Shown: piece by piece, positions 1 to 64,000 of the stretch
Position numbering within the stretch: position 1 is the first letter of the stretch
Layout: the number at the start of each line of letters is the position of its first letter
Source of the DNA: Alphaproteobacteria bacterium
GTDB taxonomy: Bacteria; Pseudomonadota; Alphaproteobacteria; Bin95
NCBI GenBank assembly: GCA_963665325.3
Contig: CAXXWS020000002.1
Span: 64,001 to 128,000, forward strand
Direction: 5' to 3'
DNA: 64,000 nucleotides
The notes under the pieces: model-generated
Seen by the model: only the letters and a program-made list of their open reading frames with translations
The model's database searches: none
What the model was told of the DNA's origin: nothing
Made by a program: the position numbers and the translations under genes

Positions 1-197
1 TCGCCGATATCGCCGATGCCCGCCTCGACGCGCGGGTCCTGCAGCAGGTACGGGTCGGGCGCGGCTCGGTCGAACAGCACGATGCGCTCGACCGGCTGCT
101 CGCGGCCCGCGGAATCCGTGAGCGCGTTGAGTTCGAGCAGCCTGAGCGCGAGGCGCCGGCCGATAAAGCCGGCGCCGCCGGTAATCACGACGCGCAT
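1..197 (-). CDS. NAD-dependent epimerase/dehydratase (extended SDR, D-erythronate dehydrogenase-like); 5' part only, runs off the window edge
   Basis: Manual translation MRVVITGGAGFIGRRLALRLL...RIVLFD has the TGGAGFIG Rossmann motif; AAGGAGG RBS about 10 nt upstream. Not in the ORF track. Confidence 0.8.
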   Translation of the reverse strand, partial: MRVVITGGAGFIGRRLALRLLELNALTDSAGREQPVERIVLFDRAAPDPYLLQDPRVEAGIGDIG

Positions 198-348
198 GAG
201 CCTTGCGTCCTCCTTGCAGGCAGGGGCCCCGGAACCACCGGGGACGGCGAGAAAATAGCCGGGAGGACAGGAGCTGTCACGGCGATTGCCCGGCGCCGGT
301 CCGCATGTCAGGATGGCCGTCTTGCCGGATGCAAGGAGGGGGATCGCC

Positions 349-831
349 ATGGGCGAAAAGCTGGGCATCGGCGCAGCATTTCCGACGCTTTCGCTAAACC
401 TGCTGGAGCGGGGGCCGGCCGAGGTGCCGGCGGACATGCCGGGCGCATGGAAAGTGGTGCTGTTCTACCGCGGCCACTGGTGACCCTATTGCCGCCGTCA
501 GTTGGACGGCTTCCAGGAATTATGGCCGGAGTTCGAGGCGCGCGGCGTCTCCATCCTCGCCGGCAGCGTTGACGACGAGGGCAATGCCCGAAAAATCGCG
601 GACGGCAAGAGCTTCCCCTTCGCCTGGGGCATGACACGCGCGGATGCGGATCGGATTGGCGCCTGGTGGGAAGACCGCCGCAACATCGTCCAGCCCTCCG
701 AGTTCATTCTCGACGGGGACGGCAAGGTCGAGGTGTCCAGCTACAGCGACGGCCCGCTCGGCCGCATGGACGCCGCCGACGCGCTCAAGCTGATCGACCT
801 GTATGAGTCGCGGAGGAAGGCCGGAGGCTGA
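349..831 (+). CDS. AhpC/TSA (peroxiredoxin-like, thioredoxin fold) selenoprotein, 160 aa, Sec at codon 45
   Basis: ORFs 286..483 and 502..831 share a frame and are separated by one TGA (481-483). Read-through gives VVLFYRGHW-U-PYCRRQL, the family's CxxC motif with U at the first Cys. AAGGAGG RBS precedes ATG 349. Confidence 0.88.
494..510 (+). promoter_or_regulatory. Candidate bacterial SECIS hairpin
   Basis: GCCGTC-AGTTG-GACGGC: perfect 6-bp stem starting 11 nt after the in-frame TGA, with a GU-containing apical loop. Confidence 0.75.
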
Positions 832-1247
832 GTTGCGGGCAGCGGCCGCTCAGACTGAACACAAGGCGAAATTCTGCGTGACCGGGGCCGGGTTCTGGGT
901 CTCGGCGCCGATCCCGGCGGGGTGAACGCGTTCGGTTTGGCGTTCCTCGACAGCTCCGGTGGAGTGGAAGGCCTTACGGTCTCGTCTGTCGATGAATCCG
1001 GTCACGGGGTCGGCGCGAGGCTGTTCCAGTTGAAATCCTTGAACAGCGGCAGGGCTTCCGGATCGATATGGAAGCTCCGGTATTTGGGGCCCATGGTGCC
1101 GATGCTGGGTTCGATTGCCCCCGTCCTCCCGGAAGGCGTCGCCCGCGCCAGTATGGCCGAAACCGGTTGCTGTGGCGAACGGGGACATCCGACCTGCGCC
1201 CCAGGATTGCGATTTGTTCATAAAATAAGAAAATTTACAGAAACAAC

Positions 1248-1276
1248 TTGACTCCCGGAAGGTTCGGCCCTAGATG
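1248..1276 (+). promoter_or_regulatory. sigma70-type promoter heading element copy 1
   Basis: TTGACT-N17-TAGATG preceded by an AT-rich UP-like tract (1213-1247). Confidence 0.55.
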
Positions 1277-1401
1277 GGGCGGGAGGAAGGAAGCGGCATC
1301 CGGAGGCCGTTTCGTTTGGCGCCGGCGCGAAGAAAGACCCCCGAGAAACCGACGGGAGACGTGCGCCCCGCGTTTGTCTTGCCTTGCGCGCGGGGGCACA
1401 G

Positions 1402-1476
1402 GCGCAATCAGGCGCGCGAACCGCGCCGGCGCCAACGCGCCGGCCCGCGCGCACGCGATACGCGCGAAACAGGGTC
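1402..1476 (+). repeat. 75-bp dispersed conserved segment, copy 1
   Basis: 68/75 identical, ungapped, to the reverse complement of 20031-20105; first 35 and last 23 nt identical. Confidence 0.92.
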
Positions 1477-1509
1477 CCGCCGCAAGGGGAGACGGGCGGC
1501 GGGGAAATA

Positions 1510-1524
1510 GAACAAAACAGGATT
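1510..1524 (+). promoter_or_regulatory. Degenerate alphaproteobacterial LexA box
   Basis: GAAC-AAAACAG-GATT (2 mismatches to GAAC-N7-GAAC) just before an AGGAGG RBS; same relative position as the perfect box at 19954-19968. Confidence 0.4.
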
Positions 1525-1538
1525 TTCAGGAGGGGCCA

Positions 1539-1634
1539 ATGCCGAAGACAGGGACGAGAACGAACCGGACGGAATACCCCGAGCCCCTGCCCGAAAGGAC
1601 TGGACGACATGCGCCCTGCGTATGCGGATCATGA
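1539..1634 (+). CDS. 31-aa small ORF or remnant in element copy 1, ending in a SEC-C-like half motif
   Basis: AGGAGG RBS at 1528-1533; MPKTGTRTNRTEYPEPLPERTGRHAPCVCGS*; the stop lies inside a CATGACA repeat. Confidence 0.35.
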   Translation: MPKTGTRTNRTEYPEPLPERTGRHAPCVCGS

Positions 1635-1647
1635 CAAAACATGACAC
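1590..1647 (+). repeat. Imperfect direct repeat with 2 x CATGACA (10-bp period), left flank of the thermonuclease gene
   Basis: CCCGAAAGGA-N7-ACATGCGCCC...CATGACA-AAA-CATGACA; the same blocks recur with near-identical spacing at 2423-2490. Confidence 0.8.
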
Positions 1648-1705
1648 TCCCGGGGTGTTCCGCAGCGGAAACCGGCCGCGCCGGTTGCGGACCGGGGCGA
1701 GGCCG

Positions 1706-2251
1706 TCACCCCCGCCCCGCCTGCCTCCGCCGCCAATGGCGCGGGTCAAAGGCGACCTTGTGGCCCCACAGGCCGCGCCGTTCCCGCCGGGCTTCGCGTT
1801 CGACGTCCTTGTAACGGTCTCCATAGGCGGCGATGGCGTGGCCGTTGCGGACCAGCCAGGCGCCCACATCCTTGTCGTCGCAGGTGACGCAGCCCAACAC
1901 GCGGCCAAACCGGTCGATGCCCTCCACGGTCACTTCGACATGCCGACCGCCCACCGCCCGGATGAGCGCGCGCTTGACGCGCTTGCCATGCTTGAACCAG
2001 GTGCCGTCGCGGCGCTTGGCCCACTGGTCCAGTTCCGGTGCATCGAGGCCGGCGAAACGGACCCGATAGCCGGAGACCCGCAGACCGTCACCGTCCGTCA
2101 CCCATGCCTTGCCGGCAATGACGCTGCCGGCTTCCGGCGTCGGCAGGCGCCGGCCGCCTTGCGCGTGGCGCCGGCGGGGCGCCCACCGCCGAGGCCGCTT
2201 CCTGAGAAGCAGGAAGGCGGCTGCGAGGACAAGGACCGCAACGAATTCCAT
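1706..2251 (-). CDS. Thermonuclease (staphylococcal nuclease-like) with N-terminal membrane anchor
   Basis: Motifs VTDGDGL, RVRFAGLDAPE, DRFGRVLG, LVRNGHA, EREARRERRGLW; hydrophobic N-terminus. Confidence 0.92.
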   Translation of the reverse strand: MEFVAVLVLAAAFLLLRKRPRRWAPRRRHAQGGRRLPTPEAGSVIAGKAWVTDGDGLRVSGYRVRFAGLDAPELDQWAKRRDGTWFKHGKRVKRALIRAVGGRHVEVTVEGIDRFGRVLGCVTCDDKDVGAWLVRNGHAIAAYGDRYKDVEREARRERRGLWGHKVAFDPRHWRRRQAGRG

Positions 2252-2422
2252 GACCCGGCCCGCTTAGCATGTTTACGGCATGCGGGCATCCGCTCCGCCG
2301 GTGCGTTCGTCTCGCCCCGAGAAGCTTGGCGGGGGAGAATGCTTGGTAAGATGGGAATGGAGGAAAGGCGGCTTCCCGGAGCCGCCTTTTCGAATTCGGA
2401 AGGCGGGGGCGAGAGGGATATT

Positions 2423-2508
2423 CCCGAAAGGAACAGGAAACATGCGCCCGGCGCAGGGAGCCTCATGACATCGCATGACATTTCATGACACATCGCTGGA
2501 GTGGGCCC
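2423..2508 (+). repeat. Direct repeat with 3 x CATGACA (10-bp period) plus CATCGCTGGAGTGGGCCC tail
   Basis: CATGACA at 2464, 2474 and 2484; the tail matches the reverse complement of 18926-18943 at 17/18 nt. Confidence 0.9.
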
Positions 2509-2608
2509 TTTGGGACCGTCAGGCGGCGGCCCGGTTTGCGTGTCCGGAGGAAGCGGCTATACCTCTGGGCGGCCCGGAACGGGCGGCCGAGAGGCGGTAT
2601 CGAAAGCG

Positions 2609-3657
2609 ATGACGAAAGACAGCACTGCGGCGCTGGAGGCGGCGGCGGGGGAACGCATCCTCGTTCTAGACGGCGCGATGGGGACCATGATCCAGAAGCT
2701 CAGCCTGGACGAGGCCGACTTCCGCGGCGCTCGCTTCGCCGACTGGGACCGGGACCTCAAGGGCAATAACGATTTGCTGAATCTGACGCTGCCGGACGCT
2801 GTGGGCGATATCCACAACGACTTCCTGGACGCCGGCGCAGACATCCTCGAGACCAACAGCTTCAACGCCACCCGGATCGCGCTGGCCGACTACGGCATGG
2901 AAGCTTTCGCCCGCGAGATCAACGAGACTGCGGCCCGAATCGCCCGCACCGTCGTGGATCGCCGCCGGGACGGCCGGCCGCGCTGGGTTGCTGGCGCCAT
3001 CGGGCCGACCAACCGCACCGCCTCGATTTCCCCCGATGTCGAGGACCCGGCGGCGCGCAATGTCGATTTCGACACGCTCGGCGCCGCCTACCGGGAGGCC
3101 GCCGAAGGCCTGATCGACGGCGGGGCGGACCTGCTGATCGTCGAGACGGTGTTCGACACGCTCAACGCCAAGGCGGCGCTCCACGCCATCGAGGAAGTGT
3201 TCGAGGCGCGCAGCCTCCGTCTGCCGGTCATCGTGTCCGGCACGGTGGTGGACCTGTCCGGACGCACGCTGTCCGGCCAGACGCCGGAGGCCTTCTGGTA
3301 TTCGGTGCGCCATGCCGCGCCCTTCGCGGTCGGGCTCAATTGCGCGCTCGGGGCGGAGCAGATGCGCGGCTTCCTCGCCGATATGGCGCGCTCGGCGGAT
3401 ACGCTGATTTCCGCTTATCCCAATGCCGGCCTGCCCAACGCCTTCGGTGGCTATGACGAGACGCCGGAAACGACAGCGTCCCATCTGGGCGCCTGGGCGC
3501 GGGACGGGCTGGTAAACCTTGTCGGCGGTTGCTGCGGCACCACGCCCGCCCATATCGAAGCCGTTGCGGAGGCGGTGGCGGGCGTGGCCCCGCGCAAGCC
3601 GCCCCGATTGGAGCGGCGCATGCGGCTCGCCGGGCTCGAACCCTTCGTCGCCGCCGC

Positions 3658-3661
<4 letters not shown>
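2609..3661 (+). CDS. metH: Cobalamin-dependent methionine synthase, homocysteine-binding N-terminal module (split gene)
   Basis: [40 protein letters not shown] (Zn ligands). Confidence 0.95.
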
Positions 3662-6296
<2,635 letters not shown>

Positions 6297-6312
<16 letters not shown>

Positions 6313-6950
6313 AGGGGCGGCCGGCTGCCGCCCGTCGGTGCGGGAAACGCATGTTCCGGCCGATAGTTGGCGAAGCTCGACAACATTTGAGCGTCGCATT
6401 CCTGCTGCCAGCGTGAGTCGGGTAGGACGGCGGAGACGCAGCGATACTTCTCGCGGAATGCTGCGGTGCGCTCCGTGCTTTCGATGGCGATGGCGACAAG
6501 GCCGGCGACGCGGCCCTTCTGGCGTTCGATGAGGGCGGCGGCGCCTTCCATGGTTCCGCCGGTCTCGATCCACTGGTCGACCAGCAGGACCCGCGTCCCC
6601 GGGGCGAAGGCCGGCAGGCGCATCTCCATGTCCTGGGTCCGGCCCGAGTAGTTCGTGAACGCCACATTGTCCGTATCGACACACAGCTTGCCAGCCTTGC
6701 GAATTGGCAGGAACCCGACATCCAACCTCGTCGCAAGGGCCGCTCCCAGAACGAACCCCATGGCGTCCAGCCCTGCGACGACGTCAACCTCGATACCCTC
6801 CAGATCGGCGTACAAATCGTCCAGCAGGTCGTGAAAGGCTGCCCCGTTGATGTAGATGGAAGTCGGGTCCAGCCAGGCGAACCCGCCGCCCTTGGTGTTC
6901 GGCGCCATCAGCCGCAAATACCAGCGGTCGTCGCGGGGACCCTTATCCAT
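6297..6950 (-). CDS. Adenine phosphoribosyltransferase-like type I PRTase
   Basis: [23 protein letters not shown] loop [13 protein letters not shown] (DQ instead of DD). Confidence 0.85.
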
Positions 6951-7686
6951 GGCTGCCGATCTCCCGTGCGACCCGCATCAGCTGCGCCAGCCGGGCGGGG
7001 TCGATATTGTAGAAATCGCCGGACCGGTTGATCCCGGTGGCGACCAGGAAGGCATCGACATCGGCATATCTCCGCGCGTTCTCCGGCGTGACGCCCGAAG
7101 CCAGCGCGAGCGGCGCGTCGCCGATGCCGGCCCTGAACTGACGGACCTTCTGCAGGTCGGCCTCTTTCCCGGTCGCGAGGCCCGAGGTGGTGACGACATC
7201 CATGAATGAAACCGCTTCGCGCGCTGCGTCCTGCCAGTGCGCCGGGTTCACATGGCGCTGCTTCTTGAATGCCGTGCCGCCGAAATACAGCCCCGACCAT
7301 CCGCTGGCCGCCCGCACATCGGCAATCTGCCGGGCTTCGGAGAGGTCCGACCCCGTTTCGTCGATCCGCGCATTGTCGGCCCAGTAGGCATCTACCGGGC
7401 AGCCTGTCTTCGCCAGATCGCCCAGGATCGGGAACGCATCGCGGCCGGTGACGGCCAGAAAGTTGACCCCCATCCAGAGCGATGGCCACGCAGTGCGGAC
7501 CTCGCGAACGATCGGCAGAAACTCGTCCACGCCATAGTCGTGATTGATCAGAAAGCAGCCGGAGGCGCCCTCGCCGACCAGGATGCGGATGTTCTCGGTT
7601 ACCTGTCCGGCATCCAGCGCATGGATTACGGGCAGGACGACCGGGCCGGGCGCCTTGAAAAGCTTGTGAAATTCCCGAAGCGTCAT
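6943..7686 (-). CDS. BtpA/SgcQ-family TIM-barrel protein
   Basis: VLPVIH, GVNFL, VVTTSGLATG, LALASGVTPEN, FLVATGI match BtpA-like phosphate-binding barrels; overlaps the apt-like start. Confidence 0.7.
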   Translation of the reverse strand: MTLREFHKLFKAPGPVVLPVIHALDAGQVTENIRILVGEGASGCFLINHDYGVDEFLPIVREVRTAWPSLWMGVNFLAVTGRDAFPILGDLAKTGCPVDAYWADNARIDETGSDLSEARQIADVRAASGWSGLYFGGTAFKKQRHVNPAHWQDAAREAVSFMDVVTTSGLATGKEADLQKVRQFRAGIGDAPLALASGVTPENARRYADVDAFLVATGINRSGDFYNIDPARLAQLMRVAREIGSHG

Positions 7687-7789
7687 GCCGGGAAACTTGC
7701 CGCCGATTGGCGGGACAGTCAAAGATGTTCCTTGCCGCACGGTGCTTCTTGGGGTTGGATGCAAACAGCAACCGACGGGAGGTCACACG

Positions 7790-8911
7790 ATGAGCGAACA
7801 GGTGAACCTGACGCGCCGCAAGGTGCTTATGGCAACCGGCGCGACAGCACTTAGTGCCCCGTTCGTAGGCCGCGCCTGGGCCTCGACGACCGAGATCAAC
7901 ATGCTCGCCTGGTACGGTCACGGCGAACCCGACATCGTTGGCGCATTCGAGGAAGCCAACAATGTGAAGTTCAAGCCGAAATACTATGCCGGCGGCGACA
8001 ACATGCTGGCGCTGATCGCCCAGTCGCCCCCGGGCACCTATGACGTCATCCTCTCGGACGCCGAGTTCGTGCAGCAACTGAATGCGGCCGGCTATATCGA
8101 GCCTCTGGACGCGAACGACTACCCGTTCGACGACATGCTGCACGATGACTTCACGAAGTTCCCCGGACACTGGGTCGGCGACTCGCTGTTCTCCATGATG
8201 GTGCGGTTCGGGCATCTGGGCGTCAGCTACAACACGACGGCGATCTCGGCCGAAGAAGCCATGAGCTACAAGTGCTTCTGGAAGCCTGAGTTGAAGGGCA
8301 AGGTCGGGCATTTCGACTGGCATCTGCCGTCTCTGGGCATGATGAGCCTCTATAACGGCAACGGTGCAGGCCTCTGGGACCTCGACGATGACCAGTGGAA
8401 GGCGGTGCAGGAGACAACCATGAGCCTGCGCCCGCAGGTCGGCGGCTATTTCGACTACGGAGGCACCTTCAACAGCCTGAAGAACGGTGAGATGCTGGCC
8501 ATGTGCGGCATCGGCGACTGGATCACAGGCGTGCTGGAAAAGGATGGCGCGCCGGTGGCCTCGGTCATTCCGAACGAGGGCGGCATCCAGTGGGTGGAGA
8601 GTTACTGCATCGGCAAGGGCTCGTCCAAGGCAGATATCGTCAAGAGTTTCATCCAGTACATGCTCAGCCCCGAGGGGCAGGTGAAATCGGCCCAGATGGC
8701 CGCCTATCCGGGCAATTGCATCACCAAGGGCGGACGCGCGGCATTGATTGCTGCGGACCGGGCCGAGGCGGAGCGGACCAACCAGGTGGACGGGAACCCG
8801 ATGGACCCGATCACGCTCATCAAAGAGGGCCGCATCCACTACCGCGACATCCCGGTCAATCAGACGCTTGAGGACTGGAACGACTTCTGGTCCGAGTACA
8901 AGAACGCCTGA
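7790..8911 (+). CDS. PotD/PotF-like ABC transporter substrate-binding protein, Tat signal
   Basis: LTRRKVL twin-arginine leader, PGTYDVI, PNEGGIQW, FIQYMLSPE; GGAGG RBS. Confidence 0.9.
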   Translation: MSEQVNLTRRKVLMATGATALSAPFVGRAWASTTEINMLAWYGHGEPDIVGAFEEANNVKFKPKYYAGGDNMLALIAQSPPGTYDVILSDAEFVQQLNAAGYIEPLDANDYPFDDMLHDDFTKFPGHWVGDSLFSMMVRFGHLGVSYNTTAISAEEAMSYKCFWKPELKGKVGHFDWHLPSLGMMSLYNGNGAGLWDLDDDQWKAVQETTMSLRPQVGGYFDYGGTFNSLKNGEMLAMCGIGDWITGVLEKDGAPVASVIPNEGGIQWVESYCIGKGSSKADIVKSFIQYMLSPEGQVKSAQMAAYPGNCITKGGRAALIAADRAEAERTNQVDGNPMDPITLIKEGRIHYRDIPVNQTLEDWNDFWSEYKNA

Positions 8912-8923
8912 TGACTGTGCGAA

Positions 8924-8957
8924 AGCGTCCGGGATCCTTCGTAAGGCCCCGGACGCT
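8924..8957 (+). terminator. Stem-loop after the SBP gene (mRNA-stabilising hairpin or partial terminator)
   Basis: AGCGTCCGGG..CCTT-CGT-AAGG.CCCGGACGCT inverted repeat with no U tract. Confidence 0.5.
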
Positions 8958-9058
8958 GCGACTGAGATACATCGCGCCGGAACCGCCTGTCAGAGGTTCC
9001 GCAAAGTCGTGACGGCGCCGAACCGGCTATGCCTCCGCTACACGTCGGAGCGGGCGCC

Positions 9059-9895
9059 ATGACTCGTTTCGCGCTCGCGTTCCGCCTTCCGATCATCGTC
9101 TGGCAGGGGCTGTTCTTCCTCGGCCCCCTGTTCTTCATGATCGCGATGAGCTTCTTCCTGGTGAAGAACTACCGGATGGAGGAGGCGTTCGAGCTCAAGA
9201 ACTGGGCGCGAATGCTGACCAGGGGCTATGTGTGGGACAGCTATTGGTACACGCTGAGCATGGCGGGTTCGGCCACGCTGGTGGCGACGCTGGTCGCTTT
9301 TCCCGCAGCCTATGCCCTGGCGTTCCGGGTATCGGAGGCGGTACGGCGCTGGGCGATCTTTCTCCTCATCATCCCGTTCTTCACGTCTTATCTGGTGCGC
9401 ACCTTCTCCTGGTACGTGATCCTGGCGGAATCGGGCGTGATCAATGCCGGGCTCGGCAATGTCGGGCTCGGCCCCTACACGATGCTCAACACGCCCTTCG
9501 GCACCGTCGTTGGCTACCTGACCCTGACATTGCCGCTGGTCGTAATCCTGCAGACCATCGCGCTCGCGAACATCGACCGGAACCTGGTTCAGGCCGCGCG
9601 CAACCTGGGCTGTCCGCCCGAGCGCATACTGTTCGCCATGATCGTGCCCCTGGCGAAGGCGGGGCTTATCGTCGCCGCATTGTTCTGCTTCATCCTGTCG
9701 TTCGGGGACTTCGTCGCGCCCTATTACCTGGGCGGGTCCAAGCCTCCCACGCTGCCGATACTGATCATCGACACCACGAAATCCGGTCAGCAATGGCCCC
9801 GCGCCGCCGTTGTCGCGGTGATGATGATGCTCACGCTCTTCACTATCGCCGCCACCTCCATCTGGCTGGCCTATCGCAAGCGGGTATCGGCATGA
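9059..9895 (+). CDS. ABC transporter permease (PotB-like)
   Basis: IIPFFTSYLVRTFSW, EAA-like loop LVQAARNLG, multiple TM segments. Confidence 0.92.
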   Translation: MTRFALAFRLPIIVWQGLFFLGPLFFMIAMSFFLVKNYRMEEAFELKNWARMLTRGYVWDSYWYTLSMAGSATLVATLVAFPAAYALAFRVSEAVRRWAIFLLIIPFFTSYLVRTFSWYVILAESGVINAGLGNVGLGPYTMLNTPFGTVVGYLTLTLPLVVILQTIALANIDRNLVQAARNLGCPPERILFAMIVPLAKAGLIVAALFCFILSFGDFVAPYYLGGSKPPTLPILIIDTTKSGQQWPRAAVVAVMMMLTLFTIAATSIWLAYRKRVSA

Positions 9896-10680
9896 GCGCA
9901 CGGATCGGGACCGTTCTGCTGCTCGGTTGGCTGTTGGCCGTGTTCGTCTTCATCTTCGCGCCGATCGTTGCGTCGGTCGTCTTCTCGTTCAACTCGGACC
10001 GGTTCCCCACGATCCCGCTGGGCTCGTTCACAACCCATTGGTACGACACGATCTTCGCCGACGCCGAGATCGGCGAGGCGGCCCGCAACTCCATCGTCGT
10101 CTCACTGTCTACATCCGTTATCGCGACGGTGCTGGGCTTCGCGACCGCCTACACCGACTACCGCTACAACTTCCGTCTCAAGGGGCCGTATCTGGCGCTG
10201 ATCCTGCTGCCGCCGACGATCCCGCTGATCATCATGGCGCTTGCCATGCTGGCCTGGCTGTCCTGGATCGGGGCGTCGGGCCAGCTCTGGTCGGTCGTCG
10301 TCGCCCATTCCGTGCTGACGGCGCCCTTCGCCATGGCGATTATCCGCCTGCGCCTGAACCAGATTGACCCGAACCTGGAGGCAGCGGCCTGGAACCTGGG
10401 CTCCTCCGAGTGGAGGGCGCTCCGGTCGATCATCCTGCCCTTCTGCCGGCCCGCCATCATCTCCGCCGCTTGCCTGACCGCCGCCGTTTCCTTCGACGAG
10501 TTCGCGGTGGCCTGGTTCGTAAGCGGCCTGAACAAGACAGTGCCGGTGATCGTCCTGGAGATCGTTCAGGGCAACATCGACCCGCAGGTGAACGCCATCG
10601 GATCGCTGGTGTTCCTGACATCGATCACGCTGGTGGTCCTGGCGCAGGTCTTCTTCATCGCGCGGGTCGGCCGCGCATGA
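9892..10680 (+). CDS. ABC transporter permease (PotC-like)
   Basis: VFSFNS, LEAAAWNLGS, SFDEF; ATGA overlap. Confidence 0.92.
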   Translation: MSARIGTVLLLGWLLAVFVFIFAPIVASVVFSFNSDRFPTIPLGSFTTHWYDTIFADAEIGEAARNSIVVSLSTSVIATVLGFATAYTDYRYNFRLKGPYLALILLPPTIPLIIMALAMLAWLSWIGASGQLWSVVVAHSVLTAPFAMAIIRLRLNQIDPNLEAAAWNLGSSEWRALRSIILPFCRPAIISAACLTAAVSFDEFAVAWFVSGLNKTVPVIVLEIVQGNIDPQVNAIGSLVFLTSITLVVLAQVFFIARVGRA

Positions 10681-11732
10681 CCGCTCCGCTCGTCATCCTC
10701 TCGGGTGTGGTCAAACGGTTCGGGGACTTCACGGCCGTGCACCGCCTGGACCTGGAAATAGCAGCGGGCGAATTCATCGCGATCATGGGCCCGTCCGGCT
10801 GCGGCAAGACGACGACGCTTCGGATGATCGCCGGGCTGGAAGCGCCGAGCGAGGGCGAGATTCGCATCGGCGGACGGCTGATGAACGATGTGCCGGTCCA
10901 CGAGCGCGACACGCCCATGGTCTGGCAGTCGCTGGCCCTGTTCCCTTTCCTGAACGCCCGGGAGAATGTCGAGTTCGGGCTGAGAATGCGCAGGATCGAC
11001 GCCGCCGAGCGGCGCAGGCGTGCGCTCGACTGGCTGGAACGGCTGGAGATCGGCGAGTTCGCCGAGCGCAATATCGACACGCTGTCGGGCGGGCAGCGCC
11101 AGCGCGTGGCCCTGGCGCGCTCGCTGGTGACGGAGCCGCAAATCCTGTTGCTGGACGAACCCTTGTCGGCGTTGGACGCCCACCTGGTCATTCGCATGCA
11201 GGGCGTGCTGACGCGCTTGCAGCGCGAACTCGGCATCACCTTTGTGTACGTCACACACTCGCAATCCGAGGCCTTCGCCATGGCCGACCGGATCGTGATC
11301 ATGTCCGAGGGCCGTATCGTCCAGGTAGGCCAACCGCGCGAGATCTACCGGGCGCCCGAGAACCGCTTCGTGGCCGAGTTCGTGGGCCGCAACAATATCC
11401 TGGCCGGAACCAGCCGCGGCGACGCGATCGAAACGCCGCTCGGCATCTTTCCCGCTGCCGGCCTGCCCGCGACAGGCAACCCTGCCACCCTGGTTGTGGC
11501 CGCCGACCTGGTCCGGATCGGCCGGACGCCGTCTGAAGGCGCCATCCCATGCTCTCTGATTTCCGAGGAGTTTGTAGGTGCGACGGTTACCCTGTTCCTC
11601 GAGGCAGCGGACGGGACGGAACTGAAGGTCCAGCTGCCGGAACGCGCGCTGGGAGATCTGGACCCGCATGCCGGCGGCCAATTCCATCTCAGTTGGCCGG
11701 CCGATGCCGGGCACGTCCTGGCCGAGAGCTGA
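10677..11732 (+). CDS. ABC transporter ATP-binding protein (PotA-like)
   Basis: GPSGCGKTT, LSGGQRQRVALAR, LLLDEP, YVTH. Confidence 0.95.
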   Translation: MTAPLVILSGVVKRFGDFTAVHRLDLEIAAGEFIAIMGPSGCGKTTTLRMIAGLEAPSEGEIRIGGRLMNDVPVHERDTPMVWQSLALFPFLNARENVEFGLRMRRIDAAERRRRALDWLERLEIGEFAERNIDTLSGGQRQRVALARSLVTEPQILLLDEPLSALDAHLVIRMQGVLTRLQRELGITFVYVTHSQSEAFAMADRIVIMSEGRIVQVGQPREIYRAPENRFVAEFVGRNNILAGTSRGDAIETPLGIFPAAGLPATGNPATLVVAADLVRIGRTPSEGAIPCSLISEEFVGATVTLFLEAADGTELKVQLPERALGDLDPHAGGQFHLSWPADAGHVLAES

Positions 11733-11744
11733 CCGGAGGCGCAG

Positions 11745-12626
11745 ATGATCCGGAACCCGATTCCCTGGCCGAACGGCGCAAGATGCGCGGTTGCAATCAC
11801 CTTCGACATGGACGCCGACAGCCTGATCCACATCGCGCGGCCGGAGGACGGGTTCGACCGGCTGTACCCCGTCTCGATGGGCCGCTACGGACCGACGGTC
11901 GCGATCCCCCGCATCCTCGCGACCTATCGGCGGCTGGGGATCAGGCAGAGCTTCTTCATTCCCGGCTGGTGTCTGGAGACGTACCCCGGCGCAGTCGAGG
12001 CGATCCTGAGCGACGGGCACGAGATCGGGCACCACGGCTGGATCCACGAGGATCCGGTGACGACGCGCGGGCCTTCCCAGGCGGAAGCGTTCGAGAAGGC
12101 CCTGGACGCCCACCGCCGGACCTGCGGCGTCCTCCCGCGCGGCTACCGCGCGCCGGTCTATAACGTCACGCAGCAGGTCATCGACCTGATGGTCCGGCAC
12201 GGGCTGCGCTATGACAGCTCGCTCATGGCGGACGACATCCCCTACCGGCTGACGACCGCCGAGGGTGCGCTCTGGGAGATGCCGGTCCACTGGGGCACCG
12301 ACGACTGGCCGCCCTTCGCCCACTACGATGAGATCGGTTACATGATGCCGGTGCGCGGGCCGTCCGCGGGTCTGGCCGGTTTCTGGGAGGAGTTCGAGGC
12401 GCAGTACGAGGCCGGCGGCTTCTTCATGCCCATCCTCCACCCGTTCCTGACCGGCCGGCTGGCTCGCTGGCGATTGGTCGAGCGCTGGCTGGAGGAGATC
12501 ATGGCGAGCCGGAAGGTCTGGGTCGCCCGGCTGGAGGATATTGCCGACCACCTGGACGCCCTTTCCGCCCAGGGGCATGACATCCGCACCGAACGGCTCC
12601 CCTATTATCGAGGACCGCAGACATGA
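11745..12626 (+). CDS. Polysaccharide deacetylase (CE4) family, PuuE/HpPgdA-like amidohydrolase
   Basis: ITFDMDAD, GHEIGHHGWIH, GYRAP, YDSSLMADDIPY, LHPFLTGR. Confidence 0.85.
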   Translation: MIRNPIPWPNGARCAVAITFDMDADSLIHIARPEDGFDRLYPVSMGRYGPTVAIPRILATYRRLGIRQSFFIPGWCLETYPGAVEAILSDGHEIGHHGWIHEDPVTTRGPSQAEAFEKALDAHRRTCGVLPRGYRAPVYNVTQQVIDLMVRHGLRYDSSLMADDIPYRLTTAEGALWEMPVHWGTDDWPPFAHYDEIGYMMPVRGPSAGLAGFWEEFEAQYEAGGFFMPILHPFLTGRLARWRLVERWLEEIMASRKVWVARLEDIADHLDALSAQGHDIRTERLPYYRGPQT

Positions 12627-13075
12627 GCCTGACAGACACCGACCGCCGGATGCTGCGTATCGCCTACGAGGAAGCCAGGGCCGGGTTCGACGAGGGCGGT
12701 TGCCCTATCGGCTCGGTGCTCGCCCGCGGCGACACGGTGGTCGCGCAAGGCCGGAACCGCCGCGTGCAGCAGGGCGACCCCATCGCGCATGGCGAGATGG
12801 ATGCGCTGCGCAAGGCGGGACGCCAACGGACCTACCGCGACACGACCCTCTATACCTCGCTCTCCCCCTGCATGATGTGCTCGGGCACCATCGTCCAGTT
12901 CGGCATACCCCGTGTCGTCATCGCCGAGAATACGACTTTCGGGGGCAATGAAGGGTTCCTCAGCGAACGCGGCGTCGAGGTGGTCGTCGCCGGCGACCAG
13001 GACTGCATTGCGCTTATGACCCGCTTCATCGAAGAACGGCCCGAACTCTGGGCCGAAGACATCGCCGAAGACTGA
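12623..13075 (+). CDS. Cytosine deaminase (fungal-type, CDA fold)
   Basis: AHGEMD...LSPCMMC Zn motif, PIGSVL, C-terminal PELWAEDI as in yeast FCY1-like enzymes. Confidence 0.9.
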   Translation: MSLTDTDRRMLRIAYEEARAGFDEGGCPIGSVLARGDTVVAQGRNRRVQQGDPIAHGEMDALRKAGRQRTYRDTTLYTSLSPCMMCSGTIVQFGIPRVVIAENTTFGGNEGFLSERGVEVVVAGDQDCIALMTRFIEERPELWAEDIAED

Positions 13076-13081
13076 CAGCCC

Positions 13082-14767
13082 TCACGAAAGGGAAAGGCTG
13101 CCCGCGCGGTTAACGGCGCTGGTGACCGCCTTGAGGGAGGCGGAGACGATGTCCGGGTCCATGCCGGCGCCGTGGACGGTGCCGCCGTCGGGCCGCGTCA
13201 TCTGCACGAAGGCTGCGGCCGTGGCGCTGGCGCCCTTTCCGACCGCATGCTCATGGAAGTCGGTCAGCGTGAGGTCGAGGCCGTAGGTGTTGCGCAGCGC
13301 ATCCATATAGGCGTCGATCGGCCCGTTGCCGCGCCCCGTGATCGACCGCTCGACGCCGTTCTCGCGCAGCGTCGCGGTGATGATCCGCATTTCCGAGGCG
13401 TGGGGATCGGGACGGGTCGCATCCGAGACGAACTCCAGCGGTGTCGCGGCCTTGAGATAGGCGCCCTCGAACGCCTCCCAGATGCGCGCCGGCGCCAGCT
13501 CTTCCTCGGTCTCGTCGGCGATCTGCTGCACCTGCTGGCTGAACTCGACCTGCACCGAGCGCGGCAGCGAGATGCCGTATGCGCGTTCCAGGATATAGGC
13601 GATGCCCCCCTTGCCGGACTGGCTGTTGATTCGCACCACCGTCTCGTAGGTGCGGCCGAGGTCCGCCGGGTCGATGGGCAGGTAGGGCACCTCCCAGACC
13701 GGGCTGTTGGCCTGCTCCAGCGCGGTGAAGCCCTTCTTGATCGCGTCCTGGTGCGAGCCGGAGAAGGCGGTATAGACCAGCTCGCCCGCCCAGGGATGGC
13801 GCGGATGGACCGGCAGGCGGTTGCAATGCTCCGCCACCTCGATGGTGTGGTTGATGTCCGAGAAGTCGAGGGCCGGATCGACGCCCTGGGTGTACATGTT
13901 GATCGCAAGCGTCACGATATCGACATTGCCGGTGCGCTCGCCATTGCCGAACAGCGTCCCTTCGATGCGTTCCGCGCCGGCCATGAAGGCGAGCTCGGCG
14001 GCGGCCACGCCCGTGCCCCGGTCGTTGTGCGGGTGCAGGCTCAGCACGATGCTGTCGCGCCGGGCAAGGTTGCGGTGCATCCACTCGATCTGGTCGGCGT
14101 AGATGTTCGGCGTCGCCATCTCCACCGTCGCCGGCAGGTTGACGATCATCTTGCGCTCGGGCGTCGGCTGCCAGACTTCCGAGACCGCATCGCAGATGTC
14201 CCTGGCGTAGTCGAGCTCGGTGCCGGTGAAGCTCTCCGGCGAATACTGGTAGATGACCTCGGTTTCCGGGACCGTCGGCGTCAGCTCCCTGATGAGTTTC
14301 GCGCCATCGACGGCGATCTTCGTGATGCCGTCCCGGTCCTGGCCGAAGACGACACGGCGCTGCAGCGTCGAGGTCGAGTTGTAGAGGTGCACGATGGCCC
14401 GGCGCGACCCGGCGATGGCCTCGAAGGAGCGCCGGATCAGCTCGTCGCGCGACTGGGTGAGCACCTGGATGGTGACATCGTCGGGGATCATTCCCTTGTC
14501 GATGATGTGGCGGCAGAAGTCGAAATCGGTCTGGCTGGCGGAGGGGAAGCCGACCTCGATCTCCTTGAAGCCGAGGCGCAGGAGTTCCTCGAACATGCGC
14601 AGCTTCCGCCGGAGGCCCATCGGCTCCACGAGCGCCTGGTTGCCGTCGCGCAGATCGACGGAGCACCAGATGGGCGGGCGGGTGATGACGGCGCCCGGCC
14701 AGGTCCGGTCGGGCAGGTCGATCGGCTGGAAGGGCGGGTATTTGTCGGCGGGGTCGATACTGGGCAT
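13082..14767 (-). CDS. leuA: 2-isopropylmalate synthase
   Basis: SVDLRDGNQAL, LHPHNDRG, GNGERTGN, AFSGSHQDAI, regulatory GNGPIDA. Confidence 0.97.
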   Translation of the reverse strand: MPSIDPADKYPPFQPIDLPDRTWPGAVITRPPIWCSVDLRDGNQALVEPMGLRRKLRMFEELLRLGFKEIEVGFPSASQTDFDFCRHIIDKGMIPDDVTIQVLTQSRDELIRRSFEAIAGSRRAIVHLYNSTSTLQRRVVFGQDRDGITKIAVDGAKLIRELTPTVPETEVIYQYSPESFTGTELDYARDICDAVSEVWQPTPERKMIVNLPATVEMATPNIYADQIEWMHRNLARRDSIVLSLHPHNDRGTGVAAAELAFMAGAERIEGTLFGNGERTGNVDIVTLAINMYTQGVDPALDFSDINHTIEVAEHCNRLPVHPRHPWAGELVYTAFSGSHQDAIKKGFTALEQANSPVWEVPYLPIDPADLGRTYETVVRINSQSGKGGIAYILERAYGISLPRSVQVEFSQQVQQIADETEEELAPARIWEAFEGAYLKAATPLEFVSDATRPDPHASEMRIITATLRENGVERSITGRGNGPIDAYMDALRNTYGLDLTLTDFHEHAVGKGASATAAAFVQMTRPDGGTVHGAGMDPDIVSASLKAVTSAVNRAGSLSLS

Positions 14768-14884
14768 GGGACTAAAGCGGTCCTCGGTTTCCGCGCGGCG
14801 CATATCGGGCGGTCAGCGCGGCTTCGAATCTTGGAAATGCAGGGACGTTCGACGGCGGTGAGGTCACACCCGCCGGGCAGCCGT

Positions 14885-14941
14885 TCAGGCCCGGCGAGCG
14901 CCGGTAAGGCCCAGAAGCAGAATGCCGCGAAGGTCGAACAT
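14885..14941 (-). CDS. leuA leader peptide MFDLRGILLLGLTGARRA
   Basis: 18 aa with 5 Leu (CTT,CTG,CTT,CTG,CTT) including an LLL run; lies between a promoter and leuA. Confidence 0.75.
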   Translation of the reverse strand: MFDLRGILLLGLTGARRA

Positions 14942-14951
14942 GATGGACCGG

Positions 14952-14981
14952 CTTATAGGGGAGCGCCGCCGGGCCTGTCAA
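14952..14981 (-). promoter_or_regulatory. sigma70 promoter for the leu leader and leuA
   Basis: TTGACA-N18-TATAAG on the minus strand, 10 nt before the leader ATG. Confidence 0.7.
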
Positions 14982-15050
14982 CGGGTTCTGGACCGGCGCT
15001 CCGGAACGGGCTACCGAGGGGGCGTGCTTTCGAGGAACGGGAGACAGAGG

Positions 15051-15776
15051 ATGCGTTTGCAGGGTCGGGTTGCGGCGGTGACGGGGGCTGGCGGCGGGAT
15101 CGGCGGGGCGGTTGCGGCCGCCTTCCGCGCCGAAGGAGCCATCGTGGTGGGGGCGGACCTCAAGGCGGACGGGCTCGGTCCGGACGGCCTGGTCATAGAC
15201 GTGTCGAATCCTGAGGATGCGAGGCGCCTTGTGTCCGAGACGGTCGCGCGCCACGGCCGCATCGACATTCTCGCCAATGTGGCGGGCACCAGCCTGCGGC
15301 ATGCGTTCCTCGACGTGACGCAGGAAGACTTCGACCGCATCCTCCGGGTCAACCTCCACGGCAGCTTCTACTGCGCGCAGGAGGCGGCCCGCGCCATGGC
15401 CGAAGCCGGCTACGGGCGCATCGTCAATATCGCGTCCATCTCCGGTGTGCGCGCGGGCGCCGAGCGCACGGCCTACGGCATATCCAAGGCGGGTGTCATC
15501 GCGCTGACGCAGCAGGCGGCGCATGAGCTGGCGCCCTTCGGCATCACGGTGAACGCCATCGCGCCGGGGCCGGTCGATACCGAGCTTACCCGCGTCCATC
15601 ACACGCCCGCCGCCCGCGCCAACTACAAGCGCATGATCCCTGCCGGCCGTTACGGCCTCTGCGAGGAGATGGCGGACGCGGCAGTGTTCCTCGCGGGCGA
15701 GGCGGCGGCTTACGTTAACGGCGTCGTGCTCCCCGTGGACGGCGGCTACCTCGCCGCCGGCGTTCGCGAGGACTGA
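15051..15776 (+). CDS. Short-chain dehydrogenase/reductase
   Basis: TGAGGGIG, NVAG, YGISK (YxxxK), NAIAPG, VDGG. Confidence 0.93.
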   Translation: MRLQGRVAAVTGAGGGIGGAVAAAFRAEGAIVVGADLKADGLGPDGLVIDVSNPEDARRLVSETVARHGRIDILANVAGTSLRHAFLDVTQEDFDRILRVNLHGSFYCAQEAARAMAEAGYGRIVNIASISGVRAGAERTAYGISKAGVIALTQQAAHELAPFGITVNAIAPGPVDTELTRVHHTPAARANYKRMIPAGRYGLCEEMADAAVFLAGEAAAYVNGVVLPVDGGYLAAGVRED

Positions 15777-15793
15777 CGCTCGAATCCGGGCCA

Positions 15794-15822
15794 TTGACAA
15801 GCCGCGCCCGGCAACCACTATT
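15794..15822 (+). promoter_or_regulatory. Putative sigma70 promoter of argD-argF-hslO
   Basis: TTGACA followed 16-17 nt later by CACTATT. Confidence 0.5.
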
Positions 15823-15887
15823 GCGCGCTTCCCCGCCGGCTCGCGGCGGGGATGTCGTTTGAAGAACTCTCTGAAGGAGACCCACTC

Positions 15888-17069
15888 GTGATCGCCCCCC
15901 TGATGCCGACCTATGGGGATCGGGACATCGCTTTCGAGAAAGGCGAGGGACCGTACCTCTTCGCGTCCGACGGGCGGCGGTTCCTGGACTTCGGCGGCGG
16001 GATTGCCGTGACCGCTCTCGGCCACGCCCATCCCGGCCTTGTTGCCGCGCTCCAGGATCAGGCCGGCCGGCTTTGGCATACCTCGAACCTGTACAATATC
16101 CCCAACCAGGAGCGAGCCGGGCGACGACTGGCCGACAACAGCTTCGCGGACACGGTCTTCTTCTGCAATTCCGGCCTCGAGGCCATCGAGTGCGGCATCA
16201 AGCTCGTGCGCAAGCACTATGCCGACAAGGGCGAGCCGGAACGCTTCCGCATTATTACCGTCGAAGGCTGCTTCCACGGCCGCTCGCTCGCCTCCATCGC
16301 GGCTTCCGGCCAGGAGAAGCTCTACAAGGGCTTCGGCCCGGTGACGGAGGGCTTCGACCAGGTGGCCTTCGGCAATCTCAACGAGCTGCGCGCCGCCGTG
16401 ACGGCTGAGACCTGCGCCGTGCTTGTCGAGCCGGTGCAGGGCGAGGGCGGCATCCGCCCGATGTCCACGGATTACCTGAAGGGCGTCCGCGCGCTTTGCG
16501 ACGAATTCGGTCTCTTGATGTTCCTCGACGAGGTGCAGTGCGGCATGGGCCGCACGGGCAAGCTGTTCGCCTATGAATGGTCCGGCATCCGCCCGGACGT
16601 GATGGCGCTCGCCAAGGGCCTCGGCGGCGGCTTCCCCGTCGGCGCCTGCCTCGCGACGGAAGAGGCAGCGTCGGGTATGGTCGCCGGCACGCACGGCTCC
16701 ACCTTCGGCGGCAACCCGCTGGCGACGGCGGTCGTCAACGCCGTGCTGGATGCGCTGCTGGCCGAGGGCTTCCTCGATGGCGTGCAGGCGCGTGCTGCGG
16801 ACCTGCACGGGCGTCTGGAGGCGCTTGCGACACGCTATCCCGACACGATTCTGGACGTGCGCGGCATGGGCATGATGGTCGGCATCCGGGTCGGCCCCGC
16901 CAATGGCGAGTTCGTCGGCGCGCTGCGCCGCCAGGGCCTGCTGGCGGTGCCGGCGGGCGAGAATGTCGTGCGCCTGCTGCCGCCGCTGGTCGTCGAGGAT
17001 GCGCATGTCGGCGAGGCGGTCGGCATGGTCGAAGGCGCTTGCCGGGAATTTGCCGCCGCCGCTGCGTGA
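15888..17069 (+). CDS. argD: Acetylornithine aminotransferase
   Basis: FFCNSG, FHGRS, DEVQCGMGRTG, AKGLGGGFP, HGSTFGGNPL; GTG start after AAGGAG; adjacent to argF. Confidence 0.95.
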   Translation: MIAPLMPTYGDRDIAFEKGEGPYLFASDGRRFLDFGGGIAVTALGHAHPGLVAALQDQAGRLWHTSNLYNIPNQERAGRRLADNSFADTVFFCNSGLEAIECGIKLVRKHYADKGEPERFRIITVEGCFHGRSLASIAASGQEKLYKGFGPVTEGFDQVAFGNLNELRAAVTAETCAVLVEPVQGEGGIRPMSTDYLKGVRALCDEFGLLMFLDEVQCGMGRTGKLFAYEWSGIRPDVMALAKGLGGGFPVGACLATEEAASGMVAGTHGSTFGGNPLATAVVNAVLDALLAEGFLDGVQARAADLHGRLEALATRYPDTILDVRGMGMMVGIRVGPANGEFVGALRRQGLLAVPAGENVVRLLPPLVVEDAHVGEAVGMVEGACREFAAAAA

Positions 17070-17075
17070 GAGCGT

Positions 17076-17978
17076 ATGAACGCGCCGCGCCACTTCCTCG
17101 ACCTTAAGGACTACGACGGGGCTGCGCTCCGTCGTATCCTCGACCGCGCCCTCGCCTTCAAGGCGGGGGACCCGGCGCGGCCGCTCGAGGGCAAGACGCT
17201 CGCCATGATCTTCGAGCAGCCCTCGACCCGCACCCGCGTGTCCTTTGAGGTCGCCATGCGCCAGCTCGGCGGCCATGTCATCGTGCTTTCGGGCCAGGAC
17301 ACGCAGGTCAAGCGCGGCGAAAGCTGGGCCGACACGGCGCGGGTGCTGTCGCGCTATGTCGATGCGATCATGATCCGCACCGACAATCACGACAAGCTGA
17401 CCGAGCTCGCCGCCAACTCGGAGGTGCCGGTCATCAACGGCCTGACGGACCGCTCGCATCCCTGCCAGCTCATGGCGGATGTGATGACCTTCGAGGAGCA
17501 GCGCGGCGCCATCGCGGGCAAGCGCGTCGCCTGGAGCGGCGACGGCAACAATGTCGCGACGAGCTGGATCCACGCCGCGGCGCGTTTCGACTTCGATTTC
17601 GCCGTCGGCTGCCCGCCGGAGCGCCGACCGCCGGCCGAAGCGCTCGCCTGGGCGGAGGCGAACGGTGCGCGGGTGAGCGTCCATGACGACCCCGTTGCCG
17701 CCGTGCGCAATGCGGACGCGGTCGTAACCGATGTCTGGGTCTCGATGAACGACGGCGGGGAACAAAGCCGCCACAATCTGCTCGCACCGTACCGCGTGGA
17801 CGAACGCCTGATGGCGCGGGCGCTGCCGGACGCGATTTTCCTGCATTGTCTGCCCGCGCACCGTGAGGAAGAAGTGTCGGGCGCGGTGATCGACGGGCCG
17901 CAATCGGTCGTCTGGGACGAGGCGGAAAACCGGCTGCACGCCCAGAAGGGCATTCTCGCCTGGTGCCTCGGGCGGTAG
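17076..17978 (+). CDS. argF: Ornithine carbamoyltransferase
   Basis: STRTR, HPCQ, HCLPAHR, AENRLH. Confidence 0.97.
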
Positions 17979-17987
17979 CGCCGGCGC

Positions 17988-18884
17988 ATGGACGGACAGG
18001 CGGCGTTTCGCGACGATTATGTGCGGCCCTTCCGGCTCGGCGGCACGCGGGTGCGCGGTCGCCTTGTGCGGCTCGGGCCGGAAGTCGCGCAGATTCTCGA
18101 CCGGCACGCCTATCCCGACGCGCAGGCAGAGGTGCTCGGCGAATCGCTGGCCATTGCGGCCGCGCTCTCGCAGTCGCTCAAGGCCGAGGGCATCTTCACG
18201 CTCCAGGTCGAGGGCAAAGGTCCGATCCGGCGGCTGGTGGCGGATATCGACGCATCGGGGCTCATGCGTGGCTTCGCGGGCTTCGACGGGGAGATGCCCT
18301 CGGACGGGTCCGGCGGTGCACCCTTCGGGTCCGGCTATCTGGCGTTTACTTTCGACCCCGCGGACGGCGGCGAGCGCTACCAGGGCGTGGTCGAACTGGC
18401 GGAGGGCGGCCTGACTGCCTCCGTGTTGCACTATTTCCGCCAGTCGGAACAGATCGACACCTGCCTTGCGGCTGCCTGCGGCCGGCGCAGCGGCGACTGG
18501 CGCGCGGCGGCGCTGATGCTCCAGCGGCTGCCGGATGAACATCCGGACCCGTCGGAGGAAACCGGCGAGCTCTGGACCAGGCTCGGGCATTACATGCAAA
18601 CCGTCGGGCCGGACGAGCTGCTGGATCCCGCGCTGCCGGGGGATGCGTTGCTCCTGCGCCTCTTCCACCGCGACGAGTTGCGCGTCGATCCCCAGCGCCG
18701 GCTCCGCGACGGCTGCCGCTGCGGCGGCCGGGCACGGATGGAGACCGTGCTCCGCGCGCTGTCCGCCGGCGAGACGGACGACCTGCGCCGTGAGGACGGC
18801 TCGCTGGAGATGGTCTGCCAGTTCTGCGGCCGCGCCGAAGCCTTCTCCGCCGACCAGGCCACCGCCCTCGTCCGCACCTCGTAG
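17988..18884 (+). CDS. hslO: Hsp33 redox-regulated chaperone
   Basis: VRGRLVRL, YQGVVEL, YFRQSEQ, Zn motif CRC...CQFC. Confidence 0.93.
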   Translation: MDGQAAFRDDYVRPFRLGGTRVRGRLVRLGPEVAQILDRHAYPDAQAEVLGESLAIAAALSQSLKAEGIFTLQVEGKGPIRRLVADIDASGLMRGFAGFDGEMPSDGSGGAPFGSGYLAFTFDPADGGERYQGVVELAEGGLTASVLHYFRQSEQIDTCLAAACGRRSGDWRAAALMLQRLPDEHPDPSEETGELWTRLGHYMQTVGPDELLDPALPGDALLLRLFHRDELRVDPQRRLRDGCRCGGRARMETVLRALSAGETDDLRREDGSLEMVCQFCGRAEAFSADQATALVRTS

Positions 18885-18925
18885 CGGCGCCGGGTTCCGA
18901 GAGACGCGATGCAGCGCGTCCGCCG

Positions 18926-18970
18926 GGGCCCACTCCAGCGAAGTGTCATGAGTTGTCATGTTCTGTCATG
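18926..18970 (-). repeat. 3 x CATGACA (10-bp period) plus CTTCGCTGGAGTGGGCCC tail, end of element copy 2
   Basis: Minus strand reads CATGACA-GAA-CATGACA-ACT-CATGACA-CTTCGCTGGAGTGGGCCC, matching 2464-2508; contains the TerS-like stop codon. Confidence 0.9.
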
Positions 18971-19936
18971 GTCCGGCGCGGAACCGGCGCCCTCGAGCCC
19001 GGTCTTCCTTCCCCTCTTCTTCTTTTTCTTTTTCGTCGCCGGTCCACTCCAGTCACCGTCTTCGCCGCCGCCCCGTTCTTCCCGTTCGAGGCGGTTCCGC
19101 GTTCGCTGCCCGACCTCCTCCGGGGCCCAGGGGGCGTAGATTTCGTCGTAGCCGTTGCGGCGCTGGTAGAGCCAGTCATGTTCGGCGCCGTCGGCCCTGT
19201 CACCGTCGACCCTGTCCTCGTCGCCGGACCCTTCGCCACCTGCCCACGGGCAATCCTCGTAGGTCTCCTCGGGCGGGTCGTCGGCGGGGGGCCGGTCTTC
19301 GGGCGAAGCCGGTTCGGGGGCCTCGAAGCAGACGGGCAGTCGCGTCCGCTCCTCGACGGCCCCGGCGAGCCTGCGGGCAACCTCCTCATGCGCGGCCCCG
19401 TCGAAGCCCTCCTGCGCCTCAAGCTCCTCCCGGCTGGCATGGTGCCGCGCGAGCGCGCATCGGGCGCGGTCGAGGCCGCTGCGCACGGCCTCGACGAGCG
19501 GCCCGGGTTCGGCTCCGGCCTCCTCAGCCTCGCCCGCTTCGATCTCGCCGAACTCGTCCTCGTGCGGCAGCGGCCAGAGCCCCGCACGGCGCGCGGTCGT
19601 CGGCCCCGTAAGCCCCGCGATCTCGGCCTGGAAGCGCAGCACCCGGAGCATCGTGTAGGCCGAGCCGCTGGCGACGGCCGCGTCCCACGCCTGCTCCAGC
19701 CGGGCAAGCAGGATGCGGGCCTCGTCCCGCTCGGTGCGCTTCCATGACAGGCGGATGCGCCGCAGCCGTTCGACAATGTAGGGTCGTTCCAATAAGGCGC
19801 AGCCGGTCTGGCGGGCGGAGCGCCCGGAGTAGCCGGCCTGCCTTGCAGCGTCTGCGGCATTGCCGGAGACGGCATAGTGGCGGCAGAAGGCTTCCTGGCG
19901 TGTGGACAGCGCGACGGCGGGTTGGATGATGGGCAT
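18956..19936 (-). CDS. Orphan terminase small subunit-like HTH protein with long acidic tail and poly-Lys stretch
   Basis: LSTRQEAFCRHYAVSGNAADAARQAGYSGRSARQTGCALLERPYI matches the Terminase_2 N-terminal pattern (L+xKQxxFxxxYxxxxNATxAAxxAGYS); AAAGGAG RBS. Confidence 0.8.
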   Translation of the reverse strand: MPIIQPAVALSTRQEAFCRHYAVSGNAADAARQAGYSGRSARQTGCALLERPYIVERLRRIRLSWKRTERDEARILLARLEQAWDAAVASGSAYTMLRVLRFQAEIAGLTGPTTARRAGLWPLPHEDEFGEIEAGEAEEAGAEPGPLVEAVRSGLDRARCALARHHASREELEAQEGFDGAAHEEVARRLAGAVEERTRLPVCFEAPEPASPEDRPPADDPPEETYEDCPWAGGEGSGDEDRVDGDRADGAEHDWLYQRRNGYDEIYAPWAPEEVGQRTRNRLEREERGGGEDGDWSGPATKKKKKKRGRKTGLEGAGSAPDHDRT

Positions 19937-19953
19937 GGGGCGGAGCTCCTTTC

Positions 19954-19968
19954 GTTCCGCTAACGTTC
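19954..19968 (-). promoter_or_regulatory. Alphaproteobacterial LexA (SOS) box
   Basis: Perfect GTTC-CGCTAAC-GTTC (GTTC-N7-GTTC) abutting the RBS of the TerS-like gene. Confidence 0.7.
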
Positions 19969-20030
19969 TTTCGAGTCGAACCTGATTTCAGGGCCGACAC
20001 ACAGCCATCACCCCGACCCGTCTCCGGAGC

Positions 20031-20105
20031 GACCCTGTTTCGCGCGTATCGCGGGCGGGCGCGGGCGCGTGTTGGCGCCGGCGCGGTTCGCGCGCCTGAT
20101 TGCGC
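20031..20105 (-). repeat. 75-bp dispersed conserved segment, copy 2
   Basis: Reverse complement is 68/75 identical to 1402-1476. Confidence 0.92.
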
Positions 20106-20209
20106 GCGCGAGCCGGAGGACGCACTTCGCCTGTTTGTTGAATCGGGGTTGTTCTGCGCCGGGCCGGCGCGAAGGGAAGCGGACCATGGATACCGCTTCC
20201 CTCGGAGCC

Positions 20210-20236
20210 ATTGTAGCATAATTTCCTGAGGGTCAA
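20210..20236 (-). promoter_or_regulatory. Putative promoter heading element copy 2
   Basis: TTGACC-N15-TACAAT with extended -10 (TGCTACAAT). The spacer is short. AT-rich upstream tract resembles copy 1 (TTGTTC...GAAACA..CTTGAC). Confidence 0.45.
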
Positions 20237-20282
20237 GCCTGTTTCGGAATTAATTCAAAACAAGAGAACAAGAAGTCATGCC

Positions 20283-20560
20283 GGCGGCTTCACCGCCGGG
20301 CGCGTCATCGGCAAGTGGATCGGCTTCTACAACACCATCAGGCCGCACTCGGCGCTGGGCGGACGGACGCCGGCCGAGGCCTACTGGGACGGCCCGCCTG
20401 TGGATATGATGGACGAGCCGCTTCGCGCCTTGACCACATCCCCACAGGCGCAGCAGCAGCAACAGGAAGATCGACTCAAGGGGATTCTGGCGGCCTGAAC
20501 TTCAACCGGGATACATCTTAACTCAGCCGTCAGGCTGTCCGACGAACCGAGGCCACCTCA
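20283..20560 (+). mobile_element. IS3-family remnant: transposase C-terminus and right end
   Basis: Manual translation GRVIGKWIGFYNTIRPHSALGGRTPAEAY (W..FYN..RPHS.LG..TP integrase-core tail), stop 20496-20498, IR-like end ...GAGGCCACCTCA. Confidence 0.82.
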
Positions 20561-20587
20561 GACGTTCTGAGCGGGGAGAGGGCGCGC

Positions 20588-21058
20588 ATGCTCAAGGACC
20601 ACACCTATACCGCGACCGTCACCTGGACCGGCAACCGGGGCGATGGCACGCGCCGATACCGGGGCTACGGCCGGGAGCATGACATCGCCTGCCCGGGCAA
20701 GCCGGTCCTCCGCGGCTCGGCCGACCCGGCCTACCGGGGCGATGCGGACCGGCACAATCCGGAGGACATGCTGGTCGCCGCACTCTCGGCCTGCCACATG
20801 CTCTGGTACCTGCATCTCTGCGCGAGCGCCGGGGTCGTCGTCACGGCCTATGAGGACCACGCAGAAGGCACGATGCAAACCCACGCCGACGGCGCCGGCG
20901 AGTTCGCCAGGGTCACGCTCCGGCCGCGCGTGACGATAACCGGGGAGAGCGATCCGGCAACAGCGGAACGGCTGCACGAACAGGCCAACGCGATGTGCTT
21001 CATCGCCCGCTCGGTGACCTTCCCGGTCGGCCATGCGCCGGAGATCGTGCGGGCCTGA
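20588..21058 (+). CDS. OsmC/Ohr family protein
   Basis: NPEDMLVAALSACHMLWYL and second Cys in CFIARSV. Confidence 0.92.
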   Translation: MLKDHTYTATVTWTGNRGDGTRRYRGYGREHDIACPGKPVLRGSADPAYRGDADRHNPEDMLVAALSACHMLWYLHLCASAGVVVTAYEDHAEGTMQTHADGAGEFARVTLRPRVTITGESDPATAERLHEQANAMCFIARSVTFPVGHAPEIVRA

Positions 21059-21068
21059 CGCCGCGCCA

Positions 21069-21186
21069 TTCGATACGCCGCGGATTTCATCCGCAGCTAC
21101 TCAGGGTGAGGAGATGGTGCCGGGAAGGGAAACCCTTACAAACCTCCCTCATTCCGAGTAGCCCCGGACTTGTTCCCGGCATGACG
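21069..21186. repeat. REP-like palindromic intergenic repeat between convergent genes
   Basis: GCTACTCAGGGTGAGG...CCTCATTCCGAGTAGC inverted pair followed by CCCGGACTTGTTCCCGGCATGAC, resembling common alphaproteobacterial palindromic units. Confidence 0.55.
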
Positions 21187-21255
21187 ACGAGAGGACGCGG
21201 CACGAAAGAGGCGCACACTTCCCGGTCAGGTCGGGAGGGCCCGGTTGCTTTCGGA

Positions 21256-22491
21256 CTACGCCGCCTTTCGCGCCCCTGCCTTGCTCGGAAGATTGAAGAC
21301 GCGGGCGGCGTTTCGGCCGAGAATGTTCCGCTTCTGATCTTCCGTGAGGAACGGGATGTCGTAGATGACGCGCGGCGCGTCGAAGTCGAAATGCGGCCAG
21401 TCCGAGGCGTAGAGGAGCTGCGTCTCGGCGTTTATCATCTCGAAGGTCGCTTTCAGGCCGACCTCGCTGCTCTTCTCCAGCGGCTGGCAGGTGTAGAAGC
21501 AGCTTTCCCGCATGTAGTCGGACGGCATCTTGGTCAGCAGCGGCGCTTCGCTCTGGCGCATCAGATACTGGTCGTCGAGGCGCTGCATCAGGAACGGGAC
21601 CCAGGAAAGCCCGCTCTCCACCCAGAGGCTGTTCAGATTAGGGAAACGCTCGGGGATACCGTTCAGGATCCAGTTGGTCATATGCACTAGGTTGCACCAC
21701 ACGAACCCCAGCGCATGCATGCCGAGGAAGCTGTTGCAGGTGGCGAGCGATGGGTCCTGCCAGTGGTAGCCGGCATGGAATGCGATGGGCTTGCCCGTTT
21801 CCTCGATCATCCGGTAGAGGCGCATATATTCGTTGGAGTGAACCGGCTTGTAGCGCGTCGAGGTGACGGTGAAGCCAATGACATTGGGGTTGGCGCCGAA
21901 CTCCTCGACCGTGCGGCAGGCGGCGTCCGGCGAGTTGAAGGGCAGCACGGCGAGCGACAGGATGCCGTCCTCGGCCGATAGCACATTCTCCGCCAGCCAG
22001 CGGTTGTAGGCGTTCGACAGAACCGCCTCCATCTCCACCTGCGGGTGCATGCCGATGAACAGCATCGGCGTCGGGAAGAGCACCATGTAGTCGACCGAGA
22101 GCGCTTCCATCGCCCGGCGCGTCAGCGCCACGTCGAGATGCACGCCCGGCTCGTCCACCTTCTCGCGCCGCGAGGACTGGTGCGGGATGCGCCCGCCGAC
22201 ATCCTGGTAGCGCAGGCCGAGATCGCCGTTGAGGCCGTAGGGCGGCGCGCCGATGCGCTCCTTCTGGTACATCGTCGCCTGGTGGCGCAGCACCGGATCC
22301 TCGATGTAATCGATGATCTCGTGCCAGTGCACCGTCTCGACATGGTGGGCGTCGATATCGACGATGGTCCAGTCGGCATAGCCGGCCTTGCGGGCATGGG
22401 CGCGGGCATGGGCCAGGTAATCGCGGGTGTCGGTCTCGACGCCCATTTCCTGAATCGGCATCGCGCTGGCGGTTCGGATCGCGGCATCCAT
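21256..22491 (-). CDS. Amidohydrolase_2-family metalloprotein, likely amidohydrolase-related dinuclear oxygenase subunit
   Basis: DIDAHH, AYNRWL, FHAG, WVESG, YASDWPHFDFD; operonic with a Rieske ferredoxin. Confidence 0.82.
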   Translation of the reverse strand: MDAAIRTASAMPIQEMGVETDTRDYLAHARAHARKAGYADWTIVDIDAHHVETVHWHEIIDYIEDPVLRHQATMYQKERIGAPPYGLNGDLGLRYQDVGGRIPHQSSRREKVDEPGVHLDVALTRRAMEALSVDYMVLFPTPMLFIGMHPQVEMEAVLSNAYNRWLAENVLSAEDGILSLAVLPFNSPDAACRTVEEFGANPNVIGFTVTSTRYKPVHSNEYMRLYRMIEETGKPIAFHAGYHWQDPSLATCNSFLGMHALGFVWCNLVHMTNWILNGIPERFPNLNSLWVESGLSWVPFLMQRLDDQYLMRQSEAPLLTKMPSDYMRESCFYTCQPLEKSSEVGLKATFEMINAETQLLYASDWPHFDFDAPRVIYDIPFLTEDQKRNILGRNAARVFNLPSKAGARKAA

Positions 22492-22495
22492 GGGC

Positions 22496-22873
22496 TCAGG
22501 CCTCCTCTTGCGTCGCCGCAGGCGCGGCCTCGCTCAAATGGTAATCCTCCGGGCGGCGGCGCGCCCAGAGGCCGAATTCCATCGGCCCGAGGCGCAGCGC
22601 GCGCAGCAATTCGGTGACGGCGGTGAGCGCCTCGGTCGGCGTCACCACCTCGTCATAGCGGCCGCGCAGCGGGCGGAAGCTGCGGTCCTCGCCGTCCGCC
22701 TTGGCGGCGTAGAGCTTGACGGCGGCGGTCATCAGGTCGGCAACCGCGCTGTCCGGTATCCGGTGGGCCTCGCCGCGCTCGACCGCTTCGGCGGCCAGCG
22801 ACCAGAGCCGGCGCGCGTCCTCGTCGAAATCCGCATAGGGATCGTTATGGCCCCTCAGGTCAGAGGGAGACAT
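22496..22873 (-). CDS. Small hypothetical protein of the Rieske/amidohydrolase operon
   Basis: MSPSDLRG...LMTAAVKLYAAK...VTPTEAL..., helical; overlaps the Rieske stop and ends 4 nt before the next gene. Confidence 0.7.
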   Translation of the reverse strand: MSPSDLRGHNDPYADFDEDARRLWSLAAEAVERGEAHRIPDSAVADLMTAAVKLYAAKADGEDRSFRPLRGRYDEVVTPTEALTAVTELLRALRLGPMEFGLWARRRPEDYHLSEAAPAATQEEA

Positions 22874-23228
22874 AGACCTCTCCGTTCTGCACCTGGACCG
22901 CGACAGGCTCCAGCGCCATGCCGTCATTGCCGGGGTGGCGGCCGGTGCGGATGTCGTATTCGAGCCCGTGCCACGGGCAGACGATATTGACCCGCTCCTC
23001 GTCATAGCGCCGTCCGAGCGAGCGGCGCCCGGCGTCGAGCGCCTCCAGCACCCGATTGTAGATGCGCCCCTGGCAGACCGGGCCGCCCTGGTGCGGGCAG
23101 GTATTGCGCCAGGCGTAGAAGCCGTCGTCGAGGCGGAAGACGCCGACCTCCTCGCCGCCGACCTCGACCACCTTCCTGGCGGGCAGCGGCGCAAACTCCT
23201 CGACCGACCCGACCCTCACCGTCTCCAT
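22860..23228 (-). CDS. Rieske [2Fe-2S] ferredoxin
   Basis: CPHQGGP...CPWHG motifs. Confidence 0.93.
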   Translation of the reverse strand: METVRVGSVEEFAPLPARKVVEVGGEEVGVFRLDDGFYAWRNTCPHQGGPVCQGRIYNRVLEALDAGRRSLGRRYDEERVNIVCPWHGLEYDIRTGRHPGNDGMALEPVAVQVQNGEVYVSL

Positions 23229-23303
23229 CGACCGTCCCCTCGCCAGCACCGGGCGGTAATCTGCCGGAGCCCGGACGCGGCGTCAATTTCGCCGCACTGT
23301 CGG

Positions 23304-24860
23304 TCAGCCGCCCGTCGCCTCCCCGTATGCATCGGCGAACGCCTGCAAGGCGGCGAAGAGTTCGCGGTCGTTGACGATGCGGGGCACCTTGTTCTGTCCG
23401 CCGAGCTTGCCGCGGCTCTTCATCCATGCGGCGAAGCCGCCGGGAGGCATGATGCGCACGCGGGCGGCGTCCAGGCCGTAGCCGTCCGCACGGTGGGCGT
23501 CATAGTCGTCGTTGAGGCGGCAGAGCGTCGCGTCCAGCGTTTCGGCAAAGCGGGCATGCCGCTCGCGGTCGATGCCGCCCTCGCCAAGTTCGGCTCCAAA
23601 CTCGACGATGTAGAGGTGTCCGCCGCGCGCGCCGGCCTCCTCCGGGAAGAGGCTTCCGGCGGCGAAGTCGCTGACCGTCGCGCCGATGTCCCTTGCGGCC
23701 TCCGCCACGGCGCGCTCGACCTCGGCGCCGATCACATGTTCGCCGAACGCGGAGAGCATGTAGCTCGTCCGCCCGGTGACGAGGACGCGCGGCGGGTCGC
23801 GTTCGACCAGGGTCACCGTGTCGCCGATGAGGTAGCGCCAGAGGCCGGCGCATGTCGTCACCGCGAGCGCATAGTTGACGCCCGGCTCCGCGTCGCCGAT
23901 CCAGCGGCAGTCCGGTTCGGCACTGTCGAGTTCGTCGAGCGGAATGAACTCGTAGAAGATTCCCGTATCGAGCAGCAGCCGGAGACCCTCGCCGTCCCCG
24001 CGGTCGGCAATGCCGAAGAATCCCTCGCTTGCCGGATAAACCTCGCGCGTTTCCGCGCCGCTGCCCTCGAGCAGGGCGGCGAAACGGTCGCGGTAGGGCG
24101 CCCAGGCGACGCCTCCGTGCGACAGCATTTCCAATGCGGGATAAATGTCGGCAATCCGGCTCGCACCGCCGGCGATCTCGGCCAGGCGCTCGAAAAAGAT
24201 CAGCAGCCAGCTCGGCGTGCCGGCAACGCCCGAAATCTCTTCGTCCAGGGAGCGCTCCGCAAAGCGGTCGATCTTCTCCTCCCAGTCGGTGATCGTCTCC
24301 AGGTCGTGCGGCGGGAAGTAGCGCAGCCTTGCCCAGCGGGGCATTTCCGCCGCCGCGATGCCGCTCAGGTCGCCGCTGGAGACCCCCGGCGCCTGCCGGA
24401 CCAGCCCGGTCGAACCGCCGAGCATGAAGACACGGCCCGCGAGCAGCCGGGTTTCCGGCCGGTTGGCGACATGGTGGACCATCAACTCGGTGCCCGCGCG
24501 CACATTGGACCGGCGCATTTCTCGGCTGACGGGGATGTATTTCGTCGCGCCGGTCGTCGTGCCGGACGACACGGCGAACCACGGAATGAGCCCCGGCCAG
24601 GTGCAATCGGTCAGGCGGGGGAAGGGGGCGCGCCAGTAGCTTTCCCAGAAGGCATCGTAGTCCCTGAGCGGGACGTGAGAGCGGAAGTCGTCGAGGGACC
24701 ATGCGTCGGAGAACTCGTGGTCGCGCCCGAATTGCGTGCGGCGCGCATGCCGGATCAGGGACGACAGAACGCGGCGCTGCGCCCGTTTCGGGTCCATATG
24801 CTCCAGATGCCGAAGCCGCCGGCGGGCATAGAGGCGGAGAAGCCAGGTCGCGTCGTACAT
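23304..24860 (-). CDS. GH3 family acyl-adenylate-forming acid-amido synthetase
   Basis: SSGTTTGATKYIP, YPASEGFF, FYEFIP, GLWRYLIGD, GKLGGQNKVPR. Confidence 0.9.
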   Translation of the reverse strand: MYDATWLLRLYARRRLRHLEHMDPKRAQRRVLSSLIRHARRTQFGRDHEFSDAWSLDDFRSHVPLRDYDAFWESYWRAPFPRLTDCTWPGLIPWFAVSSGTTTGATKYIPVSREMRRSNVRAGTELMVHHVANRPETRLLAGRVFMLGGSTGLVRQAPGVSSGDLSGIAAAEMPRWARLRYFPPHDLETITDWEEKIDRFAERSLDEEISGVAGTPSWLLIFFERLAEIAGGASRIADIYPALEMLSHGGVAWAPYRDRFAALLEGSGAETREVYPASEGFFGIADRGDGEGLRLLLDTGIFYEFIPLDELDSAEPDCRWIGDAEPGVNYALAVTTCAGLWRYLIGDTVTLVERDPPRVLVTGRTSYMLSAFGEHVIGAEVERAVAEAARDIGATVSDFAAGSLFPEEAGARGGHLYIVEFGAELGEGGIDRERHARFAETLDATLCRLNDDYDAHRADGYGLDAARVRIMPPGGFAAWMKSRGKLGGQNKVPRIVNDRELFAALQAFADAYGEATGG

Positions 24861-24891
24861 GGTCGGTTGGCGCGCGCCTCCGTTTCCCGGG

Positions 24892-27174
24892 TCAGTTCTC
24901 CAACGACAGCACGTGCGGAAAGTTCGCGCGCACCTCGGAAGGCGTGAGCGGCATGCGCACATATTCGCCCTGGCGCCACAGTTCCCACTGGTCAAGCACG
25001 GTCGAGCTGTTGAACCAGCCGTCCTGCCCGCCCAGCAGTACGAAATAATTCTCGTCCGGGTCGGACAGGTCCGAAATGTGGCGCGCGTTGGACCCGTAAG
25101 TGACGGTATGGCGCTCCGCCGTGGCCCTGTGCGCAGTCTTCATCACCGTTTCCGAGCTTCCGCCGACGCCCGCTTCGGCAAAGCGGTACCGCCCGCCGAT
25201 GAGCGGAATGGCCGACAGAGGATGCGCGAGGCGGAGGCGGTGCATGTCTCCCCAGCCGGAGAAGGTCTCGAGACCGTCCGCAGCCGCACGCAGCCCGGCT
25301 ATCAGCGCCGCGCGCACGGTCTGCTCATCCGCAACCGCGATATCTTCCGCCAGCAGGGCTGTGCCCCGGCGCATCTTCGCGAACGCTTCGCCGTCGTCTT
25401 CCCCGTAGCGAAGGAGGTAGAAGCGTCGGGCGAAACCGTGGCGAAACTGCTCGAACGCGACTGCGCCCAGGGACTCGCGCCGGTACTTGCCGTCCCACCC
25501 GCGCAGCCGGTCGATCGCCTTGGCGCCCTGCGCGTCGGCCGCCGGGCTCAATCCCAGTCCGTCCAGCCTGGAAAGGAAGAGGTCGCGCAACCGGACCGAG
25601 GACGACATGTAAATGTCCTGCTGCAGCGCCTTGAGAGTGTCGATGCCCACCGCAGTTTCGTCCGCGATCAGCGCGGTCATGCGCCGTACCCGATCGTCGG
25701 GCGAGAAGAAGAATCCCACGGGAATGTCCGTCTCCGAGGGACGGTTGTTGGCCGAGACCAGGAAGCCGGTTTCCGGGTTGAGGCTGTAGGGAAGATCAGC
25801 CCCGGTGCGCATCGCGCCCCAGGATGCGTCGGCTGCGGAACCGTCGAGAAAAATATCGGCAGGCGCCGCGCGGCGTGAGGGCAGCCGCACCGCCATGACC
25901 TGGCCGATATTCCCGTCACGGTCCGCATAGAGCATGTTCTGCCCCGGCACGGCGAAGCTGTCGAATGCGGCGCGGAACTCCGGGAAGCTCTTCGCCCGGC
26001 TTGCCGCGAGCATGGCGCCGATCTCGTCACTTGCGCTGTGCCCGGTCCATTTCAGTGCGAGCGGCGGCAGGTCGTATTTCGCGAGAAGCGGCGCGTCGGT
26101 CACGATCGGCCCCAGGCGGGTCTCGCGGACGGTCGCCTCCGTGTCGAACCACCAGCGCACGCCGATCCGCTCGCGCCGCTCCGCTATCTCCGACGCCGGC
26201 ATGTCCTTCACATCGTAGAGATCGCTGGAGGCCGCGCGCATGTTCGTGCCGCCCCAGGCGATGTGCGGATTGCGGCCGATGGCGAAGATCGGCAGGCCCG
26301 GCGCCATCAGACCGACCGCGCGATAGGAAGGCGAGTGCACGCCCGCGATCAGCCAGACGCCCGGAACGAAAATGCCGAGATGGGGATCGTTGGCGATGAG
26401 TGCGCCGCCGGTGGTGCTGCGTTGCCCCGACACGGCGACGCTGTTGCTGCCCGACCTGGGGACTCCGGCGAGCCACGAGGGCACCGCGGCCGTCTGTAGG
26501 GGGCCGCCGAAACTGGCAAACGACGTGCCGCCCTCCTTCACGAGACGCGCCCAGATTTCAGGCCAGTCGGGCCGCGCGCGGAGCGGCAGGAGATCGGCCC
26601 AGACCAGCCAGTTCACGTCGGTGCCGCCGAGACGCCCGATGGCCAGGACGTCGGCAACGGTCCAGGTCTCGGGCTCCAGGCCCAGAATGCCGAAATCGTG
26701 CGGCAACTCGGCGGCGGTGTCCTGGTAATGGTTGATGCCATCCACGAAACGCCGGACCCAGAGCAGGGCGGCTTCGTCCATGGTCCGCTCGATCTCCGCT
26801 GCGGCGCGGCTGTAGGAGAGGGTGCGCAGGCCGCGGTCGATGTCGATGCCCATGGGGCCGATCATCTCGGACACCCGCCCCCGCGCGAGCATGCGCGCCG
26901 TCGCCATCTGTCCGAGCCTGAGATGCGCGTGCACGAGGCCCAGCGCGAACGCCGCATCACTGTCGCTGTCCGCCTCGATGAAGGGAATCTGCCGCTCGTT
27001 CCAGCGGATCGTCACGCGCCCTTCCAGCGGCAGGCCGCGTGTGGGGAACGCTTCAAGACGCGCAGGGACGCCCTTCGGCTTCGGCAATGGCGCGAGCAGC
27101 GCACAGGCCGAGAGCGCGAGCGCCGCCGCGCCGACGGCAAGCCCGGCGGCGATGGAGGAGAACTTGGACGGCAT
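24892..27174 (-). CDS. Penicillin acylase family Ntn hydrolase, predicted lipoprotein
   Basis: Lipobox LSAC, IPFIEA, GSNSVAV (Ser nucleophile), ANDPHL, QNMLYAD, SANN. Confidence 0.92.
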   Translation of the reverse strand: MPSKFSSIAAGLAVGAAALALSACALLAPLPKPKGVPARLEAFPTRGLPLEGRVTIRWNERQIPFIEADSDSDAAFALGLVHAHLRLGQMATARMLARGRVSEMIGPMGIDIDRGLRTLSYSRAAAEIERTMDEAALLWVRRFVDGINHYQDTAAELPHDFGILGLEPETWTVADVLAIGRLGGTDVNWLVWADLLPLRARPDWPEIWARLVKEGGTSFASFGGPLQTAAVPSWLAGVPRSGSNSVAVSGQRSTTGGALIANDPHLGIFVPGVWLIAGVHSPSYRAVGLMAPGLPIFAIGRNPHIAWGGTNMRAASSDLYDVKDMPASEIAERRERIGVRWWFDTEATVRETRLGPIVTDAPLLAKYDLPPLALKWTGHSASDEIGAMLAASRAKSFPEFRAAFDSFAVPGQNMLYADRDGNIGQVMAVRLPSRRAAPADIFLDGSAADASWGAMRTGADLPYSLNPETGFLVSANNRPSETDIPVGFFFSPDDRVRRMTALIADETAVGIDTLKALQQDIYMSSSVRLRDLFLSRLDGLGLSPAADAQGAKAIDRLRGWDGKYRRESLGAVAFEQFRHGFARRFYLLRYGEDDGEAFAKMRRGTALLAEDIAVADEQTVRAALIAGLRAAADGLETFSGWGDMHRLRLAHPLSAIPLIGGRYRFAEAGVGGSSETVMKTAHRATAERHTVTYGSNARHISDLSDPDENYFVLLGGQDGWFNSSTVLDQWELWRQGEYVRMPLTPSEVRANFPHVLSLEN

Positions 27175-27234
27175 CCGGTCCTCCAGTCAGCGCAGGGCGC
27201 GCGACCGAAGCACTGTCGTTCGCCTGCCCGCCGG

Positions 27235-28659
27235 TCAGCCCCCGCAGAGCGCGGCGTCGAGTTCCTTGAGGTCGGGGGCGCGGTCGAGGGTCATGACGGC
27301 CTCGAAGATGCGCTCCACGCGCTCCGGGTCGACGGCGCGTGCGGCGTTGTCGCGGAACTTGTCGCAGATGTCCTCGGCCGAGAGCGGGTTGGCATCCGAG
27401 CCGCGGTTGACCGACTCGCGGTGGCGGAGCTCCCGCCCGTCGCGGGTGCGGACCCTGATCTCGCCGGAATAGTAGCGCGGGAAGGCCGACTCGGGATCGA
27501 TCTCGAAGCCCACCCGGTCCGCCAGCGCCAGCACCTCAGGGTCCGAGATCGCGTTCGGGTCGATCTCATCGAGCGTGAAGCGCCCGTGCGTCAGTGCCGC
27601 CGCGATGGTGTAGTGCATCGAGAACTGGGCGTCGTAGCTGTTCTGCGGGCGCTTCTTAGTCTCCTCCGGACGGCAGACGACATTGGCCTGCGCGTCGGCG
27701 ATGTAGCCTGTGATGCTGTCCACATCGTCGGGCCGGAGCCCGTGCTCGCGCCGGAGCGCCAGCGCCGCATCGGCGAAGGCGTGGTTGAAATGGCAGGCGG
27801 GGTAGGGCTTGAAGGCCACATTCTCCAGCTCCCAGACCTCGCCCAGAGCGGCCGTCGCCATGTCGAGGCGCGCCTCGTGGTCCGCGCCGAGATGCAGGTT
27901 GTAGAGGCCGTAGCGGCCCTCATAGGGTGCGCTCGGGCCCTGGAAGCCGCCGCCGGCGAGCGCGGTGGCGGTGATGCCCGCCACGGCCGCCCAGCCTGGA
28001 TGCATGCGCTTGGTCCAGGCGCCGTCGGAGAGGAACTCCAGGCTGCCGGCGGCCATGGAGAGCGCGATGCCCTGCGCCATCGCCGCCTCGCGCTCCGACA
28101 GGCCGGCGAGGCGGGCGGCCGTCAGAGCCGCGCCGAATGCGCCGACAAGGCCGGTCGGGTGGTGGCCGCGCACATGGAAGCCGCCCTGCGCCGCTTGTCC
28201 GATCCGCGACGACGCTTCGACGCCGACGAGATAGGCCGCCAGCAAATCCCGGCCCGAAGCTCCGGACGCGAAGCCCTGCGCCAGCGCGGCGACGAGGGCC
28301 GAGGCCGAGGCATGGACCACGCCGTCGGAGTGCGTGTCGTCGTAGTCGAGGCCGTGGACCAGCACCCCGTTGACCAGTGCGGCATCGCGCATCGGCAGGC
28401 GGACATCCGTGCCGATCACGGGCGATGGGCCCTCGCCGGCGAGCCCGCGCATGGAGTCAAGCGTCTTGCGGCCGAAATCGTAGCCGGTCGAGGCGAGCGC
28501 GATGCCGATGCAGTCGAGAATGTGAAGGCGAGCGCGCTCCATCACCCGGTTGGGAACCGCCCGGTCGTCGAGCCCGCAGGCGAATTCCGCCAGCATGGCG
28601 GCTATCGGCCGGTTCGCTGCTGCCGTTCCGTCGCTTACTGCCGTCTGGAGCCCGTCCAT
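27235..28659 (-). CDS. MmgE/PrpD family protein
   Basis: AALVNGVLVHGLDYDDTH, KRMHPG, FKPYPACH. Confidence 0.92.
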   Translation of the reverse strand: MDGLQTAVSDGTAAANRPIAAMLAEFACGLDDRAVPNRVMERARLHILDCIGIALASTGYDFGRKTLDSMRGLAGEGPSPVIGTDVRLPMRDAALVNGVLVHGLDYDDTHSDGVVHASASALVAALAQGFASGASGRDLLAAYLVGVEASSRIGQAAQGGFHVRGHHPTGLVGAFGAALTAARLAGLSEREAAMAQGIALSMAAGSLEFLSDGAWTKRMHPGWAAVAGITATALAGGGFQGPSAPYEGRYGLYNLHLGADHEARLDMATAALGEVWELENVAFKPYPACHFNHAFADAALALRREHGLRPDDVDSITGYIADAQANVVCRPEETKKRPQNSYDAQFSMHYTIAAALTHGRFTLDEIDPNAISDPEVLALADRVGFEIDPESAFPRYYSGEIRVRTRDGRELRHRESVNRGSDANPLSAEDICDKFRDNAARAVDPERVERIFEAVMTLDRAPDLKELDAALCGG

Positions 28660-28765
28660 GTTCCTGTCCTCGCCTCGATAGACCTGTCTTCGACGGCAAT
28701 CATAGCCCGGCGGGCCAATTGCCGCTATTCCAGTCCCTCTGCGTTCCCGCCGGAATGGATTCCCC

Positions 28766-29656
28766 TTGCCGCCGCGCCATCGCCCGTCCCTCGGTATCCC
28801 GCTCATGCTCGCCGCCATGGTCGGCATCACGGCCGTCGATGCCATCGCCAAGCATGTGGCGTCGAGCCTGAGCGGCGTGCAGGTTGCGTGGGGCTATTTC
28901 ACCTTCATCACGGTGACACTCACCACCGGTTTCCTCATTGCCCGCGTCCCGCCCCGGCGCTGGCTGCGCACTCGCAATCCCGGCTTGCAGGCATTGCGTG
29001 CGTGTTGCCTGGTGGGTTCGCTCTCCATGCTGTTCGTGGGCCTGCAATATCTGGCGCTGGCCGATGCGACGGTCATCAGCTTCGCCGCGCCGCTCTTTCT
29101 GACCGCGCTGTCATGGCCGGTGCTCAAGGAACGGGTCGGGCCGCACCGCTGGGCGGCGGTGCTGCTCGGCTGGGCCGGCGTCATCGTCGTCATCCGTCCG
29201 GGCCTCGGCGTCGTCCATTGGGCGGCGGTGCTGCCGCTCATCGGCGCGGTCTTCTTTGCAGGTTTCCAGCTTGTCACGCGCATCATCACGGCGCGCGACG
29301 ACCACCTGGCGACGCTGTTCTACACCTCGGCGGGCGGCGCGTTATTGCTCACCGCGGCCATGCCAGTTTTCTGGCAGTGGCCCGCCCCGGAGACATGGGC
29401 CTGGATGGCCGTGTCGGGCGCTATCGGCGCGGGTGCGCATTTCCTCATGATCAACGCCTTTGCCGTCACCGAGGCATCGTTGCTCGCACCCTTCAACTAT
29501 TCGCGCATTTTCTGGGCCTTGCTGATCGGGTGGTTCGCCTTCCAGGACCTGCCGGATACAGCGACGCTCGCCGGCGGCGGGCTGATCGTCGCCTCAGGCC
29601 TCTACGTCTTCTGGCGCGAGCAGGTCACACACCGTCGAGCGCATCCTCGACCATGA
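28766..29656 (+). CDS. DMT (EamA) family transporter
   Basis: About 10 TM segments, LKERVGPHRW, VIRPG, LAPFNY; start uncertain. Confidence 0.9.
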   Translation: MPPRHRPSLGIPLMLAAMVGITAVDAIAKHVASSLSGVQVAWGYFTFITVTLTTGFLIARVPPRRWLRTRNPGLQALRACCLVGSLSMLFVGLQYLALADATVISFAAPLFLTALSWPVLKERVGPHRWAAVLLGWAGVIVVIRPGLGVVHWAAVLPLIGAVFFAGFQLVTRIITARDDHLATLFYTSAGGALLLTAAMPVFWQWPAPETWAWMAVSGAIGAGAHFLMINAFAVTEASLLAPFNYSRIFWALLIGWFAFQDLPDTATLAGGGLIVASGLYVFWREQVTHRRAHPRP

Positions 29657-29705
29657 CATACCGGGTTTGCGCATCTTCCACTTCGTGAAGGCGTAGATCC
29701 GGCGC

Positions 29706-30803
29706 TCAGTCGAAGGTGAGCACGCTGCGGGCTACCTCGCCTGCCTGCAGCGCGTCGTAGGCCTCGTTGATCTGCTCCAGCGGGTAGGACCGGCTGATCA
29801 GCTCGTCGATCTTCAACCGGCCGCGCATGTACATGTCCGCGAGCCTGGGGAGATCGACCCACGGCCGCGCGGACCCGTACCACGAACCGATGATGGCGCG
29901 TTCGGTGCGCGGTATCGACAACGCATTGAATTCCAGCACGTCGTCTTCGGGCGCCATCCCCACGATCACCGTGGTTCCGCCCAGGCGGCACATCTCATAG
30001 GCTTGCTGTATCGCCTGCGGGTTGCCGATCGCCTCGAAGGCGAAGTCGACGCCGCCGCCCGTCATCTCCCTCACGCGCTCAGCGGCATCGCCGTTGCCGG
30101 CATTGATCGTGTCCGTCGCGCCGAACAGGCGGGCATATTCCAGCTTGTTGTCCAGGAGATCGATGGCGATCACGCGATCCGCGCCGGCCAGCGCCGCACC
30201 CTGCACCGCGTTCAGGCCGACACCGCCGCAGCCGATGACGGCGACGGTCTCGCCGGGCCTGACGCGGGCCGTATTTGCGACCGCGCCGACGCCGGTCATG
30301 ACCGCGCAACCGATAAGGCAGGCCCGGTCCAGCGGCATGTCCTTGCGCACCGGCACAGCGCCCGACTCGGGCACGACGGCGTATTCGGCGAAGCACGACA
30401 CTCGCGCCATATGGTGAATGTCCGCCCCGTGACGGTGGAGGCGAACGGTGCCGTCAAACATGGCCGAACGCGGCGTATCGATGCCGTCGCACAGCACGGG
30501 ACGCCCGACCACGCAGTAGTGGCAGTGGCCGCAGTTGGCGCGGAAATTCAGGATCACATGGTCGCCCGGCTTCACGCGGGTCACGCCGGCGCCCACCTTT
30601 TCGACGATTCCCGCGCCTTCATGGCCGAGCACCGCAGGCAGCGGCGTCGTCCACTCGCCCTTGATCAGGTGCAGGTCGGAGTGGCACACGCCGGCCGCGC
30701 CGATGCGAACCAGCACTTCTCCGTCGCTGGGATCGTCGAGCTCGACGGTCTGCACTTCCATCGGTTTGTTGGGTTCGTAAAGAACCGCCGCTTTCATCTC
30801 CAT
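29706..30803 (-). CDS. Zn-dependent alcohol dehydrogenase (class III-like MDR)
   Basis: GVCHSD, GHEGAG, CGHCHYC...C, GCGGVG. Confidence 0.93.
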
Positions 30804-30850
30804 AAGAACTTCCTCCTGGCCCCGAAAGCCGGGGCGGTTCGTCGTTGCGG

Positions 30851-31039
30851 CTAGTGTCGCGAAGGCGGGAGCGGTCGTGGCCGGATCGAAAGGGCGCCCA
30901 ATTCGCCGGCCCGTACCTTTTCTCCCCTTGCCAGCGCCCGGCAAATCTCCTTGAACAGGCTGTCGACCGCAGCCCCCGCCGCCGTCCTGTCCAGTCCTGT
31001 ATTGGCGGCGACGCGCGCAACCAGTTCGGACCTCGTCAT
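30851..31039 (-). pseudogene. Truncated HU/IHF-like protein (62 aa) lacking the DNA-binding arm
   Basis: MTRSELVARVAANTGLDRTAAGAAVDSLFKEICRALARGEKVRAGELGALSIR matches HU helices 1-2 and the first strands, then stops before the RNP motif. Confidence 0.7.
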
Positions 31040-31078
31040 TCGTTCGCTCCCGGTTTCGCGGCGGCGTTCCCGTCGCGG

Positions 31079-31192
31079 CCAGAGTAGCGAGTCCGATCCC
31101 GCGATGCGATAATTCCGGGAGCGAATGCTGTCGGCGGTGGCGGAACGAGCGTCGCCTCGGCGCCCCATCCGCCCGAACGGGTCATGCTCTAG
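31079..31192. repeat. CTAGAGC-type short palindromic element (degenerate)
   Basis: Ends CCAGAGT...GCTCTAG; the right end overlaps the TAG stop of the di-heme gene; similar termini to 42728-42933. Confidence 0.4.
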
Positions 31193-32409
31193 CGGCACAT
31201 GGCGTTGGCGGATTTCCTTGTCGCTTTGTGAAGCGGCTTCTTTTCCGTCAGCGTTTCGAGAAAGGCGACGAGATCGGCCTGTTCGCGCGCGCCGAGGTCC
31301 AGGCGGCGCAGTATCCGTTCGCCTCCGGCGTGCAGCCGCTCCTCGTCGAGCGTCGAGTAATGGCGGACGACGTCGGCGAGCGTTCCGAGGCTGCCGGCAT
31401 GCATATAGGGCGCGGTGAGCGCGACGTTGCGCAGGCCCGGCACCCGGAACTCGCCGAAATTGCTCTGGCGCAGGCGGACGTGGCGGGTCTTGGCGGCGGT
31501 GGAGCGTTGCGCGTCGTCGTTGAAGGAGCCCAGCAGGGTGTACGGGCTCCGGCGGAGTTTGCGGATACCGCCCAGCCGGCCCGAATCGACGCGGCCGGGC
31601 TCGATAAAATGCGGCACGCCGGCATCGGCGAACTCGCCATTGGTAAAGGCCGGGCCAAAATGGCAGAAGGCGCAATTGCCCCGGCCGATAAACAGGCCAA
31701 GGCCGCGCCTGGCGGCGGCGGGATAGCGGGCCATGCCGGCGGCGTCGCCCAGCGCGAGCGCGTCGCGGAACTCGTCGAAGAGCGTGCGGCCGGTGACCTG
31801 CGTTTCCAGGAACGCCGCGAGCGCCTTGCCGAGATCGACGAAAACCCGTTTGTCGTCTGCGTCGGGCGCTGCGCCGAAAGCGCGCCGGTAGCCGCAGGAA
31901 AGCTCGCGGTCGGAGCGGACCAGCTGCGCCGCGCCGCCTGGGCCGACGCCCATTTCGCGCCGGTCGAGCAGCGGCCTGAGGTTTTGCGCCCAAAGCGTGT
32001 CCTGCGCGCCGTCCCAGCCGAACCAGCGATTGAAGCGCAGGTTGAACAGGCTGAGCGCGTTGCGGTCCACGGCCCGCTGCCCGCGGCTCCGCGGCAGGCC
32101 GTCGGTCCAGGCCCGGTCCGGCCGGTGGCAGCTTGCGCAGGAGACCGTGCCGGAGATCGACAGGCGAGGATCGAAGAACAGCGCGCGGCCGAGGGCGATA
32201 GCCGCCGGCTTGCCGGAAACCCGGTTGCTCGGATCGGGCGCCGGGGCCGGCGGCCACGGCCCGTGGCGCAGGATCCGGCGCTTTTCCCCGGCGGTGAAGT
32301 CGAGCGCCGGCGCGGCCATGCCGGAAACCATGCCGAATGCAATCGCAAATCCCGCGAGGCCGGCAGCCAGCCGGGCGGCAACCGGGGCGCCGGAGCGCCG
32401 GGGCGTCAT
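31189..32409 (-). CDS. Di-heme cytochrome c peroxidase/MauG family protein
   Basis: LGRALFFDPRLS, CASCH, FGWDG, CAFCH, FRVPGLRNVALTAPYMHAG; signal peptide. Confidence 0.93.
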   Translation of the reverse strand: MTPRRSGAPVAARLAAGLAGFAIAFGMVSGMAAPALDFTAGEKRRILRHGPWPPAPAPDPSNRVSGKPAAIALGRALFFDPRLSISGTVSCASCHRPDRAWTDGLPRSRGQRAVDRNALSLFNLRFNRWFGWDGAQDTLWAQNLRPLLDRREMGVGPGGAAQLVRSDRELSCGYRRAFGAAPDADDKRVFVDLGKALAAFLETQVTGRTLFDEFRDALALGDAAGMARYPAAARRGLGLFIGRGNCAFCHFGPAFTNGEFADAGVPHFIEPGRVDSGRLGGIRKLRRSPYTLLGSFNDDAQRSTAAKTRHVRLRQSNFGEFRVPGLRNVALTAPYMHAGSLGTLADVVRHYSTLDEERLHAGGERILRRLDLGAREQADLVAFLETLTEKKPLHKATRKSANAMCR

Positions 32410-32816
32410 TCCAGCACCGTTTCGGCGGTCAGCTTCTCCCGGCCCGCCGCGCCGCGGACATCCAGTATCAACTGCCAGCGACCCGGCATGTGGAACAACA
32501 GGCCCTCGGCCGTTCCGGACAAGCCGTTCAGGGTCACCGCAGGGCGGTAGTTCATGCCGTGCCGGTGGTCCGGCATCCAGCCGCGCACCCGGACCCGGTC
32601 GACCGGCGGCCCGCACAGATGGAAACGGATGGAAAAATGTGCGCCGACCGGGATGGGGGCGGGTTCCGGCCGCCACCATGCCGTCCATAGCCCGCCGGCG
32701 AGTTCCGCGCCGCCGACCCAGCCCTGCGGACGGGGGCAGGCCGCCGCCCGGTCGGCTGTGAGAACGAGCGCAAGGGCGGCCGCCAGAGCCGGTCCGCCGA
32801 GGCGCCACGGGCCCAC
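32406..32816 (-). CDS. Exported YtkA/FixH-like Ig-fold protein with MPxHxHGM motif
   Basis: Signal peptide, WMPDHRHGMNYRP, GLLFHMPGRWQL; GTG start 2 nt after the upstream stop. Confidence 0.75.
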   Translation of the reverse strand: MGPWRLGGPALAAALALVLTADRAAACPRPQGWVGGAELAGGLWTAWWRPEPAPIPVGAHFSIRFHLCGPPVDRVRVRGWMPDHRHGMNYRPAVTLNGLSGTAEGLLFHMPGRWQLILDVRGAAGREKLTAETVLE

Positions 32817-32818
32817 GG

Positions 32819-33661
32819 TCAGTTTCGAAGGTTTGCGAGGTGGGGCCGGATCATCGCCTCGCCATTGCGCCAGGCGATGTTTTCGGCGAGGCCGGGCGGC
32901 AGGTCGGCCAGCCATTGCCGGGTCCACTCGGCGTGCCAGACGACATAGTGCCACCGCTCCGGCGTGAAAGTGTCGGTGCCGACCATGACGCGGTCCGGAA
33001 AGGCGGCGAACAGGTTGCGCCAGTCGTCATCGACCCGGCCGTCATGGGCGTGTTCGCTGCGGAAAGCCAGGTCGGTCCAGAGATTCGCGTGTTTCCCGAG
33101 CATCGGGCCGACGACGTCCGGACCGACGAAGCCGGCATGGGCCCAAAGAACCCGCGCCTCCGGCCACTGGGCGAAGATCCCGTCCACCGCGCCGGCGTCC
33201 GAATGGGCGTGCAGGAGAAGATTGTGCCGGCGCGCCAGCTCGATCATGCGCCGGGGCACGGCCTTGCCGGTCTGCGAGGCGAAGAGATGGAACTCGCCGA
33301 CCGCGACCCACTTGAAGCGGTTCAGTCGGTCCTCCAGAAAGTCGATCACCGACGGATCGTCGACCCAGCTGCCGGTCTCGCCGCGCCGGCGATAGGGGCG
33401 CAGGCTGGGCAGGACAAGGTCCGGCGCGGCGGCGTGGAGCGCGCGGGTGCCGGCGTCGCCCGAACTCGACACCAGCGCGCGCTTCAGCCCTGCCTTCTCC
33501 AGAATGGCGCCGGCTTCGCCAGCGGAAAGGAGCGCGGCCGCGTCGTGGCTGAAATGGATATGGGCGTCGAAGATCGGCAGCGGCATGCCGGCGGCACGGG
33601 CCGCCGGGGGCAGCAGCGCCGCTGCGGCCGAGCCTGCGAGAAAGCGGCGGCGCGAAACCAT
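32819..33661 (-). CDS. Tat-exported amidohydrolase-fold protein
   Basis: SRRRFL Tat motif, DAHIH, GEFH, HAHSD, WAHAG, GTDT. Confidence 0.85.
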   Translation of the reverse strand: MVSRRRFLAGSAAAALLPPAARAAGMPLPIFDAHIHFSHDAAALLSAGEAGAILEKAGLKRALVSSSGDAGTRALHAAAPDLVLPSLRPYRRRGETGSWVDDPSVIDFLEDRLNRFKWVAVGEFHLFASQTGKAVPRRMIELARRHNLLLHAHSDAGAVDGIFAQWPEARVLWAHAGFVGPDVVGPMLGKHANLWTDLAFRSEHAHDGRVDDDWRNLFAAFPDRVMVGTDTFTPERWHYVVWHAEWTRQWLADLPPGLAENIAWRNGEAMIRPHLANLRN

Positions 33662-33692
33662 GGCAGGGCTCCTTCCTGCTGGCGCGAGCGGG

Positions 33693-34595
33693 TCAGAGGC
33701 CGTCCATCCATGCCTTGACCAGCCGCCAGGCGATGCTGTCGCGGCGCGGCAGCTCCATGTCGAAATCCTCGATCCGGTCTATCTGCTCGCGCGTCATCCA
33801 GCGGGCGTCCTCGAGCTCGTTCGGGTCGATATTGAGCTCCGTGGTCAGGGCCTCGGCATGGAAACCCAGCATAAGCGACGACGGGAAGGGCCAGGGCTGG
33901 GAGGCCATGTAGCGCACCTCGCCGACCTTGACGCCGGACTCCTCGAACACTTCGCGCGCGACCGCCTCCTCAAGGCTCTCGCCCGGCTCGACGAAGCCTG
34001 CAAGCGTGGAATAGATGCGCCGCGGGAACTGGTGCGTGCGGCCCAGCAGGCAGTTGTCGTCCTTGTGGACCAGCATGATGACCGCAGGGTCCGTGCGCGG
34101 GAAATGCTGTGCGTTGCAATCGGTGCAATTGCGCTGGTGCCCGGCGTGGCTGACCTCGGTCGGCGCGCCGCAGACGCCGCAGTAGCGATGGCGCTGGTGC
34201 CAGGTCATCATGCCGCGCGCATGGGCGAGGATGGCGCCTTCCTCCGCCGGAATGACCGGGCCGATCTGGCGCAGATCCTCGAACGCGCCTTCCGCTTCGA
34301 TGCGCGGATGGCCGTAGGGGTCGTCCAGATGGGAAAGGTCAAGGCCGATATAAAGCGTGTCGCCCTCAAGCCCGAGGACCACCTCGTGCTGGGCCGTGTC
34401 CAGCAGGTCGCCGGCCTCCTCGACGGTCAGGAGCAGCGCCCGGTCGTCCTCGGTGTGGACCAGCGAGCGCGAGCGCCAGACCGGCACCAGCCGCGTGTCC
34501 TTCGACCGGCGGCGCGCAGCGACCCAGGCCGCGTCCTCACGCAGATGCGAGATGCGGTCGAGCGGCGCGCCCGTGTACCAGAGGTTCTTCAACAT
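33693..34595 (-). CDS. nudC: NADH pyrophosphatase
   Basis: CGVCG..CTDC Zn ribbon, FPRTDPAVI, Nudix box GFVEPGESLEEAVAREVFEE, SQPWPFPSS. Confidence 0.95.
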   Translation of the reverse strand: MLKNLWYTGAPLDRISHLREDAAWVAARRRSKDTRLVPVWRSRSLVHTEDDRALLLTVEEAGDLLDTAQHEVVLGLEGDTLYIGLDLSHLDDPYGHPRIEAEGAFEDLRQIGPVIPAEEGAILAHARGMMTWHQRHRYCGVCGAPTEVSHAGHQRNCTDCNAQHFPRTDPAVIMLVHKDDNCLLGRTHQFPRRIYSTLAGFVEPGESLEEAVAREVFEESGVKVGEVRYMASQPWPFPSSLMLGFHAEALTTELNIDPNELEDARWMTREQIDRIEDFDMELPRRDSIAWRLVKAWMDGL

Positions 34596-34738
34596 GGGGC
34601 GAAAGGAAGCATGGCAGCCGGACGGGCGCAATAACGGTTCGGCCGGCCGCTACCGCCCCCGGCCGCGGGCGGATACCATATGGTCTGTTGCACGGACCCG
34701 TGGAGCGAGCGGTGTTGCAGCCGACGAGACGGCAGGCG

Positions 34739-36913
34739 ATGGAACAGGGGCCAGGGCTCGCGGGCTACCGGCCGCCGGCGGGCGGTTTCGACGAGCTGCT
34801 CGACGAAGAGGGCCGCGTCCGGCCGGTCTGGCGGCAGTTCGCCGAGGGGTTCGGGCGGCTTTCCGAAGCGGACCTGAAACGACGGACGGCGCGCGGCGAG
34901 CAATATCTGCACGATGCCGGCGTGTTCTTCCGCCGGCAGGGCGCGGAGGGGGCGGGCGGGCGGACATGGCCGTTCAGCCCGGTGCCGCTGATCCTGCATG
35001 AGCGGGAATGGCGGAGCCTCACCGACGGGCTGGCGCGCCGCGCCGAACTGCTGGAGGCGGTCGCCGCCGACCTCTATGGCGAGAACCGGCTGGTCACGGA
35101 CGGCTTGCTGCCGGCGGGGCCGGTCGCCGCCAATCCCGCCTGGCTGCGCCCGATGGTGGGCATCCGGCCTGCCTCAGGCCACTATCTGCATTTCGTCGCC
35201 TTCGATGTCGCACGGCGGCCGGACGGAAGGTGGCAGGTGCTGCGCGACCGGACCGACTCGCCCGCAGGCGCCGGCACCGCGCTGGAGACGCGGCTTGCCA
35301 CCCAGCGCGTGTTCCAGGAGCTGTTCCAGGAGTCCCATGTGCACCGCCTGGCCTGCTTCTTCCGTGCGTTCCGCGACGCGATGGCCGCGCTTGACCGGGT
35401 GGGCGGCGGGCGCGTGGGCATGCTGACCGCCGGCCCGGGCGGGGCGAACTATTTCGAGCACGCCTATCTGGCGCGATATCTGGGCTTCATGCTGTTCGAA
35501 GGCGAGGACATTGCCGTCGAGAACGGCGCCGCGACGGTCCGCACGGTGGCCGGGCCGCGGCCGCTCGGGGTCGTCTGGCGCCGGCTCCGGGCCGGGCGCG
35601 CGGACCCTCTGGAGCTGGACGAGTCGTCTGCGGTCGGGGTGCCGGGCCTGGTCGACGCGCTCCGCGAAGGGACGCTCTCGGCGGTCAATGCGCTCGGCTC
35701 CGGCGTGCTCGAAGACCCAGCACTCGCGCCGTTCCTGCCGCAGATCGCCGAGGCCGGGGGCGGGCCGGCGGCGGGATCGCCGGAGGGCTGGTGGGCGGCG
35801 GCGCCGGAGCCCGGGCCCCACTCGACCGCGCCGGCATGGACCGGCGGGGCGCTCCGGTCCGAGCCGGTGACGCTCCGCCTGTTCCTCGCGCGCACCGGCG
35901 AAGGCTGGCGGGCCATGCCCGGCGGCTATGCCCGCCTCGGCGGCGTCTCGGCAGAGGACCCGGGCGCCGTCGCCGACATCTGGGCGGTCAGCGACGCGCC
36001 GGTGCCCATCGACACGATGACGGCGCGCCCCTCTGACACCTATCGCCGGCCGCTGCCGGGAACCCTGCCCAGCCGGGCGGCGGACAACCTTTTCTGGCTT
36101 GGGCGCTATGTCGAGCGGGCGGAAGCGGCGATCCGGCTGCTGCGGGCGTTCCACCTGCGCGTGGCGGAGACGGGCTCGCGGGACAATCCGCTCCAGGCGA
36201 GCCTCTGCGACTATCTCCGCGACCTGCCGCTCGACCCCGACGAGAACGTGCCGCAGGGCCTGCTGCGGGCGCTCGATTCCGCGCTGGTCTGCGCGAGCCG
36301 GGTGCATGACCGCTTCTCCATCGACGGCTGGACGGCGCTGCGAAACCTGAACGAGGCCGCGGAGGAGATGGCCCGCACCGCGCGGGCGGGCGACGACACG
36401 GCGCGCATCATGACCGCCCTGCTGCACCGCCTCGCGGGCCTGAGCGGCCTTGTCCATGAGAACATGTACCGCTTCACCGGCTGGCGCTTCCTGACCCTGG
36501 GGCGGGAGCTGGAGCGGGCTTCGGGCATGGCCTCGGCGCTGGCCCATTTCGCGGACCCGGCCGCGCCGGAGGGCGCGCTCGACCTCGCCATGGAAATCGG
36601 CGACTGCACCATGACCTACCAGCGCCGCTACTCGCTTGGCACGCAGCGCAACATGGTGGTGGACCTCATGGTGTTCGACGCCATGAACCCGCGCTCTGTC
36701 CTCTCCCTGCTGGAGCGGATGCGCAACCTGATCGCGCTGCTTCCGGGCGCGGAGGTGCACGGGGTGATGTCGCCGCTCGCGCGCGCTGCGCTGCGCGCCC
36801 ATGCCGCCATCGCGGTCGAGACGCCGGAAACGGTGGACGGGGCCGCACTGGCAGCGCTCGGGGAGCGGCTGGACGAGCTCTCCGATCTCGTCTCCGGGGC
36901 CTATCTGACCTGA
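34739..36913 (+). CDS. Circularly permuted type 2 ATP-grasp protein fused to alpha-E domain
   Basis: YFEHAYLARYLG, GVPGL, NALGSG, MPGGYAR; alpha-E LPSRAADNLFWLGRYVERAE and GRELERA. Confidence 0.88.
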   Translation: MEQGPGLAGYRPPAGGFDELLDEEGRVRPVWRQFAEGFGRLSEADLKRRTARGEQYLHDAGVFFRRQGAEGAGGRTWPFSPVPLILHEREWRSLTDGLARRAELLEAVAADLYGENRLVTDGLLPAGPVAANPAWLRPMVGIRPASGHYLHFVAFDVARRPDGRWQVLRDRTDSPAGAGTALETRLATQRVFQELFQESHVHRLACFFRAFRDAMAALDRVGGGRVGMLTAGPGGANYFEHAYLARYLGFMLFEGEDIAVENGAATVRTVAGPRPLGVVWRRLRAGRADPLELDESSAVGVPGLVDALREGTLSAVNALGSGVLEDPALAPFLPQIAEAGGGPAAGSPEGWWAAAPEPGPHSTAPAWTGGALRSEPVTLRLFLARTGEGWRAMPGGYARLGGVSAEDPGAVADIWAVSDAPVPIDTMTARPSDTYRRPLPGTLPSRAADNLFWLGRYVERAEAAIRLLRAFHLRVAETGSRDNPLQASLCDYLRDLPLDPDENVPQGLLRALDSALVCASRVHDRFSIDGWTALRNLNEAAEEMARTARAGDDTARIMTALLHRLAGLSGLVHENMYRFTGWRFLTLGRELERASGMASALAHFADPAAPEGALDLAMEIGDCTMTYQRRYSLGTQRNMVVDLMVFDAMNPRSVLSLLERMRNLIALLPGAEVHGVMSPLARAALRAHAAIAVETPETVDGAALAALGERLDELSDLVSGAYLT

Positions 36914-36921
36914 GCGCGGGC

Positions 36922-37818
36922 ATGGCGGTGCTCTACGATATAGCGCTGGCGATCCGCCAGCATTACGACGCCCCGGTTGCCGCGAGCCGCCAGACGCTCC
37001 GGCTGCTGCCGCCGACACTCGCCGGAGAGCAGCATGTCGTGGCGGCGGCGGTCGAGGTGTCTCCACAGCCCGCGGAGCGTCGCGACCGGCGGGACTTCTT
37101 CGGCAATCCGGCAGTCGATGTGGCCTTCGGCGGCGCGCACGAGGAGATTACCTATTCGCTGGCCGCACGCGTGCGGCGCGAAGCGGGCCGGGAGGCTCTG
37201 CCCAACTCGCCGCTCGCGACCGCGCTTGTGGAGGAGGCTACCGCCGTTCGCTCGCTCGCGCCCGGAGCGCCGCACCATTTCCTCGGCGCTTCGCCCCGCT
37301 TGCCGGGGGAGCCGGAGTTCGCGGACTATGCGCGGGCCGTCGCGGCGGGGGCGACGGGCGCATCGGAGGTCGTGGAGGCGGTCGGGCTCGCGCTTCACCG
37401 GGACATGGCGTTCGACGCCCAGGCAACCGAGGTGGACACGCCGGCGCTCGAAGCCTTCCGGCGCCGCCGCGGCGTCTGCCAGGACTTCACCCACGCCATG
37501 ATCGCCTGCCTGCGCGCGCTCGGCATTCCGGCGGGCTATGCCAGCGGCTTCCTGCGCACGATCCCGCCGCCGGGCCGCGCGCGCCTGCAAGGGGCGGACG
37601 CCATGCATGCCTGGGTCCGCGCCTGGTGCGGGCGGGACGCCGGCTGGGTGGAATACGACCCGACCAATGCCTGCCTCGCCGGCGACGGCCATGTGACCGT
37701 GGCGCGCGGCCGCGACTATTCCGATGTCGCGCCGGTCAGGGGCGTGCTGCGCAGCGCCGGCAGCCAGACAAGCCGCCACGAGGTCACCATGACGCCGGTG
37801 GGGGAGGAATTGCTTTGA
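36922..37818 (+). CDS. Transglutaminase-like protein with Bact_transglu_N domain
   Basis: GVCQDFTH, AMHAW, YDPTN (Cys-His-Asp triad), GRDYSDVAP. Confidence 0.93.
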   Translation: MAVLYDIALAIRQHYDAPVAASRQTLRLLPPTLAGEQHVVAAAVEVSPQPAERRDRRDFFGNPAVDVAFGGAHEEITYSLAARVRREAGREALPNSPLATALVEEATAVRSLAPGAPHHFLGASPRLPGEPEFADYARAVAAGATGASEVVEAVGLALHRDMAFDAQATEVDTPALEAFRRRRGVCQDFTHAMIACLRALGIPAGYASGFLRTIPPPGRARLQGADAMHAWVRAWCGRDAGWVEYDPTNACLAGDGHVTVARGRDYSDVAPVRGVLRSAGSQTSRHEVTMTPVGEELL

Positions 37819-37855
37819 AAGCTAATGTTCGTCTCGCGTTCTTACTTGTCTTTTT

Positions 37856-37873
37856 GGTAACATATAGGTTACC
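37856..37873. promoter_or_regulatory. Palindromic operator of the TA module
   Basis: GGTAAC-ATATAG-GTTACC in an AT-rich stretch 9 nt before the toxin ATG. Confidence 0.65.
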
Positions 37874-37882
37874 CTTATAGCG

Positions 37883-38212
37883 ATGATCGCGATCCGGGAG
37901 TATGTCGATCCCGAAGGCCGCAGCCCGTATGCCAGATGGTTCGACCGACTCGACGCCCGGGCTGCGGCCAAGACGACGACTGCCCTAGTCCGGCTGGAGC
38001 AGGGAAATCTGTCCGGAGTGAAAAGCGTGGGCGCGGGAGTGTTCGAATACAGAATCGCCTTCGGCCCCGGCTATCGAATCTACTTCGGCTGGGATGGCGA
38101 CGCGCTGGTTATCCTGTTGGGCGGCGGAACCAAGCAACGCCAGCAGCAGGACATCGAAACCGCACGGGACCGTTGGCGAGACTACAAGCGCCGAAAGAGA
38201 AGAGAGGCTTGA
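37883..38212 (+). CDS. RelE/HigB-like toxin (addiction module killer protein)
   Basis: SPYARWF, RLEQGN, VFEYRIAFGPGYRIYFG, LLGGGTK..QQQDI. Confidence 0.92.
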   Translation: MIAIREYVDPEGRSPYARWFDRLDARAAAKTTTALVRLEQGNLSGVKSVGAGVFEYRIAFGPGYRIYFGWDGDALVILLGGGTKQRQQQDIETARDRWRDYKRRKRREA

Positions 38213-38217
38213 GCAAC

Positions 38218-38535
38218 ATGCCCCTGACGCGAGACTTCAAGGAGACGATCCGGGCGCGTGTCAACCGCGATCCGGCTTTTCGTGAGGAACTGCTCCGGGA
38301 AGGAGTCGAACTCCTGCTTTCCGGCGACATGGAGGCCGGCAAGGCGATGCTGCGCGACTATATCAACGCCACCATCGGTTTCCGGGAACTCGGTGGACTG
38401 ACCGAGAGGTCGCCCAAGAGCCTAATGCGCATGTTCGGCCCCGCCGGTAATCCGCAGGCGCGGAACCTGTTCGAGATTATCGGCTGCCTGCAGAGGCGGG
38501 AGGGGCTGCAATTCGAAGTCCGGGCAGTCCGCTAG
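38218..38535 (+). CDS. HTH antitoxin (addiction module antidote)
   Basis: MPLTRDFKETI, LRDYINATIGF, KSLMRMFGPAGNP; immediately downstream of the toxin. Confidence 0.88.
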   Translation: MPLTRDFKETIRARVNRDPAFREELLREGVELLLSGDMEAGKAMLRDYINATIGFRELGGLTERSPKSLMRMFGPAGNPQARNLFEIIGCLQRREGLQFEVRAVR

Positions 38536-38582
38536 GACCGGACCCGATCACCCTTGACCGACGCCAGCGGGCGCCCCCCTCG

Positions 38583-39317
38583 CTACCCCGCCTCGCGCGC
38601 TCCCGCGACCATCTCGGCGAGGGCGTCGCGGGAGGCGGCGCCGGGCTGGATGGCGTTCTTCACCAGGAAGGCGGGCGTGCCGTTGATGCCGAGCGTCTGG
38701 GCCAGCGCTCGGTTGCGCTCGATGATCGCCGTGACGGCCTCGCTCTCCATGTCGGCACGCAACTGCGCGATATCGAGGCCGGTCTCGGCGGCGATGTCCA
38801 TGATCCGGTCCTCGTCGAGCGTGCCGGGCGCGGACATGAGCGCGACATGGAACTCGGACCACTTGCCCTGCCGGTCGGCGGCGAGCGAGGCGCGGGCTGC
38901 CACGACCGACGGCGGACCCAGGATCGGGAACTCCTTGAAGACAATGCGCAGCCGGCTGTCGTCCTCCGCCAGCGCCATCACGTCGTTCAGCACCCGCTTG
39001 CAGAAGCCGCAGCGATAGTCGAAGAACTCGACCAGCGTGGCATCCGCGTCCTCGGGGCCGATCGCCGGGTCGCCCTCGGCGCGTGCGAGCGCGTCCCAAT
39101 GGGCCGCGATGCGGCCGACCTGCTGCTGCTGCCGGTATTCCTCCTGCTCCGCCCACCAGGCCTGCACCGCCTGGAGGACGATTTCGGGATCCTTCTGGCG
39201 AAGTTGTTCGATGAGGGCGGCGACCTCCTCCTCCGTGCCGGCCCGCGCCTCGCGGGCGGACCAGGGCAGGCAGGCGAGGGCGGCAAGAACGACGACGATA
39301 ACGGCGCGGAAGGTCAT
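38583..39317 (-). CDS. DsbA family (Com1-like) thiol-disulfide oxidoreductase
   Basis: Signal peptide, EFFDYRCGFCK, KEFPIL, GINGTP. Confidence 0.92.
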   Translation of the reverse strand: MTFRAVIVVVLAALACLPWSAREARAGTEEEVAALIEQLRQKDPEIVLQAVQAWWAEQEEYRQQQQVGRIAAHWDALARAEGDPAIGPEDADATLVEFFDYRCGFCKRVLNDVMALAEDDSRLRIVFKEFPILGPPSVVAARASLAADRQGKWSEFHVALMSAPGTLDEDRIMDIAAETGLDIAQLRADMESEAVTAIIERNRALAQTLGINGTPAFLVKNAIQPGAASRDALAEMVAGAREAG

Positions 39318-39385
39318 GGGGCCAGCCACCTGGTTTGTGTCGCGGGAGGTCTATATGGCCCCCGGCGCAATCCGGGGCAAGCGGG

Positions 39386-40144
39386 CTAATCGCCGCCGCA
39401 AGTGGGGCAGCCGGCGCGGCGCTTGAAGCGGACAATCCGTGTCGAGGCGGCGAGCGCATCGTAGAGCAGGAGTCGGCCGGAGAGCCCGTCGCCGATGCCG
39501 ATGAGCTCCTTCAGCGCCTCGACCGCCATGAGCGTGCCGACGACGCCCGCGACGGCGCCCAGTATCCCGGCTTCCGAGCAGGCCGGCACCGCGCCCGGCG
39601 GCGGCGGCTCCGGGAACAGGCAGCGGTAGCAGGGATGCTCCGGCCCGGCATGGGGCTTGAAGGTGGAGACCTGGCCGTCGAAGCGCAGCACCGCGCCGGA
39701 GACAAGCGTCCGCCCGGCGGCGGCGGCGGCGTCGTTGACGAGGTAGCGGGTGGCGAAATTGTCGCTGCCGTCGAGGATGAGGTCGTAGTCCCGGAAGAGT
39801 CGGGCGGCGTTGGCCTCTGTCAGCCGCTCGGCATGGGTCTCGACACGGATGGCGGGGTCGAGTGCATGGACACCGGCGGCCGCGCTCTCGGCCTTGGGCC
39901 GGCCGATGCGCTCATTGCCGTGAATCACCTGGCGCTGGAGGTTGGATACATCCACATCGTCGTCGTCGATGATGCCGAGCGTGCCGACGCCGGCAGCAGC
40001 GAGATAGAGCAGCAGCGGCGCGCCGAGGCCGCCCGCGCCCACCGCCAGCACGCGCGAGGCCAGCAGCTTCTGCTGCCCGGCGCCGCCCACTTCCGGCAAA
40101 ATCAGGTGGCGGGCATAGCGGTCGAGCTGCGCGTCGGTCAGCAT
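39386..40144 (-). CDS. moeB: MoeB/ThiF family adenylyltransferase
   Basis: RYARH, GAGGLG, SNLQRQ, DGSDNFATRY, CYRC...CPTC. Confidence 0.9.
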   Translation of the reverse strand: MLTDAQLDRYARHLILPEVGGAGQQKLLASRVLAVGAGGLGAPLLLYLAAAGVGTLGIIDDDDVDVSNLQRQVIHGNERIGRPKAESAAAGVHALDPAIRVETHAERLTEANAARLFRDYDLILDGSDNFATRYLVNDAAAAAGRTLVSGAVLRFDGQVSTFKPHAGPEHPCYRCLFPEPPPPGAVPACSEAGILGAVAGVVGTLMAVEALKELIGIGDGLSGRLLLYDALAASTRIVRFKRRAGCPTCGGD

Positions 40145-41388
40145 TAGAACCGGCCGATGCTGTAGGGGGCCATATCGATGGCCGGCGGGCGCCCGGCCAC
40201 GAGGTCGGCGATGTGCCGGCCGCTGATCGGCCCGGCCGTCAGCCCCAGATGCCCGTGGCCGAAGCCGTACCAGACATTGCCGTGCAGTACCGATGCGCCG
40301 AGCACCGGCAGCGAGTCCGGCGTGGCGGGCCGGTTGCCCATCCAGGGCGAGCCGTCTTCCGCGCGGATGTCGCGGAACGCCTTCCTGGCATGGGCGCGGA
40401 GCGGCTCGATGCGCTTCCAGTTGGGCGGCGCGTCGAGGCCGGCGAACTCGGCCGTACCGGCGAGCCGGAGGCCCATCTGCATGGGCGTCGCCATGAACTT
40501 GCGGTCGTAGAAGGAGATCGGGTGGCGTGTCTCCACGCCGGGGTCGGCGAGCGTGAGGTGGTAGCCGCGCTCGGATTCGAGCACGGCCTTCTCGCCCAGC
40601 ATTTCGGCAAGCCCGGCCGACCAGGCCCCTGCCGTGACGACGAAGCCGTCCGCCGCCAGACGGCCCTTCGAGGTGCGGACCGCCGCCGGTCGGTTGTCGG
40701 CAAAGTCGAAGCCGGTGACGTGCGCCGCCAATATGCGCCCGCCCCCGCGAGAGAAGGCTTCCGCGAGGCCGCCGGAGAGTGCGCCCGGGTCGATCGTATG
40801 GGCGCCCTTGGGGAAGAAGGTTGCATGCGGGAAGATCGGCGCCAGCCCCGGTTCGAGCTGGCGAAGCTCGTCGCCGGACAGCTCCTCGACCTCGAAGCCC
40901 CGCTGCCGCTGGCCCTCCCGGTCGCCTGCTGCCGCTCGGAAGGACCGCGCGCTCTCATAGACGGTGAGCGTCCCGTTCTGCCGGATGAGGCCGGTCGTGC
41001 CGGCCTCGGCGGCAAGGTCCTTGTGGGCGTCGAGGGCCAGGCGGTGGAGAGCGGCCATGGCATCCATCTGCCGGCGCACCGGCTCCGGCCGGCCCGCGCG
41101 CACGAAGCGGATAAGCCAGGGGAGGAACTCCGGCAGGTGGCGCCAGCGGATGAAGAGCGGCCCTCCCGGGTCCAGCAGCCAGCGGGGCGCCTTGAACATG
41201 AGGCCGGGGCCCGTCTGCGGCAGGCAGGAGTGGGAGCTGATCGCGCCGGCATTGCCGAAGGAGGTCATGGTGCCGGGCGGCTCGGGGTCGATCAGCGTGA
41301 CCTCATGCCTGTCCCGGCGCAGGTAGCAGGCCGTTGCGGCGCCGACGATTCCGGCCCCGATGACGACGATATGTTGCGCCTCGCTCAT
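40144..41388 (-). CDS. FAD-dependent D-amino acid dehydrogenase family protein
   Basis: VIGAGIVG, TSFGNAG, ERGYH, WMGNRPATPDSLP, GHGHLG. Confidence 0.9.
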   Translation of the reverse strand: MSEAQHIVVIGAGIVGAATACYLRRDRHEVTLIDPEPPGTMTSFGNAGAISSHSCLPQTGPGLMFKAPRWLLDPGGPLFIRWRHLPEFLPWLIRFVRAGRPEPVRRQMDAMAALHRLALDAHKDLAAEAGTTGLIRQNGTLTVYESARSFRAAAGDREGQRQRGFEVEELSGDELRQLEPGLAPIFPHATFFPKGAHTIDPGALSGGLAEAFSRGGGRILAAHVTGFDFADNRPAAVRTSKGRLAADGFVVTAGAWSAGLAEMLGEKAVLESERGYHLTLADPGVETRHPISFYDRKFMATPMQMGLRLAGTAEFAGLDAPPNWKRIEPLRAHARKAFRDIRAEDGSPWMGNRPATPDSLPVLGASVLHGNVWYGFGHGHLGLTAGPISGRHIADLVAGRPPAIDMAPYSIGRF

Positions 41389-41487
41389 GGCCCGGCATAT
41401 AGCACGGAGCCAGCCGGGGCGGCAGGCGGTTTGGCTTGACCGGGAAACGCATTAGTGTCTGCGCCGGATTTGGGGAGGCGGAGAGTC

Positions 41488-42720
41488 ATGAGCGGGCCGT
41501 TGTCGGGATTTCGGGTCGTCGATCTCACCAATGTGATCTCGGGGCCGATGGCGACGCAGATACTCGGCGACCAGGGCGCCGATGTCATCAAGGTGGAGGC
41601 ACGGGGCGGCGACCTCACGCGCGGCGGCGGCAACCGGCAGGGCGGCCTGTCGGCGGCGTTCCTCAACAACAACCGCAACAAGCGCTCCGTCGTGCTCGAC
41701 CTCAAGACGGCCGAAGGCGTGGCCCTGCTGAAGCGGCTTGCGGCGACGGCGGACGTGTTCATCCAGAACTTCAGGCCCGGCGTGGTGGAGCGGCTAGGCG
41801 TCGGCGAGGCGGACATCCGCGCCGTCAAGCCGGACATCGTCTATGTCTCGATCAGCGGCTTCGGCGAGATGGGTCCCTTCGCCTCCAAGCCCACCTACGA
41901 CCCCATCGTGCAGGCGATTTCGGGCCTCACCACCGTGCAGGCAGGCTCCGACGAGGAGCGGCCCAGGCTCGTGCGCACCATCCTGCCGGACAAGGTGACG
42001 GCGCTTACGGCAGCCCAGGCGGTGACGGCCGCGCTGCTGCACCGGGCGGCGACCGGCGAGGGACAGCATGTCCGCGTCTCCATGCTCGATTCCGTCGTCG
42101 GCTTCCTGTGGAACTCCGACATGGGCTCGCAGACATTCGTGGACGCGCCGACCTCGATCCAGCGGGCGGCGAGCTTCATCGACCTTATCTACGAGACCGC
42201 CGACGGCTTCATGAGCGTCTCGCTGATGACCGACCGGCAGTGGCTGGGCTTCTGCGAGGTCTCCGGGCGCGAGGACCTGGCGAACGACCCGCGCTTCGCC
42301 ACCGGGGCGCTGCGCGACGAGAATATCGACGCACGCCTGGAGCAGGTGCAGGCGGAGCTGCGCAAGCGCACCACGGCGGAATGGACGGCCGCGTTCGACG
42401 CCGCAAGCGTGCCCTCCGCGCCCGTGCTGACGCGGAGCGAGATGGTCCGGCACCCGCAGGTCGCGGCCAACGGCACGCTGGTGGAATACGACCACCCGCT
42501 CGCCGGGCGGCTCCGGCAGGCGCGGCCCGCCATCCGTTTCGAGGGCTCGCCCTCGAGCATCAGGCGCGGCGGGTCTCCGCTCGGCGCGGACACACGCGAG
42601 GTGCTGGCTGAAATCGGCCTTGGCGAGGAAGAGATCGAAGCGACGCTGGCCAGCGGCTCGGCGGTCGCGGAAGAGCCTGTCCGGGCCGGGCCGCCCGCCG
42701 ACTCGAAGGCGGCGGAATGA
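41488..42720 (+). CDS. Family III CoA-transferase (CaiB/BaiF)
   Basis: PLSGFRVVDL, GADVIKVE, NRNKRS, QNFRPG, SISGFG. Confidence 0.93.
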   Translation: MSGPLSGFRVVDLTNVISGPMATQILGDQGADVIKVEARGGDLTRGGGNRQGGLSAAFLNNNRNKRSVVLDLKTAEGVALLKRLAATADVFIQNFRPGVVERLGVGEADIRAVKPDIVYVSISGFGEMGPFASKPTYDPIVQAISGLTTVQAGSDEERPRLVRTILPDKVTALTAAQAVTAALLHRAATGEGQHVRVSMLDSVVGFLWNSDMGSQTFVDAPTSIQRAASFIDLIYETADGFMSVSLMTDRQWLGFCEVSGREDLANDPRFATGALRDENIDARLEQVQAELRKRTTAEWTAAFDAASVPSAPVLTRSEMVRHPQVAANGTLVEYDHPLAGRLRQARPAIRFEGSPSSIRRGGSPLGADTREVLAEIGLGEEEIEATLASGSAVAEEPVRAGPPADSKAAE

Positions 42721-42727
42721 GGCTGGG

Positions 42728-42933
42728 CTAGAGCGGAATCCAAGCGAATTGAACCGCAACTGGAACCGAACCCAAAACTGTCACCCCGGCCTCCGAGCCG
42801 GGGTCCAGAACCGCCCTCGAAACCTGGTGAAGCTCCGGTAGTCTGGACCCCGGATCTCCGCTCCGCTCCGTCCGGGGTGACAATTGAGGCTGCGCGTTCG
42901 ACTTCGTTTCAACTCGACCGGGCCGTGCTCTAG
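42728..42933. repeat. MITE-like element with CTAGAGC/GCTCTAG termini and a nested REP doublet
   Basis: Terminal inverted 7-mers; internal TGTCACCCCGG..CCGGGGTCCAG / CTGGACCCCGG..CCGGGGTGACA (42779-42882); between convergent genes. Confidence 0.8.
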
Positions 42934-43316
42934 CCGTCGACCACGGCCGTGGCTGCGATCTCGACCAGGAACTCCGGCTTGACCAGGCCCGCCTGAATGC
43001 ACGCCCGCGCCGGCGGGTCGTTCGGGAAATAGGTCGCGTAAACCTCGTTCATGGCCCCGTAGTCGGCGAGGTCCTTCAGGAAGATCATGTTGTACACGAT
43101 GTCCTCCAGCGAGCCTCCGGCCTCCTCGAGAATCTCCCTGATGTTCTCCATGACTTGCCGGGTCTGCGCGCCGGCGTTTCCCTCGCCAACTAGGTTCCCG
43201 GACGCATCCAGTGCCAGCATGCCGGCGGTGCAGACGAACCCGCCGGACTTGTATCCGGGCGAGTAGGGCGCCAGCGGGGGCGGCGAGCCCTTGGGCAATA
43301 CAGGTTGACCGGCCAT
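42930..43316 (-). CDS. RidA/Rid family imine deaminase, RutC-like
   Basis: [49 protein letters not shown]; GGAGG RBS. Confidence 0.9.
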
Positions 43317-43535
43317 CTTGAGGTACCTCCCCTCGGTTACGAATCCCGTTCGGTTCGGTGCCGGCGGGCACCGAACCCGGGGCCAGAGTATCATGCGGCC
43401 CGGAACCAGCGCGCAAGGAAGCATCGGCTCAACCGTAAAACCGGACCGCCTTGCAGCGGCGGTTAGGGTGGACATGCCTCGGGATCGGGCATAGCTATCG
43501 CCAGCTGCATCGGGTCCCGTCGAAAGGCGCTGTGA

Positions 43536-44522
43536 ATGTCCGTTCCGGTGATCGATATCGGCCCGTTCCTGCTGGGCGGGGACAAGGACAAGCGCAGGAT
43601 TGCCCGTGAAATCGCCGCTGCCTGCGAGGAGTCCGGCTTCTTCTGCATCACCGGCCACGGGATATCCGCCGACCTCATCGCCCGCACCCGGCAGGCGGCG
43701 GCTGATTTCTTCGCCCGGCCGGTCGAGGAGAAGCGCCTCATCCTGCGTCCGCAGAACCGGGTCGGGCGCGGCTACTACCCGTTCGCGGACCGCTCGCTTG
43801 CTTACACACTGGGCGAGGAGACGCCGCCCGACCTGCAGGAAGCCTTTGCGATGGGCCCGCCCGATGTCCCCGACGAGGACTATTACCGGGGCGAAGTGGC
43901 GGAGTATTTCTTCGCGGACAACCGATACCCCGCCAGGCCCGAAGAGTTCCGCGAGATCGTGGACGGATATTTCCATGCCCTGCTCGGACTCTGCGACCGG
44001 CTGATGGGCGCAATGGCGATGGCGCTCGGACTCGAAGAGGATTTTTTCGCCGACAAGATCGACCGGCCGGCCTGCGGGTTGCGGCTCATCCGCTACCCCG
44101 CGCAAACCGGCACTCCGGCGAAACGGCAGCTGCGCGCCGGCGCCCATACCGACTACGGCACGCTCACCGTCCTTCGCGGCGATGACGTGCCGGGGACCCT
44201 GCAGGTCAGGCTTCCGCGCGGCGGCTGGACCGATCTGCGCCCGCCCGCCGACGCCTTCGTCTGCAATCTAGGGGACGCGATGGCGCGCTGGACCGGCGGG
44301 CGCTGGGCCTCGACCCTGCACCGGGTCGCCAACCCGCCCGAAGGCGCAGAGCAGCGCGACCGCATCTCGCTGGTCTTCTTCCACCAGCCCAACTACGACG
44401 CCCTGCTCAACGGGATCTTCGAAGACGCCGGAGACGCCGTAACGCTGGCCGAGCACTATATCGAGAAGATCCACCTGGCGGCCGGGGCCGGACCGGCACC
44501 GTCTTCCGCAGCGGACGAATAA
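43536..44522 (+). CDS. 2-oxoglutarate/Fe(II) dioxygenase (IPNS-like family)
   Basis: [20 protein letters not shown]...H, RISLVFF. Confidence 0.92.
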
Positions 44523-44538
44523 CACTCCCGCAGAAGGC

Positions 44539-45168
44539 TCACTTGTTGCCGTAAAGCCTGTCGCCGGCGTCTCCGAGCCCCGGAACGATGTATCCGTGGT
44601 CGTCGAGGCGCTCATCGATGGCCGCAGTGACGATCGCCACTTCCGGGTGGACAGCGTGGAAGGCTTCGATTCCCTCCGGAGCCGCAAGCAGGCACAGCAT
44701 CTTGATATCGCGCGCGTGCGCCTCCTTGAGTCTGGCGACCGCCGCGACGGCGGAGTTTCCCGTCGCCAGCATGGGGTCCAGAACGATCACCGGGCGGTCG
44801 CCGAGATCCGCCGGCACCTTGAAGTAGTATTCCATCGCCACCAGCGTCTCGGGGTCGCGATAGAGCCCGACATGCCCGACGCGGGCCGAGGGGATGAGGT
44901 CGAGCATTCCCTCCAGCAGACCGTTCCCCGCCCGCAGGATCGAGATGAGGACGAGCTTCTTGCCCGTCAGGAACGGCGCGCGCGTCTCCGCGAGCGGCGT
45001 CTCGATGCTGCGGATTTCGGTTGCAAGGTCGCGGGTGACTTCGTAACCCAGCAACAGGGAAGTCTCGCGAAGGAGCAGCCGGAACCGGGCGGTGTCGGTT
45101 TCCTTTCGGCGCATGAGGGACAGCTTGTGCTGGACGAGCGGATGATCGACGACCGTAACATTGTCCAT
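44539..45168 (-). CDS. upp: Uracil phosphoribosyltransferase
   Basis: [38 protein letters not shown]. Confidence 0.97.
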
Positions 45169-45196
45169 CGCAGAAATTCCCGTTTCGATTCCGAAG

Positions 45197-46429
45197 TCAG
45201 AATACCGTGCCGTCCGACGCCAGGCGGATCGGCGGCTCGCCGCCTTCACGCGCCCGACGTGCCAGCATACGCCCTGCCGCCCATGTTCCGCCTTCCAGAA
45301 TTCCCGCGAGCGGCAATTGCACCTCGTCCAGCTCGAGTCGGTCCCGGACGAGCGGCGCCAGCCTGTCCAAGAGCGCGAGCGTAAGCGCCCGCCATTCCAC
45401 GACAAGTTCGGCGCCTGGAGAATGCTCGACGGTGAAAACCCCCTTGTCCCGCGGCTCCAGCACGCCTGCGTCGATGAACAGGCCGCCATTGCGGTATTCC
45501 GCGAGCCCCGTCAGGCCGTCGGGGTCGCGCACGCGGATGCCCGCTTCGGCCAGGGGCTCCATCAGCGAATATGCCAGCCATTGCGTGAGCTTGTGGAAGG
45601 GAACGAGCCTGTCCGTCTCATCGCCGCGCCGGAGGCTCGGGTGGCGCCATACATCGCCCAGGTTGGCGCCGTCCACGACAATGCGCTCCGGCCAGATCGG
45701 ATGGAGCGCATCGAGCAGCGTTTCCAGGATTTCCGCCGCGCTCGGAGGCGCCAACAGCGCGCGAAACCGGTCGTAAAGGCCGCCGACCCTGGGCGGAGAG
45801 CCGAAGAGGTCGGGCCGCTTCTCAAGCGCTTCGCCGAGCGTCCGCAACAGGCCGGCGCGGCCTTCCATTCCCTCCAGCCGGTTGCCGGGCCCCGCCTGGA
45901 ACGCCTCCGCCAGCCGCTGCGGACAGCAGTCCCGCAGGGCGTTCGCGTCCGTGCGCAAGGGACGGCCGGCATCCGACGAGAACACGCCCGCCGAGAACAT
46001 GGCGAAGCTCGCCACCGCAAGGCCTTCCGATCTTGCGAACTCCTGCCCGGTTCCCGCCTCGCGATAGCGCCAGCCGGCGCCTGCCCCGGCGTCGAGGAGC
46101 ACGCTCGGGACCACGAGGTCGAATGCGGCCCGCGCCCGCTCGTCGGGGTCGAGACCGCGGGCCAGCATGTTCCAGCGGTCCATGCCGCCGACCTCGAAAT
46201 GCCGCCAGCGGCTATGGGGCGGAACGGCGAGGTCCGGATACCGTTCCCTCGTCACGTCGGCGACAATCCCGGCGGCGGCTGCAAGCCGGTCGGTGCGGAC
46301 ATCGAAATGCGGAAGATCCCCGCGCTCGCCGATAGCGAGGATCTCGTGGCAGCGCCGCCTGATCTCTGCGGGTCGGCCGAGGCGGACTGCGACCGGGCTG
46401 CGCGCCGGTGTGCCGGGCCGTGCGTTCAA
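45197..46429 (-). CDS. URC4/Urg3 family protein (DUF1688)
   Basis: [58 protein letters not shown]; start uncertain (TTG). Confidence 0.88.
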
Positions 46430-46467
46430 GGGGGGTGTTTCCCTGGAGAACAGAGTTCTGCTTCCAG

Positions 46468-47700
46468 CTACTCGTGCAGCCCCCGGCCCTTGGCCGCAGT
46501 CAGGTCCTCCTCCGTCGCTGGCGTCGGGCTGAAATACCCGGCGGCCTTCTTCGCATGGATCTCCACGCTCGCATCGTCGGGGACGAGCCCTGCCGGAATC
46601 GGGACGCGCTCGACAATGTCGATCCCCTGACGCGCCAGGGCGTCGAACTTCATGTTGCTCATCGAGACGAAGCGGTCGATGCGCTCGATGCCGAGCCAGT
46701 GCAGGACGTCGGGCATGAGCTCCTGAAAACGCATGTCCTGCACCCCTGCAACGCATTCGGTCCGCTCGAAATAGGTTTCTGCGCGGTCGCCTCCGGGCTG
46801 CCGTTTCCGGGCGTTGTAAACCAGGAACTTCGTGACCTCGCCGAGAGCGCGCCCCTCCTTCCGGTTGTAAACGACCACACCGCAGCCGCCCTTCTGCGCG
46901 GTCTCCACGCAAACCTCGATGCCGTGCACCAGATACGGCCGGCAGGTGCAGATGTCGGAGCCGAACACGTCGGAGCCGTTGCACTCGTCATGCACGCGAC
47001 AGGCGACCTTGCGGCCGGGATCGGCAATTGCGTCGAGGTCGCCGAACAGATAGGCGGTTATGCCGCCGATAGGCGGAAGGAACACCTTGAGGTCGTTGCG
47101 GGTGACAAGCTCCGCGAACATCCCGCCGGAATGCTCGTAGAGGCTTCGTCTCAGCTCGCTCTCGCTCACGCCGAACCGTTCGGCGATGCCCGGAAGATAC
47201 CAGACCGGCTCGACCGCCACCTTGGTGACGCGCACATCGCCGCTCTCGGTTACGATCCGGCCATCGACCTTTACCCGGCCCTCCGCGATGGCGCTGTCGA
47301 ATTCCGGCAGTTCCAGCCGCGCCTTGGTGACGGCGATCGTCGGGCGGATATCCCAGCCCTGCCGCAGCCTGTCCCCCCAGGCCTCGTTCACCAGATGCCC
47401 GTAGGGGTCCATGGAGACGATGCGCTCCGGCGAGGCCCATTGCAGGTGCGGCCCGATCCGTTCCGCCGGAGAGGTGTCGGTCAGGTCGGGCACATGCACG
47501 GGATCGAGCGTGCCCGCGGCAATCGCAAGTGCGCGATAGAGGGAATAGGAGCCGGAATGCGCGCCGATCGCGTTGCGCTGCGGCGTCTGTGTCCCCACGA
47601 CCGGGCCGCGCTCCTCGCATGTTGCCGCGCCCCATCGGAGCGTTGCAGCCCGCTTCCGGTCTTCGGGATGCGATGTCAGCTTGATGTGCCGGGTTTTCAT
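46468..47700 (-). CDS. URC1-type GTP cyclohydrolase II family protein
   Basis: RNAIGAHSGSYS N-terminal extension, RVHDECNGSDVFGSDICTCRPY, RKEGRALGEV, AKKAAGYF. Confidence 0.9.
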   Translation of the reverse strand: MKTRHIKLTSHPEDRKRAATLRWGAATCEERGPVVGTQTPQRNAIGAHSGSYSLYRALAIAAGTLDPVHVPDLTDTSPAERIGPHLQWASPERIVSMDPYGHLVNEAWGDRLRQGWDIRPTIAVTKARLELPEFDSAIAEGRVKVDGRIVTESGDVRVTKVAVEPVWYLPGIAERFGVSESELRRSLYEHSGGMFAELVTRNDLKVFLPPIGGITAYLFGDLDAIADPGRKVACRVHDECNGSDVFGSDICTCRPYLVHGIEVCVETAQKGGCGVVVYNRKEGRALGEVTKFLVYNARKRQPGGDRAETYFERTECVAGVQDMRFQELMPDVLHWLGIERIDRFVSMSNMKFDALARQGIDIVERVPIPAGLVPDDASVEIHAKKAAGYFSPTPATEEDLTAAKGRGLHE

Positions 47701-47786
47701 GACTGGGAGCTTTGCTTTGCTGTTGCCGGACCGAGGCAGCTTCCGAGTTTGCGGCAGCGAGCCTGACACAAGCGAGCCCCGCCAGT

Positions 47787-49313
47787 CTATCGACCACGCA
47801 GGACAGGGCCGGCCGATCCGGACCCGGGACCGTCCAGCCAGTTCCGGGCGGGCCCCGGTGGAACCCGCGCCCTTGCCGCCTGCTCGAAGGCGTAGGCATA
47901 GCCGATCAGCGGCCCGTCCCGCCAGGCGCCGGCGATGAAGGACAGGCCCACCGGCAGGCCGGCGACATAGCCGGCGGGCACGGTGACGCTCGGATAGCCG
48001 GAGACGGCGGCGAGGCCCGAACTGCCGCCGAGACGGTTGTCGCCGTTCACGAGGTCGATGGCCCAGGGCACAGGCGAAGTCGGCGCGACCAAGGCGTCGA
48101 GCCGGAACTCGCCGATGGCCCGGTCGATGCCGTTCTCCCGCGTGAGGCGGCGGCATTCGGCGAGCGCCTTCAGATAGGCGGGATCGTCCGCTCCGCCTGT
48201 TTCCTCGGCAGCGATCAGCTGTTCCTGCCCGAACCAGGGCATGACCCGGTCGGCATTGTCGAGATTGAACCGGATCAGACCGGCGAGGGAGTGGACCGGA
48301 CATTCGGGCCCGAGTGTCGAAAGCCAGGCGTTCAACCCGACCTTGAACTCGGTTCGCATCACCAGGATTTCGTGGGACCGGATGGCCTCGCGCGAGGGCA
48401 TCGCAACCTCATCGACGATGACCGCCCCGGCGTCCGACAGCACTTGGAGCGCGCCTTCGAATACCCGGTCCACGGCTTCGTGAAAGCCGCAATAATTGCG
48501 GACGACGCCGATCCTCGTCCCCTGCAGCGAGCCGGAATCGAGGAACCGGGTGAAGTTCTCGTCCGGCAGCGGACGGGTGGCTGGGTCCTCCGGGTCGGGG
48601 CCGGCCAACGCTCCGAGCAGGACCGCTGCGTCGGCCACCGTGCGCGCCATCGGGCCCGCCGTGTCCTGGCTTGCGGCTATGGGGACGATTCCAGTGCGGG
48701 AGACCAGGCCGAGGGTCGGCTTGATGCCGGTGATGGAGTTCATCGCGGACGGACCGACGATCGAGCCGTCTGTCTCCGTACCAATGGCGACCGGCGCGAA
48801 ATCGCGTGCGACCGCAACGCCGGAGCCGGAACTGGAGCCGCCGGGCGTGCGGTCCGTCGCGTAGGCATTGCGAACCTGGCCGCCGCGGCTCGACCAGCCG
48901 CTCGACGACCGCGTGGAGCGGAAATTTGCCCATTCGCTGAGATTGGTCTTGCCGAGGAGCACCGCACCGGACTCGCGCAGGCGCCGGGCGACATGGCTGT
49001 CCGTCTTCGCCCGGACGCCGTCAAGGGCGAGCGAGCCGGCCGAGGTCATCATGGCGTCGCCGGTCGCGATATTATCCTTCAACAGCACCGGTACGCCGTG
49101 CATGGGGCCGCGGACATGGCCGGCAGCGCGTTCGCGGTCGCGCTCCTCTGCGATTTCAAGGGCGTCGGGATTGAGGAAGGCGATGGACCGGAAGGGCCCG
49201 TCCCCGGCTGCGATCCGCTCCCGGAAGGTCTCGACGAGATCGGCCGAGCTCAACGCCCCGTCAGCCATCAGGCGGGCGAGATCGGCGATGGAGACTTCTT
49301 TCGGTATGTCCAT
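47787..49313 (-). CDS. Amidase signature family protein
   Basis: LLKDNI, GKTNLSEW, PGGSSSGS, GTETDGSI. Confidence 0.93.
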   Translation of the reverse strand: MDIPKEVSIADLARLMADGALSSADLVETFRERIAAGDGPFRSIAFLNPDALEIAEERDRERAAGHVRGPMHGVPVLLKDNIATGDAMMTSAGSLALDGVRAKTDSHVARRLRESGAVLLGKTNLSEWANFRSTRSSSGWSSRGGQVRNAYATDRTPGGSSSGSGVAVARDFAPVAIGTETDGSIVGPSAMNSITGIKPTLGLVSRTGIVPIAASQDTAGPMARTVADAAVLLGALAGPDPEDPATRPLPDENFTRFLDSGSLQGTRIGVVRNYCGFHEAVDRVFEGALQVLSDAGAVIVDEVAMPSREAIRSHEILVMRTEFKVGLNAWLSTLGPECPVHSLAGLIRFNLDNADRVMPWFGQEQLIAAEETGGADDPAYLKALAECRRLTRENGIDRAIGEFRLDALVAPTSPVPWAIDLVNGDNRLGGSSGLAAVSGYPSVTVPAGYVAGLPVGLSFIAGAWRDGPLIGYAYAFEQAARARVPPGPARNWLDGPGSGSAGPVLRGR

Positions 49314-49380
49314 GGGAAAGGGACTATCGGGCGGTTGCTGTCCCGGCGCAAACTGCTAAGGGATCGCGACGGAGGCCGGA

Positions 49381-50400
49381 ATGGACGTGAGGTCGTTTGT
49401 CCGGGCGCTGCCCAAGGCCGAGCTGCACCTGCATCTGGAGGGTGCGCTCGAACCGGAACTGATGCTGCGGCTGGCCGCGAGGAACAGGGTGGCGATCCCG
49501 TTCCGCTCGGTCGAGGAGGTTCGGGCCGCCTACCGCTTCACCCGGCTGCAGGACTTCCTGGACATCTACTACCGGGGCATGGACGTGTTGCGCGCCGAGG
49601 AAGACTTCCACGAGCTTACCCGGGCCTATCTGGAGCGTGCTGCGGCCGACGGGGCGGTGCATGTCGAGGTGTTCTTCGATCCCCAGGGCCACACCGCGCG
49701 CGGCATTCCCTTCGCGGTCGCGGCAGACGGCATCCTGGCCGCGCTTTCCGAGGGGCGCGAGCGGCTCGGCATCACCTCGCTGCTCATCATGTGCGTCCTC
49801 AGGCATCTGGACGAAGAGGACGGATTCGCCGCCCTACGCGAGGCCGGCCCCTATATCGCCGACGGGCGGATCGCCGGACTCGGCCTCGACTCCACGGAGA
49901 GGGACAACCCGCCCGTAAAATTCGAACGCCTCTTCGCCGCGGCGCGGGAAGCCGGCCTCAGGCTCGTTGCCCATGCCGGCGAGGAGGGTCCGGCCTCCTA
50001 TGTCGCGGAGGCGGTTGACCGGCTGGGGGTGGAGCGGGTCGACCACGGCAACCGTGCGCTGGAGGACCCGGCGCTGGTCCGCCGCTTGGCGGGGCGCGGC
50101 ACGACACTCACCGTATGCCCGCTTTCCAACCTCCGGCTGGGCGGCGTCGCTGATTTGAAACAACACCCGCTGAAGCGCATGCTCGACGCGGGTCTCAAGG
50201 CCACCGTCAACTCCGACGACCCCGCCTATTTCGGCGGCTATCTGCTGGCCAATTTCGTAGCCGTGGCCGATGCGCTCGGACTGGAGGCAGCGAACCTCGT
50301 CACGCTCGCCCGCAATTCCATCGAGGGCTCATTCCTCGACGAGCCGGCCAGGAAGACGCATCTGGACAGGATCGACCGGATTGCCGCGATGGAAGGGTAA
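49381..50400 (+). CDS. Adenine/adenosine deaminase
   Basis: PKAELHLHLEG, HAGEE, DHG, VCPLSN, NSDDPAYFG. Confidence 0.93.
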   Translation: MDVRSFVRALPKAELHLHLEGALEPELMLRLAARNRVAIPFRSVEEVRAAYRFTRLQDFLDIYYRGMDVLRAEEDFHELTRAYLERAAADGAVHVEVFFDPQGHTARGIPFAVAADGILAALSEGRERLGITSLLIMCVLRHLDEEDGFAALREAGPYIADGRIAGLGLDSTERDNPPVKFERLFAAAREAGLRLVAHAGEEGPASYVAEAVDRLGVERVDHGNRALEDPALVRRLAGRGTTLTVCPLSNLRLGGVADLKQHPLKRMLDAGLKATVNSDDPAYFGGYLLANFVAVADALGLEAANLVTLARNSIEGSFLDEPARKTHLDRIDRIAAMEG

Positions 50401-50406
50401 TCCGGG

Positions 50407-51171
50407 CTAGCTGTTCCACCAGGGCATGTCGCTGAACGAGCGCAGGTCGATTTCGTTCGTCCAGGTGGAGCGGTGCTGGCGCGCGAGATGCAGATAGGTG
50501 TCGGCGATCTTCTCCGGCAGCATGAGGCCGTCATGCTCCATGCCGCGGTTCTCCCGCAGCGCCCGGTATTTTTCCGGCCCGAGCATCTTGCCGAGCGTGT
50601 CCGGAGCATCCACCGCGCCGTCGATGAGGATATGGACGATGTGGACGCCGTTCGGGCCGAACTCGGCGTTCAGCGTCTGGCACAGCATCCGCCGTCCGGC
50701 CATGGAGGCGGCATGAGAGTGCTGGCCCTTGTTGCCGCGCACCGCCGCCGTCGAGGACGTGACCAGAATCGTGCCGCCGCCGCGTTCCACCATCCGGGGG
50801 CAGACGGCGGACGCCGTGCGGAACAGGCCGAAGGTCGCCATGCGCCAGCCCAGCTCGAAGACCTTGTAGCCGGTCGCCTCCAGGCTCCGGTTGCCCACTT
50901 GCGAGCCGAGATTGTAGAGCACCACCTCGATGGGCCCGATATCCGCCTCGACGGCGGCGATGCGCTCTTCGATGCTGTCCGGCTCGACGGCATTGAGCAG
51001 GTAGCCCGTAGCGTCGCCGCCTTCGCTGCGGATGCCCTCGACCAGCCGGTTCAGGCCCTCCTCATCGCTGCGGCGGCAAAGAACGGCATGATAGCCCTCC
51101 CTCGCGAAGCGTGTTGCGACGGTGCCGCCAATTCCGGCGCCGGCACCGATGACGAGGCAAACGGGTTTCAT
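50407..51171 (-). CDS. Atypical short-chain dehydrogenase/reductase
   Basis: GAGAGIG Rossmann motif, HILIDG; the YxxxK position reads HAASM. Confidence 0.85.
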   Translation of the reverse strand: MKPVCLVIGAGAGIGGTVATRFAREGYHAVLCRRSDEEGLNRLVEGIRSEGGDATGYLLNAVEPDSIEERIAAVEADIGPIEVVLYNLGSQVGNRSLEATGYKVFELGWRMATFGLFRTASAVCPRMVERGGGTILVTSSTAAVRGNKGQHSHAASMAGRRMLCQTLNAEFGPNGVHIVHILIDGAVDAPDTLGKMLGPEKYRALRENRGMEHDGLMLPEKIADTYLHLARQHRSTWTNEIDLRSFSDMPWWNS

Positions 51172-51227
51172 CCAAGGTCACTCCAAGCGGCAACGGTCGA
51201 GACCCGGACCGGCCGATACGGAAAAGC

Positions 51228-51314
51228 TGGTGCCTCCGGGGAGACTCGAACTCCCACGCCCTTGCGGGCAACAGATTTTGAGTCTGCCGCGTCTACCGAT
51301 TCCGCCACAGAGGC
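51228..51314 (-). tRNA. tRNA-Leu(CAA)
   Basis: GCCTCTG acceptor stem, GCAGA-CTCAAAA-TCTGT anticodon arm, long variable arm, GTTCGAG T-loop, encoded CCA. Confidence 0.97.
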
Positions 51315-51341
51315 ACAGGGCCCGGCCCAGGAACGGCTAAT

Positions 51342-51435
51342 TAGCGCCGGCGGGCCGCTCAATCCAGCCCGAACTCCTCCCACCTCGCGGCGATGCGCGC
51401 TTGCGCCTCGTCGCTCATGGCGAGCCTGCGGCCCC
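51342..51435 (-). repeat. Duplicated 3' end of ubiD (orphan copy)
   Basis: 86/94 identical to 52285-52378; encodes [24 protein letters not shown]. Confidence 0.93.
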
Positions 51436-51528
51436 GTTGAAACGGTTGCCCGCTTCCCCGCAGCGGCGGATAAGGCGTGTAAAGTATCGTTGGCTGCGGC
51501 CTGCATGGTCCTCGTGAAAGGAAGGTCG

Positions 51529-52245
51529 ATGGGCAAGCGTCTTGAACGGAAGCGGTCGGTTGCCGGCGCCGCCGGCCGGCGCCTCGGGATCGCCTCCTGT
51601 CTTGCCGCCATGCTGGCCTGGTCCTGGACCGGCGCCAGCGCGGGCGAGGATGAGAGCAGGGAGGCTTTCCGGATCGCGGTCGGCCTTGTCGTGCTCGAAG
51701 CCGAGTCGCCTCGGGACGGATTCGGGCAGTCGGAATTCTATGTGTCCGTCGCCAGGCGGGACCCGGCCGCCAAGCAGCAACTCAAGCGGGCGGATGCGGA
51801 ATTGAAGGCTCTGGAACGGGAAACGGGAGAGCTCGTTCGCTCGGTTGGGCAACGGGAAACAGAGGATTCGGAAGGGCTGTCCTCCACGGAGAAGGAGGAG
51901 CGCCAGGACTGGCTGGCTTCGGCGAGGCAGCGCCTTGAAGATTTCCGGAACCGCAAGGCTTCCCTCGAAAGCACATTGGCGACGCTTCGGAAGCGGCTGT
52001 GGGGAAGAACCTCGGAAGTTTCGGTCTCGGGAACGCGCGTGCATTTCGCCGACGCGAAACTGCCCGTAAAGGTTTATCCGGGCGACACGGTGACAGTGTC
52101 CCTGTGGGAGGCGGATGCTTTCGACAGCGACCTCATGGGCCGGAAGACGTTCGCGATCGACAGGACGAAGCTGACGGCAGGCGGATTCGAGCTGAGCACC
52201 GGCTGGGTGGAATCGCTTCATCTGGAACTGGTGCCGGCCGAATAG
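51529..52245 (+). CDS. Secreted hypothetical protein, C2-domain-like with inserted coiled coil
   Basis: AAAGGAAGG RBS, signal peptide ending ASA, DGFGQSEFYVSV...VTVSLWEADAFDSDLMG, central heptad-rich helices. Confidence 0.65.
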   Translation: MGKRLERKRSVAGAAGRRLGIASCLAAMLAWSWTGASAGEDESREAFRIAVGLVVLEAESPRDGFGQSEFYVSVARRDPAAKQQLKRADAELKALERETGELVRSVGQRETEDSEGLSSTEKEERQDWLASARQRLEDFRNRKASLESTLATLRKRLWGRTSEVSVSGTRVHFADAKLPVKVYPGDTVTVSLWEADAFDSDLMGRKTFAIDRTKLTAGGFELSTGWVESLHLELVPAE

Positions 52246-52284
52246 GAAATCCGGCCGGCGGCTATCCGGGCTCGGGGCCGCACA

Positions 52285-52378
52285 TAGCGCCGCCGGGCGG
52301 CTCAATCCAGCCCGAACTCCTCCCACCTCGCGGCGATGCGCGCCTGGACTTCCTCGCTCATGGCGAGCTTGCGGCCCC
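52285..52378 (-). repeat. ubiD 3' end (copy in the intact gene)
   Basis: Direct-repeat partner of 51342-51435. Confidence 0.93.
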
Positions 52379-53786
52379 ATTCTCGCCGGGTCTCGGGCGG
52401 CCACTTGTCGGTGGCGTCCAGGCCGATCTTGGAGCCGAGGCCGCTTTCGGGGCTCGCGAAGTCGAGATAGTCGATGGGCGTATTCTCTACGAGTGCGATG
52501 TCGCGGGCCGGGTCCATGCGGGTCGAGACGGCCCAGATGACGTCCTTCCAGTCGCGGGCGTCGATGTCGTCGTCCACGACGATCACCCACTTGGTGTACA
52601 TGAACTGGCGCAGATAGGACCAGACGCCGAACATGATGCGCTTGGCGTGGCCGGGATACGCCTTGCGGATAGAGACCACGGCCACGCGGTAGGAGCAGCC
52701 CTCGGGCGGCAGCCAGAAGTCGCGGATTTCCGGGAACTGCGCCTGGAGCAGCGGGATGAAGACCTCGTTCAGCGCCTCGCCCAGCACTGACGGCTCGTCC
52801 GGCGGCCGGCCGGTATAGGTGGTGAGGTAGATCGGATCGCGGCGCATGGTGATCGCCGAGACCGTGAACACCGGGAAGCGCTCGACGGCGTTATAGTAGC
52901 CGGTGTGGTCTCCGTAAGGCCCCTCGTCGCCATAGTCGTCGAGCGACACATGGCCCTCCAGCACGATCTCGGCCTCGGCCGGCACCTTGAGCGGCACGGT
53001 GCGGCAATCGACGAGGTCCAGGCGCCGGCCGGCGAGGAGGCCGGAGAAGCGGTATTCCGAAAGCGTTTCGGGCAGAGGCGTAACGGCCGCGAGGATGGTT
53101 GCCGGGTCCGCGCCGATCACCGCGGCGGCGGGCAGGGGTTCCTGCTTCTCCGCCGCCCACCGCGCATGGTGGGCCGCACCGCCGCGATGTTTCAGCCAGC
53201 GCATCAGTGCGGTGTTCCGTCCGGTGACCTGCATCCGGTAGATGCCGAGGTTGAAATCGTCCTCGGCCGTGCGCCCCGGCCCCCGCGTCACCACCAGCGG
53301 CCAGGTGATGAGCGGGGCGGGCTCATCCGGCCAGCAGGTCTGCACGGGGAAGCGCCCGAGGTCGATGTCGTCCCCTTCCAGCACAACCTCCTGCACGGGG
53401 CCGCGCCGGACGGTGCGCGGCGCCATCGACAGCATGGTCTTCAGCAGCGGCAGCATGCCGACCGCCTCGCGCCAGCCGCCCGGCGGCGCCGGCTGGCGCA
53501 GGAAGGCTAGCGTCTCGCCGATTTCCCGGAGCCCCTCCGGCTCGCGCCCCATGCCCCAGGCGACGCGCTCGACGGTGCCGAACAGGTTGGCGAGCGCGGG
53601 CATGTTCCAGGGGCTGCCGTCGGCCCGGCGCAGGTTCTCGAAGAGCAGCGCCGGCCCGCCCGCCCGGAGCACGCGGCGGTGGATTTCCGTCACCTCCAGG
53701 TCCGGCGATACGGGTGCCGAAATGCGCCTGAGCCGGCCGGCATTTTCCAGCCGGGCGATGAAGTCGCGCAGCGAGCGATCGGTCAC
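52302..53786 (-). CDS. ubiD: UbiD family (3-octaprenyl-4-hydroxybenzoate) decarboxylase
   Basis: [45 protein letters not shown]. Confidence 0.95.
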
Positions 53787-53809
53787 GGGATGCCTGTCCC
53801 CTGCGGTCG

Positions 53810-53838
53810 TTGACAGATGTGCGCCTTCCTCTTATCAC
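53810..53838 (+). promoter_or_regulatory. sigma70 promoter for tRNA-Leu(CAG)
   Basis: TTGACA-N17-TATCAC, 21 nt before the tRNA. Confidence 0.6.
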
Positions 53839-53859
53839 GCCGTCTCGCTCCTGCCCCGT

Positions 53860-53946
53860 GCCCAGGTGGCGGAATTGGTAGACGCGCAGGTTTCAGGTAC
53901 CTGTGGCCGCAAGGTCGTGGAAGTTCGAGTCTTCTCCTGGGCACCA
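53860..53946 (+). tRNA. tRNA-Leu(CAG)
   Basis: GCCCAGG/CCTGGGC acceptor stem, CAGGT-TTCAGGT-ACCTG anticodon arm, variable arm, GTTCGAG, CCA. Confidence 0.97.
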
Positions 53947-53991
53947 TTTCCCGTTGCGGGACGCTCTCCTCCCTGAACGGACAGGCCCGGA

Positions 53992-54444
53992 CTATTGCTT
54001 CGGCGCGGCGCCGTGCCCCGATCCGTGCTTGTGGCCGCCTTGCACTTCGCCGGCACCGAACACGCGCTTGACGATGACCTTGTCGCGGACCCGCGCGGCC
54101 GTGCCGGCGGTCTTGCCGTCCACCTCGATGGCGAGCGCCCATTCGCCGTGCATTTCGAGCTCGAGGGTCGCCATGTAATGGCCGGGCATGCCGTCCATCG
54201 GCTTCGCCGTAGCGGGTGGAATGTTGTGCGCCATCGCCATGCTGGGCATGTCCGCCTTGATGGAAAGAGCCTCCGCGACGACCGGCTCGGCCGATTTCCG
54301 GCCGGTGACGGCGATGGTGCAGGAATAGACCAGTGCCTCCTCGGTCGGCGCACAGCTTACTTCGGCGGCGGCGCGCTCCCCGGCGAGGGCCGGCGAGGTT
54401 AGGAAAACGAGCCCAAGGGCCGCAAGCGCAATTCTGCAAACCAT
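53992..54444 (-). CDS. Exported YtkA/FixH-like protein with Met/His motif
   Basis: Signal peptide (PALA), ADMPSMAMAHN, GHY...MHGEW, His-rich tail; starts 1 nt after the livF-like stop. Confidence 0.72.
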   Translation of the reverse strand: MVCRIALAALGLVFLTSPALAGERAAAEVSCAPTEEALVYSCTIAVTGRKSAEPVVAEALSIKADMPSMAMAHNIPPATAKPMDGMPGHYMATLELEMHGEWALAIEVDGKTAGTAARVRDKVIVKRVFGAGEVQGGHKHGSGHGAAPKQ

Positions 54445-54445
54445 G

Positions 54446-55141
54446 TCATCCCTCCTGTCCGAGTCCCAGATACTGTTCGACGATGCGCTCGTCTTCGAGC
54501 AACATGTCCGCTGGCCCTTGCCGCGCGATGCGTCCGCTTTCCAGCAGGTAGGCGCGGTCGGCCGCCCTGAGCGCCTGGACAAGATTTTGTTCGACGAGGA
54601 GGATCGTCAATCCCCGGTCCCTGAGTTGCGGCAACAGCGCGAAGATGGCCTGGGCCGCATTCGGGGCCAGGCCGAGCGAGGGCTCGTCCAGCAGCAGCAA
54701 TTCCGGCTCCTGCGCCAGTGCCCGCGCGATGGCGAGCATTTGGGCCTCGCCGCCGGAGAGCGAGGCGCCGCGGCTCGACGCGCGGTCCGCCAGCCTCGGG
54801 AACAGTTCGTAGAGGTCGGCGAAAGACCGGCGCCCGGGCGCGGCGAGTTTCAGGTTTTCCTCCACCGTCAGGCCGCCCAGCACCATGCGCCCCTCGGGGC
54901 AGAGCGCGACGCCGCGACGGAATATGCGGTGGCTGGGCATTCCCAGCACCTGCTCGCCCCGGAAGGTCACCGTTCCGCTGGCCGCGGGTGTGAGGCCGGC
55001 GACCGCGTGGATCAGTGAGCTCTTGCCCGCGCCGTTCGCGCCGACCAGGGCGATGAGTTCTCCTTCGCGCACGTCCAGCGAGATGTCCGACAAGGCCTGC
55101 ACCGGGCCGTAGCTCACCGAAAGGCCGCGAACCTCAAGCAT
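54446..55141 (-). CDS. Branched-chain amino acid-type ABC ATPase (LivF-like), set 2
   Basis: GANGAGKS, LSGGEAQM, DEPSLGLAP, VEQN. Confidence 0.93.
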   Translation of the reverse strand: MLEVRGLSVSYGPVQALSDISLDVREGELIALVGANGAGKSSLIHAVAGLTPAASGTVTFRGEQVLGMPSHRIFRRGVALCPEGRMVLGGLTVEENLKLAAPGRRSFADLYELFPRLADRASSRGASLSGGEAQMLAIARALAQEPELLLLDEPSLGLAPNAAQAIFALLPQLRDRGLTILLVEQNLVQALRAADRAYLLESGRIARQGPADMLLEDERIVEQYLGLGQEG

Positions 55142-55886
55142 CGACCGGTGCCTCGGTGCCGAGATAGGCGTCGATCACCGCCTGCCGGCGCAGGACCTCG
55201 GCGGGCGCGCCCTCGGCGATCAGCCGGCCAAAATTCAGCACGGCAAGCCGCGTGCAGAGGCCGACAATGAGCGCCATCTTGTGCTCGACCACGATGACGG
55301 TCCGCCCCGGACAGGCGAGCGTGGCGATGAGGCGGGTCATCTCGCGGGTTTCGGCCGGGGTCATGCCGCCGGACGGCTCGTCGAGCAGCAGCAGCGCCGG
55401 GTCGCGGACCAGTGCCCGCGCCAGCTCCAGGCGGCGCTGGCTCGCCAGCGGCAGTTCGCCCGCCAGTCGGTCCGCGTCGCCGCCGAGCCCGACCCGTTCG
55501 ACCAGGTCCTGCGCCCGCTCCCGCCGCGTGGCGTCCCGGCGCCGGCCGCCGACCAGGTCCGAGAACCGCATGCCGGCCATGCCGTTCTGCGCGGCGAGCA
55601 CGTTTTCGAGCACCGTCATGCGCCGGAAGACCCTCAGGTTCTGGAAGGTACGGACCAGGCCCAGCCGGACGATCCGCTCCGGCGGCAGGCCGAGCAGGTC
55701 CGTATCCGCGAAGCGGACCCGCCCCGTAGCCGCATAGACGCCCGTGAGCGCATTGATGAGCGTGGTCTTGCCGGAGCCGTTGGGGCCGATCAGCCCCAGC
55801 ACCTCGTCCTCGGCGGCGCGGAGCGACACGTCCTCCAGCGCCGTCAACCCGCCGAAGCGGACCGTCAGCCGTTCAATCGCCAGCAT
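55134..55886 (-). CDS. ABC ATPase (LivG-like), set 2
   Basis: GPNGSGKTT, RTFQN, LLLDEP, VEHKM. Confidence 0.93.
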   Translation of the reverse strand: MLAIERLTVRFGGLTALEDVSLRAAEDEVLGLIGPNGSGKTTLINALTGVYAATGRVRFADTDLLGLPPERIVRLGLVRTFQNLRVFRRMTVLENVLAAQNGMAGMRFSDLVGGRRRDATRRERAQDLVERVGLGGDADRLAGELPLASQRRLELARALVRDPALLLLDEPSGGMTPAETREMTRLIATLACPGRTVIVVEHKMALIVGLCTRLAVLNFGRLIAEGAPAEVLRRQAVIDAYLGTEAPVDA

Positions 55887-56781
55887 CTTTCCTCAGCAGG
55901 AAACGGCGGATGCGGTAAACGGCGGCTTCGTCCAGCAATCCGCGCGGGCGGACGATCAGCAGCACGGCCACCAGCCCGCCGAACACGATCATGCGGTAGC
56001 CGGAAAACGCCCGCGTCGATTCCAGCACGCCGATATCGAGGGCCACGCCGAGCAGCGGGCCGAATGCCGTGCCGAGGCCGCCGATCAGCCCGTAGGCTAG
56101 CCCGTGCACCCCGAGCATGACATTGAAGATCTTGGGCTCGACATAGGTGTTGAGATGGGCGTAGAGCGCGCCGCCGATGCCCGCGACGAGCCCGGCGGCA
56201 GCCACCGTAGCGATCTTGGTCAGGCTCACGTTCACACCCTGGAGCCGAGCAAGCACGGGGTCCTCGCCCACCATGCGCATAATGGCGCCGAGGCGCGTTC
56301 TCTCGATCCAGAGGATCGCGCCGAGCGTCACCGCCAGCAGCGCCAGAATGACCAGCAGGAACTCGCCGGCGGAGATGTCCGCCTCGTAGATGTAGCGTAT
56401 GTCGCGGAAGCCCTCGGAGCCGTCGGGGCCGACCGGCTCCCCATCCACCTCCACCCGGTAGGTGAAGACTTCGAGCGCGAGGCGCACCATTTCCGCAAAC
56501 GCGAGCGTCGCGATGGCGAAGTAGAGCCCCCTGATGCGCAGTGTCGGGATGGCGAGCAGAAGGCCGCCGAGGCCGGCAACCGCCGCGCCCCACAGCACCG
56601 CGCCCAGGAAGGGCCAGCCCCACATGGCCGACGCGATCCCCGAAGCGTAGGCGGAGATGGCGAAGAAGGCCTGCTGCCCGAAGGAAATCTCGCCGACGAC
56701 GAGGACGAGATAGGCGGAAAGGGCGATGAAGGAGATCATGCCCATATTGGACAGCACGCCGATCAGGTGGTCGTCGAGCAC
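55873..56781 (-). CDS. ABC permease (LivM-like), set 2
   Basis: GEISFGQQAFF, LRIRGLYFAIATLAF, RPRGL. Confidence 0.9.
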   Translation of the reverse strand: MLDDHLIGVLSNMGMISFIALSAYLVLVVGEISFGQQAFFAISAYASGIASAMWGWPFLGAVLWGAAVAGLGGLLLAIPTLRIRGLYFAIATLAFAEMVRLALEVFTYRVEVDGEPVGPDGSEGFRDIRYIYEADISAGEFLLVILALLAVTLGAILWIERTRLGAIMRMVGEDPVLARLQGVNVSLTKIATVAAAGLVAGIGGALYAHLNTYVEPKIFNVMLGVHGLAYGLIGGLGTAFGPLLGVALDIGVLESTRAFSGYRMIVFGGLVAVLLIVRPRGLLDEAAVYRIRRFLLRKDAGD

Positions 56782-56785
56782 CGGT

Positions 56786-57685
56786 CTACACCCGGCTTTC
56801 CGCCGCACGCCGCGCCATGAGCGCGGTCTGGCCCATCAGCCCGCCCGGCCGGAATGTCAGCACGGCGAAGAGCAGTGTGTAGGCGACGAGGTCGCGCGCC
56901 TCGACGCCGAGATACCAGAGCGAATTGGCCTCGACGATGCCGAGAACGAGCCCGCCCAGCACCGCGCCCGGAATCGAGCCCATGCCGCCCAGCATCATCG
57001 CGATGAGGCCTTTGAAGGTCGCCCACAGCCCGAAGAGCGGCGTGATCTGCTGGTCGCCTGCGGCAATCAGGAAGCCGGCCAGTCCGCCGAGCGCCGAGGC
57101 GCAGGCGAAGGCGAGCAGCGTGACCAGGCCGGTATTGATCCCGGCGACCCGCGCGGCGTCCGGGTTCTCCGAAACGGCGCGGACGGCGAGCCCGAAATGG
57201 GTCCGGTAGATCAGCCCGAGCAGGCCCAGCACGGCGATGGCGGCGATTGCGAGCATGGCGAGGCTGGACGCCCTGAGGAAGAAGGGGCCGAATTCGACCA
57301 CCGCATCCGCGAGGATGCCGGGAAAGGCGTAGGTCCGGTCGGGGAAGAGCAGGGTGACGCCCTCCTCGATCTGCATCCAGATGACGAAGCTGGAGACCAT
57401 GGAGGCCACCGCCATGTCTTTGCGGATCGCCCAGAAGCAGAGCCGTTCGATGTAGGCGCCCACGACAACGGCGCCGATGACGGTCGCAATCGCGATTTCG
57501 ACAAGGCTGGCATTGAACGCCGAATAGAGCGCGGTGCCGGCAAACACGCCCGCCATGATCGACGGGCCGTAGGAGAGGTTCAGGCGCCGCAGCACTCCGA
57601 AGATCAGCGTGAAGCCGAGCGCCAGCAGGGCGTAGGCGGCTCCGATGGCAATTCCGTCCAGACAGTTCTGGAGGAAATCCGCCAT
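56786..57685 (-). CDS. ABC permease (LivH-like), set 2
   Basis: YALLALGFTLIFGV, GLAVRAVSEN, LGGMGSIPG, RPGGL. Confidence 0.92.
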   Translation of the reverse strand: MADFLQNCLDGIAIGAAYALLALGFTLIFGVLRRLNLSYGPSIMAGVFAGTALYSAFNASLVEIAIATVIGAVVVGAYIERLCFWAIRKDMAVASMVSSFVIWMQIEEGVTLLFPDRTYAFPGILADAVVEFGPFFLRASSLAMLAIAAIAVLGLLGLIYRTHFGLAVRAVSENPDAARVAGINTGLVTLLAFACASALGGLAGFLIAAGDQQITPLFGLWATFKGLIAMMLGGMGSIPGAVLGGLVLGIVEANSLWYLGVEARDLVAYTLLFAVLTFRPGGLMGQTALMARRAAESRV

Positions 57686-57691
57686 GATGTG

Positions 57692-58411
57692 CTAGCTGCC
57701 GGCCGACCCGAGATAGGCGCGCTGGATGACCTCGTCCTCGGCCATGGTTCCGGGATCGCCGTCGAAGGCCACCCGGCCCTGGTCCAGCAGGAAGAAGTGG
57801 TGCGCGACCGTGAGCGCCATATGGGCGTTCTGTTCGACCAGCAGGATTGTGACGCCGTCCTCGTTCAGCTCCCGGATGATTTTGAAGACTTCCGCGACGA
57901 TCAGCGGCGCGAGGCCGAGCGAGGGTTCGTCCATCAGCAGGCAGCGCGGCTTGGTCATCAGCGCGCGCGCGACGGCCAGCATCTGCTGCTCGCCTCCCGA
58001 GAGCGTGCCGGCGTTGGCGTTGACCCTGGTCTGCAAGACCGGAAAGCGCTCCAGCATCCGGTCGAGATCGGCCATCGCTTCGCTACGTTCGCGGGCTAGC
58101 CGGGTATAGGCCCCGGCAACCAGGTTTTCGCGCACGGTCATGTCCGGGAAGACGAGCCGGTTCTCCGGCACGAGCGCGAGGCCCTGCCTTACGACCGCCG
58201 TGGAAGAGGCGCCGGTAATGTCGCGGCCCTCGAAGGCCACGGAGCCGCGCCTCGGGCGCAAGAGGCCGGCGATCGTCATCAGCAGCGTCGTCTTACCGGC
58301 GCCGTTGGGGCCGAGCACGCAGGTGATCCGCCCTTCCGCGGCCGAGATGTCCACGCCCTTCAGGGCCTCGATCATGCCGTAATTGGTAACGAGCCCCTGG
58401 ACCTCAAGCAT
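57692..58411 (-). CDS. ABC ATPase (LivF-like), set 1
   Basis: GPNGAGKTT, LSGGEQQM, DEPSLGLAP. Confidence 0.93.
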   Translation of the reverse strand: MLEVQGLVTNYGMIEALKGVDISAAEGRITCVLGPNGAGKTTLLMTIAGLLRPRRGSVAFEGRDITGASSTAVVRQGLALVPENRLVFPDMTVRENLVAGAYTRLARERSEAMADLDRMLERFPVLQTRVNANAGTLSGGEQQMLAVARALMTKPRCLLMDEPSLGLAPLIVAEVFKIIRELNEDGVTILLVEQNAHMALTVAHHFFLLDQGRVAFDGDPGTMAEDEVIQRAYLGSAGS

Positions 58412-59150
58412 CGGCCGTTCCCAGATAGGCGGTGCGCACTGCCGGGTCCTGGCGGATTTCGGCGGGCTCGCCCTCGGCGATCTTCTGGCCGAAATTGAGG
58501 ACCGCGATGCGGTCCGTCACACCCATAACGAGTTCCATGACATGCTCGACCAGCAGGATCGTCATGCCGTGCTCGCGGAGCGCCCGGATGCGGGTAGCGA
58601 GCTGGCCGACTTCCTCTGCGTTCATGCCCGCCGCCGGTTCGTCGAGCAGCAGTAATTTCGGCCGGGCCGCGAGCGCCCGGGCCATTTCCAGCCGCCTTTG
58701 CTCGCCGAAGGCGAGGTTACGCGCCAGTTCGCCCGACCGGTGCGAAAGGCCGGCGAATTTGAGCAGCTCCTCTGCATAGTCCCGGCCGCGCCGCTCGCCG
58801 CCGAGCCAGCGGGTGAGCCAGCCGGTTTCCCGTTCCTTGACCGAGTTCTGCGCTACCCAGAGGTTCTGCCAGACCGTCAGGTCGCCGAAGAGGCGGATGT
58901 TCTGGAACGTACGCCCGATGCCGGCGGCCACGACCCGGTGGGAGGGCGCATCGGTAAGGTCCCGGCCCTCGAAGACGACCGCGCCGGAGGTGGTCGGGAA
59001 TACACCGCAGATCAGATTGACCGTGGTGCTCTTGCCGGAGCCGTTCGGACCGATCAGGCCGAAAATCTCACCTTGCCCTACGGTCAGGCTGAGTTCCTCG
59101 ACAGCCCGCACGCCGCCGAAATTCTTGGACAGGTTCCTGAGTTCAAGCAT
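58404..59150 (-). CDS. ABC ATPase (LivG-like), set 1
   Basis: GPNGSGKST, RTFQNIRLF, DEPAAG, VEH. Confidence 0.93.
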   Translation of the reverse strand: MLELRNLSKNFGGVRAVEELSLTVGQGEIFGLIGPNGSGKSTTVNLICGVFPTTSGAVVFEGRDLTDAPSHRVVAAGIGRTFQNIRLFGDLTVWQNLWVAQNSVKERETGWLTRWLGGERRGRDYAEELLKFAGLSHRSGELARNLAFGEQRRLEMARALAARPKLLLLDEPAAGMNAEEVGQLATRIRALREHGMTILLVEHVMELVMGVTDRIAVLNFGQKIAEGEPAEIRQDPAVRTAYLGTADA

Positions 59151-60042
59151 CGCGGCCGCCCAACAGCCGTTTTAGCGCGCGTGTCGCGCGGGCGTCGAAC
59201 AGTCCGTCGGGCCTGACATTCATCGCGAGCACGATCAGCGCGCCGAACAACAGGTTCCGCCAGTCGCCCATGAAACGCAGCACCTCCACCAGGAACCCCT
59301 GGATGAAGATGACTGCGAGGAGCACCCCGATCACGGAGGAAAGCCCGCCCAAGATGGGGTAGGCGATGGCGAAGGTCGCGAGCACCACGCCGAAATTGAG
59401 ATGTTCGATATGGGTCGTGTAATGGGCGTAGATCGCGCCGCCGAGGCCGGCAATGAACCCGCCGATCCCCATGGCCGAAACCTTGACCGCCGTGAGGTTG
59501 ATGCCGACCGACTGGGCCGCGAGCTCGTCTTCGCCGACCGCGCGCAGCACCGAGCCGACGCGACTGCGGTCCATCCACCAGAGCGCGACCATCGCGGCGA
59601 TGACCCAGGCCCAGATAAAGATCGCCACATCGGCCGTGGACCAGCCGTTCTCCGGGAAATACCGGATCTGCTTGAAGCCTTCGCCGCCGAGCGGGCCGAC
59701 CTGGATATTGCCCTTGGCGATCTGGTAGTCGAAGTTGAACCAAAAAATGCGGACCGCCTCGCCGAAGGCGAGTGTGGCGACCACCAGCATCAGCCCCTTC
59801 ACGCGCAGCGCCGGGAAACCGACGACGGTGGCCACGAGGGCCGAGGCGACGGCGGCGAGCAGCATGGCCGGGACGATGTGCAAGCCGGCCAGCACGGTCA
59901 GCATGCCGCCGAGATAGGCGCCGATGGCGAAGAAGCCCGCCTGCGCCATGGAAACCTGGCCGGTCAGCAGCACGACATAGGCGGAAAGGCCGAGAAGCGT
60001 GTGGACGCCGATCAGCTGCGCCATACCGTAATAGAAGTCCAC
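59143..60042 (-). CDS. ABC permease (LivM-like), set 1
   Basis: GQVSMAQAGFF, LRVKG, ATLAFGE, RPDGL. Confidence 0.9.
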   Translation of the reverse strand: MDFYYGMAQLIGVHTLLGLSAYVVLLTGQVSMAQAGFFAIGAYLGGMLTVLAGLHIVPAMLLAAVASALVATVVGFPALRVKGLMLVVATLAFGEAVRIFWFNFDYQIAKGNIQVGPLGGEGFKQIRYFPENGWSTADVAIFIWAWVIAAMVALWWMDRSRVGSVLRAVGEDELAAQSVGINLTAVKVSAMGIGGFIAGLGGAIYAHYTTHIEHLNFGVVLATFAIAYPILGGLSSVIGVLLAVIFIQGFLVEVLRFMGDWRNLLFGALIVLAMNVRPDGLFDARATRALKRLLGGRDA

Positions 60043-60048
60043 GGGTCC

Positions 60049-60945
60049 TCAGTCCCTTGTCGATATCCGGCCGAACAATCCCTGCGGCCGGAATGTGAGG
60101 AACACGAACAGCAGCAGCATGACGTAGATGTCGCGCTCCGTGACGCCGCGGAAATACTGGAAGACGTTTTCGAATCCGCCGACGAGAATGCCGGCGACGA
60201 TGGCGCCGGGAATGGAGCCGAGGCCGCCGATGACGGTGACGACCAACCCCTTGACCGTGAGCGGCAGGGCCAGCAGAGGCGACAATATGCCGACCGAAGC
60301 CCCGACCATTGCGCCGGCAAGCCCGCCGAGCGCGCCGGTTATGACGAAGGTCACGGCATTAGTCTGTTGCTGCCCGATTCCGCAAAGTTGCGCCGCCGAG
60401 GGCTGCTGGGCAACGGCGCGCGTCGCGATGCCGAGCCGCGTCCTGTATAGGACATAGAGCAGGATCAGCATGGCGATCACGCTTAAGGCGAAGATCATCA
60501 GCAGGTCGCCCCGTATCCAGAACGGGGAGATGTCGATCATCACGTCGTCGAACATTGCCGGGTAGGGCTCCGGCATGCCTGCCGTCGCATGGACGACGAC
60601 TTCGTCTATGAGGATCAGCATGCCCACCGACGCCATCAGCGTGGCGAGCGGCAGGTGTTCAGGAATGAAGCGGAAACAGCAGATATAAACGATGTAGCCG
60701 ATGACGCCCGAGGCGGCCGCGGCGCAGAGAAACACCACAAGGGCCGGCGCGGACAGGATCTGGAAAGCGACCAGACTGGCATAGGCCCCGCCGATGGAGG
60801 CGGCGGCGTAAGCCAGATTGATCTTGTGCATCACGCCGAAGATCAGGGTGAAGCCGATCCCGATCAGCGCGTAGATGGACCCAAACATCATCCCATCCAG
60901 CACCGACTGGATCGGGTCGATCACGTCCCACCAGTAGTCCGCCAT
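60049..60945 (-). CDS. ABC permease (LivH-like), set 1
   Basis: YALIGIGFTLIFGV, GIATRAVAQ, IGGLGSIPG, RPQGL. Confidence 0.92.
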   Translation of the reverse strand: MADYWWDVIDPIQSVLDGMMFGSIYALIGIGFTLIFGVMHKINLAYAAASIGGAYASLVAFQILSAPALVVFLCAAAASGVIGYIVYICCFRFIPEHLPLATLMASVGMLILIDEVVVHATAGMPEPYPAMFDDVMIDISPFWIRGDLLMIFALSVIAMLILLYVLYRTRLGIATRAVAQQPSAAQLCGIGQQQTNAVTFVITGALGGLAGAMVGASVGILSPLLALPLTVKGLVVTVIGGLGSIPGAIVAGILVGGFENVFQYFRGVTERDIYVMLLLFVFLTFRPQGLFGRISTRD

Positions 60946-60972
60946 GGCGACCGCCTTCCGGCGTCAGGAAGC

Positions 60973-61000
60973 TGCGGGCCGCCGCGAGGGGCGGCCCGCA
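60973..61000 (-). terminator. GC-rich stem-loop after the SBP gene
   Basis: TGCGGGCCGCC...GGCGGCCCGCA, 11-bp inverted repeat 10 nt after the SBP stop. Confidence 0.55.
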
Positions 61001-61010
61001 AACCCGGTGC

Positions 61011-62204
61011 TCAGGTGTTCGGGTCGTGCAGCACGGCCCAGGTGCCGTCAGCGGCATGGACATAGACATAGGGCTTGACCGCTTCGCCCTCGTCGGTCCG
61101 TGTGATCTCGCCGAGCAGGCCCTTCGTCGTCTTGAGCGTGGCCAGCCCGTCTCGGATCGCCCGGCGGTCGGCGTCCACGGAGTCCGCGGTCGCCTGGATG
61201 CCGGCGGTCTCGATGACGTCCTTGAGGATCATCATGATCTCCCAGGCGGCGGCCGAGTGCAGGTCGGCGGAACCGCCCAAAGCCGCGGCGGCGTCGGCGG
61301 CCGCGACCGCATCCGGGTTCACCGGCGCGAAGGAGGTCGGGATGATGATGCCCTCGGCCTGTTTGGCACAGCCGTTCAGGGTCTCGAGCGACGAGGACGA
61401 GGTCAGGCCGACCAGCACCTTGTATTCGACGCGCTGGCGGGCCATTTCCTTCAGCACGCCGCAGGTCGTGAAGGGATGCGCCGAAATGGCGATCACATCC
61501 GCGCCGGCGCGCTTCATCGCGCGCACCTGTGTGGTGAAGTTGGTGTCGTTCAGCAGCCACTTCGCCTCGCCCTTGACCTCATAGCCGGCGTCGGCCGAGC
61601 GCGTCTTCATCACCTTGTACCAGGTGAAGCGCGAGTGAGCGAAGTCCTCTTCGACGCCGCCATAGACGGACTTGGCATCCGGATGCTCGGAGGCGAGCCA
61701 CTCGAACAGGGTCTGGTACATCTGGCTCTCGTTCGGGACGTTGCGGAACGCCCATTCCGAAATTTTCGCCAGCCCGCCCTTGATGGCGGTGTCGGTGAAG
61801 ATCGGGAACTGCAGCCCGCTGTCGCCTTCGTCGCCGGCTTTCGCCTGCAGGATTCCGAACAGCGGCTCGGCGACATTCGAGCAGGTCGGACCCACGCCGA
61901 CCACGGCGTCGCTCGAGGCGATCCGGCGCACGACCGAAATGCCTTCCTCGGCGTTGCAGCGGTCATCGTCGAACGAGACTTCCATCGGCGCCATCGAGCC
62001 GTCGGCCAGCTTCACGCCGCCCGCGTCGTTGATCGCCTTGGCGGCGGCCCGCATCACGGCATCGGTGTTGATGCCGAACGAGCGGACGACGCCGGACATC
62101 GCGCCGAAACCGGCGATCTTGACCGTCCGGTCGGCGGCGTCGGCGGCAGTGCCGACCGACATCGCAACGCCGACGGCTGCGGCAATCGTCAACAGTCTCT
62201 TCAT
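61011..62204 (-). CDS. LivJ/K-like ABC substrate-binding protein
   Basis: Signal peptide, INDAGGV, DDRC, VGPTCS, WAFRN; GGAGG RBS. Confidence 0.92.
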   Translation of the reverse strand: MKRLLTIAAAVGVAMSVGTAADAADRTVKIAGFGAMSGVVRSFGINTDAVMRAAAKAINDAGGVKLADGSMAPMEVSFDDDRCNAEEGISVVRRIASSDAVVGVGPTCSNVAEPLFGILQAKAGDEGDSGLQFPIFTDTAIKGGLAKISEWAFRNVPNESQMYQTLFEWLASEHPDAKSVYGGVEEDFAHSRFTWYKVMKTRSADAGYEVKGEAKWLLNDTNFTTQVRAMKRAGADVIAISAHPFTTCGVLKEMARQRVEYKVLVGLTSSSSLETLNGCAKQAEGIIIPTSFAPVNPDAVAAADAAAALGGSADLHSAAAWEIMMILKDVIETAGIQATADSVDADRRAIRDGLATLKTTKGLLGEITRTDEGEAVKPYVYVHAADGTWAVLHDPNT

Positions 62205-62346
62205 GATCTTACCTCCCGTTGAAACTCCGGTTGCGCGGATGCCGCCAAGCAACACCGCGCTCCGGGGGCGCGTGCCTGCCGCATTCTAGATTGCGACAAT
62301 TTGGCGGTCAATCTGCCATGCTCGCCGAACGGGCGCGAAATAAGGG

Positions 62347-63840
62347 CTAATGCGTGCAGCGGGCGTGGCGCTCGATATGATAGTCCTCCCGGGCGAGTGC
62401 GAGAGCGAAGCTCCTGACCGGCCCCTCCAGTCGCTCCGCGGTGGCGCGTGCGCCTGCATTGGCGGCTGCGAGGCGTTCGGCCGCCGCTTCTGCATCGCGG
62501 GCGAGCTTCGCCTCGTTCACCGTCACCATGCGCCGGCCTTCCAGCACCATGCGCCCGCCGATCATCACCGATTCGACGCCCGTGCCGTCCTCGCCGTGCA
62601 CGACCTGGTTCACGGGGTCGTTGAGCGGGACATAGTTGATCTGCCCGAGGTCGAGGAAGACGATATCCGCCTTGCGGCCTGGTTCGACGGCGCCGATCTC
62701 GTCCCCGAAACCGAGCACGCTGGCGCTGCCCTTGGTGGCGAGGGTGAGGATCTCGTCCGTGGAGAGCCACCGCTCCGGGTCCAATTCCTGCACGCGGGAG
62801 ACCATCGAGGCGACCCGCATCGCCTCGAACATGTTGAGATTGTCGGAGCAGGTGCAGGCATCGGTGCCGATTCCGACCCTCACACCGGCGTCGAGCAGCG
62901 CCCGGGCCGCCGCGAGGCCGCTGCCGAGGCGTGCATTGGAGCCCGGATTGTGGGCGACGGCGCCGCCGGCATCCCCGATCCGTTGCATGTCGTCCCGGTC
63001 CAGCCACACCGCATGCGCGGCCGTGAAGCCGGGGCCGAGCACGCCGAGCCGGTCGAGATACGCCGTCTGGGTCATGCCGTAGAGGCGCATCCCGGCATGG
63101 GCCTGCACCTTCGACTCGCCAAGATGCGTGTGGAAGCCTGCCCCGTGCTCCGCCGCCGCCTCGTTCGCGGCCCTGAGGAACGCCTCGCTGCAGTGGTGGG
63201 GGATCGTCGGGGCGAGCGCGAGCCGGACCCGGTCGCGGGAGAAGGGCCACGACCTGAGCGCGCCCTCCCAGGCTGCGAGGCTCGTCGCAAACGGCTCGAC
63301 CGCCACCGCCTCGGCGTTGCGCCTCAGCGCGTCCGGCAGGGCATCCAGCAGACCGGGTATCGCCTGGTAGAAGGTGCGGTCGGCCATCATCGGGGCGACC
63401 ACGGCGCGCATCCCGACATCCCCGTAGGCGCGGCCGATGGCCTCCAGCCCGTCGGTCGTGGGCACGGGGAACTCGAAATTGAGGTCGTAGGCGGCGGTGC
63501 AGCCCTTGCGCACCATCTCTACCGCGCCGATGAGCGTCGAGAGGTACTTGTCCTCCAGCGTGCGGTTGCCCGTGATCCATGGTGCCGCGTTCAGCAGCAG
63601 TTCGAGGTTCCAGCGGTCGCCGAAGCTCTTGGCCAGGTTGTTGTGGCCGTGCGTGTGCGAGTTCACGAGGCCGGGCATAAGCAGCCGGCCGGTCGCATCC
63701 CGGAGCGTGGCGCCTTCCGGGGCCGCCATGCCGGGCGGCCCGACCGTATGTACCGTGTCGCCCTCGACGAGGATGTCGGCAGGTTCCGCCGAGTGGCGTT
63801 CGATATCGAGCAGCCGCCCGCCGCGAATGATCGTGTGCAT
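62347..63840 (-). CDS. Metal-dependent amidohydrolase (AtzA/TrzA/MTA-SAH deaminase-like)
   Basis: MPGLVNSHTH, HTHLGES, AHAVW, HNPGSN, GIGTD, GRKADIV. Confidence 0.9.
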   Translation of the reverse strand: MHTIIRGGRLLDIERHSAEPADILVEGDTVHTVGPPGMAAPEGATLRDATGRLLMPGLVNSHTHGHNNLAKSFGDRWNLELLLNAAPWITGNRTLEDKYLSTLIGAVEMVRKGCTAAYDLNFEFPVPTTDGLEAIGRAYGDVGMRAVVAPMMADRTFYQAIPGLLDALPDALRRNAEAVAVEPFATSLAAWEGALRSWPFSRDRVRLALAPTIPHHCSEAFLRAANEAAAEHGAGFHTHLGESKVQAHAGMRLYGMTQTAYLDRLGVLGPGFTAAHAVWLDRDDMQRIGDAGGAVAHNPGSNARLGSGLAAARALLDAGVRVGIGTDACTCSDNLNMFEAMRVASMVSRVQELDPERWLSTDEILTLATKGSASVLGFGDEIGAVEPGRKADIVFLDLGQINYVPLNDPVNQVVHGEDGTGVESVMIGGRMVLEGRRMVTVNEAKLARDAEAAAERLAAANAGARATAERLEGPVRSFALALAREDYHIERHARCTH

Positions 63841-63875
63841 GGGTTCCGTCCTCCTCGCTGCGGGGTTCGCGCCGC

Positions 63876-64000
63876 CTAGACGATGACCGTTTCTTCGCTC
63901 TCGGCCGACCAGGGAAAGAATATCCGCTCGACAATCACAACGAGCTGGAACAGCACCACGCCCAGCACCGAGAGCAGGATCAGCGCCCCGAACGCGACCG
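63876..64000 (-). CDS. ABC permease (NitT/TauC/SsuC-like), 3' end only
   Basis: Manual translation ...AFGALILLSVLGVVLFQLVVIVERIFFPWSAESEETVIV*. Confidence 0.7.
   Translation of the reverse strand, partial: VAFGALILLSVLGVVLFQLVVIVERIFFPWSAESEETVIV

Follow-up and report, generated by a model that had tools for sequence, protein, structure and literature searches.

The terS-like gene on the minus strand of the 64-kb window (the whole 64,000-nt stretch analysed here; C3:64001-128000) belongs to a lineage-specific family of short, intergenic, promoter-bearing cassettes, of which it represents the protein-coding form. Each of the ~75 cassettes in this genome consists of a conserved promoter, a leader of ~200 nt, a body that varies and, at the 3′ end, two to four CATGACA heptamers spaced at 10 bp (one helical turn). 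All features listed in the initial annotation were found where it had placed them, within a family far larger than the one it described. The gene appears to be derived from a phage small terminase, from which its product has retained the DNA-binding domain of TerS as well as a helical stalk, and is preceded by a LexA-type box.

Structure of the terS-bearing cassette

The features of the terS-bearing cassette, a 1.35-kb unit with a single ORF, and of two further cassettes in the window are listed in Table 1. Homology among the five terS copies of this genome begins at the block at 20210..20280, which is conserved in most family members. The promoter, which from its sequence appears to be a strong promoter of the sigma-70 type with an AT-rich upstream block, was not listed by a simple consensus scan because the scan allows only 16-18-nt spacers. 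The leader has a nearly invariant core (GCAATCAGGCGCGCGAACCGCGCCGGCGC and GATACGCGCGAAACAGGG); it gave no Rfam match at E≤1 and no covariation support for an RNA fold. A repeat within the leader, initially annotated as 75 bp, is indeed shared with the region at 1402, although its extent is 81 nt at 89% identity (20025-20105 vs 1402-1482).

At the 3′ end of the gene the TGA stop codon lies inside the middle heptamer, and the array encodes the C-terminus of the protein (DHDRT). The three CATGACA units put ATG and TGA in all three frames; as a tandem DNA unit the phased array can be written (CATGACANNN)3. Array and tail together match 2464-2508 (45 nt, 87%). The 18-bp tail is thus present at both places, as had been described, but it is not a general part of the cassette element: its TGGAGTGGGCC core is identical to the outer end of the inverted repeat in a 1.25-kb IS3-family element present elsewhere in the genome, and only 13 of the 30 genome-wide copies of this 11-mer come after an array. 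The 5′ end of the cassette is abutted by the 3′ fragment of an IS3-family transposase gene (72% DNA match to C3:659045-659276; translation read directly).

Table 1 Features of the terS-bearing cassette and of related cassettes in the window (coordinates at the terS locus refer to the minus strand unless stated).
Feature	Position	Strand	Description
Cassette A	1236..1665	+	Promoter (TTGACT, 1248-1253), leader (81-nt match, 1402-1482), short tail
Staphylococcal-nuclease-like gene	1706..2251	-	Between cassettes A and B; label from reading of the translation
Cassette B, mini-member	2305..2508	+	Degenerate promoter, first hairpin, three CATGACA units (2464-2490), tail CATCGCTGGAGTGGGCCC
Tail	18926..18943	-	CTTCGCTGGAGTGGGCCC, directly after heptamers
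CATGACA array	18970-18964, 18960-18954, 18950-18944	-	Three units, exact 10-bp period
terS-like gene	18956..19936	-	326 aa; ATG at 19936; from profile searches and AF2 model
LexA-type direct repeat	19968-19954	-	GAACGTTAGCGGAAC, 3 nt upstream of RBS AAGGAG (19951-19946)
Conserved leader	20018..20203	-	~200 nt; opens with hairpin GGGAAGCGG...CCGCTTCCC
Promoter	20236-20210	-	-35 TTGACC (20236-20231), 15-nt spacer, extended -10 TG-C-TACAAT (20218-20210)
Cassette 5′ end	20210..20280	-	Conserved TTGTTC, AT-rich UP-like block TTGAATTAATTCC, promoter
IS3-family transposase gene, 3′ fragment	20281..20497 (approximate)	+	rve C-terminus; abuts cassette 5′ end

The matching segments at 1402-1482 and 2464-2508, previously read as one element, belong to two separate cassettes, A and B, that flank a nuclease-like gene. 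Cassette A has two CATGACA units (1630-1646), the first of which contains the TGA of a 31-codon ORF (1539-1634). Cassette B is oriented towards metH, and the relatives examined lack it at this site; at most of 15 loci compared in relatives the nuclease-like gene lies directly upstream of metH with no cassette B between them. The nuclease-like gene (1706..2251) is ancestral and belongs to neither cassette.

Distribution and variation of the cassettes

The leader matches 49 sites genome-wide by blastn and 75 by nhmmer, and the arrays form 74 clusters, 67 of them with a same-strand leader ending ≤1300 nt upstream. CATGACA-N3-CATGACA occurs 119 times in this genome (overlapping matches, both strands) and the reversed control pattern 0 times. 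The terS-like gene is present as five full copies with unrelated flanks (89-90% DNA identity; proteins 92-93% identical) and three decayed copies, confirming the proposed multi-copy module, in which terS is nevertheless minority cargo. Most of the ~75 cassettes carry neither terS nor a LexA box, yet have the same promoter, so the cassette as such is no SOS or terS device. Deletion derivatives of the terS copy are found in this genome, and a deletion joining 19458 to 19925 is found in sponge-metagenome contigs from two of four runs.

None of the 74 cassettes lies inside a called gene. The downstream gene is co-oriented in 47/74 and the upstream gene in 50/74 (37 expected at random; crude gene caller, 57% of genome), and arrays are fairly evenly distributed over four of the five replicons. 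Presence or absence of a cassette varies at orthologous sites. The same site is also occupied in several species by cassettes with different bodies, so that recent mobility is not evident and the insertions appear to be old. In draft genomes, terS-like copies are found at contig ends.

Several of these properties would fit a new mobile element with autonomous and miniature forms, in which a TerS-derived end-binding factor recognises the heptamers, and perhaps the leader core, and recruits a host or IS nuclease or recombinase, with no role in packaging; the short cassettes would then be deletion derivatives keeping only the ends. Common ends around differing interiors in ~75 copies, internal-deletion derivatives of the terS copy, the absence of cassettes from called genes, variable occupancy of orthologous sites and the position of copies at contig ends all point this way. 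So do two observations in relatives: G033, a second lineage, has nine copies of a unit made up of promoter and gene, with flanks that otherwise have nothing in common, and in distant relatives arrays occur in frame within the gene, as though by tandem joining of cassettes. However, no terminal inverted repeats were seen in alignments of 5 and 49 copies, no target-site duplication could be made out at three orthologous sites, where boundaries are not resolvable to the base, and the protein has no catalytic domain (all-alpha model, only an HTH in Pfam). The five copies differ by ~10% and are therefore not recent, and different cassettes at one site fit old insertions plus exchange of interiors equally well. 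We consider an element of this kind rather unlikely.

The TerS-like protein

The reading of the N-terminus as a TerS-type HTH, first made from the translation, is borne out by profile and structure comparisons. The 326-aa ORF matches Pfam Terminase_2 (PF03592; E 4.7e-12, 47.2 bits vs a cut-off of 26.1), with the match confined to aa 11-80 (profile positions 2-71 of 141), and PHROG phrog_51, ‘terminase small subunit’ (E 8e-14). PDB profiles give the SF6 small terminase (2cmp, 4zc3, 3zqp; E ~1e-8), and the best Foldseek matches are 3zqq (127 columns, probability 0.99) and 4zc3/2cmp (TM 0.82, rmsd 0.8-1.4 Å). No Pfam family other than the Terminase_2 HTH matched the ORF. After the HTH domain (aa 11-50) come a long helix with a helical hairpin (aa 52-106), which align with full-length 3zqq over the same 127 columns at a TM of only 0.37, then a second helical hairpin (aa 146-199), a disordered acidic stretch in which the motif HDWLYQRRNGY..IY.PW is conserved, and a lysine run. 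The AF2 model, confident for aa 12-106, is all-alpha; it has no strands of ≥3 residues, does not predict the beta-barrel of SF6-type TerS and contains no RNase-H-like or other enzyme fold. On this model the TerS-derived protein is predicted to have gained a long acidic, mostly disordered tail and to lack a catalytic domain.

For the DNA-binding domain the nearest relatives are the TerS proteins of genuine pac-type phages (32-48% identity over aa 7-121). Among 2.9 million viral contigs and 50,697 phage records only this domain was matched and no full-length family member turned up; for the acidic C-terminal half, no relatives could be detected beyond the terS-like family. Within the family, 333 database proteins and 12 genomes preserve ORFs of 270-400 aa at identities as low as 45%, and the first 110 residues hardly vary.

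An HTH with a helical stalk and no enzyme fold would also suit a domesticated, damage-induced DNA-binding regulator or nucleoid factor of TerS ancestry, that ancestry being of historical interest only. Such a protein, made on SOS induction, could cover the 74-plus arrays, each at the 3′ end of a cassette with strong transcription, and block or permit read-through into downstream host genes, or compact and mark the chromosome. The intergenic position of the arrays, the excess of co-oriented neighbours (47/74 and 50/74 vs 37), the orientation of cassette B towards metH and the fairly even spread over four of five replicons are all compatible with this. A regulator would need only a single copy, whereas gene-bearing genomes have 5-17 matches, with copies decaying, and its sites would belong to repeat elements that vary between species; we regard this role as improbable.

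The LexA-type box

In Alphaproteobacteria, LexA recognises the direct repeat GAAC-N7-GAAC. This genome's lexA promoter carries GAACTAATGTAGAAC, of the same motif type as the box at the terS-like gene, and recA has a LexA-type box with one mismatch. A perfect box lies 27-38 nt before the ATG in 30/56 homologous starts, and GAAY-N7-GAAY in 39/56 (the 56 include a few starts mis-called by script and four G033 loci with no box). The half-sites are separated by more than 10 kinds of spacer among homologues (e.g. GCCAGCG, CGAAGCG, ATTCATT, ATATATC). By itself the perfect motif is not significant (119 genome-wide vs 101-217 expected), and the box is counted as more than chance because it is conserved across homologues, not because of its frequency in the genome. 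The SOS box of the initial annotation is therefore credible. Among cassettes, the perfect box is essentially restricted to those of the terS type, being present in just 7/67, five of them terS-type; the fifth full terS copy has a degraded version (GAATGTAAACGGAAT).

In this genome the conserved cassette promoter is ~250 nt upstream of the box, so LexA would need to act as a roadblock, while in relatives L114-L122 (45-58% identity) the box directly follows the promoter. The second half-site overlaps an GGAACGAAA-RBS motif common to non-terS cassettes. Both points count against LexA control, but the lexA promoter and the conserved half-sites make it probable that the terS-like gene is controlled by LexA in vivo.

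The box could instead be a relic of a prophage late operon, with an old prophage terS caught in a repeat family and both now drifting as non-functional remnants. Three copies in this genome are clearly decayed, the box of the fifth full copy is degraded, and the TerL gene of a particle cluster elsewhere in the genome (see below) is truncated. Drift would hardly have kept 270-400-aa ORFs with near-invariant N-termini over the range given above, nor box half-sites while spacers change, nor the placement of the array at the stop codon over the same evolutionary range. Non-functionality is highly improbable.

Association of the terS-like gene with arrays

Each of the 12 genomes of the genus that carry the terS-like gene, which are kin and not independent, has 103-319 array matches; the four same-genus genomes without it have 0, 0, 1 and 23. 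This comparison, which the initial annotation had suggested as a check, came out in favour of an association (at least 103 arrays with the gene, 0-23 otherwise). CATGACA-N3-CATGACA gave 0-1 matches in each of 24 genomes of other genera. The gene itself has 5-17 matches per gene-bearing genome, and the array overlaps or closely follows its stop codon in relatives down to ~45% identity. In G033 the terS-like copies have a different recognition helix and there are 0 arrays. The CATGACA heptamers are more likely than not the binding sites of the terS-like protein, at a probability somewhat below that of LexA control.

Relation to phage packaging functions

No TerL is adjacent to the terS-like gene, which is not inside a phage or prophage packaging module. 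The lack of TerL, capsid and integrase genes, already remarked on for the 64 kb, extends to profile searches (PF03237, PF03354, PF05065 and PF00589; none in C3:64001-128000). Outside the window, a podovirus-like cluster encoding adaptor/portal, major head/capsid and tail proteins and TerL is syntenic in 10/10 genus genomes inspected. It carries phrog_3437, phrog_332 and phrog_38 and has no PF05065 match, making it podovirus-like and not HK97/siphovirus-like. Its phrog_38-type TerL is single-copy in 15/17 genus genomes (66-98% identity). This genome has two TerL genes (C1:484 kb and C4:524 kb), and the cluster TerL has lost ~41 N-terminal codons to an IS insertion. Perfect LexA boxes are found in the particle clusters of 8/10 genomes inspected; in G000 they lie at the first gene and ahead of the gene for the portal protein, and in those relatives whose context was read they lie at corresponding places. 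The cluster also has a small ORF of its own, p59, at what we take to be the position where T7-like phages keep their small terminase. G003, G009 and G014 have the cluster and no terS-like genes, showing that the two are not obligately linked. The LexA-boxed cluster lends the packaging idea some context, yet a link between the terS-like gene or its arrays and packaging is doubtful.

Our preferred, still tentative, scheme is that a damage-induced TerS derivative may bind the arrays, perhaps as pac-like sites for podovirus-like particles. A LexA operator between leader and RBS would hold the terS-like gene silent as long as DNA is undamaged; once LexA is cleaved, the protein would be made, oligomerise via its helical stalk and bind the phased heptamers, all of them on one helix face, in keeping with DNA that winds round a ring of TerS. 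The same SOS signal would switch on the LexA-boxed podovirus-like cluster, and the arrays would serve as dispersed pac-like entry points, with packaging starting at cassettes and taking them and the neighbouring chromosome into particles. A more far-reaching version, which we think unlikely, is that generalised gene transfer has been made site-directed in this sponge-symbiont lineage: selfish cassettes would have seeded hundreds of phased CATGACA arrays on chromosome and chromids, LexA-co-induced TerS paralogues would load TerL there, and the result would be GTA-like, sequence-specific initiation with cassettes as hitch-hiking satellites.

Packaging could also be involved in another way, if a damage- or infection-induced TerS mimic captured the TerL of an infecting phage and either misdirected it to chromosomal arrays, aborting phage packaging as a decoy, or spread cassette-linked DNA in phage capsids, as SaPI satellites do by means of their own TerS. 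The closeness of the DNA-binding domain to TerS of pac-type phages and the precedent of LexA-controlled satellite terS genes speak for this, and a resident helper prophage would not be required, as a Terminase_6N-type prophage TerL is present in only 3/17 genus genomes. With no integrase in the window and an acidic C-terminal half lacking relatives outside the family, a decoy of this kind is very improbable.

Comparison with known systems

TerS proteins of the SF6/SPP1 type assemble into rings, and these bind phased repeats at pac. G1P of Bacillus phage SF6/SPP1 has a homologous N-terminal HTH (E ~1e-8, 42% identity over 50 residues, TM 0.82) followed by a long helix. In contrast to G1P, the protein described here matches only half of the Pfam profile, has no predicted beta-barrel oligomerisation core and carries a 200-residue acidic disordered extension; its gene has no adjacent TerL, is multi-copy and LexA-boxed, and is not in a phage. 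The pac site of phage P1, a single site, consists of clusters of short hexamer repeats bound by PacA. The CATGACA arrays resemble it as a short motif in close, regular clusters and a candidate small-terminase recognition site, but differ in motif and protein family and in their number, ~74 per genome.

SaPI satellites have their own terS under LexA control. As in SaPI/PICI, a terS-like gene outside a phage, apparently SOS-controlled, could here redirect the packaging motor of another entity to its own DNA. SaPI/PICI islands are ~15 kb, whereas the unit here is a single ORF in 1.35 kb with no tyrosine recombinase in the window, and there are 5-17 gene matches per genome plus ~70-300 gene-less sites. 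REP/REPIN-RAYT and MITE-IS systems share with the cassettes many short intergenic repeats, few copies of an associated gene, co-occurrence of the two and deletion derivatives. They differ in that the protein here has no nuclease or transposase fold, and in that the repeats are not palindromic or inverted and form directional cassettes with their own promoter and no target duplication found.

RcGTA and its small terminase (PMC6854486, PMC7947584) provide the comparison for gene transfer agents (GTAs). Like GTAs, the genus has a vertically inherited, single-copy, phage-like structural cluster with TerL that looks SOS-linked and is a candidate for particle production. To our knowledge, known GTAs package with no sequence preference and their TerS has no specific DNA-binding domain, whereas the candidate TerS here keeps that domain, candidate sites exist and the cluster is podovirus-like. 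Set against these GTAs and against the 15-kb islands that house known satellite terS genes, the TerS DNA-binding module is here reduced to a small LexA-boxed unit alongside 100-300 candidate arrays. Were the arrays packaging entry points, they would provide chromosome-wide, damage-triggered, site-specific gene transfer in uncultured animal symbionts and a directly testable DNA-protein pair. If packaging is not involved, the cassettes would still be an unusual multi-copy, promoter-carrying repeat with an associated protein that has no predicted enzyme fold, bearing on the spread of repeats with no transposase.

The conserved promoter-like sequence of the cassettes could drive neighbouring genes, and cassettes break draft assemblies. 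In databases the terS-like proteins are annotated as ‘terminase small subunit’ and nothing more, so orphan terS calls need not indicate prophages.

The terS cassette and the dispersed cassette family

The orphan terS-like gene is the protein-coding form of a dispersed cassette family (promoter, ~200-nt leader, variable body and a 3′ array of phased CATGACA units), and its product is a TerS-derived DNA-binding protein. ORF, promoter, box, RBS and three phased heptamers, as described in the initial annotation, were all recovered. The minus-strand promoter is absent from a simple promoter scan because its 15-nt spacer lies outside the permitted 16–18 nt, so its assignment depends on how well it is conserved among the copies. 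Two long-range matches were upheld by a repeat finder: 20025–20105 with 1402–1482 (81 nt, 89%) and 18926–18970 with 2464–2508 (45 nt, 87%). These shared repeats are real, but what had been taken for one dispersed element at 1402–2508 is two cassettes, A (1236–1665) and B (2305–2508), flanking an ancestral nuclease-like gene that in most of 15 relatives' loci adjoins metH without cassette B.

Main features of the terS cassette and of related loci elsewhere in the source genome (replicons C1, C3, C4); positions without a replicon are those of the window
Feature	Position	Strand	Remarks
terS-like ORF, 326 codons	18956–19936	−	ORF call
Promoter-like TTGACC, 15-nt spacer, TG-C-TACAAT	20236–20210	−	Read in sequence
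Long leader	Between promoter and LexA-type box, upstream of ORF	−	Read in sequence
LexA-type direct repeat GAACGTTAGCGGAAC	19968–19954	−	Read in sequence
RBS AAGGAG	19951–19946	−	Read in sequence
Three CATGACA units, exactly 10 bp apart (repeat unit CATGACANNN)	18970–18944	−	TGA stop of terS-like gene in middle unit
CTTCGCTGGAGTGGGCCC	Directly 3′ of three-unit array	−	
Tail TGGAGTGGGCC	18926–18943; 2491–2508		Matching IS at C1:1731658–1732908 and about 5 other copies
3′ fragment of IS3-family transposase gene	20281–20497		Abuts 5′ end of terS cassette; remainder of IS absent
Small-ORF family (predicted)	1539–1634		About 10 paralogous cassettes, e.g. C1:1584493, C4:1065145, C1:1399298
Decayed terS derivatives	C1:2446947; C1:1745964; C3:1325268		
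Recombinase-in-trio-like element in leaders	C1:776897–780630; C4:10808–14542		
Prophage block (L137)	C1:474000–494000		Own TerS (phrog_426), Terminase_6N TerL, portal (phrog_113), MuF-like minor head protein, protease, Neck1 protein, endolysin
Particle cluster (L221, L201), syntenic, ~12 kb around phrog_38 TerL	C4:512586–525672		In order: S24 CI-like repressor (divergent); two small genes; adaptor/portal (phrog_332); 277-aa protein; major head protein (phrog_3437); tail proteins phrog_394 and phrog_376; 59-aa ORF; TerL; holin-like gene
Perfect LexA boxes of particle cluster	C4:513280 (GAACAAATCTCGAAC); C4:514228		First gene; before portal gene

The proposed multi-copy character of the module was confirmed: the 1.39-kb terS unit has four further copies (89–90% identity, on three replicons), and some 40 other matches are partial, spanning its first 270 nt. 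Homology among the five terS copies begins ~25 nt before the −35 and ends shortly after the third heptamer; the flanks are unrelated. By profile search the genome holds 75 leaders, alongside 74 heptamer array clusters (two or more perfect heptamers each), and in 67/74 clusters a same-strand leader ends ≤1300 nt upstream, usually at 50–500 nt. CATGAC-like words lie immediately upstream of 3/5 terS copies but of only 3/49 family members, and a heptamer at the cassette 5′ end was discarded as a general feature. Summed contig depth is highest at the leader bin in 4/4 sequencing runs, which only restates leader repetition.

Variable bodies comprise small ORF families, one to four tandem ~48-nt repeats and the three decayed terS derivatives. 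Members of one small-ORF family (MPKT.SR.NRTEYPEP..., 31–45 codons) follow the conserved leader and an RBS, and all terminate at a TGA within the heptamer array. The ~48-nt repeats (GGCGGCGTCAACGCCGCCATCTGCAATGTTCGCCGCGTTCGGCGCGGC) occur, for example, at C4:243295, C4:746567 and C3:374334; a similar repeat in reverse-complement sense (C4:513660–513810) encodes the AARNAAN repeats with which the particle cluster's second gene begins.

Rfam returned nothing at gathering score over the window except two tRNAs, and nothing at E≤1 for 18880–20300. For the 16 leaders (out of 75) that could be anchored among loci L001–L020, RNAalifold gave 43 pairs with a covariation term of +0.41 and any double change in only six, and a structured leader RNA is not claimed. 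With neither an Rfam match nor covariation, the leader is therefore conserved as sequence; it holds a nearly invariant 29-nt core.

Cassettes lie inside called genes in 0/74 cases, and neighbouring genes are co-oriented with the cassette in 47/74 and 50/74, all by a crude GC3 gene finder covering 57% of the genome. That the TerS-derived protein is a domesticated regulator or nucleoid factor is a reading that we regard as distinctly unlikely.

The terS-like protein

The TerS-like helix-turn-helix (HTH) assigned to the N-terminus in the initial annotation is borne out by several searches. Pfam Terminase_2 matches at E 4.7e-12, over residues 11–80 only (profile positions 2–71 of 141), PHROGs matches are to terS families, and a profile of 32 homologues finds the SF6 small-terminase structures 2cmp, 4zc3 and 3zqp (E about 1e-8). 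In the AlphaFold model (mean pLDDT 59), residues 12–106 are predicted with confidence and form an HTH, then a long helix and a helical hairpin; residues 146–199 make up another helical hairpin, most of what remains is disordered, and no strand reaches three residues. In Foldseek the SF6 small terminase comes out on top (3zqq, 127 columns, probability 0.99; DNA-binding domain TM 0.82). The product is thus a TerS-derived DNA-binding protein with no recognisable enzyme domain, and the heptamer DNA determines its C-terminal DHD(K/R/I)(T/S).

Relatives comprise 333 database proteins of 270–400 aa; the few that bear names are ‘terminase small subunit’ of uncultured Alphaproteobacteria. Named relatives are metagenome-assembled genomes, several of them sponge-derived, and the sequence is present in sponge metagenomes. 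Phage records matched at aa 7–121 only, IMG/VR matches were mainly to aa 10–80 with none of the loci matched beyond about aa 160, and ESM Atlas gave no usable match for aa 125–326. A plasmid collection held no near DNA match and one weak protein match, from a Skermanella plasmid. At the level of titles and abstracts, the literature gave no account of this family, of CATGACA arrays or of multi-copy LexA-controlled terS.

Heptamer arrays and the gene

Co-occurrence of array and gene across relatives, which the initial annotation had proposed counting, gave a clean pattern within the genus. The terS-like protein matches 6–17 places per genome in 12/16 same-genus genomes, and these carry 103–319 CATGACA-N3-CATGACA matches (119 in the source genome). 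The four genomes lacking terS-like matches have 23 (G009), one (G001) and none (G003 and G014). Counts were 0–1 in 24 genomes of other genera, and the reversed control pattern scored 0 in any genome; the genomes compared are related and not independent samples. The phased heptamers are predicted, with somewhat better than even confidence, to be binding sites of the terS-like protein.

An array is found after the gene in relatives as distant as 45% identity, and the longer proteins of these relatives contain in-frame array-like stretches. Three decayed derivatives notwithstanding, the chance that the family is a drifting remnant appears very low. In a genome of another family of the same class (G033; loci L040–L043), nine terS-like copies are 33% identical over aa 9–112 with a different recognition helix, and the repeat unit consists of promoter (CTTGTATTCCTAGGACTATAAG) and gene only, with no leader, heptamer array or LexA box.

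Because three CATGACA units at a 10-nt period place ATGA (overlapping stop/start) in all three frames, any ORF entering an array ends there (arrays genome-wide; 18944–18970 and 2464–2490 in the window). Where the second unit is mutated, as in distant relatives, the reading frame runs on into another module (MTNPDISLH or TDHDISLH within the protein).

The LexA-type box

The genome has 119 perfect GAAC-N7-GAAC sites, where 101–217 are expected, which alone is not significant. The LexA-type site proposed in the initial annotation is nevertheless credible, because the lexA promoter carries GAACTAATGTAGAAC and recA a one-mismatch version; because, at 56 terS-like gene starts in the source genome and relatives, a perfect box is found at 30 and GAAY-N7-GAAY at 39 (−27 to −38, with differing spacers); because relatives at 45–58% identity have a box directly after a promoter, with the AT-rich spacer typical of the source genome's strong boxes; and because the box is essentially restricted to the terS type in the source genome, with perfect boxes in only 7/67 cassettes, among them four full terS copies and one decayed copy. 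The fifth full copy carries GAATGTAAACGGAAT in box position. Two features count against the LexA reading: within this genus, some 250 nt separate the cassette promoter from the box downstream of it, and the second half of the box overlaps a GGAACGAAA-RBS motif that other cassettes also have. On this evidence the TerS-derived protein is probably SOS-controlled.

In one non-terS cassette (C1:1877612–1877626), the place of the AT-rich block is taken by a perfect LexA-type box with an AT spacer (GTTCACTTAATGTTC), which overlaps the cassette −35; this could be another way for the family to come under SOS control.

Packaging genes elsewhere in the genome

The absence of large terminase, capsid and integrase genes from the window, noted in the initial annotation, holds for the families searched: TerL, HK97 capsid and tyrosine recombinase searches gave no match there. 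The prophage-block TerL is the sole Terminase_6N match in the source genome, and a resident helper prophage was rejected as general partner, Terminase_6N being found in only 3/17 genus genomes. A second TerL, of phrog_38 type (E 3e-66), is single-copy in 15/17 genus genomes (66–98% identity) and lies within the podovirus-like particle cluster. Perfect LexA boxes are present in particle clusters of 8/10 genomes inspected, so the terS-like genes and this cluster share the same predicted signal, and the cluster looks like a domesticated, SOS-linked, GTA-like particle system.

Judged from sequence, the best functional reading, and a tentative one, is that the arrays would serve in pac-like initiation for this co-regulated cluster. 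The broader proposition, a damage-induced TerS derivative that binds the arrays, perhaps as pac-like sites for particles, is plausible at rather less than even confidence, and the bolder one, site-directed GTA-like packaging, would be unlikely. The cluster is present in G003, G009 and G014, where terS-like genes are absent, and in the source genome an IS1634-like insertion removed about 41 N-terminal codons of its TerL. Complex prediction for TerL and terS-like protein scored 0.00, which gives no verdict and is evidence neither way. Contigs of a run labelled as viral metagenome and of three other runs each cover 30/30 bins of 15000–24000; this coverage cannot separate packaged DNA from cell carry-over and is therefore not counted as packaging support.

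Among known systems, the cassettes would work most like a satellite terS/pac module, from which they differ in context and in the apparent lack of the TerS core; an anti-phage or satellite decoy is accorded a very low probability.

Insertion history and neighbouring mobile elements

Downstream of hslO, the source genome, G002, G012 and G016 carry cassettes with differing bodies at one and the same site, and five other genomes have none there. Empty sites were seen in three orthologous-site comparisons, but no target-site duplication was callable because flanks were too diverged or rearranged, and neither inverted ends nor an enzyme was found for cassette insertion. The IS3 fragment beside the terS cassette has no intact near-identical copy by which to map the junction. 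In population structure the cassettes resemble REPIN/RAYT and MITE/IS pairs, although they are without a catalytic protein. A transposase-less mobile element, whose protein would bind the element ends, is an unlikely account of the family; pac-like use of the arrays remains our preferred, tentative reading.

The tail after some arrays is identical to the outermost inverted-repeat bases of a 1.25-kb IS3-family element (orfA/orfB). An array precedes 13 of the 30 genome-wide copies of the 11-mer, and two arrays lie immediately next to a complete IS copy, which suggests that the array tail is targeted, or mimicked, by the element. At ...CGCGATAC, two leaders are interrupted by identical DNA with three tandem tyrosine recombinase genes, and the leader core therefore serves as an insertion target. 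Tyrosine-recombinase matches number 63 in the source genome, many of them paired about 1.1 kb apart.
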